35,443 bases of DNA from a virus (taxonomy: Duplodnaviria > Caudoviricetes): the IMG/VR virus record IMGVR_UViG_3300025296_000057, positions 1 through 35,443 of that record; one strand, given 5' to 3'. The notes under the pieces were generated by a model. That model saw only the letters and a list, made by a program, of their open reading frames with translations, ran no database searches and had not been told where the DNA came from. Shown piece by piece: positions 1-35,443 of the stretch. The translations under genes and the position numbers were made by a program. Position 1 is the first letter of the stretch. Each line of letters opens with the position of its first letter.

Positions 1-236
1 AAATTATCATTTATACATTTTGTATGAATTGTCCATACTGTCATCATCATATCCAACATCAAAACAATTTCTTTTTTGTTTATTGGTTTATCACAACAAT
101 CACACTTTAAATCCATTAGATACCTTGGTGGGAGAGTTTTTAAATCTATAAACCTCCACTCTAATTCTCCACCATTTTCATCAATGTAAGATATTCTATT
201 GCCCTCGACAATATCTTTTTTTTCAATTAATTTCAT
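1..236 (-). CDS. Small Zn-finger-like hypothetical protein, 3' end outside the window
   Basis: Hand translation MKLIEKKDIV...KCDCCDKPI...IHTKCINDN stays open to the window edge; ATG overlaps the upstream stop (TAATG); CxxC...HxxC motif. Confidence 0.7.
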   Translation of the reverse strand, partial: MKLIEKKDIVEGNRISYIDENGGELEWRFIDLKTLPPRYLMDLKCDCCDKPINKKEIVLMLDMMMTVWTIHTKCINDN

Positions 237-646
237 TACTTTATCCTCACAATCGTCATATTATCTTCAACTTGTTTTTCTTCAACTGCAATCCATTTAA
301 CAAGAGTTACGAAATCGTCATAATCTCCGAAGGTTCTATGTTCTCCATACCATTCTTCTCTATCGTAAAGGTTGCTATCTTTATAATCGTGTTGCATTGT
401 TTCTACTGAATGTATTTCTCCGATCTCATCATTCCATTCACAGAAAAAAACTTTGTCATTTTCTTCAATGAATTTTTTAACTTCATCAGAATAATTAATC
501 CAAAATTTTTGAGTAGTCATTACTTCCCTTAATTCATTACCTTGATCTTCTTCTTTATCATTTTCTGAAAGTATTAATTTCCACACTTTTATAACTTGTT
601 CCGAAACATCTAATCCCTTAGATATTATTTGTTTTTCTTTAGTCAT
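236..646 (-). CDS. Acidic hypothetical early protein
   Basis: 136 aa ORF with AGGAGG RBS upstream. Confidence 0.8.
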   Translation of the reverse strand: MTKEKQIISKGLDVSEQVIKVWKLILSENDKEEDQGNELREVMTTQKFWINYSDEVKKFIEENDKVFFCEWNDEIGEIHSVETMQHDYKDSNLYDREEWYGEHRTFGDYDDFVTLVKWIAVEEKQVEDNMTIVRIK

Positions 647-659
647 AATTCCTCCTAGA

Positions 660-730
660 ATTATTTAGTTTGTGTATGTATACAATTGTATACTAATTGT
701 AGTTATTTGTGTATAATTTTAAGTACAAAT
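660..730. promoter_or_regulatory. Divergent early promoter region with palindromic operator candidate
   Basis: Lies between divergent ORFs; perfect 16-bp palindrome GTATACAATTGTATAC at 678-693; TATAAT at 712-717 on +. Confidence 0.6.
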
Positions 731-778
731 TAAACTATTCCTGGAATTGATTTCCAGAGAGAAAAGGAGAAAAGATTT

Positions 779-1051
779 ATGGAAAATGTCATAAAAATTA
801 ATGGTATCGTATACGTCAAGGCCACAGCTCTAGTATCTAAAGTTGAAGTAGGTAGCGACAATGAACCACATATTTTTGATTATTACCTAGACAGAGAAAA
901 CAATAACGAACATTGTTATCCTGAAATGCTTACACATTATACAGAGAAAAATGATTGGGATTATATTCAATGCTTTGATGTGGCCAATCCAAAAAAACTA
1001 GAAATAATCGAAATGAGCCTGGATATTTGTCCAGAGAAAAGGAGAAAATAA
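779..1051 (+). CDS. Hypothetical early protein
   Basis: 90 aa, AAGGAG RBS, coupled to the next ORF (TAATG). Confidence 0.8.
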   Translation: MENVIKINGIVYVKATALVSKVEVGSDNEPHIFDYYLDRENNNEHCYPEMLTHYTEKNDWDYIQCFDVANPKKLEIIEMSLDICPEKRRK

Positions 1052-1185
1052 TGACTGAAATTCAAAAAGACTGGTTCGATAAACACGTTACAGTTATGAC
1101 ACTTAATGATGACAAAGAAACAGAAAAAAAGATAAAGAAATCTTTAAAAAAGGCTTTCATAAAGGAGGGCAAGAAGAATGAGTGA
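1051..1185 (+). CDS. Small hypothetical protein, 44 aa
   Basis: Hand translation MTEIQKDWFDKHVTV...EGKKNE; AAGGAG RBS; fills the gap between neighbouring ORFs. Confidence 0.7.
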   Translation: MTEIQKDWFDKHVTVMTLNDDKETEKKIKKSLKKAFIKEGKKNE

Positions 1186-1372
1186 AGAAAATGACTGGAG
1201 CATAGACCAAATAAGGCAAAGTATTCATACCTTAAATGAAAATTTATTAATGATTGCTTATCAGCTTTATGTTTCTAGTGCTACACAACAAGGCTTACAA
1301 CAATATGCCAATGAAAAAACGTTTTTTTCAGAATTTAAAAATTTAGAGAACGCAAAGGAGCAAGAAGAATGA
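1178..1372 (+). CDS. Small hypothetical protein
   Basis: 64 aa, AAGGAGG RBS. Confidence 0.75.
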   Translation: MSEENDWSIDQIRQSIHTLNENLLMIAYQLYVSSATQQGLQQYANEKTFFSEFKNLENAKEQEE

Positions 1373-1905
1373 GATCTGAAGAAATGAGTAAAGAAAAGAG
1401 AGCCTTAGCTAATACATCAGAAAATCTCACTGAAGAAATGGCAAAACACGTACCAAGTATGGATTTGCTAGATGAATACCAAGAGATAGGCGAATGGTGT
1501 TGCGACTATTGTGCGTGTGACCAAGTATATGTTGGTGGTGGTAGAATGATGTGTGCAAATAAAGATTGTGAAAATGTGCTTGGCAAAGACGGTATGGTTG
1601 AACATATGACAGGTAGTTATTCAAATATGAATGATTTAGATGGCGACAGATTGTGGGATCTAATATACGTATTTGATATTAACCTAAAGGCTATATTGGA
1701 TTTACCTAAATTAGTTTGCGCAGAGTGTGGTTCTACAGGATATAATCTTATGTTTCAAGCGTGGGTTTACCAAGACGGTGTACGAGATTTTATCTATGAT
1801 GAATGCATTGATAATAGTTATGCGAATTGTAAGGATTGTGGTGGGGAAGTTGGCACGATTAAAGAACAAGATTATAAGAAAAAACTGGAGGGCAAGAATG
1901 AGTGA
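1369..1905 (+). CDS. Cys-rich multi-zinc-ribbon hypothetical protein
   Basis: CDYC, CANKDC, CAEC and CKDC pairs; ATGA overlap; AAGGAG RBS. Confidence 0.75.
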   Translation: MRSEEMSKEKRALANTSENLTEEMAKHVPSMDLLDEYQEIGEWCCDYCACDQVYVGGGRMMCANKDCENVLGKDGMVEHMTGSYSNMNDLDGDRLWDLIYVFDINLKAILDLPKLVCAECGSTGYNLMFQAWVYQDGVRDFIYDECIDNSYANCKDCGGEVGTIKEQDYKKKLEGKNE

Positions 1906-2017
1906 AGAAATAACAACTGATGTAAAAGTTTTAATGGGAGGTTGCCTAATAGAAAATTGTTGGGCAAAAGCTACCAATGATAATTTATGTAAGTTTCATC
2001 AAAAGGAGGAAAAATAA
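1898..2017 (+). CDS. 39 aa C3H Zn-finger-like microprotein
   Basis: True start is likely ATG 1898 (GGAGG RBS) inside the track ORF 1727..2017; C-x4-C-x9-C-x2-H. Confidence 0.7.
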   Translation: MSEEITTDVKVLMGGCLIENCWAKATNDNLCKFHQKEEK

Positions 2018-2169
2018 TGATTTGCGATAGTTGTTCAGAAATAACTTATGGCTATGACGTTGATCCGTCAATTATGGTAGATGTTGGCTTAGATGTTGAA
2101 GATCATTTATGCGACTCCAGAGAAGAAAATTCAACTGATTGTAAGTGTGCGTGTAATGGGAAATATTAA
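2017..2169 (+). CDS. 50 aa Cys-rich microprotein
   Basis: Hand translation MICDSC...DHLCD...DCKCACNGKY; AAGGAGG RBS; TAATG coupling. Confidence 0.75.
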   Translation: MICDSCSEITYGYDVDPSIMVDVGLDVEDHLCDSREENSTDCKCACNGKY

Positions 2170-2365
2170 AGATGCCCTGGAAGAATGTGTCGAAGTGGAC
2201 AAGGCCCATATTTGTATTTGTTCTGGTGGTTGCAACACTTGTGATAAGTGTGGAGTTGTCGAACCGGTAACCGAATTGGTTTGGGATAGTGATGATGAAT
2301 GGTGGGATAGTAAATGGGCAAAGCAAAATAAATATGTCGCATTGTGCGAGGCCTGTTTTAACTGA
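2156..2365 (+). CDS. Cys-rich Zn-finger microprotein, 69 aa
   Basis: ATG 2156 within track ORF 2093..2365; CDKC...CEAC. Confidence 0.7.
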   Translation: MGNIKDALEECVEVDKAHICICSGGCNTCDKCGVVEPVTELVWDSDDEWWDSKWAKQNKYVALCEACFN

Positions 2366-2375
2366 AACATTAATT

Positions 2376-2411
2376 AAGAGGTAGAAGTTGATATGACTTT
2401 TACCTCTTTTT
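2376..2411 (+). terminator. Intrinsic terminator
   Basis: Stem AAGAGGTAGAAGT / ACTTTTACCTCTT (one G-U pair) running into a T tract. Confidence 0.75.
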
Positions 2412-2413
2412 AT

Positions 2414-2442
2414 TTGTATATAGATAAACTATCGTATACACT
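2414..2442 (+). promoter_or_regulatory. Sigma70-type promoter of the recombination/replication operon
   Basis: TTGTAT-17 bp-TACACT, followed by AAGGAGG and ATG 2456. Confidence 0.65.
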
Positions 2443-2455
2443 AAGGAGGTTAGAA

Positions 2456-2626
2456 ATGACGAATATTAATGATGTCGTAGAGGTAGTGGACATTTTGCTA
2501 AAATCTAATCGTTACGAAAATGCTGCGCAATTAGTTGACGAAAGAATATCTAAAGCAAACGAGCTACTCATTAAACTGCGAGAATTAAAAAAAGAAATTC
2601 TACGTCAAGAAACAAACGTGCATTAG
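2456..2626 (+). CDS. Small helical/coiled-coil hypothetical protein, 56 aa
   Basis: AAGGAGG precedes ATG 2456; the track start at 2393 lies inside the terminator. Confidence 0.75.
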   Translation: MTNINDVVEVVDILLKSNRYENAAQLVDERISKANELLIKLRELKKEILRQETNVH

Positions 2627-2634
2627 GAGGCTAA

Positions 2635-3411
2635 GTGCCAGAGAAATTAGAACGACCTGACCACATATCCATAAGCCAGGTCAATAAATATCAGATTTGT
2701 GGATTACAATACTACTTCAGCTACATTGAGAAGATACCTTATCAAATCAATGACAATATGCTTAGAGGTAGAGCAGTAGATAACGCTGCAAACGGACATT
2801 TTGACACCAAGGCCCAAAACGAAATAGGCGTGAGCCAAAATGACTTCGTAGACTTGGCAGTATCTACTCATGATGAGGAGGCAGATGATACAGAATTTAA
2901 AGAGTCAACTGTTGACGAGTCAAGGGATAAGACAGCTAACGCCTCCAAAACTTATCACAATTCCCATGGGCAGGCTCTAACGCCTGGTCGAAGTAGTGAT
3001 GGCAGTTCTTGGACTCAGGTAAAAGTTGAAGAAGATGTCGGAGATGGACTTGTCTTGCTTGGATTTGTCGATTTGATAACGGACAAAAATACTATCGTTG
3101 ACACCAAGGTCAGAAAAGCTGATAAGGTCGTAGATGTAGAGGCGAACTTACAATTACAGACTTATGCTAATCTAATCGGATCGGATCAGGTCGGTATGGC
3201 ATCAGTAACTACTGCGAGAGAACCTAAAGCAACTTTTTATTCTGGCAGAGCTACCAAGAAAACTAAGGAACGTGCTATTCAGAGAATTAAATCTGTTAGT
3301 GCAGCAATAGATAGTAATATATTTTTACCTGCTCCGGAAGGAAGTTGGGTATGTTCAGAAAAATACTGTAGTTACTGGAATATCTGTGATTTCGGAGCTA
3401 AAAGAAAATGA
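2635..3411 (+). CDS. Cas4/RecB-like PD-(D/E)XK exonuclease
   Basis: ISISQVNKYQIC N-terminus, GFVDLI, IVDTK, QLQTY, C-terminal CSEKYCSYWNIC (4-Cys Fe-S staple pattern); AGGAGG before GTG. Confidence 0.85.
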   Translation: MPEKLERPDHISISQVNKYQICGLQYYFSYIEKIPYQINDNMLRGRAVDNAANGHFDTKAQNEIGVSQNDFVDLAVSTHDEEADDTEFKESTVDESRDKTANASKTYHNSHGQALTPGRSSDGSSWTQVKVEEDVGDGLVLLGFVDLITDKNTIVDTKVRKADKVVDVEANLQLQTYANLIGSDQVGMASVTTAREPKATFYSGRATKKTKERAIQRIKSVSAAIDSNIFLPAPEGSWVCSEKYCSYWNICDFGAKRK

Positions 3412-3420
3412 GGAGAAATA

Positions 3421-3621
3421 ATGAGTGAAGAATCTTGTTCTTATTGTGGTCAACTTTTTATCGAAAGAAAACAGAAAGGCACAATGAAAATTAAACTTTT
3501 CACAGGCGAAGTATGGGTGGCAACAAACAAAGCTATGCCTATCGAATGTTGCAGAGAGTGGGAGTGCAGACAGAAATCTAGTTTTGACTACATTAAACAA
3601 TCAGCAAAGGAGAAAAAATGA
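3421..3621 (+). CDS. Zn-finger microprotein
   Basis: CSYC...CCREWEC; AGGAG RBS. Confidence 0.75.
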   Translation: MSEESCSYCGQLFIERKQKGTMKIKLFTGEVWVATNKAMPIECCREWECRQKSSFDYIKQSAKEKK

Positions 3622-4280
3622 TTGAACTAAAAACAACACAGACTAAAGACGATGGAACTTTGGTATACGAACCTGTCGTAGCTACGATAAAAGTCGTTAC
3701 AGATAAAGACATCACGAAAGAAGGCAAAGTAATAGGTCATTCCAGAGGATTCGTCTTTTTGGAGAGGCCTAACGAAGGGCCTGAAACAGAATGGTGGAAC
3801 GCTACTGCTCCTACCATTAAACGCAATCCTCACATACTTAGTGTCAAGGAAGGCGATAGAGTTACTGTTAGCTTTGTGCATGGTCCTCAACTTGATAAAG
3901 AAACTGGTCAACACAATGGTAAATACTGGAACAACGTAAACAATATGGTAGTAATTGAAGGATCTAATTCAGACCAGGAGGAAACTCCAACTGAACCTAC
4001 TCAAACAACAGCTACTACTCCTGATATTCCAAAGAGGATAGACTCATTCCCTAAGAACTTGGATTACAACGTAGATAGAGATAACAAGATTATAATGCAA
4101 GTTATAGTCAAGGCACAGGTCGAGTTTACCAATAGTCTTTTATCTGCAAATTCCGATATTTCTGGCATCTATGAGAACTTCGAGGAAGTTCTAAAAAGAA
4201 ACGTAGAGAAATCTGAAACTATGATTGATGAAGTTTGGAATAAAAGGACAGAAATTCACGATTGGGAAATCGAGGAATAG
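3618..4280 (+). CDS. Putative ssDNA-binding (OB-fold-like) protein
   Basis: Beta-rich N-domain (VKEGDRVTVSF...KYWNNV), Thr/Pro linker, acidic-aromatic C-terminus (DWEIEE); lies between nuclease and initiator. Confidence 0.5.
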   Translation: MIELKTTQTKDDGTLVYEPVVATIKVVTDKDITKEGKVIGHSRGFVFLERPNEGPETEWWNATAPTIKRNPHILSVKEGDRVTVSFVHGPQLDKETGQHNGKYWNNVNNMVVIEGSNSDQEETPTEPTQTTATTPDIPKRIDSFPKNLDYNVDRDNKIIMQVIVKAQVEFTNSLLSANSDISGIYENFEEVLKRNVEKSETMIDEVWNKRTEIHDWEIEE

Positions 4281-4300
4281 TTCTTAATTTTAGGTTCAAA

Positions 4301-4328
4301 AACTGTCTGGGAAATATCTCAGGCAGTT
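4301..4328 (+). other. Hairpin upstream of the initiator gene
   Basis: AACTGTCTGGG-aaatat-CTCAGGCAGTT, 11 bp with two G-U pairs; no U-tail on +, so function is uncertain. Confidence 0.45.
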
Positions 4329-4365
4329 CCAAAAAAATTTATTTCCAGAACTATTTTTAGAATTT

Positions 4366-5049
4366 ATGAAACAAGAAGAAAATTGGGCGTGGAAACAACG
4401 CATATACGGACAGGAAAAACTGATGTTGATAGTAATGGCTAGACAAAGCAATGGGTGGATCTACAGAGGATCTGCTGCCGAGCTATCTCAATACTTCGGA
4501 GAACCTGGGCCTAGTTCTGTGCGAAAAGCACAAAGGCTAGTTGCAACTCTTTTAAAGCAAGGCTACGTTAAAAGGTATGCGACAAATATGTCGTCTAAAA
4601 ATACAGGATTTATACTTAATCAGGCGACAAATATGACGTTAGGTAGCGACAATAGTGTCGTTATTGCTGATAAAGTAAATCCCCTCAATGAATATATTAA
4701 TACTAATATTAATAATAATACTATTTCTAACTCCCCTATAATCCCTTCTAAAGTTTCCCTTAAAGAAGATTGGGCGACAATAATGTCGTCAAGGTTAGGG
4801 AGTGTAGCTGAGAAAAAACTAACCGAAAGTTTTATCCAAGAGATAAATTCGGACTACCAAGGATTGCCCTTGCCAGACGAGGCTAAGAAGTTTGCATTGT
4901 ATTGGACTGACGGCAAACGTAAATTAAAAAACTTTAGACTAGCTTGGAGAAATTGGCTAGACAAGAACAGGAGGAAAGATGCCAGAGGACCTAAAAAAAT
5001 TATTGTCCAAAGAGGTGGACAAACAAAAGATCCGTTCAAAGAATTTTGA
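4366..5049 (+). CDS. Lambda O-like replication initiator
   Basis: N-terminal wHTH-like region, Asn-rich linker, C-terminal EAKKFALYW...NFRLAWRNWL motif typical of phage replisome organisers; followed by a DnaC-like ATPase. Confidence 0.8.
   Translation: MKQEENWAWKQRIYGQEKLMLIVMARQSNGWIYRGSAAELSQYFGEPGPSSVRKAQRLVATLLKQGYVKRYATNMSSKNTGFILNQATNMTLGSDNSVVIADKVNPLNEYINTNINNNTISNSPIIPSKVSLKEDWATIMSSRLGSVAEKKLTESFIQEINSDYQGLPLPDEAKKFALYWTDGKRKLKNFRLAWRNWLDKNRRKDARGPKKIIVQRGGQTKDPFKEF
4580..4788. repeat. Replication origin: four CGACA-N4-TGTCG iterons plus AT-rich tract
   Basis: Copies at 4580-4593, 4625-4638 (one mismatch), 4647-4660 and 4775-4788; AT-rich stretch ~4688-4730; inside the initiator gene, as in lambda O. 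Confidence 0.8.
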
Positions 5050-5941
5050 TTATAAAAGTGATGAGGAATATAACAACCTAACTATCTCAGAAAAAATTGA
5101 ATACACATTTAAAAGATGGGAAAGCGACTACCAAAGGGAACTAAAGCCAAGCGAAAAAGCTATCCTAGAAAGCGCAGTAAGAAAGGAAGATGAGGGCATA
5201 CAGGTATGTAAAACTTGCGATGGTACACTCTGGCTAAGTGAATTTGTAGGCCCTGATGTTTGGGAAAAAAGACTCACTCGATGTCCTGACTGCATTAAAA
5301 TAGACGGACAAAAAGTTCAGGAAATAAAGTACGAACAGGCAAATATAAGAGTTCCCAGTCCTCCACTACTAGAAAACTTTGATCCTGGTATTCAGGAAAC
5401 AGCTAGAGGCAGAAAAGCCGTTAAGACTGCATACGAACTTGTAAAGAGTTGGACTGGTGGCGAAGTAGTTATGTTCTTATGTATCGTAGGAGGAACCGGA
5501 GTCGGTAAAACCCACTTGTCTTTAAGTGCTGCCACTAAACTTATATCAAATGGCAAGGGAGTTAAGTATATGAACGGAGAACAGTTTGCTAATGAACTGA
5601 GGCCTAGATCATTTAAAGACGATCAGGGCCAATCTCAAAGACAATTCAGGAATGATCTGGTAAATACAGAGTATCTAATCTTGGATGAAGTTGGTATAGC
5701 TACCGATTCAACAGGTTGGATGTCAAGTCAGTACCAAGAGATCATAGCTCACAGGTTCGATACTGAAAAACCTACGTTAGTTACAGGAAATATTGAAAAG
5801 GATGCTAATGAAACGCCTGAGAACGCCATAGAACGCATTTTAGGCAGCAGAGTAGTATCAAGGCTCAAAGATACTACAAAGTCACGCCTCTGCTCATTGT
5901 GGGAGGCAAATGATATGCGACCATTATTAAAAGATGATTAA
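4979..5941 (+). CDS. DnaC/IstB-like AAA+ helicase loader
   Basis: CKTC...CPDC Zn motif, Walker A GGTGVGKT, Walker B LILDE, RVVSRL; AGGAGG RBS. Confidence 0.9.
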   Translation: MPEDLKKLLSKEVDKQKIRSKNFDYKSDEEYNNLTISEKIEYTFKRWESDYQRELKPSEKAILESAVRKEDEGIQVCKTCDGTLWLSEFVGPDVWEKRLTRCPDCIKIDGQKVQEIKYEQANIRVPSPPLLENFDPGIQETARGRKAVKTAYELVKSWTGGEVVMFLCIVGGTGVGKTHLSLSAATKLISNGKGVKYMNGEQFANELRPRSFKDDQGQSQRQFRNDLVNTEYLILDEVGIATDSTGWMSSQYQEIIAHRFDTEKPTLVTGNIEKDANETPENAIERILGSRVVSRLKDTTKSRLCSLWEANDMRPLLKDD

Positions 5942-7016
5942 AATATTACAAGGAAACTGCATAGACAAACTAAAAGAACTAGATAATGAATCTGTTCAAT
6001 GTGTTGTTACAAGTCCACCATATTGGGGTTTAAGAGATTATGGAACTGCTACATGGGAAGGTGGAAAAGAAGATTGTCCTCATTTTAGAACAAGTCATCA
6101 ATCAGAACATACAATAACAGGCCAAAAAAAATCAGTTTTATATGGAGGTATAGGCGATTCTATTTATAAATCTGTATGTAAATTGTGTGGAGCTAAAAGA
6201 ATAGACCAACAATTAGGTTTAGAAGATACTCCAGAAGAATATGTTCAATCAATGGTTAAAATATTTAGAGAAGTGAAAAGAGTCCTTAGAGATGATGGTA
6301 CTGTTTGGTTGAACTTAGGGGATAGCTATGCTAGACAAGGAGGAGATGTTAAAGATTTTGGAGCAACATCTTCGTTTGGATCATCTACTTTGCACGACAA
6401 AAGGCCTAAAGCTAAACCACCAGATGGATTAAAAATAAAAGATTTAGTAGGTATTCCCTGGCGTGTAGCTTTTGCATTACAAGATGATGGTTGGTATTTA
6501 AGACAAGATATTATATGGGCAAAACCTAATCCTATGCCTGAGTCAGTTAAAGACAGATGTACAAAATCTCACGAATATATATTTTTATTAACCAAGAAAC
6601 CTAAATACTATTACGATGCTGATGCTATTAAAGAACCTGTAATAAAAGATGATCCAGCAAATACTGTTGGAGGCAATAAATATCCTGGTAAATACCAAAA
6701 TGTAGGAACAAGTCAGAATGTTTATACCAATAATGGATTTAAAAATAAACGATCTGTGTGGTCAATTACTGTTAAATCTTATACTGAAGCACATTTTGCT
6801 ACGTTTCCAACTGATATACCAGAGATATGTATTAAAGCCTCATCTAAAGAGGGCGATACTGTTTTAGATATGTTTGCAGGTGCTGGAACTACAGGACTTG
6901 TAGCTGATAGGTTAGGTAGAAATGCAATATTAATTGAATTAAATAAAGACTACATAAAATTAATTGAAGATAGGTTGCGTAATGATGCGCCTATGTTTAC
7001 ACAAATAGAAAAATGA
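5934..7016 (+). CDS. Beta-class N4-C/N6-A DNA methyltransferase
   Basis: VVTSPPY catalytic motif precedes DMFAGAGTT SAM-binding motif; HFATFP. Confidence 0.95.
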   Translation: MIKILQGNCIDKLKELDNESVQCVVTSPPYWGLRDYGTATWEGGKEDCPHFRTSHQSEHTITGQKKSVLYGGIGDSIYKSVCKLCGAKRIDQQLGLEDTPEEYVQSMVKIFREVKRVLRDDGTVWLNLGDSYARQGGDVKDFGATSSFGSSTLHDKRPKAKPPDGLKIKDLVGIPWRVAFALQDDGWYLRQDIIWAKPNPMPESVKDRCTKSHEYIFLLTKKPKYYYDADAIKEPVIKDDPANTVGGNKYPGKYQNVGTSQNVYTNNGFKNKRSVWSITVKSYTEAHFATFPTDIPEICIKASSKEGDTVLDMFAGAGTTGLVADRLGRNAILIELNKDYIKLIEDRLRNDAPMFTQIEK

Positions 7017-7315
7017 AATTTATAGAAAAAATAGATATTGAAACAGAAGAAAGAGTAGAAATTGCATTATCAAAAGAAATGTTTTGTATGGTTTTAGCTT
7101 TTTGCAAATTAAGTCTTTGGAAAGATGATGATGATTTTGAATTACGAATAGAGAGCGCTATAGACCATTTACTTGGTTATGGTATGGAAATGCAACATCA
7201 AGCAGCAGGATTTACTAAAGATTGGGCAACTAATGTGGAATGGTTTGAAGAACAATCTAAAGAAAGAACATATAAATTATACGAACAATTAAAAAAAAGG
7301 AGAACTAATGAATGA
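7013..7315 (+). CDS. Hypothetical protein
   Basis: 100 aa, ATGA overlap with the methyltransferase. Confidence 0.75.
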   Translation: MKFIEKIDIETEERVEIALSKEMFCMVLAFCKLSLWKDDDDFELRIESAIDHLLGYGMEMQHQAAGFTKDWATNVEWFEEQSKERTYKLYEQLKKRRTNE

Positions 7316-7499
7316 AGAAGATAGACTATTACTAAGCGTTAATGATGCTATGTATATGATGTCCATAAGTAGAGGCACATTCTATGGTCTGATAAACTCA
7401 GGTCAGCTAGAGTCATTAAAGATTGGATCTAAGAGGTTAATACCTAAAGATGCTATTGAAAAATACATAGAAAAGAATGTTAAAAAAACACATTCATAA
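7308..7499 (+). CDS. Excisionase-like (HTH_17) DNA-binding protein
   Basis: LLSVNDA...ISRGTFYGLINSGQLESLKIGSKRLIP. Confidence 0.9.
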   Translation: MNEEDRLLLSVNDAMYMMSISRGTFYGLINSGQLESLKIGSKRLIPKDAIEKYIEKNVKKTHS

Positions 7500-7614
7500 A
7501 TATATCCATCCACCTCCTAATGGCAGAGAAAGTATAGGCAAGTGCAGTTGTGGAAAAAAAGATTTGGCTTACAACTCTACAGAATATAATATTTGGAAAG
7601 GAAAAAGGAAATGA
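7477..7614 (+). CDS. 45 aa His/Cys metal-binding microprotein
   Basis: Hand translation MLKKHIHKYIHPPPNGRESIGKCSCGKKDLAYNS...; its stop overlaps the RusA ATG (ATGA). Confidence 0.7.
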   Translation: MLKKHIHKYIHPPPNGRESIGKCSCGKKDLAYNSTEYNIWKGKRK

Positions 7615-8168
7615 ATCCTGAGTGGAATATTAAAGTAGAGAGAAGCAGCGACATTATGAAAGATAGCCTTGTTGCCAAATCTCACACAAAAATAACCTTA
7701 ATAACAGATACCAGGGCCTTGCCTCAACCTAGGCAGAACTATAAAAGTAGGTTTACCAATAAAAATGCCAGAAGGTATAACGAATGGCGTAAAGTTATTC
7801 GTGACACTTTAAGAGTAGCTTGGCAGTCCAAAACTAAAGGCCTGATTAATACTTATATCAGAGCATCATTCGAGTTCGGAGGGATAGCTTCAGCTCCTCC
7901 GGATGCCAGAAGAAATAAAGACGGCAGCACAGACAAGAGGGCAATTAAGTCAGTCTTGGACTATGACCTTAATAATTTAGTCAAGAGTACCGAGGATATT
8001 TTTAACGGCATTGTATATAAAGACGATATTGTTATTAGAGAATACGGCTATTGCAAGGCAGTAGATACGTCAAAGGATTTTATTAAAGTAGTTATTGAAG
8101 ATAGCGATGGAGCTACGATTTTCCAACCTAATCCAAATGAACCGAAGAAAACTAATGTACCGATATAA
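7611..8168 (+). CDS. rusA: RusA-like Holliday junction resolvase
   Basis: PQPR...YNEWRK, DLNNLVKSTEDIFNGIVYKDD; ATG 7611 has an AAGGA RBS. Confidence 0.85.
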   Translation: MNPEWNIKVERSSDIMKDSLVAKSHTKITLITDTRALPQPRQNYKSRFTNKNARRYNEWRKVIRDTLRVAWQSKTKGLINTYIRASFEFGGIASAPPDARRNKDGSTDKRAIKSVLDYDLNNLVKSTEDIFNGIVYKDDIVIREYGYCKAVDTSKDFIKVVIEDSDGATIFQPNPNEPKKTNVPI

Positions 8169-8293
8169 AAGCGTGGTAGAAAAGGAGTCAAACTTAAAAA
8201 ACTTTTTGAAAGGGCTTTATGAAAAAACTTTTATTTTTAAAACGTTTTTTGGAGGTTCAACTGATTAACAAACTAAACAATTACCACCACGCT
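8167..8293 (-). ncRNA. Putative small RNA with anti-Shine-Dalgarno tracts
   Basis: Starts 7 nt after a perfect extended -10; 5' AGCGUGGUGG pairs with 3' CUACCACGCU followed by U's. Confidence 0.55.
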
Positions 8294-8299
8294 AAAAAC

Positions 8300-8308
8300 A
8301 TTATAGCA
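8300..8308 (-). promoter_or_regulatory. Extended -10 promoter
   Basis: TGCTATAAT on the minus strand with no downstream minus-strand gene. Confidence 0.7.
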
Positions 8309-8310
8309 TA

Positions 8311-8469
8311 TCACATTCTAAAACTGAACTGATAAACTGATTTTTTTTCTTTACTCCGGTATCCACACTTCGGGCAGCGTTCAACAGTATCTTCAAAGGT
8401 ATCCTTTCGGACTTCAAAGGTTTCTACCTTGCAATCATCAACATTACATATATAGTCATACGAAGGCAT
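8311..8469 (-). CDS. FmdB-family zinc-ribbon protein, 52 aa
   Basis: Hand translation MPSYDYICNVDDC...FEVRK...CPKCG; TAATG coupling to the upstream gene. Confidence 0.85.
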   Translation of the reverse strand: MPSYDYICNVDDCKVETFEVRKDTFEDTVERCPKCGYRSKEKKSVYQFSFRM

Positions 8470-9746
8470 TAGTCTGGCTGCCTTTCAACTTCTGCCATAA
8501 GCACCTCTAAATTCCCCGTTACATCCCAGGTTGCTGAACGAACTGTACTTGATACTGTAAACGCTTTAGTTACAAGAGAACTATCCCCTCCAATTCGATT
8601 GAACTCAATAATTAGTTCTCCGATATCAAGTTTCTTCAGATCACAAGTGCCTCCGGATGATACTATATTTTCTAGTATTAGTTCGTTCACTTTTGTCTTA
8701 CTAGCTGTCTGACTATCTAGTGGCGAAATCCAGAGGCGATCATATGTTCCTCCATTAGTTTCAAGAAGGTCTGCACCAAACGTGCCTATAGAGTGCCTTA
8801 TGTTAGGTTGCGTGCTTGTAGCACTTTGATAAATAGACAATCCGTCTGCTTGATTATCTTTAATGGTTACTTTGTTTGCGTTTATATTTTCAAGGTTTAA
8901 AGTTTTACAACTGTTCCTAGAGAATGTTAGCTTGCCTACTTCTATTCTTGTTGCATTACCATCTATTAATATAGCCTCTGTTTTACCACTAGGTAGTGCA
9001 GATGGTTGACCATTACTTGCATAAGATGTTCCTAGGTTGACTGATGATATATTTAACTTATCTACAGGAGTTTCATTAAGAATTACCCTGAGCGTGTTGT
9101 CCGAAGGATTGTCCTTACGCCAAGCCATTTCTTTCTCCAGTTCTTCGCTTGGTAGGTTTTGTGGTGCAAGATATATACCAGCATCTCCATTAGCAAAACT
9201 TCTTTCTTGGATTACCTCTGCAACTACTAAAGTACCACCTGTTGCACCTCCAATTCCTAATATAGCTATGGCAAGTTGGGGATTCACGCCAAGACTTCTA
9301 AGAAGTGAATATGGGGATTTTAGTACGGTAAAGAACCTACGCCACTTAGCAGATTCTCCATTTAAATATTCTATCTTGTTGAAAAGCCAGTCCCTAAATA
9401 GTTTAAGTTCCTTATAAAAGGTAACGGGAGAATAAAGAATTGCCCTTGGGGAGGCTTTAATACCCTCATAGACGGCTTTTAGGCTCCTAATGTGTATCAC
9501 GTACCCAAAAACAATAAAGAACGATGATATTGCGATGCTTAACCAGTAGTATTCCTGGAAGTAAGCCAGGTACTCCATAACGCTAGAGTATGTAATGATT
9601 CCGAATGGAGTCTGTACTGGTGCCATTGCCCACCATAAGTTAACAGGGTTTACTAGAGTGATACTAAGGCCAATAGCTCCTGCGATTACTATAACGAATG
9701 TAATTACGTATAAGAAGGCATCCAGTATTTTATATAATCTTTTCAT
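8469..9746 (-). CDS. Membrane protein with C-terminal beta-solenoid-like domain
   Basis: Hydrophobic segments at about aa 10-33, 66-86 and 158-177, then repeated short beta-strand patterns (KTLNLENINANKVTIKDN, NELILENIVS). Confidence 0.7.
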   Translation of the reverse strand: MKRLYKILDAFLYVITFVIVIAGAIGLSITLVNPVNLWWAMAPVQTPFGIITYSSVMEYLAYFQEYYWLSIAISSFFIVFGYVIHIRSLKAVYEGIKASPRAILYSPVTFYKELKLFRDWLFNKIEYLNGESAKWRRFFTVLKSPYSLLRSLGVNPQLAIAILGIGGATGGTLVVAEVIQERSFANGDAGIYLAPQNLPSEELEKEMAWRKDNPSDNTLRVILNETPVDKLNISSVNLGTSYASNGQPSALPSGKTEAILIDGNATRIEVGKLTFSRNSCKTLNLENINANKVTIKDNQADGLSIYQSATSTQPNIRHSIGTFGADLLETNGGTYDRLWISPLDSQTASKTKVNELILENIVSSGGTCDLKKLDIGELIIEFNRIGGDSSLVTKAFTVSSTVRSATWDVTGNLEVLMAEVERQPD

Positions 9747-9847
9747 CTACTGTAGACTTCTCCTAAAGTTATTATCGCAGCCAACGTAATCGCCAACAAG
9801 CCTGTTATAACAAGGACTCTACCATTAGTTTTCCTTGTTTTTTTCAT
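9743..9847 (-). CDS. 34 aa single-TM peptide
   Basis: Hand translation MKKTRKTNGRVLVITGLLAITLAAIITLGEVYSR; ATGA overlap with the next gene. Confidence 0.65.
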   Translation of the reverse strand: MKKTRKTNGRVLVITGLLAITLAAIITLGEVYSR

Positions 9848-10058
9848 TCTTAAAAGAAGCTTGATACCTCGTAGCTCGAGCATTTAGGCTGTTAACGTAG
9901 TTCATTAAAGAAGCTTTAGGGACTAGTCGTTTTTTACCATCTAATATTGATGTTAGCTTGTTTGCTTTCAGAAGCTTATAAATTTCGGATCGACTGACCC
10001 CTAAGACATCAGCTACTTGCTGTGGTCTAAAGAAAAATTGTTCTAGTGTTGCTGTCAT
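9825..10058 (-). CDS. Second excisionase-like (HTH_17) protein
   Basis: RPQQVADVLGVSRSEIYKLLKANKL...GKKRLVP; AAGGA RBS. Confidence 0.88.
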   Translation of the reverse strand: MTATLEQFFFRPQQVADVLGVSRSEIYKLLKANKLTSILDGKKRLVPKASLMNYVNSLNARATRYQASFKNEKNKEN

Positions 10059-10075
10059 AATATATCCTTTTTAGT

Positions 10076-10150
10076 TACAACTTAGTTGTACAGTTTGTAT
10101 TATAGTATAAAACAAATTTATCATAGATCGACAACATAGGACAACATAGG
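10076..10150 (-). promoter_or_regulatory. Promoter/operator region of the second Xis-like gene
   Basis: TATAAT (10099-10104, minus), inverted repeat TACAAC-TTA-GTTGTA (10076-10090), tandem ACAACATAGG x2 (10131-10150). Confidence 0.6.
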
Positions 10151-10153
10151 TTA

Positions 10154-10600
10154 TCAATCGTAATTGCCATATTGTCTACGCTCTCCCGAAGGCAGTACAC
10201 CTGAAAGTTCCAGTTGCCTGAGTACATCTGCGAATCCTGAATGGTCTGACATTATTGAACGCATCTCATTTTCTATTACTCTTTGAGTGCCTTCTATTTC
10301 GGAAAGCCTGTCATCAAAGTCATCTAGCTTTTCGTCTAGTTTCTCCATCTTAGGTGACCATTCCTCCATCATCCACATTATCTTGGTTTCCATCTCTGTG
10401 TCTTTGGTTTCAAGAGGAGTAGTGTCGGGCATCTGTATAGAGCTTACCTGTGCTTTAAGTTCCTCAATTTCTAGTTTGGTACTCTCTACTGACATCTGAA
10501 GTGATAACACCCAAGAGATAGAACCTACTACGAAGGTTCCTACTGCTACTACAAGACCAATAGTCAGCTTATACTTATTTTTTCCAATCTGTATATCCAT
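10154..10600 (-). CDS. N-terminal TM plus coiled-coil protein
   Basis: Hydrophobic aa 11-34 followed by heptad-rich acidic helices. Confidence 0.75.
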   Translation of the reverse strand: MDIQIGKNKYKLTIGLVVAVGTFVVGSISWVLSLQMSVESTKLEIEELKAQVSSIQMPDTTPLETKDTEMETKIMWMMEEWSPKMEKLDEKLDDFDDRLSEIEGTQRVIENEMRSIMSDHSGFADVLRQLELSGVLPSGERRQYGNYD

Positions 10601-10606
10601 TATTTT

Positions 10607-10765
10607 TTACCAAAATTTTAATTTTGTTAGTTGTTTATCAGTTAGCCACAGACAACTTTGACACACTAAGTATCTATCTGAAAACTGATACTTCTTTTTC
10701 TTTATCCTGTAGTCTTTTTTTGTTGCCTCTGCTTCTTTACAGAAGTCGCATTTAATCTCACTCAT
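10607..10765 (-). CDS. 52 aa Zn-finger microprotein
   Basis: Hand translation MSEIKCDFC...YLVCQSC...; TAATG coupling. Confidence 0.7.
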   Translation of the reverse strand: MSEIKCDFCKEAEATKKDYRIKKKKYQFSDRYLVCQSCLWLTDKQLTKLKFW

Positions 10766-10854
10766 TATTTAGATAATATTGCTACTAACCACATTGCTAG
10801 TATAGAAACAATTACGATTATAATCCCTATTCTAGATTTCCACTTGTCACTCAT
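10765..10854 (-). CDS. 29 aa single-TM peptide
   Basis: MSDKWKSRIGIIIVIVSILAMWLVAILSK; overlaps both neighbours. Confidence 0.65.
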   Translation of the reverse strand: MSDKWKSRIGIIIVIVSILAMWLVAILSK

Positions 10855-11020
10855 TCTCAAGTACCTTTAATGATACACCACCCAAAAATCCAAATATTCC
10901 ACCGATTACTGCTGTAATTATTTCCGTTGCTTCCATTTGCCAACCTATCCATATAGCGACAATGCTGAAGAAAGTTGCACAGAGAATAGCTGTAAGGATC
11001 TGAGGCCTGAGCTTCCCCAC
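10847..11020 (-). CDS. 57 aa two-TM holin-like protein
   Basis: GTG start; MGKLRPQILTAILCATFFSIVAIWIGWQMEATEIITAVIGGIFGFLGGVSLKVLENE, two TM helices with GxxxG motifs. Confidence 0.65.
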   Translation of the reverse strand: MGKLRPQILTAILCATFFSIVAIWIGWQMEATEIITAVIGGIFGFLGGVSLKVLENE

Positions 11021-11241
11021 TATTTCTTACTGCCACCTAATATACCTAGGTACTTTTTCCCACCTAGTTCAGTCCACTCAGGTACAGTAATTTTGTCATC
11101 CCTGGTTATATCTTCAAATTTTTTAGCTATCCTGATTAATTCTTCTTTAGAATTTACGTTATCCAGAACCTTTATAAAAAACTTAATTATGTTTTTATAT
11201 GGTTGTGGAATCAACGGCATTAAAGATGTAAATAATTTCAT
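11020..11241 (-). CDS. Hypothetical protein
   Basis: 73 aa, AAGGAG RBS, coupled to neighbours. Confidence 0.75.
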   Translation of the reverse strand: MKLFTSLMPLIPQPYKNIIKFFIKVLDNVNSKEELIRIAKKFEDITRDDKITVPEWTELGGKKYLGILGGSKK

Positions 11242-11339
11242 TACCGTTTTCTCCTTTTAGCAGCTTTATAAGCTGCCTTTCCTTTTTTGGTATAAGGATA
11301 TTTTTTAGTCTTACCTTTCTTAGTTTTTAGTTTTGGCAT
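11241..11339 (-). CDS. 32 aa highly basic peptide
   Basis: MPKLKTKKGKTKKYPYTKKGKAAYKAAKRRKR; AAGGAG RBS; TAATG coupling. Confidence 0.75.
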   Translation of the reverse strand: MPKLKTKKGKTKKYPYTKKGKAAYKAAKRRKR

Positions 11340-11526
11340 TTTTTTTCTCCTTTTTACAGCCACAAGTAGCCAGTTGTTGTTTTATTGTTTGCAGTTCATC
11401 GTATAACGATTCCACAATGCACTTTAATTTAAATGTCTGGTCTGTATCCATAACTTTCTTAATGGCAGATTCAGTTATCACTATCTCAGGTGCCTGTGGT
11501 TGAGCTGTTGAGTTATTTGTTGTCAT
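11320..11526 (-). CDS. Small coiled-coil protein
   Basis: 68 aa, AAGGAGG RBS. Confidence 0.75.
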   Translation of the reverse strand: MTTNNSTAQPQAPEIVITESAIKKVMDTDQTFKLKCIVESLYDELQTIKQQLATCGCKKEKKNAKTKN

Positions 11527-11538
11527 ATTTTCTCCTCC

Positions 11539-11871
11539 TTATATTTCAACTTCTAATACTTCAGGATAGGGATCTCCCGTTGCATCTCTTATAGATTGCC
11601 TAGATGAGTTTATTTGGGCAACTACATCTGTTAGTATCTCCCACTCGGTATCGTAAGTAAAACAATTACCCCAAAAGCTAGTTGGAGCAGTTACATCATC
11701 AACTCTGTCGTGTGTTGATGTATTGCAATTAGCGTCTACATAACTTGAAGCACCATTATTTAAAGTATAGGTACATTGATTTGAATCAAAAGTTATATTG
11801 TTTATATCGACAAGATTCGTAAAACAATAAGTTACGACATTATCAGATTTTCTTTTAAATATTGTTGCCAT
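11539..11871 (-). CDS. Putative tail fibre assembly/accessory protein
   Basis: Directly follows the fibre genes; VTAPTSFWGNCFTYDTEW resembles Tfa-like accessory motifs. Confidence 0.5.
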   Translation of the reverse strand: MATIFKRKSDNVVTYCFTNLVDINNITFDSNQCTYTLNNGASSYVDANCNTSTHDRVDDVTAPTSFWGNCFTYDTEWEILTDVVAQINSSRQSIRDATGDPYPEVLEVEI

Positions 11872-13206
11872 TTAAGTTCCCGGCTCCAAACCTTTAGCTC
11901 TTAAATCATCACCATCATTGCTTATATCTAAGCTATAACAAAATAATTCTCCTCCAACAAATGATGTGGCGTTTACTCCGTCTAGTCCACAGTTCATACA
12001 ATGTGCAGTAACGATGCTACCCTCTATAGTTGTGCTTCCTGTTGAACTGTCGTGAGTATAACTTCCACTTGTTGAATCAGGTGTACCTGAGTGTGCGAAT
12101 GTGTGTATGTCAAATTCCAGAGTACCACTACCTGATGCGTTGCTATGTCCAATAGCCATAAGTTTATTCCTCGACTGACTATAAAGAATTGCCCGACAGG
12201 CTGCTGTTGTTGCTTCAGGATCGTGTGCTTGGGAAGTCGCACACCAAGTAACAGTAGTTCCCGAAACTGTAAAATAGACTATTTTATACCCTGCCGAATC
12301 GTCACTTATGTAAACGTGATGTGTATTGTTCGTAGTATCATAGACTGCCCAAGTTCCCTGATTCTGTCCACCTCCAGCAGGTCCAGAATTATTACCATAA
12401 GCTGCCTCCGTTCCTACTGCTATCGTTCTGTTTCCAGTGCCACTTAATGAAATAACCCTTGCTGCTATCTTCGTTCCATTGTCATAGATTGCCACTGTTT
12501 TTCCGATATCAGGGTCGTAAGTTAATTGAAATCTCTCTACAACTGCATCTGTAAACTCTTGCCCAGTTCCTACTGTTATGGAATCGTCTGCTGTATCTAT
12601 GGTGCAGGCAAAGACATAATTTGGATCTCCTGAAGTATCTCCCTTCTCAATAGCCACAATAGCAACGTTTGATGTTGGATTGTAACTGCATATATCAGTA
12701 GCATCTCCTTGGTTTTCAACGCCACTACCACCAGCATCCACTACAGTATGCCCACCACTTGCAAAAGTGACAGTCTTAGTACCCATAGTTCCACCGATTA
12801 TTCGATAGTCGTTATCGTTATTCGTAGTATGATAGGCTACCATCAACCTGTTATCGGAAGTATTGTATACTGCTCCCGTATGATATGTTTCCCCTGAATT
12901 ACTAAAGACAACTGCTGTGCCTAAACTTTTATCTGATGCCATCACTCTGACAGTTCCATAATCGCTATTGTTATTATCTCCATAAGCAAAAATTATTTGA
13001 TTATTATCTTCGTCATAAGCCTGTGATAATCCCCAATGCCTTGTGGAGTTTCCACTAACATCGGTTGAGAGTGTGTTAACTGCTAAATCAACTGTGCCAG
13101 TAAACTCTAAAGTGTTTATCTTTTCTATATTCGCATCAGTAAGAGTATTAACCTTTTCAATACTTGTTATAGATATAGTGTTTAGTTTATCAACCTGATT
13201 AGCCAC
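11872..13206 (-). CDS. Tail-associated beta-propeller-like (receptor-binding) protein
   Basis: N-terminal I-x-K-[VI]-N repeats; recurring blade-like motifs YDEDNNQIIFAY, YNTSDNRLMVAY, YDPDIGKTVAIY. Confidence 0.65.
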   Translation of the reverse strand: MANQVDKLNTISITSIEKVNTLTDANIEKINTLEFTGTVDLAVNTLSTDVSGNSTRHWGLSQAYDEDNNQIIFAYGDNNNSDYGTVRVMASDKSLGTAVVFSNSGETYHTGAVYNTSDNRLMVAYHTTNNDNDYRIIGGTMGTKTVTFASGGHTVVDAGGSGVENQGDATDICSYNPTSNVAIVAIEKGDTSGDPNYVFACTIDTADDSITVGTGQEFTDAVVERFQLTYDPDIGKTVAIYDNGTKIAARVISLSGTGNRTIAVGTEAAYGNNSGPAGGGQNQGTWAVYDTTNNTHHVYISDDSAGYKIVYFTVSGTTVTWCATSQAHDPEATTAACRAILYSQSRNKLMAIGHSNASGSGTLEFDIHTFAHSGTPDSTSGSYTHDSSTGSTTIEGSIVTAHCMNCGLDGVNATSFVGGELFCYSLDISNDGDDLRAKGLEPGT

Positions 13207-15476
13207 TATGCCCTCTCTATTATGTCTAAGCTAGGATTAATAAATACATCTCTAGGTCCACAAGCTATACCCATTACCTGTACGAAATCTCCGTCTGCAT
13301 CAGGTATAGTTGCTGTAACAGCACCTGTTGTTTCTCCTAAGTACATAGTTGCAGCTTCAGTTAAATCTCCACCAAATCCGTCTGAATCATTATAAATTCC
13401 GTGTGTCAATACTTTTACTGCATTACCTGCAGAGCCTGTTGCTGTTACAGCTACACCAATAGCAGGCATAGTTGATAAAGCATTGGCATCTGCTACGCCA
13501 ATCCTGCCATCAGTAGTATGAATATAAACAGCATTTCCTATTGCTATAGCTTCATTTGATATAAATCCAAGAACAATACCAGTATAAGTATCGTTAGCAA
13601 GTGCCGAAGCACCTAGTGAATCTATTGTCATAGGAGTACCAGATAAAGTACCACCAGTAGTTCCATCGTGAGTTAAGCTCACATCACTACCTATACCTAA
13701 GTTAAGTACAGCAGCATCTGTAATCAGCGTAACGTCATCTCCGAATATTGCATCTAGTGCTACGCTTAATCCACCATCCGTTTGAAGTGAACCATCTGTA
13801 GTTGAAGTTGCATTAGTAGTATCATCTGTTTTTAATACTCCTGAGAACGTACCTGTAGAAGCATCTAATGCACCTGTATCTAATGTCGAACTGCCATTAT
13901 CTATGTTTCCAAATCCAGATGTAATTGAACCAGAATCTAAGGCTCCAGTAGTTACAATACTTGAACTACCTGCTGCTGCTCCTGCTCCTATATCAGATAA
14001 AACTTCTGATGCACTTCTACCCTCAACTGTTGTTCCATCAATTCTAAGAAAGTCATCATCCACTACGCCTGAACCAAACTGTGCTGTATCGTGTTGTGAT
14101 ATACCTTTGGCTATTTGCAATTTGTTACTTGATATTTCTAAACCAGGGTTAGTACCTAAATCTACTGCCATTACAGCACTTGATGCTGATAATCCATCTC
14201 CTGCGTGTAATGTAGCAAGAGCATCTACTGTTGTAAGTTGTTCATTTGCACCATCACTATCAACAGTTGCAAGACCATCACCTGATGCTGGTGTTACTGC
14301 ACTTAATTCTGATAAGTCTAAAGTTAAAGTGACACCACCAGAACTACCACCACCACTAAGTCCTACTCCTGCTGTTACACCTGTAATATCACCTGCTCCA
14401 ACTGCTGTAATAATCTGTGATACATTTACATATTTTGTTGTACCACCATCATCAACTAACATTTTGTCGTCAGTTGCAACTGTGATTGAAGTTCCATCTG
14501 TGGCTCCATCAACCTGGACTGCTGCTGCTGATACCTTGTCTGCTGTTGAAATAGTTGCTAATTTAGAATCTGCTATGGCAGCACTCGCATTAATATCTGC
14601 ATTTACGATTATTGCTCCATTAAATGCAAATACTCCTGCATTAGTAAGGGTTATGTCCCCACTAGGAACTACAGGATTAAAATTGGTTCCGTCTGCTACA
14701 AGTATCGCTGTATTAGTATTTGTACCCATTACTAGATCATCACCGGTAATCGTAAGATCACCTGCTATAGCTACGCTTGATCCAGTAAATGTAAGAGCAG
14801 TAGTAGTTCCTGATTTAATTATTAAATTACCACTATTGTTAGTAGCACTACCAAATGTGGTACCAGCATCTTTGAAAAATACATCTCCACCATCAGCGTC
14901 TAGTGTTAAATCTCCTGATACGTCTAGTGTCATATCAGTTACTCCTGCTGTAGAAGAATTAATTGTAAATACATCTGTTAAAGTTCCAGATACCATTACA
15001 CCAAATCTAAGCTCTCCATCTTCTTCAGTATCTGTAACATCATTAGCTTCGGCAGTTATCCTGGCAAACTCGGTTTCGTTGCCACCAGAATCATCCATCT
15101 TAAATGATATATATATTTCATCATTATCAGCTCTTGTAGAATTATCACCAACAAGCTCTAACACCATATTTGATGCGCTGTTAGTTGCATTTTCCACTCT
15201 TAGGGGTGGAGTGCCTGCTGCTGTATCAGACCTTACCCATATATGCTCTACTTGAACGTGGTCTGCGTGCTTTAAATATCTTATAGATGAACCAGATTGT
15301 ATTTTTACATCTACGTTTTTACCTGTTAGGCCTGAAGTAAACTGCCAGGCTCCATTGGCATCGGTGCTATCTGTAGATCCAATAGTGGTTGTAGTGCCGG
15401 CTTCTAGTGCTGTTACAGTAGCGCCTTCTACGGCAGTTCCTGCATCGTTGTATAAATATCCTTGTAATCGTGTCAT
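13206..15476 (-). CDS. Tail fibre protein
   Basis: Gly/Thr/Ala/Asp-rich, Ig-like N-terminus (GTAVEGATV...TDANGAWQF), ITGVTAGVGLSGGG and ALxxxGG-type fibre motifs. Confidence 0.85.
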   Translation of the reverse strand: MTRLQGYLYNDAGTAVEGATVTALEAGTTTTIGSTDSTDANGAWQFTSGLTGKNVDVKIQSGSSIRYLKHADHVQVEHIWVRSDTAAGTPPLRVENATNSASNMVLELVGDNSTRADNDEIYISFKMDDSGGNETEFARITAEANDVTDTEEDGELRFGVMVSGTLTDVFTINSSTAGVTDMTLDVSGDLTLDADGGDVFFKDAGTTFGSATNNSGNLIIKSGTTTALTFTGSSVAIAGDLTITGDDLVMGTNTNTAILVADGTNFNPVVPSGDITLTNAGVFAFNGAIIVNADINASAAIADSKLATISTADKVSAAAVQVDGATDGTSITVATDDKMLVDDGGTTKYVNVSQIITAVGAGDITGVTAGVGLSGGGSSGGVTLTLDLSELSAVTPASGDGLATVDSDGANEQLTTVDALATLHAGDGLSASSAVMAVDLGTNPGLEISSNKLQIAKGISQHDTAQFGSGVVDDDFLRIDGTTVEGRSASEVLSDIGAGAAAGSSSIVTTGALDSGSITSGFGNIDNGSSTLDTGALDASTGTFSGVLKTDDTTNATSTTDGSLQTDGGLSVALDAIFGDDVTLITDAAVLNLGIGSDVSLTHDGTTGGTLSGTPMTIDSLGASALANDTYTGIVLGFISNEAIAIGNAVYIHTTDGRIGVADANALSTMPAIGVAVTATGSAGNAVKVLTHGIYNDSDGFGGDLTEAATMYLGETTGAVTATIPDADGDFVQVMGIACGPRDVFINPSLDIIERA

Positions 15477-15477
15477 A

Positions 15478-15909
15478 TTATCTTCCTAAACTATATTTAG
15501 AATAATCTTTAAAATTAAGCGCCTCTCTTACATAAAATGTGGGATCGGCCATCACATCATCATCATCTAAGAATATAAGAGATATACCATCCCCTGCAAG
15601 TATCTCTCTGGCAAGTAAGTCATTTGCTATGTTTACGCTTCCCTGCTCATAGTGATAGTAAACTCCCTGTACATTTATAGCTAATCCAGGAGGATTAGAA
15701 AACAGAAAGTCGATAACCATACCTCCACGTTCTATTTTACCACCACCAAACCTAGTCTGAAATTGAAAATCCTGGTTAGGTTTTAAGCCAAATCTAAGTA
15801 ATTGGTTATAAACAACATATTCAGGCAAACTTCCTGCAAAGTCAGCAGGTTTCTCTGGTATTGACCTTCTTTGACCTTTAGCTGTAGTTGTAAATGCAGG
15901 TGTGACCAT
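15478..15909 (-). CDS. DUF559/Vsr-like endonuclease-fold protein
   Basis: SLPE...FQFQ...IDF...LAINVQGVYYH...ND...LAGDGISLIFL matches the DUF559 motif order. Confidence 0.7.
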   Translation of the reverse strand: MVTPAFTTTAKGQRRSIPEKPADFAGSLPEYVVYNQLLRFGLKPNQDFQFQTRFGGGKIERGGMVIDFLFSNPPGLAINVQGVYYHYEQGSVNIANDLLAREILAGDGISLIFLDDDDVMADPTFYVREALNFKDYSKYSLGR

Positions 15910-15910
15910 T

Positions 15911-17800
15911 TTACGGCTCCAAAAGTGTTAAAGTTCTTTCAAATCTGTCGTCAAGTCCTGTCATTTCAAATCCTGACAACTGAGCTACGTCTACATAATG
16001 AGTATAATTAGAATCATTGTGCCTAAATGTGTAGGAAAGTAGGGTGTCTGAATCTACTATTGTTCGTAAAAGATCATCTAATTGTGTTGGCGTTTTCCCT
16101 TTATATCCCTTTTTACCTCTAGGCCTAGTTAAGTCTATAGTTACCTGCCAACCATATTTTGCTTCCAGCTTTCGTCTAAACTGCATTTCAAACCTGTTGA
16201 TATCAGGAGATACCTTTGTGCTTGTACTTCCCCTAGCCAAAGTTAATTTAAACCTAATTGATTTAAATTCTAAACCAGCAGGTGTAGCAGAACTTGGAAA
16301 ATCATATTCTGTAACTCCGTCTGATGTTATAGAGCCAAGACTTGTAAATGATGTACTTCCATTTGTTGCGTAAGCTACAGCTACAGTTTCTGTGCTTGAA
16401 CAATGAGAAGTCTGAACTTTTAATTTTAAGGCTAGTTTAGTTGAAGTAATGTCGTTTGCATCAAAGTCTGGTGTTTGAAGTTCCCCGGCAGTATCAAACT
16501 TAAAATCGGTTATCTGGTCAGGATTAATTACATCTTCGCTTAAAGCAGTAAAATAAATAGTATCTGTTGCAGCAAACCATAATCTGTATTCATCGTATGC
16601 TGAACTAACGTGAGCAGCAGTAGCAGCTTGTTGAGATGTTGTTCCTGCCCATTTTACCTCCCAACCTAATTCGTTATATCCAAGTAGGGAACTGAGGCCT
16701 GATGCCTCGATAACCTGGCTCCTGTGTCCGGTTTGGGATGAACCTGTTGCCCATATATCACCCTCATTTCCTGTTGTTCCGTCTACGAGAGCTATTAAAT
16801 CATTGTGGGTTCCAACAAGTTGCCTTATTGTTCCTCTATAAGATGAAGGCAGACCGTGATCCCTGTCAGGGCCTACAACCTGCAACGTGCTTGTTTCTCC
16901 AACTTTATACTTGTAAACAGCTAATCCTACAGGAAAATATACCGAATCTCTCCATTTTAAAGAGCTTAATCCTGCAAATTCGTTAAAAGGAAGTCCTATT
17001 TCAGTTTCAAGCCATTTGGTATTTGTGTTGTCGTGAACGAACAATCCTACTTTCGTATTTGCATACAATACAGGATTGGCGCTTGAATCCCTGCCTACAA
17101 ATAAAGCTGTAACGTGATCGTCAGGCAACTGTAATTGTGCATCATTTGTCCAGGAAGTTAAGTTTGAAGAATAACCCAACAGTCCATCTTCGGTTATTCC
17201 CCACAGCAAATTATTCCAATATGCAAAATATTTAGGTTTAAATACTGTATTAGCCTTGTTAGTAAAGCTGCTCCCATTTGAAGTATAAGTATATCCTGCC
17301 GTATTTGATGCCCAGACAAGATAAGCCGTGTTGCTTATCCTAACCTTGATTACATCAGTAGCATCTCCCTGAAGTGTGTGCAGGGAGCTTCCCCAAGTGT
17401 CTGTGTTAGCATACTTCATTATCTTAGTTCCAAAGGCAGCGTAGATTTCGTTATTTAGATCGTGTATCGTCTGCACCTTGCCGGATTCACCTGATGCAGC
17501 AGTTGCAGTTGTCAACGGAGGAAGAACCAGGTGTTCTCTGAACCTTAACTGGGTTGTCGCCCACCAAGCTCTGTCTATTGTAGAAGAATCAACACCTCTT
17601 TCTATTCCTATTCCACCTCTAAAATCGCTAAAAGATACTGTAGATATATGTTGAGCAGCAGTCTGATCCGACTCACCTATGCTTATTTTTGGAGCAAATA
17701 ATGAAGTAAGAACCCTTCTAGGTGGACTTTTTATAGGAAATCTGTGTCCATTCAACAGAATTTCGTTTCTGTCTATTACGCTTCCTACCGAAGTAACCAT
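15911..17800 (-). CDS. Tail nozzle (tubular protein B / P22 gp10-like)
   Basis: 629 aa beta-propeller-like sequence, SDFRGG near the N-terminus, FKSIRFKLTL in the C-terminal beta domain; follows the adaptor. Confidence 0.7.
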   Translation of the reverse strand: MVTSVGSVIDRNEILLNGHRFPIKSPPRRVLTSLFAPKISIGESDQTAAQHISTVSFSDFRGGIGIERGVDSSTIDRAWWATTQLRFREHLVLPPLTTATAASGESGKVQTIHDLNNEIYAAFGTKIMKYANTDTWGSSLHTLQGDATDVIKVRISNTAYLVWASNTAGYTYTSNGSSFTNKANTVFKPKYFAYWNNLLWGITEDGLLGYSSNLTSWTNDAQLQLPDDHVTALFVGRDSSANPVLYANTKVGLFVHDNTNTKWLETEIGLPFNEFAGLSSLKWRDSVYFPVGLAVYKYKVGETSTLQVVGPDRDHGLPSSYRGTIRQLVGTHNDLIALVDGTTGNEGDIWATGSSQTGHRSQVIEASGLSSLLGYNELGWEVKWAGTTSQQAATAAHVSSAYDEYRLWFAATDTIYFTALSEDVINPDQITDFKFDTAGELQTPDFDANDITSTKLALKLKVQTSHCSSTETVAVAYATNGSTSFTSLGSITSDGVTEYDFPSSATPAGLEFKSIRFKLTLARGSTSTKVSPDINRFEMQFRRKLEAKYGWQVTIDLTRPRGKKGYKGKTPTQLDDLLRTIVDSDTLLSYTFRHNDSNYTHYVDVAQLSGFEMTGLDDRFERTLTLLEP

Positions 17801-19077
17801 TATACTGTTGGAACTCCTTGTGGTGTAGATAATCCACTAAGTATCCTTTCAGCTAATGCTCTGTATTGACCTGCTGCTGTTCTACTATCATCAGGATCAG
17901 TTACTCTACCTCCACTAATTGACATAAGTAATCTGTATGCTGCCAGATATATAATCAAACTAGGATTCACTTCACAGGCTGTACTGTCGGCAGATAAAGT
18001 GGCAGGCTTGTCAAAACCTACAATTTTTATCTTTTTATTAAATACTTTTCCCCTGCCTTGGGATGTTATGTGCAGAGTTCTATCTTCCCTGTTAACTTTC
18101 CATAAATAATTATCTAAAGTTTCATAATGCTCTGTTTCAGTCCTGTACGCCCTAATCTCGTCTACCCATAGTTCAGCACTATCCAACTCTGAAGCGTGGT
18201 TAGAAACGAATTGTACGGCTTGTATGGATGTATCTAGTTCAGGATTAGATAGGGACAATTCAACTCTAGTCCAGGTTCTAGCCGAAATAGCTGGCAAAGA
18301 TAAGGTTTCTCTTTTAGTTCCTGAAACGCTTGTTTCATATAATTCCAGTTCCAGGCTACTAGCAGTTAGAGCAGATGAGCTTTTTATCCAAAACTCAATC
18401 TTATCCATATCGCTTATATTGGTAGCGCTTGTTGCATTTGAATAGGCCAATGGAGTTCCGTCAGCTATGCTTGCACTAGCATTAAGCAAGTTTAAAGAGT
18501 TAGTTCCTTCTCTGTATTGAACAGTATCTGAGGAAACTGTGGTATATGTACCGGCAGTCCAGTCTGAAGAATTGGCATCATTAAGTTTTTCCGAATCTAC
18601 AGATGCCCTGTACTGTATTTTTGAAATCATTGAAATATTTGAAGGTATTGTATAGGTTTGCTGGTTCATATCTCCATATAAAGAAGTATCTTCATCTGGA
18701 ACCAGGACTCTATCTGATATTTCGGATATGCAGTCATTAATTATTCTGTTTATTCTTTCAGGATTAAACTCTGCATCCCATAATTCATAAGTATCTGAGC
18801 TAGCAGGAGTAAATGACATAGCAGTAGCAAAAGATAAAGTTGTACTGCTAGCTGTATAATCGGTAATTCTTCTGATATTTACAGTTGTTCCATCTGAAGC
18901 ATCAGTCACAAGTATCCATTTGCCTATATAGTCGTCATCTCCACCTATGAGTCCAGCACTATCGACTAACGTACTTGTACTTGTAGATCCGTTAGCAACA
19001 CCAATGTACACAGCGCCAAGATGCTCTCCTATGGCCTGTCTTATTGATTCTCTGGTTTCTGATTGTAATATTGCCAT
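17800..19077 (-). CDS. Head-tail adaptor (tubular protein A-like) with inserted domains
   Basis: TRESIRQAI, INRIINDCI, QQTYTIPSN, LSADS...LIIYLAAYRLL adaptor pattern. Confidence 0.7.
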   Translation of the reverse strand: MAILQSETRESIRQAIGEHLGAVYIGVANGSTSTSTLVDSAGLIGGDDDYIGKWILVTDASDGTTVNIRRITDYTASSTTLSFATAMSFTPASSDTYELWDAEFNPERINRIINDCISEISDRVLVPDEDTSLYGDMNQQTYTIPSNISMISKIQYRASVDSEKLNDANSSDWTAGTYTTVSSDTVQYREGTNSLNLLNASASIADGTPLAYSNATSATNISDMDKIEFWIKSSSALTASSLELELYETSVSGTKRETLSLPAISARTWTRVELSLSNPELDTSIQAVQFVSNHASELDSAELWVDEIRAYRTETEHYETLDNYLWKVNREDRTLHITSQGRGKVFNKKIKIVGFDKPATLSADSTACEVNPSLIIYLAAYRLLMSISGGRVTDPDDSRTAAGQYRALAERILSGLSTPQGVPTV

Positions 19078-19080
19078 TTT

Positions 19081-19440
19081 TTAAAAATATTGAGTGTTTT
19101 TACCTAATTTTTTATTCCTTGCCCAATCCGATCTTGCCACCATAGCAGCCTTGGCATCTCCAAGTTTATCAGAAAAACCTGGCTGATTTCTTATTTTAGC
19201 CTTTTCTGATTCTTTAGCCTGCTGCTCTTTATGCTTATCGTGAGCTACCTCATCCTGCCATTCGAGAATGTCTTTTAGCTGAATAGGATCCAGATGAGGA
19301 GCATCCGGTATTTTGATTGGTTGCTCCCCACCTTGTGGTCCTACAATAAATACGGTTGGATCCTGTGTGGCGTGACTATCTACATATTTTTTAGCTATAT
19401 GAGATTGACCTGCCGACATAGGCAACCATATATCAGCCAT
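19081..19440 (-). CDS. Hypothetical protein in the head module
   Basis: 119 aa, abuts its neighbours. Confidence 0.75.
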   Translation of the reverse strand: MADIWLPMSAGQSHIAKKYVDSHATQDPTVFIVGPQGGEQPIKIPDAPHLDPIQLKDILEWQDEVAHDKHKEQQAKESEKAKIRNQPGFSDKLGDAKAAMVARSDWARNKKLGKNTQYF

Positions 19441-20196
19441 TTAATGCCTTATGTTAAGCATACACCATTGGTTGTCTGAGTCTACTGCTGGTATACCCAT
19501 TGCAATACCAATGTTAGCTATGTCAGCTTCATCTGAATAGTCAGTTCTTTCTGCTTCTCCAGATTCACCTGATGCTTGCGATACTGTTAGCGCATCACCA
19601 ACAACACCTACTTGCGCACCTAGTCTTACGGAAGCTGGTCCTGCTGTCTGAATCCAGCAGTAATAATCTGCTGTTACAGGCATACAAGTTACGCCAACAA
19701 CTCCGGTAGTCATAGTTCCGTCACCATCAATGATTTTTATATCTTTGTAAGGATTGTACATCAATCCAAACAATGAAGATGTAGTTAGTGCTGTCACTAA
19801 ACCATCTTCTTCATCAATAGTAATTGAAAGTCCTGTTGCACCTGATACTGCTGTATTAGACTTAACTTGGTAAGTTTCACCTTGCCCTGGGCCATCGTTA
19901 AAGTAAACGTACCCATCTTTATACTGATTTAATGTTGTAGTTAAAGATGTTCCACTTGTGAACGAAGTTGATCCTGCTGTTGTAGCAGTAGCAGCCACAT
20001 CCATATCGTGTGCAGCAACTGGTCCAAGACCATCTACTAGATAACCACCGTGATCGATAGCTGTGCCACCATTTTCAGCGTAGTAAAATACTCTACCATC
20101 TGCTGTGACAGCTCTAGTACCTAGTTTGTGTTTTTGGGCCGATGTTTCCACCTTTTCCATACCCGGTTTTAAATTTAAACTTAGTGGATATGCCAT
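19441..20196 (-). CDS. Capsid decoration/cement-like protein
   Basis: LGTRAVTADGRVFYYA and YCWIQTAGPASV motifs, small-residue rich, AAGGAGG RBS, downstream of MCP. Confidence 0.6.
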   Translation of the reverse strand: MAYPLSLNLKPGMEKVETSAQKHKLGTRAVTADGRVFYYAENGGTAIDHGGYLVDGLGPVAAHDMDVAATATTAGSTSFTSGTSLTTTLNQYKDGYVYFNDGPGQGETYQVKSNTAVSGATGLSITIDEEDGLVTALTTSSLFGLMYNPYKDIKIIDGDGTMTTGVVGVTCMPVTADYYCWIQTAGPASVRLGAQVGVVGDALTVSQASGESGEAERTDYSDEADIANIGIAMGIPAVDSDNQWCMLNIRH

Positions 20197-20201
20197 TTTT
20201 T

Positions 20202-20340
20202 ACCTCCTTAAAGGTTAATCTTTACAGGCTCTAAGTCCTGCGATCAGTCGAAAATATTATACTGGACTCGTCTGATCGTTACATCCAGTTAGATGCAACC
20301 CTAGATTATCGGGTTTCCGTTTTTATCCAAGGTTGCATCT
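20202..20340 (-). promoter_or_regulatory. Structured RNA leader (hairpins plus pseudoknot)
   Basis: Five complementary pairings; G-U pairs are valid on the minus strand (see findings). Confidence 0.55.
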
Positions 20341-20618
20341 TTAATAAACGAAGGGTTAATTAATGGATGATCTGAACTTTTAGGTTCTCCTGGAGGTGAT
20401 AATTTAAACCCTCTCCTAAGATACTTTTTCAGACTATCTGCATCACCTGGAAGATTAGGCATTGACTCCCATTTTGTTTTGGTAGTTCCATCCTTAGTCT
20501 TGCCAACTTCAACTTCTTTATACAAAGTGATCCTCGGTATGCCACCGTATGTTTCGATGTCACCCACAGAATAGCCTTGTGCATTGATCTGTTGTCTAAG
20601 TTCAGTATCGATTGCCAT
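20301..20618 (-). CDS. Hypothetical protein downstream of MCP
   Basis: 105 aa, AAGGA RBS. Confidence 0.75.
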   Translation of the reverse strand: MAIDTELRQQINAQGYSVGDIETYGGIPRITLYKEVEVGKTKDGTTKTKWESMPNLPGDADSLKKYLRRGFKLSPPGEPKSSDHPLINPSFIKDATLDKNGNPII

Positions 20619-20628
20619 TATTTATCCT

Positions 20629-21498
20629 TTATGCACTCGTTGAGTGGTTGCCTATTTCATATTGTAAACTAGCTCCCCTAGAGTCGTCTAGTTCAAACAT
20701 TCCATAGTCCTCAGTTATAACCATCTCAGTTGCCCTTAGAGAAGCATCTCTCTGGCGCTCTACGTTTCGAGCAGCAGAAGTGATGTATCCCATAGCACCT
20801 GAAGTAGCTAAACACCCATATCCAGAGTCAACTCCACTTACTTTGTCAATGTTTCCATCTTCAAAGAAAGGTACTCCACCAATTCTGATTCCTGTAAAGA
20901 AGTCTTTTACTGGTGGCTTGTTGAATACGTCTGGTAGTGGGTAAGTAGCCAAAGGCGTAGTTATGCTCTGCGTTAGCTTGAATATAGCGTTAGGGTGGTG
21001 AACAATAAATGGATTAACTCCAAACTTGTCACCTTTTCCTCTTGCTATAGCCGATGTAGCATTAGCTAAACTAAAGTCTGCTCCGTCACCTCCAAGTTGT
21101 GTGCTTAAATTAGCAAAAAGGGCGATAGCATCTGTATCTTTCTTTCTTGCCATAGCATCTCCACCTTGTCTGCCGATCACAGTCATTACGTCTTGGTTAA
21201 ACTGTCTTGCCAGTTTGTCGGTTATTATGAATTTAAGTCCAACTTCAGAGGTGGTTGCAGATACTATTGAAGCATTAATTTCTTCAGAATCTGTCATATC
21301 CTGACCATCCACCAAGTCTGATGCAGTTGCCTGCGCAGCCTTTGGAATGTCCAGTTGTTTCTCACCTTTACCTAAAGTAAACTTTTCTATCAAACCAACA
21401 ACAGGCATATTGTGTTCTTCTGTATACCTCATCTGAGCAATTATAGTTCTTTGTACCGAACCTAAATTACCACTAGAGGCTGTTTGTATACTTGCCAT
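20629..21498 (-). CDS. Major capsid protein (HK97 fold)
   Basis: Follows the scaffold; KQLDIPK, long helix IGRQGGDAMARKKD, FIVHHPNAI, VERQRDASLRATEMV...YG. Confidence 0.85.
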   Translation of the reverse strand: MASIQTASSGNLGSVQRTIIAQMRYTEEHNMPVVGLIEKFTLGKGEKQLDIPKAAQATASDLVDGQDMTDSEEINASIVSATTSEVGLKFIITDKLARQFNQDVMTVIGRQGGDAMARKKDTDAIALFANLSTQLGGDGADFSLANATSAIARGKGDKFGVNPFIVHHPNAIFKLTQSITTPLATYPLPDVFNKPPVKDFFTGIRIGGVPFFEDGNIDKVSGVDSGYGCLATSGAMGYITSAARNVERQRDASLRATEMVITEDYGMFELDDSRGASLQYEIGNHSTSA

Positions 21499-21524
21499 TG
21501 TTTTCCTTAATTTTTAAACTTTTT

Positions 21525-22394
21525 TTAACCGTTCCAATTAGGGTTTTGCCTCCTCATAGCGCCTTCATACATATCCATAGTGATCTTTGGATCTCCAGCA
21601 CCGAATCTGCCTATAATGTCGTCATCGTTGCTTGGTATGTTATCAGGTGGAACGTCACCAGAGGTATTGAGTTGGGGAGTCGTTTCTCTAACAACTTTAT
21701 TTGTTTGCGATACAGCAGCAGCGTATTTTTCCATTTGTTCAGGAGTAGTAAATCCTTCAAGGTCGCCAGCCGGTACGTTATACCTGCCAGCTATTTGATT
21801 TGTAACAGTTACCTTTGCCTGACGATCTAGTTCTAGTTTCTGTTGCTCTATTGACTGCTTTTCCTGGTCAAGTCTTATTTGAGCCATAGCAGTTTGAGCA
21901 GCAGATTCGCCTTCCTGTCTTGCTTGTGTAACAGCTTGTGATTCATCTACTCCCTGTTGAACCAGCCATTGAGTTTTATCTCTTATGAACGTATCCCTGG
22001 CACTAACTATTTGTTGCTCTGAATACTGTTGATTCTGGGTAGTTGACTGTTGCTGTAAGTTATTAACCTGCTCTTGTAACTGAGAAACTTGTTTATCATT
22101 CTCAGAAGCACGTTTATCATAACTACTTTGCATTTTCGATACTTCATCGTGAGAATAAGTACGAATTTCTTGTGGTTGTTGTGTAGAGTCGTTATTACTA
22201 ACCTCTGTAGTTTCTGCTCCCTGATTGCTTGCTTCAGGCTCCCCGGATTCAACATTCTCTTTAGCTCCTTCCGATAATCCTTGTTCTACTTCGGTATTAA
22301 GTTGTTCCTCTGTAGTGGTATCGGTAAGAAGATCAGATTCCTGTTGTTGAGGCTCCTGAGTAACAGCATCTGAAGAAGTTCTTTCAGTTGTCAT
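21525..22394 (-). CDS. Capsid scaffolding protein
   Basis: Acidic disordered N-terminus, RTYSHDEV motif, Gln-rich coiled coil, immediately upstream of MCP. Confidence 0.8.
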   Translation of the reverse strand: MTTERTSSDAVTQEPQQQESDLLTDTTTEEQLNTEVEQGLSEGAKENVESGEPEASNQGAETTEVSNNDSTQQPQEIRTYSHDEVSKMQSSYDKRASENDKQVSQLQEQVNNLQQQSTTQNQQYSEQQIVSARDTFIRDKTQWLVQQGVDESQAVTQARQEGESAAQTAMAQIRLDQEKQSIEQQKLELDRQAKVTVTNQIAGRYNVPAGDLEGFTTPEQMEKYAAAVSQTNKVVRETTPQLNTSGDVPPDNIPSNDDDIIGRFGAGDPKITMDMYEGAMRRQNPNWNG

Positions 22395-22421
22395 TTTTCT
22401 CCTGTACTAAAATAATTTACA

Positions 22422-22475
22422 CGACATAATTGTCGCTAATATACAATCCTAAATCTAGTTTAAACCTTTTGTCAA
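22422..22475 (-). promoter_or_regulatory. Scaffold/capsid operon promoter with iteron-like operator
   Basis: TTGACA (22470-22475)-18 bp-TAGGAT (22446-22451); CGACA-TAAT-TGTCG at 22422-22435. Confidence 0.7.
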
Positions 22476-25400
22476 TTATTCTGGTGGTTTATAATATGGA
22501 GATGTCGTAGGCCAAGGGATTACACCTGGTACTTCACTTGTTCCTGCGCCTACTCCTGCCGGTTCTCTATCTATATTAAGATATTGCAAGAAATCCATCT
22601 CCGGCATTTTACTAATAGTTTTCTTAATTTGACCACCTCTCAGTATAAATGATGGTATTGGTTGTCTTGAATCCCATATAAAGGTAGCGTTTGGATCTAC
22701 TACTGATCCAGGAGATCCCCTTCTTTCAAATTCTAGTCTTGCATCTCTACTTTTAATTAAGTTAGCTATCCAAAACTTACCTACATTCCACCTTTTACCT
22801 TGCTTAATTAGTTCTGTTAAAATTTCTGGTTTATGGTATAGAAGATTCGTATTTCTATTGACGTATGCAAGCTGATCCCTGTTCCAGCCACCAACTAAAA
22901 CATCCTCTCCGTCTTTGTCCTGAATCACAACTTCCCTACCTTTTAATAAAAATTCTGATTGAATTTCAAATACCTTTTTATCCATCAATTTTGTATCTTC
23001 ATCTAAAAATATATCAAACACTTCGTACCATTGATTCAGCGCCTCAACATTTTCTTCATTTTCTTCTATTGACTGATCGTAGTCATAGATTAAATTCCTT
23101 TCCCATTCTATTCCCTGCTTATTGCCATAATAAAAATTTTTAGCCTCTGTCATATCATTTACAAAGTCATAACCAGTATATTTATCCCCGTTATCGTCTT
23201 TTTTGTTTTTGAACCATCTGTAGAAATCATCCTCTCTATTTAAACGTGTTGTATCAGCTATATCGTAGGAGTTTCTCTGTTGAGGAGATGCGTACCCAAA
23301 AAGCTCTGTTGCTAGATTCCTCCATAGTCCATCATCATAGTCCTGCATAGTGTCTTTTATTTCTCGGTCAAATTGCCTTTTTCGGTATGGCTCTAGCCTG
23401 GTATAGTCCAAACCAGCTTCCCTAGCTTTCTCTATTAATTTATCCTTATAACTTAATGGAGCCTCAGTAGCTCCTAACATATTGCCTATGGCTTTAGGCA
23501 ATATTAATGCTTTATTGTCATCCCTTAAATTGTCTGGTATATCCTGAATAGAAAATGGTTGGTATTGATCTCCAACATACAACATCGTGTCTAATATTCT
23601 TTTTTGAACAGGATCCTCTTTATTTCTTATTGGACTTCCATCAAATTCTTTATTAAAAAGATAGTCGTTTGCAATTCTTATAAGTCCTGAACCTTTAAGT
23701 CTTAAAAAATTTAACCCTGCCTCATCAAATTTTCCTTCCTTTGCTAGAATTATCATTCCGTAGAATAAAGCCACTTCCTTCGTGGCTAATCCCAACAAGT
23801 TGAAATCTGAATCACCTACTCTTAGCCTTACAAAGTTTGAATTAACTCTATAGGTACCATCGTGTTGCTTGATTATAGGCCTAAAATCTGTATCGTGACC
23901 TTGTAAATCATTTATCATCACAGTCAAATTAGTCATCCACATAACTTGCTTCCAAAATGTTAATGCTGCTGTCTTTGACTGATGGCTTCTTGAACCGATA
24001 GGCACAGAACCTCTCATTGCCATTGCCATCCATTTCATACGACTATATAAATATCTAGGCGCATACAGAAGTATACTTCCTAAATCAGTTTGCCATCCGT
24101 ATCTCCTGTCAATATAGGTTGTGCCTGTCATAGTATTAGCAAAGTCGCCAATACCCTTGGCGTATTTTTCGATAATCTGCTCTTTAGTAAGTCCTGCTTG
24201 AAATAATTCTTGGGACTTCCTCTGCGCTACATCTATTCTCACCCTTTGAAGCATAGTGTCAAACATTCTGTTAGCTGTTGCACTACCCCATCTGACAAGT
24301 TTTATTGGTCCTAATAAAAGTTGACTTTGGTCATATTCAGGATTTTCCATATTTACTGCATCAAGTTCAGATGCCCATTTTGTTAGGGTTTGTTCTATTT
24401 TTCCTATGACTCTGCCATCCATCTGTTTATTTAATTTTTCACTATTTTTAAAGAATGTTGTAAACTCACTACCCTGTAAGTTAATTCCAAAATACCTAAC
24501 CATTTCTTGAACAGTAAAGCCTCCAGTTTCTTCAGCTAACTTATCAACACTAAGAGTATATTTTGTAAGTTCATCTGGATCCATAATTGTTTTTATATTA
24601 GATTTTAATGCCTTACCCCATATCTCAGGTTTATGCCAAAGTGCGTACTGACCTTGAATAAGAACTGCCGAATCATCAAGTGTGCTTGTAGTCATTAAAT
24701 GAATGGTTGATGCCATTCTTACTTTTTCATAACCAGGCAGTCTCCGAAAAAAACTCTCACCTTCTAAATGTCTGTAAAATTTACTCAGAGAATTAGCATT
24801 TCTTTCATTGAAGTAAAGACCTTCGAGTTCTTTTATCTTTACACCTTTTAACTCTTTATAGAATCCATTACCCTTTTCCAGTTTGTTTCTAAAATTTTTA
24901 ACTAACTTTTTAACGCTAATATATTCCTTGTCTAATTGTTCAACTGCAAACTCCAGTTCCTCTTTAGTCGCACCCTTGGTAGGGCCAGCAGCAAGTATTG
25001 CTTTAAAATTTTTCCTTACGTCATCTATAGTGGTACCTGCATCGTGAATTTCATCGTGCATATTTTGTATGTGGTCATCTACTCTATCTTCGTAAAATTT
25101 AGAAATCCTAGCCATTTTAGATCTCTTTTTATTTATAATTTTTAATTTTTCTGCCAAGTCGGGATCAACTCTTTCCATTACTTCTTGTTCTGAAAAAGCT
25201 AATTTTTCTCCATTCGCATCTGTAAAATTACGTAAACTGGTTCTAACGTGTACGTCTAAAGATTCTCCTGCAACTTGACCGATATATTTATTTAAAGCAG
25301 TTTCAAGGTCATCATATTCAAATCCTCTGTATATTCCTTCTGCCTGAGAATTAAATACTGCTCTACCTAGAAAATCAGGTCTTTTTTTGTATCTACCATT

Positions 25401-28400
25401 TCTCATTCTCAATGGTTCATCTAAAAATTCATCAGCTCCTCCCCTGCTTACATAAATACCATCTGGTTGTATGTCTTGCCTTTTTCCAACTACTTCATTA
25501 AAACTTCTTCCATCTGCTGCCAAAACTTCAGCATAAGTCTGGTTCATAGGTTTCATTTTTAGTTCCCATATTTTTATAAATTCAATTTGTTCATCATATA
25601 GAAATGGTTTCATTTCTGGATATGCTGCTAACGTATCTGCAAAAGTCCTTTCCCGTTCAACAACCTCGCCCAGCAAAGGTTTATCAGGGTTTGTGATTAT
25701 AATTTTAGGTGCGCCTGGCTTTAGACTAGAGTAGTCTATGGTTACTCCATCTTTTCTAAACTTGAATACCTTTTTTGCCTGAAATGATAATTGCTTAGAA
25801 AGAACGCTACGAATCCCCCCGGCTATATTCATCGTATCGTTTATTTGATCGAAAACACCTTCTACATAACTTTCAGGTTTTGCATATTTACTTACAGGTA
25901 TGCCTGCCATATCCACTATTTTTAGCATTGAATTTATCCCTCTACGTATTGGATCCAGACCTGTTACTATTGTTCTAATTCCAAAAGTTTTATTCGCAAT
26001 TCCTGAAGAAAAGACAATATCTGATTCAGCTCGATTACCTTTCCTAGCTTTTATTGCCTGTGGTTCAGGAGTGCTTGGAAGTATCTCATCTACATTTTTT
26101 ACATTTCTTTGTTCTCCTGAAGTAGGTATTTGGTCATCATATTTAGTACCTATTTCAGGTTGGTCTATATTATCTTTAGAAACATCAGTATTTTTTGGAC
26201 TTTTATCAGATTCTAATTTATTTTCACCATAAGCAGGAGTAGGTTTATCTTTTTCAATCTTCATCTCCTTCCTAACTTCTTTTTCAACTACTTTCTTTTC
26301 TTTATCTGTTAGTTTCAGTTCATCGCTTACATCTAAATCAGGATCATAGTTAGGATTATCAGGTCCAATTTTTGTTTGAGTCTGGTCTATTTCAAGTTGA
26401 AGTTGCCTTGTAGGCAATACTCCTGGCATAGTTTGATCTATTGCTGCTTCAAGTAAAGCATATTTATCAGGAGCAGATCCAGAGAACATATCAATTTGTC
26501 CAGCTCTTTCAGATACTTGCTTTGCGTATACTTCTAGTACAGTTGCAATTTGTTTTGAACTAGCTCTTACATTTTTATCTGGCGAAGATACTCCATTAAA
26601 CAACCTTATAAATTGTTTCTGCATACCTATATCTGGATCCATATTGTACTGGTTTAAAAAATTATTTATCGGAATTTTGTCATTTTTTAATGATCTATAA
26701 GTTTGCATAGATTGAATTAAATTATCTGAAACATCATATTCACTCTGAACTAAACCACTTTTTTGTGATTTAATTGTTTGACCTCTAATTACTGCTAATT
26801 GAGGCAATGCTTCGTCTACTGAATTGAATACATTTTTAATTTCACCTTTTGGTAATGTGTCTATTTCGTTTATTAAGAAAGCTGCGTTATTTCTACCAAA
26901 TACTTTTACATATAATGCTTGTCTAAATACTTTTATTCCTTCTGGCGTTAACCTGCCAGATACAAACCAATTTTTTGCTCTTGGATGTTTACCTAATACA
27001 GTTTGTAATTCTGTAATTATTTCAGCATTACTTTCTGCTTTTAACGTATCTTCTATTCCTTTTCCTGTAGGAATTAATCTAAGTAGAGTATTTTCGTTCC
27101 ACGCTTCTACAATTACGTCAGCTAACTCTAAATCAGATAGAGCTTCGATTTCGTCTAAGTTACCATCAACAACATAGGCTTTAATTAAATCTTCAGGTAT
27201 TTCTGTCGTTCTTTCTCTTACAAGCATAGGTATTTCATCAGGGCCAAACTTATCAAGTTCTTCTGGTGCTATTCCATATTTCTTTAAACTATTTCTAAGA
27301 ATTTCTAAATACTCTTTGTATTTTTCAGGATGTTTTAACTTGACTACTTTTAGAGCAATTACACGACCATTTCCAGCATCAACATACCCATCGCTAATTA
27401 TTGGCAGTCCAGTTTGCATTGCACCTGTATCGAACATTAATTTGTTCGGATCAAAACCAAGTATTCTATCTTCCCTAAATTTTTCTCTTTCTGTTGCATC
27501 TTTAAACCTATTTCTGTTTTGCCTTTCAGTAGGAAAATCTTTTGGATCTAACGGTTCAAATGTTTCGGTGTATGGATCGTGTGAAGTTTTTACATCATTT
27601 GCATCAATTAGTTTTATCTTTGCGTCATATTTATAAAACTCTCCACCTTGTTTTAATCTTGGATCAGTAGATCCTCCTGACATAGTTACTTCTGTATCTA
27701 TTCCATCAACTGATCTTTTAGGTTCGTCAACTGCTGCTCCTGATGGTACAGCCTTAAACTGTTCGTCTAGTATTTTCTTTTGGTATTCAGGCGTACCTTC
27801 TATTCTGTGAGGCCTTAAAATATTTTCTACATTGCTTCTGGCAGCTTGAATATGGTCATCAAATGTTGGACCTGTTATTTTTTTATATAATCCTTTTACT
27901 CCTCTAATTGCTCCTTTGGTTACAGGTAGCGCTGCTATACCACCTATTCCAAATACTGGATTGTATTCAAAAGCTGTTCTTGCTGCCGTATCTACGGCTT
28001 GCTCTACCAAATATCTTTTAAACAAATTATCACTTCTTGATATAGGTTCAGTAATCATCTGTCCGACTTTTAATCCACCTCTTGCTGCATCTATACCTAA
28101 TTTTTGTACTGCTTGGGTTGGTGCTGCGTAAGAATATCCTTTACTAGAATTAGATAAAACTGTTCCTGCTGAACCTAGAAGCTTTGATGCAGGTCGCCCA
28201 AATTTAGCTATAGCAAGAGGAACACCTATATCTATAGGTCCGAACCCTAAAGCAACATCTTGTACAGTTTGACCTAAACTTTTGTTGGTAAATGGTAAGA
28301 CTTTTGTTTTATCGCTAAAAGCAGATGCTGGAATTATAGTTTTTTGTCCGTAATCTAATCTTTGCTGAGTTCTATCTCTAAATTCTTGTTGTAACTCCTC

Positions 28401-28772
28401 ACTCGCCCAGGATAATGAAGGTCTATAATTAGGATCTTGTTTTTGCCTAAAGTCAATATAATTTTCAACTAAAGGCGCTTTAGCTTCTTGCACAGCCATT
28501 ACATTAAGCATCTTTTCCCCTAATCTTAATGCTCCTACTGCAGGTTCTTCAAAGAATTGTTGTGGAAATCCTCTTAGTGCCTGCATCCATAAATCTCTAT
28601 CCCTAGCTGGAGCTGATCCAAGCATAGGTTGTCCACGAGGCGTAGGCAAACCATAATAATAAGGCTGTGGTCCTCCTGATTGAGGAACCCTTTGTTCTCT
28701 AATCCCCTTTTTTCTTTCCTCTCTTAGCTGTTCTAAGGTTGCGCCTACTCCCATTCCACCAGACATTACCAT
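22476..28772 (-). CDS. Large internal virion/ejection (polyvalent) protein with ddrB-like ParB domain
   Basis: 2098 aa; LIDANDVKTSHD...RQNRNR...GLPIISDGYVDAGNGRVIAL...PMLVRER fits the ddrB-ParB domain of phage polyvalent proteins. Confidence 0.8.
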   Translation of the reverse strand: MVMSGGMGVGATLEQLREERKKGIREQRVPQSGGPQPYYYGLPTPRGQPMLGSAPARDRDLWMQALRGFPQQFFEEPAVGALRLGEKMLNVMAVQEAKAPLVENYIDFRQKQDPNYRPSLSWASEELQQEFRDRTQQRLDYGQKTIIPASAFSDKTKVLPFTNKSLGQTVQDVALGFGPIDIGVPLAIAKFGRPASKLLGSAGTVLSNSSKGYSYAAPTQAVQKLGIDAARGGLKVGQMITEPISRSDNLFKRYLVEQAVDTAARTAFEYNPVFGIGGIAALPVTKGAIRGVKGLYKKITGPTFDDHIQAARSNVENILRPHRIEGTPEYQKKILDEQFKAVPSGAAVDEPKRSVDGIDTEVTMSGGSTDPRLKQGGEFYKYDAKIKLIDANDVKTSHDPYTETFEPLDPKDFPTERQNRNRFKDATEREKFREDRILGFDPNKLMFDTGAMQTGLPIISDGYVDAGNGRVIALKVVKLKHPEKYKEYLEILRNSLKKYGIAPEELDKFGPDEIPMLVRERTTEIPEDLIKAYVVDGNLDEIEALSDLELADVIVEAWNENTLLRLIPTGKGIEDTLKAESNAEIITELQTVLGKHPRAKNWFVSGRLTPEGIKVFRQALYVKVFGRNNAAFLINEIDTLPKGEIKNVFNSVDEALPQLAVIRGQTIKSQKSGLVQSEYDVSDNLIQSMQTYRSLKNDKIPINNFLNQYNMDPDIGMQKQFIRLFNGVSSPDKNVRASSKQIATVLEVYAKQVSERAGQIDMFSGSAPDKYALLEAAIDQTMPGVLPTRQLQLEIDQTQTKIGPDNPNYDPDLDVSDELKLTDKEKKVVEKEVRKEMKIEKDKPTPAYGENKLESDKSPKNTDVSKDNIDQPEIGTKYDDQIPTSGEQRNVKNVDEILPSTPEPQAIKARKGNRAESDIVFSSGIANKTFGIRTIVTGLDPIRRGINSMLKIVDMAGIPVSKYAKPESYVEGVFDQINDTMNIAGGIRSVLSKQLSFQAKKVFKFRKDGVTIDYSSLKPGAPKIIITNPDKPLLGEVVERERTFADTLAAYPEMKPFLYDEQIEFIKIWELKMKPMNQTYAEVLAADGRSFNEVVGKRQDIQPDGIYVSRGGADEFLDEPLRMRNGRYKKRPDFLGRAVFNSQAEGIYRGFEYDDLETALNKYIGQVAGESLDVHVRTSLRNFTDANGEKLAFSEQEVMERVDPDLAEKLKIINKKRSKMARISKFYEDRVDDHIQNMHDEIHDAGTTIDDVRKNFKAILAAGPTKGATKEELEFAVEQLDKEYISVKKLVKNFRNKLEKGNGFYKELKGVKIKELEGLYFNERNANSLSKFYRHLEGESFFRRLPGYEKVRMASTIHLMTTSTLDDSAVLIQGQYALWHKPEIWGKALKSNIKTIMDPDELTKYTLSVDKLAEETGGFTVQEMVRYFGINLQGSEFTTFFKNSEKLNKQMDGRVIGKIEQTLTKWASELDAVNMENPEYDQSQLLLGPIKLVRWGSATANRMFDTMLQRVRIDVAQRKSQELFQAGLTKEQIIEKYAKGIGDFANTMTGTTYIDRRYGWQTDLGSILLYAPRYLYSRMKWMAMAMRGSVPIGSRSHQSKTAALTFWKQVMWMTNLTVMINDLQGHDTDFRPIIKQHDGTYRVNSNFVRLRVGDSDFNLLGLATKEVALFYGMIILAKEGKFDEAGLNFLRLKGSGLIRIANDYLFNKEFDGSPIRNKEDPVQKRILDTMLYVGDQYQPFSIQDIPDNLRDDNKALILPKAIGNMLGATEAPLSYKDKLIEKAREAGLDYTRLEPYRKRQFDREIKDTMQDYDDGLWRNLATELFGYASPQQRNSYDIADTTRLNREDDFYRWFKNKKDDNGDKYTGYDFVNDMTEAKNFYYGNKQGIEWERNLIYDYDQSIEENEENVEALNQWYEVFDIFLDEDTKLMDKKVFEIQSEFLLKGREVVIQDKDGEDVLVGGWNRDQLAYVNRNTNLLYHKPEILTELIKQGKRWNVGKFWIANLIKSRDARLEFERRGSPGSVVDPNATFIWDSRQPIPSFILRGGQIKKTISKMPEMDFLQYLNIDREPAGVGAGTSEVPGVIPWPTTSPYYKPPE

Positions 28773-28781
28773 AAGAGCCTC

Positions 28782-29120
28782 CTAAAATCCGTATAAAAAT
28801 CTTGTTGGAGGTGCTAATGCCCTTGTATAAGGGGATCCTGCTTGTTGCTGTATTCTTTGTGAAGTAGGAAACTGGTCTAAAAATTCTGAGAATGTAAGAG
28901 ATGGGGTTTCACCTTGTCTTGCAGCACTTGCGAGTTCACCTAAAAATTCGTTTCTTGCTTGTTGAAATACGTTAGATATTGTTTCTCTTTTCCTTCTTTC
29001 AGTAGCAAAAGGTTGTGCAACAGATTGAAATATTCCGAATTGTCCTTCAGGACTTGATTCTAGGTAATCTACAAACGGATTACTTGCTAGAAATGGATTG
29101 TTGTTTTCACCATTCGCCAT
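28782..29120 (-). CDS. Small putative internal virion protein
   Basis: 112 aa between two candidate ejection genes. Confidence 0.6.
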   Translation of the reverse strand: MANGENNNPFLASNPFVDYLESSPEGQFGIFQSVAQPFATERRKRETISNVFQQARNEFLGELASAARQGETPSLTFSEFLDQFPTSQRIQQQAGSPYTRALAPPTRFLYGF

Positions 29121-29136
29121 ATTTTATTCCCTATAG

Positions 29137-30879
29137 TTAAGCTCCATACGGATTCAGTCCGTATGCGCCTTGTAAATAAGTTCCAAAACTAGGAGCTACC
29201 TGTTGCCCACGTTGTGCTTGATCGAAATATTGATTGTAAAGTTGACTTACGCCAGGAAGCAGATCCTTTATTAAATTATAACCTGCGCTACCCATTCTAC
29301 CTTGTAAAGCAGTATGGCCTAACCCAGCTAATCGCCCTAAAAATGTTTGTTCAGGCTCATCTAACAACCCCCAAGTTCTAGGCTGGTAAGCTCCAATTCC
29401 TGGAATTGACTCACCAGTTTCAGGATCAATACGAATACGAGGCATACCAGTTTCAGGATCAAGAGCCTCTTGTCTGTATGGACCACCTAATACGTTTTGA
29501 AATTCTGGACCAGCTTCCCCACCTACTACATTCCTAAATACCGATCCAGCTAAATTTCTTGCAGCTAGTGGAGATCCAACTTGCTGAACCCAAGATCCAA
29601 AACCAGGTGCCTCACCAGGTAATCCCTTCGGATCGGTTAGCCCACTTATATCTTTTGTGTCAAATGCCCTTCCAAATTCATAAGGCAGACGAAAACCTTG
29701 ATATGTCCAATCTCTTTCTAAATATTTTCTGTATGGATTAGTCATTGGTAAGCTCCCTAAACCCAATGCTCGCTGATAAGCTCCATACGGATCCAGTTCA
29801 GATAATGGAATATCTGGTACTGTTGGCAATGGTCCTTGTGCAGTAGCTAGACCTTCAGGAGGAACCATTTTGGCTGGCGCAGTAGAAACAAAGCCTCCTG
29901 ATGGGGGTGGTAAAATAAAAGGATCACCTCCCGATGGAGGTACAACTGACGATGGAGTTACAACTGTCGGTGGAGTTACAACTGCTCCCCCTGGGCCTGC
30001 AAAACCTGGTATGGCTGGTCCATAAGGTTGTGGTCCAGCGAAATCGGATGGTGGCGCTGCAAAACCTGGTATGGCTGGTCCATAAGGTTGTGGTCCAGCG
30101 AAATCGGATGGTGGCGCTGCCACGCTTGGCGCTGCAAAATTAGGAGGTACATCGAACATAGGGCCTGTTCCCGGTACTAATCCTGCCTGAACGTACCTAT
30201 TTTCAAGGTCTGCTGCCGTTCCTGCAGTTCCTGGATAGCCTGGTAATCCTGTAGCTCCTGCAAATCCCGGAGTTGCTACTCCATAATCCACAGGTCCTCC
30301 TGCAAATCCCGGAGTTGCTGCTCCATAACCACCTTGCATCCCCATAGATTCTGCTATAGCTCTTTGTAGAAAACCTGAAAAATTTGGTTCTGATTCTCCT
30401 GCTTGCTGTACGAATGGACCAAAAGCCGGAGAATTTGTTAGACCTTCGATTGTTAATTTGCCAATTTTTTTACCAGCTTGTACTGCAATCGGAGCTAGTT
30501 GTCCAAGTAATTTATTAGGCAAACTATTTTCTAAATATTCATAGAATTTACCCATTGATGGGGTTGCTTCAATTTTTGTGTCACCAATTAGCAAATATGG
30601 TTCTGATTCTGTTCCTTTTAAAGCAATAGGACCTGAAGTATTATATATTTTTTCTGTTGGTGCCGTTCCAGCAAGTTGTGGCAATGCTTCGTCTGCTGCA
30701 TCCAAGACACTAGGCTGGCCAGTTGGAGCTGTTACTGGTTGTGACGTAAATGAAACTGAGAGAACATTTGCTCCAGATTCTTGTGCAGTTTCATTAGCTA
30801 ATCTTGTTGCTTCAGCTTGACTGTCTGCTTCAATTTCATAAGTTCTGTTATTGTCTAATGTGACTGTATATAAAGCCAT
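29137..30879 (-). CDS. Pro/Gly-rich putative internal virion protein
   Basis: N-terminal MALYTVTLDNNRTYEIEADSQAEA, low-complexity repeats, follows the portal. Confidence 0.65.
   Translation of the reverse strand: MALYTVTLDNNRTYEIEADSQAEATRLANETAQESGANVLSVSFTSQPVTAPTGQPSVLDAADEALPQLAGTAPTEKIYNTSGPIALKGTESEPYLLIGDTKIEATPSMGKFYEYLENSLPNKLLGQLAPIAVQAGKKIGKLTIEGLTNSPAFGPFVQQAGESEPNFSGFLQRAIAESMGMQGGYGAATPGFAGGPVDYGVATPGFAGATGLPGYPGTAGTAADLENRYVQAGLVPGTGPMFDVPPNFAAPSVAAPPSDFAGPQPYGPAIPGFAAPPSDFAGPQPYGPAIPGFAGPGGAVVTPPTVVTPSSVVPPSGGDPFILPPPSGGFVSTAPAKMVPPEGLATAQGPLPTVPDIPLSELDPYGAYQRALGLGSLPMTNPYRKYLERDWTYQGFRLPYEFGRAFDTKDISGLTDPKGLPGEAPGFGSWVQQVGSPLAARNLAGSVFRNVVGGEAGPEFQNVLGGPYRQEALDPETGMPRIRIDPETGESIPGIGAYQPRTWGLLDEPEQTFLGRLAGLGHTALQGRMGSAGYNLIKDLLPGVSQLYNQYFDQAQRGQQVAPSFGTYLQGAYGLNPYGA
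29997..30120. repeat. Perfect 60-bp tandem duplication
   Basis: 30001-30060 is identical to 30061-30120 (peptide AAPPSDFAGPQPYGPAIPGF). Confidence 0.95.
30255..30329. repeat. 42-bp-period imperfect duplication
   Basis: CTCCTGCAAATCCCGGAGTTGCT(A/G)CTCCATAA twice (peptide YG[AV]ATPGFAG). Confidence 0.85.
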
Positions 30880-30883
30880 TTAT

Positions 30884-32767
30884 CTATCCTCTTGCTCCCG
30901 GTCTTGGTTCTCCAGGCGCTCTAGTGTTGTTTGGAGGAGGCGATCCTCTAAATAAATCATACCCACTTTCTGGTCCTGTTACAACACCGTTGTTATTATT
31001 CATACTTGGTCTTGGGTTTTGTTGTGGTGGTCCTTGCTGTGGTTGACCTTGTTGTGGTTGACCTTGCATAGGCATACCCTGTGCTGCCATCATTTGCTGC
31101 TGTTGAAGTTGCATTATCGCCTGTTGAAATTGTAGTTTCCTTATATATTCTTCTCTTTGCTCATTGGTATATTGTCTTTTTAGCTGATCCAAATAGAACT
31201 GAGCTTCAACCGGTCTTTGATTTTCAAGCAGGCCTTCCCACATATTAAATGCGATAGCTTTGGGTTCTGACCTTGAACCTTGCTGTGCAAAGATTTCCTT
31301 CTTCCACTTGTCGGGATCTTCCACATCCAGTATTTCATTCCAGATATAAGTGTCCGGAGCTAGTGGTACAGGGCCTTCCCTTAACATCTGAGCTGTTGAG
31401 AACCTCTGAGGATCCTCCATTCCGAGAGAATTTTTAAACATAATCTCTAGGTTTCCTGCTTTTTTCAAATCTTCAGGTGCTATTTCCTCGTCAAAATAGG
31501 TTTGCGTTTCTCCCATCATTCCGTCAAACTGCAATTTTCCGAACCTTCCACCCTGATACTGGTATCTTAAAATATTTGCTATCTGTGTCATTGCGCCACC
31601 CAGGGCCTTCATCCTGTGGGATACCTGATGTTGTGCGCCTGCTCTTAAAATATTTGCTGCGTGACCTGACAACTGGAACTGAATATCACCAAATACTATG
31701 TCTGGTACGGTTCCCTGCTGCAATTCGCTGTTTACAGTACCGATATAGGCTCCTGCATCAGCTACAAGTTTCATTTCAGGTGCCAGTTCCATATTTTCTC
31801 CGTCTTTAAGAGAGATATTGGCTCCTTCCCTGTAGGGATCATCCATTAATCTTAAATTTCCATCCCTGCTTCTTAAAATCATAGGGTGTTTTACTGCACG
31901 CCTTACCAAAGTCTGCCAGTCGGACATTGACTTGTTCTGTGTGTCTATAAGGCTTCTGATATGAGCAAATACGCTTTCACCAACGTCACCCCATACGTTA
32001 TCTCCTGAGTAATCTCCCTGAACAAATGGCTGGGGACCAACGTATCCTATAAATGCAGGCACTATAGAGTCGCCATTTAGGTTTTTATTTTCGTGTTTCT
32101 CTGGTTTTACTAGATATCTTCCGTTTGCAACTACGCTTCTAGTGTGTCTGTCAATATATTCGTGTACGTCTACTCCTGCTTCATAGTCGCCTGGAGCAAA
32201 ATCCATATTTACTCCGTAGGAATCCTTAATAAAATCAGGGGTTCTCGAATGTGATCTTGCTATCCATTTCAGTCCGTTGTTGTCGAACTTCCAGGTTGCA
32301 TTTAGTGGATCAAAGGGTTCTATTTCGCACCTTATAGAGCCGTTGTCCTGCTTGTTGAACATAGCTCTGCCACAATACCAGCCTCTAACTGCGATATACC
32401 AGGCTAACTGGTCCTGCAGCGTTGGGGACAACATTGAGGCTAGTCTGTCATCCCCCATACGGATACATCCACGAATGAATTTTTCTAAAGTTGTGCCAGA
32501 TTCTGCGCTCTCTGGATCATTTCTGTCGTATCTGGTCCGTACAGTCATTGCTGCTTCAGTCAAATAACTGATAATTTTATCTGCCGTTGTTCTTGGCTTG
32601 TTGCTTGTGTAGGATTGGTAGCCTTCTCCAGCATCATATTCTTCAAGAGTGTAATACTTGTAGTCGGCCTCCCACCTTTCCCTGAGTTTAAGGTACTGTG
32701 GCTTTTCCTTTTCCTCGGTTACAAGCTGCTCAATCTGTTTAGCTGTGAGTCTTTTTTCAGTTGTCAT
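30884..32767 (-). CDS. Portal protein
   Basis: 627 aa directly after TerL; helical, GESVF...TQNKSMSD and GDIQFQLSG motifs, Gln-rich C-terminal tail. Confidence 0.85.
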   Translation of the reverse strand: MTTEKRLTAKQIEQLVTEEKEKPQYLKLRERWEADYKYYTLEEYDAGEGYQSYTSNKPRTTADKIISYLTEAAMTVRTRYDRNDPESAESGTTLEKFIRGCIRMGDDRLASMLSPTLQDQLAWYIAVRGWYCGRAMFNKQDNGSIRCEIEPFDPLNATWKFDNNGLKWIARSHSRTPDFIKDSYGVNMDFAPGDYEAGVDVHEYIDRHTRSVVANGRYLVKPEKHENKNLNGDSIVPAFIGYVGPQPFVQGDYSGDNVWGDVGESVFAHIRSLIDTQNKSMSDWQTLVRRAVKHPMILRSRDGNLRLMDDPYREGANISLKDGENMELAPEMKLVADAGAYIGTVNSELQQGTVPDIVFGDIQFQLSGHAANILRAGAQHQVSHRMKALGGAMTQIANILRYQYQGGRFGKLQFDGMMGETQTYFDEEIAPEDLKKAGNLEIMFKNSLGMEDPQRFSTAQMLREGPVPLAPDTYIWNEILDVEDPDKWKKEIFAQQGSRSEPKAIAFNMWEGLLENQRPVEAQFYLDQLKRQYTNEQREEYIRKLQFQQAIMQLQQQQMMAAQGMPMQGQPQQGQPQQGPPQQNPRPSMNNNNGVVTGPESGYDLFRGSPPPNNTRAPGEPRPGARG

Positions 32768-32770
32768 ATT

Positions 32771-34189
32771 TTACCAGTATGATATTGATGGTTCTCTCGG
32801 ACTATAGGAACTTGCTTCCCTTGCGTGACCAAATTCGTGTATGAGTCCATAAGTTATAGCCTTTACTGCGTGATTATACCTGTCCCTGGGCGTTGTGCCT
32901 AGCACGTTGCCCTCACGATCAGTCGCCCAAGAGTAAACCTTGGTCTGTCCGTTAAAGGGATTAGGGCCTCCTCCTAGTTCGCTTATCGCACCTTTGCAGT
33001 CAGGTGAAAAAACAATTTTGGGTTCCTTCATAATAGGATCAATCTTTAAAAACGTATTGAATCTTTCAACACCTTCTATAATTCTTACATAAGTCGGGTG
33101 CAGATACAATCCCGACTGCTCCTGCCACACTTCAACCTGAGAAGGCATTGCCTGATGCTGCGCACCGGCCTGATCTATGGCTCCGTACTTGTCTGCCTTG
33201 TTCCACCAGGCTCTTGTCATAGCTATCTGGCATATTTCAGGACCGATCTTTTCCTGCTCGTATATTTCATCAAATACCCTGATCTGCCCGTCAATAATCT
33301 GAGCAAACTCCACAGCATAAGCCGAATCCGTAGCTCTCGAATATCCCGGATCCACCCAGACATACACAGGGACACCCTCTACAAAGTCCACATCCTGTAT
33401 ATGAACCTCATTCCTAAACATTTCGTGTACCCTTCCCTTCGGAGGACTAGGCACGCCGGCAAATCTTTCCATAAACCACGACTCGCTGTGCGTATTTTCC
33501 AGCTTAACTATCTCAGGATCCTCCCTGCCACCAGGAAACAGTTCCGTATTAGTCCACGTTGGGAGGGAGAAGCTCTTTACGTTTTCAGAGTTCTGGACAG
33601 CAGGAGAGGACCAATGTATATATTTCTCAGGATACCATCCAAGGCTACTTTCAAAAGTACCTTCAAGCATCAACCACCCTCTTGCCTCTACCAATCTCTC
33701 CTCCAGCCTCCAAAAACTCTCCAAATCCAACTGAGATGCCTCGCAAGCCACAATTCCTCTGGGAGCCTCCATAGCCAAACTCTTAAAATCACTAGCAGAC
33801 TTGGTCTTTACAGCTATCCTTTCGTGATTACACCTAGCTTCGCCACATACACATACATTTAATCTTAAAATTCCGGGGTTAATAGGCTTGCTCATCTCTC
33901 CCAAAAGGCCTAGGTTACTTAAATCAGTACCAATATAATTAAATTCTGCCCTGGTTCTCTCATAATCAGCAGCAACCAGCCAATATATATCACCCGGATT
34001 AGCAGTCTTATTCGCAATACTCTCTAAAATCTTAACAGTAAGATAAGCAGCAGCCAATCTGCTCTTACCACCTCTTATACCACCAGCTACCAACTTATAG
34101 CGTGCAGCATCATCCAATATCGTTAACTGCGCCTCAGTAGGCTTTAAGCGCATCTGAGCTAGTAACTTATCCCTCGTAGTGGTGTCCAT
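32771..34189 (-). CDS. terL: Terminase large subunit
   Basis: PTEAQ adenine motif, Walker A AGGIRGGKS, LEGT motif III, RNaseH-like VWVDPG and VFDEIY; start moved to ATG 34189 because the upstream extension merely translates a repeat. Confidence 0.92.
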   Translation of the reverse strand: MDTTTRDKLLAQMRLKPTEAQLTILDDAARYKLVAGGIRGGKSRLAAAYLTVKILESIANKTANPGDIYWLVAADYERTRAEFNYIGTDLSNLGLLGEMSKPINPGILRLNVCVCGEARCNHERIAVKTKSASDFKSLAMEAPRGIVACEASQLDLESFWRLEERLVEARGWLMLEGTFESSLGWYPEKYIHWSSPAVQNSENVKSFSLPTWTNTELFPGGREDPEIVKLENTHSESWFMERFAGVPSPPKGRVHEMFRNEVHIQDVDFVEGVPVYVWVDPGYSRATDSAYAVEFAQIIDGQIRVFDEIYEQEKIGPEICQIAMTRAWWNKADKYGAIDQAGAQHQAMPSQVEVWQEQSGLYLHPTYVRIIEGVERFNTFLKIDPIMKEPKIVFSPDCKGAISELGGGPNPFNGQTKVYSWATDREGNVLGTTPRDRYNHAVKAITYGLIHEFGHAREASSYSPREPSISYW

Positions 34190-34197
34190 ACTAAGAT

Positions 34198-34225
34198 ATT
34201 GTACATAAGATTTTAAATCTGTGAA
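34198..34225 (-). promoter_or_regulatory. Putative promoter for a near-leaderless terL transcript
   Basis: TTCACA-16 bp-TACAAT, 8 nt before the ATG, no SD. Confidence 0.5.
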
Positions 34226-34340
34226 GTAGTACTCATCAAGTAAGAAAGAAAGACCACCAAGCCACACCCCCCAAGAAGAAAGGAAGAATATACTGTTAAT
34301 CGCCCTGCTCTTATTTATTATAGTCACCACCCCAAGAAGA

Positions 34341-34401
34341 AAGAAAGAAAGCAAGAAGAAGAAAGCAAGAAGAAGAAAGCAAGAAGAAGAAAGCAAGAAA
34401 G
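34341..34401. repeat. Purine-rich 14-bp tandem repeat
   Basis: AAGAAGAAGAAAGC x3 at 34353-34394 with partial flanking copies. Confidence 0.9.
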
Positions 34402-34530
34402 ATATTATTGCGCTTTTTAGGTACTAATATCAACTTTGAACTAATAGAAAATTAAGAAGGTTGAATTTAAGGGACACTGTTATATTTATCTTATTGCGAA
34501 ATTGGGTTTTTTATAGTTGCGAATTTGAGC

Positions 34531-34570
34531 AAGAAAATAGCCTAGAAAAATATTAATTAATCTAGGCTAT
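34531..34570 (-). terminator. Probable intrinsic terminator
   Basis: ATAGCCTAGA / TCTAGGCTAT 10-bp stem just after ORF 34578, followed by TTTCTT on minus. Confidence 0.6.
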
Positions 34571-34577
34571 AATTTAT

Positions 34578-34763
34578 TTAACTATTCCACTCTAAAGAAT
34601 TAACACATTTAGAACACATAAATTGTTGAGTTAATTTATTCCAAAATACACTCTTGGTTTTTAGATTGTAACCACCATACGACCACCCAAATAATTTATC
34701 GCAACAATAAGTTACATCTAATTTTTTTAGTAGTCTAAATTTAATGTAGTTTAATAATTTCAT
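34578..34763 (-). CDS. Small Cys-containing hypothetical protein
   Basis: 61 aa, YCCD...CSKC, GAGGAG RBS, ATGA overlap. Confidence 0.65.
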   Translation of the reverse strand: MKLLNYIKFRLLKKLDVTYCCDKLFGWSYGGYNLKTKSVFWNKLTQQFMCSKCVNSLEWNS

Positions 34764-34996
34764 ATTGCTAACTCCTCCTCTGCCTCAGTCAAATGACTTG
34801 CCTTTTTGAACTTATCAACATCAAATCTATCATTAGACTGAATGAAGATATTAATTAATCGATTTTCAATATTATCAATTAATCCCAAGAATGAATCTTG
34901 AGAACCGAAAACATCATCATTTGATAAATGTTGAATTGCTAACCTTTCGTTTTTTAGCATTTGAGCTATTTGTATAAAATGTTGTTTAGTAAACAT
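34760..34996 (-). CDS. Phage hypothetical protein
   Basis: MFTKQHFIQIA...SNDRFDVDKFKKA; AAGGAG RBS. Confidence 0.8.
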   Translation of the reverse strand: MFTKQHFIQIAQMLKNERLAIQHLSNDDVFGSQDSFLGLIDNIENRLINIFIQSNDRFDVDKFKKASHLTEAEEELAI

Positions 34997-35115
34997 TTTT
35001 TAATCTCCTTTAATTGTTTAAGTTGTTAAGTATATTTTACTAAAGTACAGCTAAAAAAGATATTATTTTAATCTTAAAAATGGATAATTTGAGTTCTGTA
35101 GCAGTAAGCCTAGAA

Positions 35116-35443
35116 TCAATTATTTTCTTTTAATTGCTCCGAATTTTCTGATATTTTTTTATTTTCTTCTGGCTTAGCTGGAGTTAATTTAGTCGTATTT
35201 TGCAAGGCAAATATTAAATTCATCGCATTAGTATCGGAGTTCTCTTGTATCTTTCGGAAATCCTCCGGGGCTTGTTGCTCCAATAACCATTGGAGATTGT
35301 TTCCACCCTTGTTATTAGATTCTTGTAGTTTCTGAATACTAGAACTGATCCAGGTTGCATGCATGCGTGAAGTGAGTACGTAAAACTTTATATAATAACT
35401 ATCTTCAAATATATTATTTTCTATTGCTATCTTTCCTCTTTTT
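35116..35443 (-). CDS. Terminase small subunit-like protein, 5' end outside the window
   Basis: Frame is open to the window edge (KRGKIAIENN...YYIKFY...); LQWLLEQQAPEDF resembles the WLLERxxPxxF C-terminal motif of TerS-like proteins. Confidence 0.55.
   Translation of the reverse strand, partial: KRGKIAIENNIFEDSYYIKFYVLTSRMHATWISSSIQKLQESNNKGGNNLQWLLEQQAPEDFRKIQENSDTNAMNLIFALQNTTKLTPAKPEENKKISENSEQLKENN

Follow-up and report, generated by a model that had tools for sequence, protein, structure and literature searches.

A minus-strand RNA gene that is very probably real and conserved lies where the two arms of a phage genome converge, in a window comprising the whole 35,443-nt stretch of DNA that was analyzed (IMGVR_UViG_3300025296_000057, positions 1-35,443). 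The RNA, designated type A, probably acts in trans, pairing with the messages of the phage's own early genes and repressing their translation. This reading derives in part from the complementarity between a conserved, exposed segment of the predicted RNA and the leaders of the first early messages.

The RNA gene, its relatives and the likely host

The record is marine: 20 runs contain it, and all 17 that are labelled are marine metagenomes. None of the 20 is listed as an RNA run, which carries no information on expression. The plus-strand early arm encodes an exonuclease, replication initiator, DnaC-like loader, methylase, HTH protein and RusA, and the minus-strand late arm encodes terminase, capsid and tail proteins and, as its final gene, a 52-aa zinc-ribbon protein. 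The arms converge at 8168-8311. The RNA gene, its parts and its flanks are as follows.

7611-8168, plus strand: RusA-like resolvase, final gene of the early arm, flanking the RNA gene
8167-8293, minus strand: predicted type A sRNA of about 124-127 nt (homologues 94-124 nt), from fold and conservation
8170-8179, minus strand: 3' arm of closing stem P1, pairing with 8293-8284
8178-8187, minus strand: seed B, a conserved 3' anti-SD tract similar to the 16S 3' tail in the likely host group
8186-8193, minus strand: 3' arm of inner stem P2, which is less certain than P1
8194-8254, minus strand: variable centre with non-conserved GCCCUUUC and anti-start tracts, from tract counts over seven types
8255-8262, minus strand: 5' arm of P2 (80% of cells paired; 2/7 rows misaligned)
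8263-8283, minus strand: seed A, a GU-rich 5' bulge that is conserved, predicted to be single-stranded and complementary to the leaders of the first early genes
8284-8293, minus strand: 5' arm of P1, beginning at the seventh base after the -10 box
8300-8308, minus strand: extended -10 box, TGn plus TATAAT (8305-8300), with spacing kept in 7/7 types
8311-8469, minus strand: zinc-ribbon (FmdB-like) gene, final gene of the late arm and the other flank (PF09723, below the curated cut-off)

Among the 42 window proteins scanned, neither an integrase nor a repressor was recognized. Two HTH_17 (excisionase-like) genes are present, one in each arm (7308-7499 and 9825-10058). A contig that is nearly identical to the window measures 37,033 bp, and the window therefore may miss about 1.6 kb. 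The locus L001, which is 99% identical otherwise, carries a patch of 25 substitutions in rusA (window 7667-7783) and a replaced 3' half of gene 8469-9746 (window 8469-9315); the RNA gene between the two patches is identical.

The extended -10 element, TGCTATAAT, occupies 8308-8300 on the minus strand, and the corresponding -35 position falls within the 3' end of the zinc-ribbon gene. The promoter was omitted by a promoter scan because its -35 is poor, and an extended -10 box by itself was not above chance (one found versus 2.87 expected from shuffles). The P1 arms form 10 bp that include one G-U pair, and the molecule is predicted to adopt the shape of a rod with an asymmetric internal bubble. 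The fold is weak on its own, with z values of -1.8 on the minus strand and -2.0 on the plus strand. A cmscan search of the whole window against Rfam (E<=5) matched no family, the sole match being a chance hit to mir-101 outside the RNA gene, and ARAGORN returned nothing. It is conservation in relatives that places the element above chance, not the box or the fold by themselves. An earlier sequence-only reading of this DNA had described the extended -10, the 7-nt spacing, the paired arms, the tracts and the RBS complement, and these statements all hold. Its observation is confirmed and its interpretation is partly supported. The U-run that it placed after the stem is present (8169-8167, overlapping the rusA stop codon), but comprises only 4 U in the window and 2-4 U across types.

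Relatives were collected by aligning RusA homologues, with which 29 loci were fetched; the 26 with a complete gene were read. The element was present at 14 of these 26 rusA loci as seven distinct sequence types. The remaining loci comprised six with other RNA-like cassettes, one with other genes, and five that ended early or were without a match. The -10 hexamer ends 7 nt (six types) or 6 nt (one type) before the first G of the stem, TG is found at -15/-14 in 6/7 types, and TTTACA is located 17 nt upstream in 5/7. P1 pairs in 69/70 cells (98.6%) over the seven types. Two pairs are changed on both sides, and the seven one-sided changes all yield G-U or U-G on the minus strand. As the earlier reading stated, the G-U pair in the window works on this strand only, as it would become an A-C mismatch on the plus strand. 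The P1 covariation score of 0.246 was reached by 1/500 shuffles, a control that ignores the relatedness of the seven types, and slid-register controls scored 0.03-0.07. The fold z was lower for the minus strand than for the plus strand in 6/7 types. As the centre varies, so does RNA length, from 94 to 127 nt. The sequence-only reading had anticipated precisely this outcome for a minus-strand sRNA gene, namely a covarying closing stem around a variable centre, with promoter and stem retained, as they are in 7/7 types. The region also is not kept merely as a plus-strand peptide, as the overlapping ORF is not maintained.

Further searches delimited the distribution of type A. In contigs from six DNA or unlabelled runs the element was unchanged in close relatives, with one L021-like variant. 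Among DNA pattern scans of viral contigs, two gave only near-identical phage and a third gave five matches, all attributable to chance; the scans were not exhaustive, as the L021 contig fits two of the patterns yet was unlisted. A scan with the replication initiator produced no new genome. Every type-A locus that extends to the replication-initiator gene possesses an initiator of the window type. A covariance model, R1, built from the seven types recovered only these training types from 69 sources, found nothing in 101 genomes of the order of a SAR202 MAG or in three further sources, and found nothing convincing in the G117 prophage described below. As the R1 searches gave no new match, there is no sign of a host copy among the genomes searched.

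The capsid protein matched 8/401 genomes in the class of the SAR202 MAG and 0/88 genomes of the SAR324 phylum. We take the former class to be Dehalococcoidia. One of these capsid matches is a prophage with an integrase in a Dehalococcoidia genome (G117:C4, ~784000-817000, in a 1.36-Mb contig), which has nine genes in common with the window at 32-50% identity, of which eight are late-arm genes in the same order as in the window; type A RNA was not found in this prophage. A profile search of genome contigs with the zinc-ribbon alignment gave only weak matches (32-47% identity). Dehalococcoidia (SAR202-type) bacteria are the likely host group on these protein similarities, as a lead and not a result.

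Predicted pairing with early leaders

The window RNA carries tracts at 8256-8251, 8227-8219, 8215-8208 and 8187-8178. The sequence-only reading had assigned three anti-SD tracts to the loop, which is true in this phage, but only the 3' tract is conserved: UCCUUU and UUUGUU occur in 7/7 types and a longer GU-rich 11-mer in 5/7, whereas ACCUCC, GCCCUUUC and UUUUUUCAU each occur in a single type of the seven, as does the anti-start tract. As these tracts lie in the variable centre of one type, the earlier suggestion that three anti-SD seeds with an anti-start act against MKKL-type genes is unsupported. The variable centre often contains more C-rich tracts, with CCAAG in 3/7 types. The 16S tail in the likely host group is CCUCCUUUCU in 10/12 cases and CCUCCUUUUU in 2/12. 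The conserved GU-rich 5' bulge, seed A, did not feature in the earlier reading. The sites at which the two seeds are predicted to pair in the window are as follows.

659-673, minus strand: predicted site A in the leader of gene 236-646, 15 bp with one G-U
725-735, plus strand: predicted site A that opens the gene 779 leader (11 bp, one G-U) and precedes a hairpin
760-769, plus strand: predicted site B at the SD of gene 779, 10 bp with seed B
1035-1044, plus strand: predicted site B at the SD of gene 1051, 10 bp with seed B
35011-35021, minus strand: third predicted site A, in the leader of gene 34760-34996, 11 bp

Outside the RNA gene itself, no stretch of the window complements the RNA over a greater length than the site at 673-659, which is positioned directly before the SD of the first leftward gene, 236-646. 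In the window, G001 and L041, which are all of the type-A genomes for which the divergent early control region is available, site A lies ahead of the first gene to either side of that region; another site A in G001 precedes gene 577. Seed A pairs over 11-15 bp with 6/6 divergent first leaders in the three genomes, compared to 1/64 other leaders in type-A genomes and 6/310 leaders in 11 non-type-A records, a pattern noticed post hoc in three genomes. When the bulge was shuffled 3000 times, at most 3/6 first leaders were matched. Seed A matches were located before an SD and start in 6/11 cases in the three type-A genomes versus 4/42 in 13 non-type-A records (Fisher p = 0.003; three type-A fragments without the control region were left out). 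Base-level co-variation of seed and target within type A was observed in one case, L041. In G001, the first leftward early ORF encodes a 17-codon peptide directly after site A (L102:17519-17572). This ORF overlaps the RBS of the next gene, and translational coupling is possible.

The exact complementarity of the RNA to the RBSs of genes 779 and 1051, proposed previously, is accurate: AGAAAAGGAG occurs at 760 and 1035. In the leaders of gene 779 and of G001 gene 1627, a 5' site A and the SD (site B) flank a hairpin, and joint net energies of -11.4 and -12.6 kcal/mol, respectively, were calculated with junction penalties ignored. Net energies lie in a modest range overall (-8 to -12 kcal/mol), with a cost of 7.7-8.3 for opening the two seeds. 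With accessibility-corrected ranking, early genes occupied positions 2-6 among the 34 start regions of the window and 1-7 among 21 in G001. Genes 1051 and 779 were third and fourth of the 34, which agrees with the anti-RBS action on phage early genes that the sequence-only reading had predicted. Rank 1 in the window was a late tail gene, matched via a non-conserved tract in the variable centre. Early genes outranked late genes with p = 0.03 (17 versus 17) and p = 0.046 (17 versus 4) under a split that was corrected afterwards; the first test, in which leftward early genes had counted as late, was not significant (p = 0.36 and 0.24). Seed B showed no enrichment for the phage's own early RBSs over the RBSs of other phages (2/13 versus 10/138, p = 0.28), nor did it in G001 (p = 0.27) or L041 (p = 0.47). 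By these comparisons of predicted pairing, seed B is generic for type A and seed A is the best-supported specificity element.

Candidate RNAs in the same slot of related phages

The slot past the zinc-ribbon gene was followed into the wider family by means of a zinc-ribbon alignment that fetched 39 viral loci, of which 26 were read. At many of these loci the early strand carries a promoter of sigma-70-like type, an RNA of 60-95 nt that exposes a C/U-rich loop, and a terminator hairpin. Seven RNA types besides type A were distinguished in the relatives, all of them candidates. Each lies just past the zinc-ribbon gene and comprises a putative promoter, exposed anti-RBS loop and terminator.

Type B: loci L031, L033, L038 and L058
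Type C: loci L020 and L062
Type D: loci L060, L064 and L074
Type E: loci L068-L070
Type F: locus L072
Type G: locus L075
Type H: locus L061

The resulting set of 16 slot RNAs of eight types was delimited by eye from promoter and terminator; the procedure was not blind, as one match had already been noticed. Loci without an evident slot RNA were left out (G588, L036, L063, L065-L067, L071 and L076-L080), as was L073, a duplicate type. A CATTC-like motif is found in the -35/-10 spacer of the B, C, E, F and G promoters, with GGACAG upstream. The same motif also ends the zinc-ribbon gene beside the type A promoter (window ~8313-8322), and may be a regulator site. Inspection by eye of L060 (2172-2255), L064, L073 and L074 showed a hydrophobic ORF of 26-27 aa after the zinc-ribbon gene, which runs toward the type D RNA without overlapping it; its product could be a membrane or lysis peptide or resemble a type I toxin.

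The slot RNAs were compared in a matrix with early starts, 'early' here denoting plus-strand ORFs with an SD, a few of them spurious. When each type was represented by a single RNA, the assignment of each RNA to the early starts of its own genome was the best of 40,320 permutations by both statistics. The result was robust to the use of unmasked RNAs, to two other representative sets (p<=4.5e-4) and to the removal of each type in turn, and dinucleotide-shuffled RNA sets fell short in 12/12 cases (trace -10.0 versus +0.9 to -3.8). Early starts outscored late starts within the genome for G002, G003, G585, G005 and G587 (p = 0.0007-0.015); this did not hold in G584 and G004. In counts of 10-bp duplexes, the effect was clear in G002, G005 and G587, borderline in G003, and absent in L020, G585, G004, G586 and type A. 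Type-A RNAs themselves ranked anywhere from 1 to 12 of 12 in the family matrix. Matches extend past the SD core in a phage-specific manner, for example AGCGAAAGGAA in G003 and GAAAGGAGAAC in G005. As these extensions differ by phage, a shared 16S tail would not produce them. Overall, co-variation of seed and target, as expected of a trans-acting sRNA, was found across the slot types and in the joint presence or absence of site A.

Competing readings, proposed action and known systems

The main rival to repression by pairing is that site A is a DNA operator, or an orientation-specific roadblock, for a phage protein such as the HTH_17 product of 7308-7499, and that the RNA has another job. It takes this place because site A is located at predicted starts and a conserved HTH gene travels along with it; we nevertheless regard it as unlikely. 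In the leaders inspected by eye, site A lies about 6-11 nt after a -10-like hexamer, and the HTH gene is 65-90% identical across type-A phages. The plus-strand copy within the RNA gene (about 8268-8282) is oriented as early transcription is, and no plus-strand terminator was found there. An operator does not fit well with the same copy being predicted as single-stranded within a covarying stem, with the match of the right-hand leader of L041 to a seed extension that is absent from the window and G001 RNAs, or with the family-wide correspondence of RNA and RBS, which it would leave unexplained. About 6/8 internal differences between site and seed, scored by eye, also are G-U compatible, a weak point as C-to-T changes are common anyway.

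A second alternative, of rather lower probability, is that a multi-target anti-SD RNA is directed mainly against host mRNAs, either to free ribosomes or to silence defence or transport functions, with the phage RBS matches as a by-product. The resemblance of seed B to the 16S tail of the likely host group, the absence of preference of this seed for the phage's own RBSs and the frequent further C-rich tracts in the centre would suit such a role, and the PreS RNA of lambda regulates host genes (10.1101/2024.10.31.621285). Against it, seed A singles out the phage's own first leaders and the other slot RNAs follow the RBS variants of their own phages.

It is very unlikely that the element is simply a terminator or insulator at the arm junction whose stem ends the late transcript with no separate functional RNA. 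Its location at the ends of both arms, the U-run after the stem and the plain hairpin terminators at the same place in other phages are compatible with this function, but the element has a conserved promoter of its own and conserved loop sequences, and a loop of ~100 nt with 2-4 U makes a poor terminator. Improbable to a still greater degree is a 6S-like polymerase decoy, in which stems and bubble mimic an open early promoter and the bulge templates a product that reads like the start of an early transcript. The rod with its internal bubble and the identity of the bulge complement with the early transcript start recall such a decoy. However, no Rfam match was obtained (E<=5), the anti-SD tract would stay unexplained, and 6S RNA is far larger than this molecule of 94-127 nt, whose closing stem measures 10 bp. 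The cis-antisense role suggested by the sequence-only reading, as type I antitoxin of a 37-aa plus-strand ORF (8219-8332), can virtually be dismissed: the ORF overlaps the RNA fully and has an SD-like GAAAGGG, but it is absent or unrelated in 6/6 other types, is not hydrophobic and has no Pfam or PHROG match, and was judged spurious.

We favour repression of early translation by trans base-pairing. The anatomy of the gene, its conservation, the complementarity and the cognate bias are observations, whereas transcription, pairing, repression and timing are proposed. As the conserved exposed seed mirrors the start of the first early messages, the RNA likely shuts down early protein production. 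The RNA would be transcribed by the host sigma-70-type polymerase and perhaps also be produced as the 3' end of late-arm read-through; the host-type promoter and possible late read-through together suggest that it accumulates after infection. Specificity would come from seed A, pairing with the A/C-rich 5' end of each early promoter's first message, and seed B would cover the SD; in the gene 779 leader, sites A and B flanking the hairpin could be bound together. Early translation would thereby be switched off with a delay, making the RNA in effect an equivalent of T4 RegB. The RNA possibly also damps a superinfecting sibling phage, and a role in a quiescent state is offered as a suggestion only.

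A broader and more tentative proposal, to which we give somewhat less than even weight, is that the arm junction is an exchangeable slot for 'early-off' RNAs into which at least eight structurally different RNAs have been swapped, each tuned to its own early leaders. RNA and RBS tag together would form a heritable, phage-specific code of timing and immunity, which may explain the SAS motifs of K1 mycobacteriophages discussed below. If so, the RNAs would constitute a general timing device that is predictable from sequence alone, being replaced in relatives yet re-matched, and would offer a rare handle on gene control in phages of hosts that are probably Dehalococcoidia (SAR202-type). Shut-off of early translation by phages is known mainly from the T4 proteins RegA and RegB (PMC3014915), and descriptions of phage sRNAs are few (10.1101/2024.10.31.621285). 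In the literature, which was covered incompletely for subscription papers, no report was found of a phage RNA that matches its own early RBSs family-wide.

Among known systems, the c4 RNA of P1/P7 is an RNase P-cut molecule of ~77 nt with three stem-loops that serves in an immunity system; one of its elements partly covers the RBS and the other binds upstream and gives specificity (PMC5320573). Type A resembles c4 as a phage-encoded, putatively trans-antisense RNA, closed by P1, with two exposed elements and predicted targets in mRNA of its own phage. Elements predicted to pair both upstream and at the RBS likewise were found, in the leaders of gene 779 and G001 gene 1627. It differs in having its own predicted promoter, in a closing stem with an asymmetric internal loop in place of two hairpin loops, in its length of 94-127 nt without the three stem-loops, and in predicted targets that are the first genes of all early promoters. 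The presence of a conserved promoter immediately ahead of the type A RNA speaks for a 5' end that is primary, and the Rfam C4 models gave no match in the whole-window cmscan (E<=5).

GcvB is a host regulator of amino-acid transport whose seed pairs with an ACA-containing sequence upstream of the SD in several mRNAs (PMC3879156). Site A of type A starts with ACA and seed A is complementary to ACA leaders, a likeness in complementarity only; there is no sequence relation or Rfam match, and type A possesses a second, anti-SD seed. The streptococcal csRNAs, of 87-151 nt, carry anti-RBS and anti-AUG tracts in all members (PMC4507080). A similar anti-start tract is located in the centre of the window RNA. 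However, the anti-SD core is present in 7/7 type-A types and the anti-start tract in 1/7, and again there is no Rfam match. The Rfam 6S model did not match the type A RNA, and no conserved small toxin ORF lies opposite it as in type I toxin-antitoxin pairs. T4 RegB is a protein nuclease proposed to inactivate early messages at the SD, thereby helping the switch from early to later expression (PMC3014915). Type A differs in that it would act by base-pairing. The OOP RNA of lambda acts in cis position on cII-O. OOP is described as antisense to phage cII-O mRNA, and PreS/LPR1 as a phage sRNA that targets mainly host mRNAs (10.1101/2024.10.31.621285), whereas the predicted targets of type A are situated 7-9 kb away in the same genome.

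The SAS of cluster K mycobacteriophages are phage-specific extended RBS motifs before non-structural genes, with a role that is stated to be unknown (PMC3203893, PMC11373665, PMC7302621). In Adephagia (JF704105), 31.6 kb examined contained 16 forward SAS copies before starts and a single reversed copy. The latter (~58682-58694) reads as an anti-SD and falls within the apical loop of a long hairpin predicted for the gap between genes 92 and 93, where late transcription is reported to begin (PMC11373665). Neither the whole AnnaSerena genome nor the right-hand 7 kb of Pixie and of TM4 contained a reversed SAS with <=2 mismatches. As the parallel is found in one of the four phages examined, it is a lead for subcluster K1 only; it makes testable in a laboratory host whether a phage RNA binds the SAS motifs, a question open since 2011 (PMC3203893) and still ill-defined in PMC11373665. 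Overall, type A RNA appears to stand outside the c4, csRNA, GcvB, 6S and type I systems and, if the predicted pairing is real, would act in a manner akin to c4 and GcvB.
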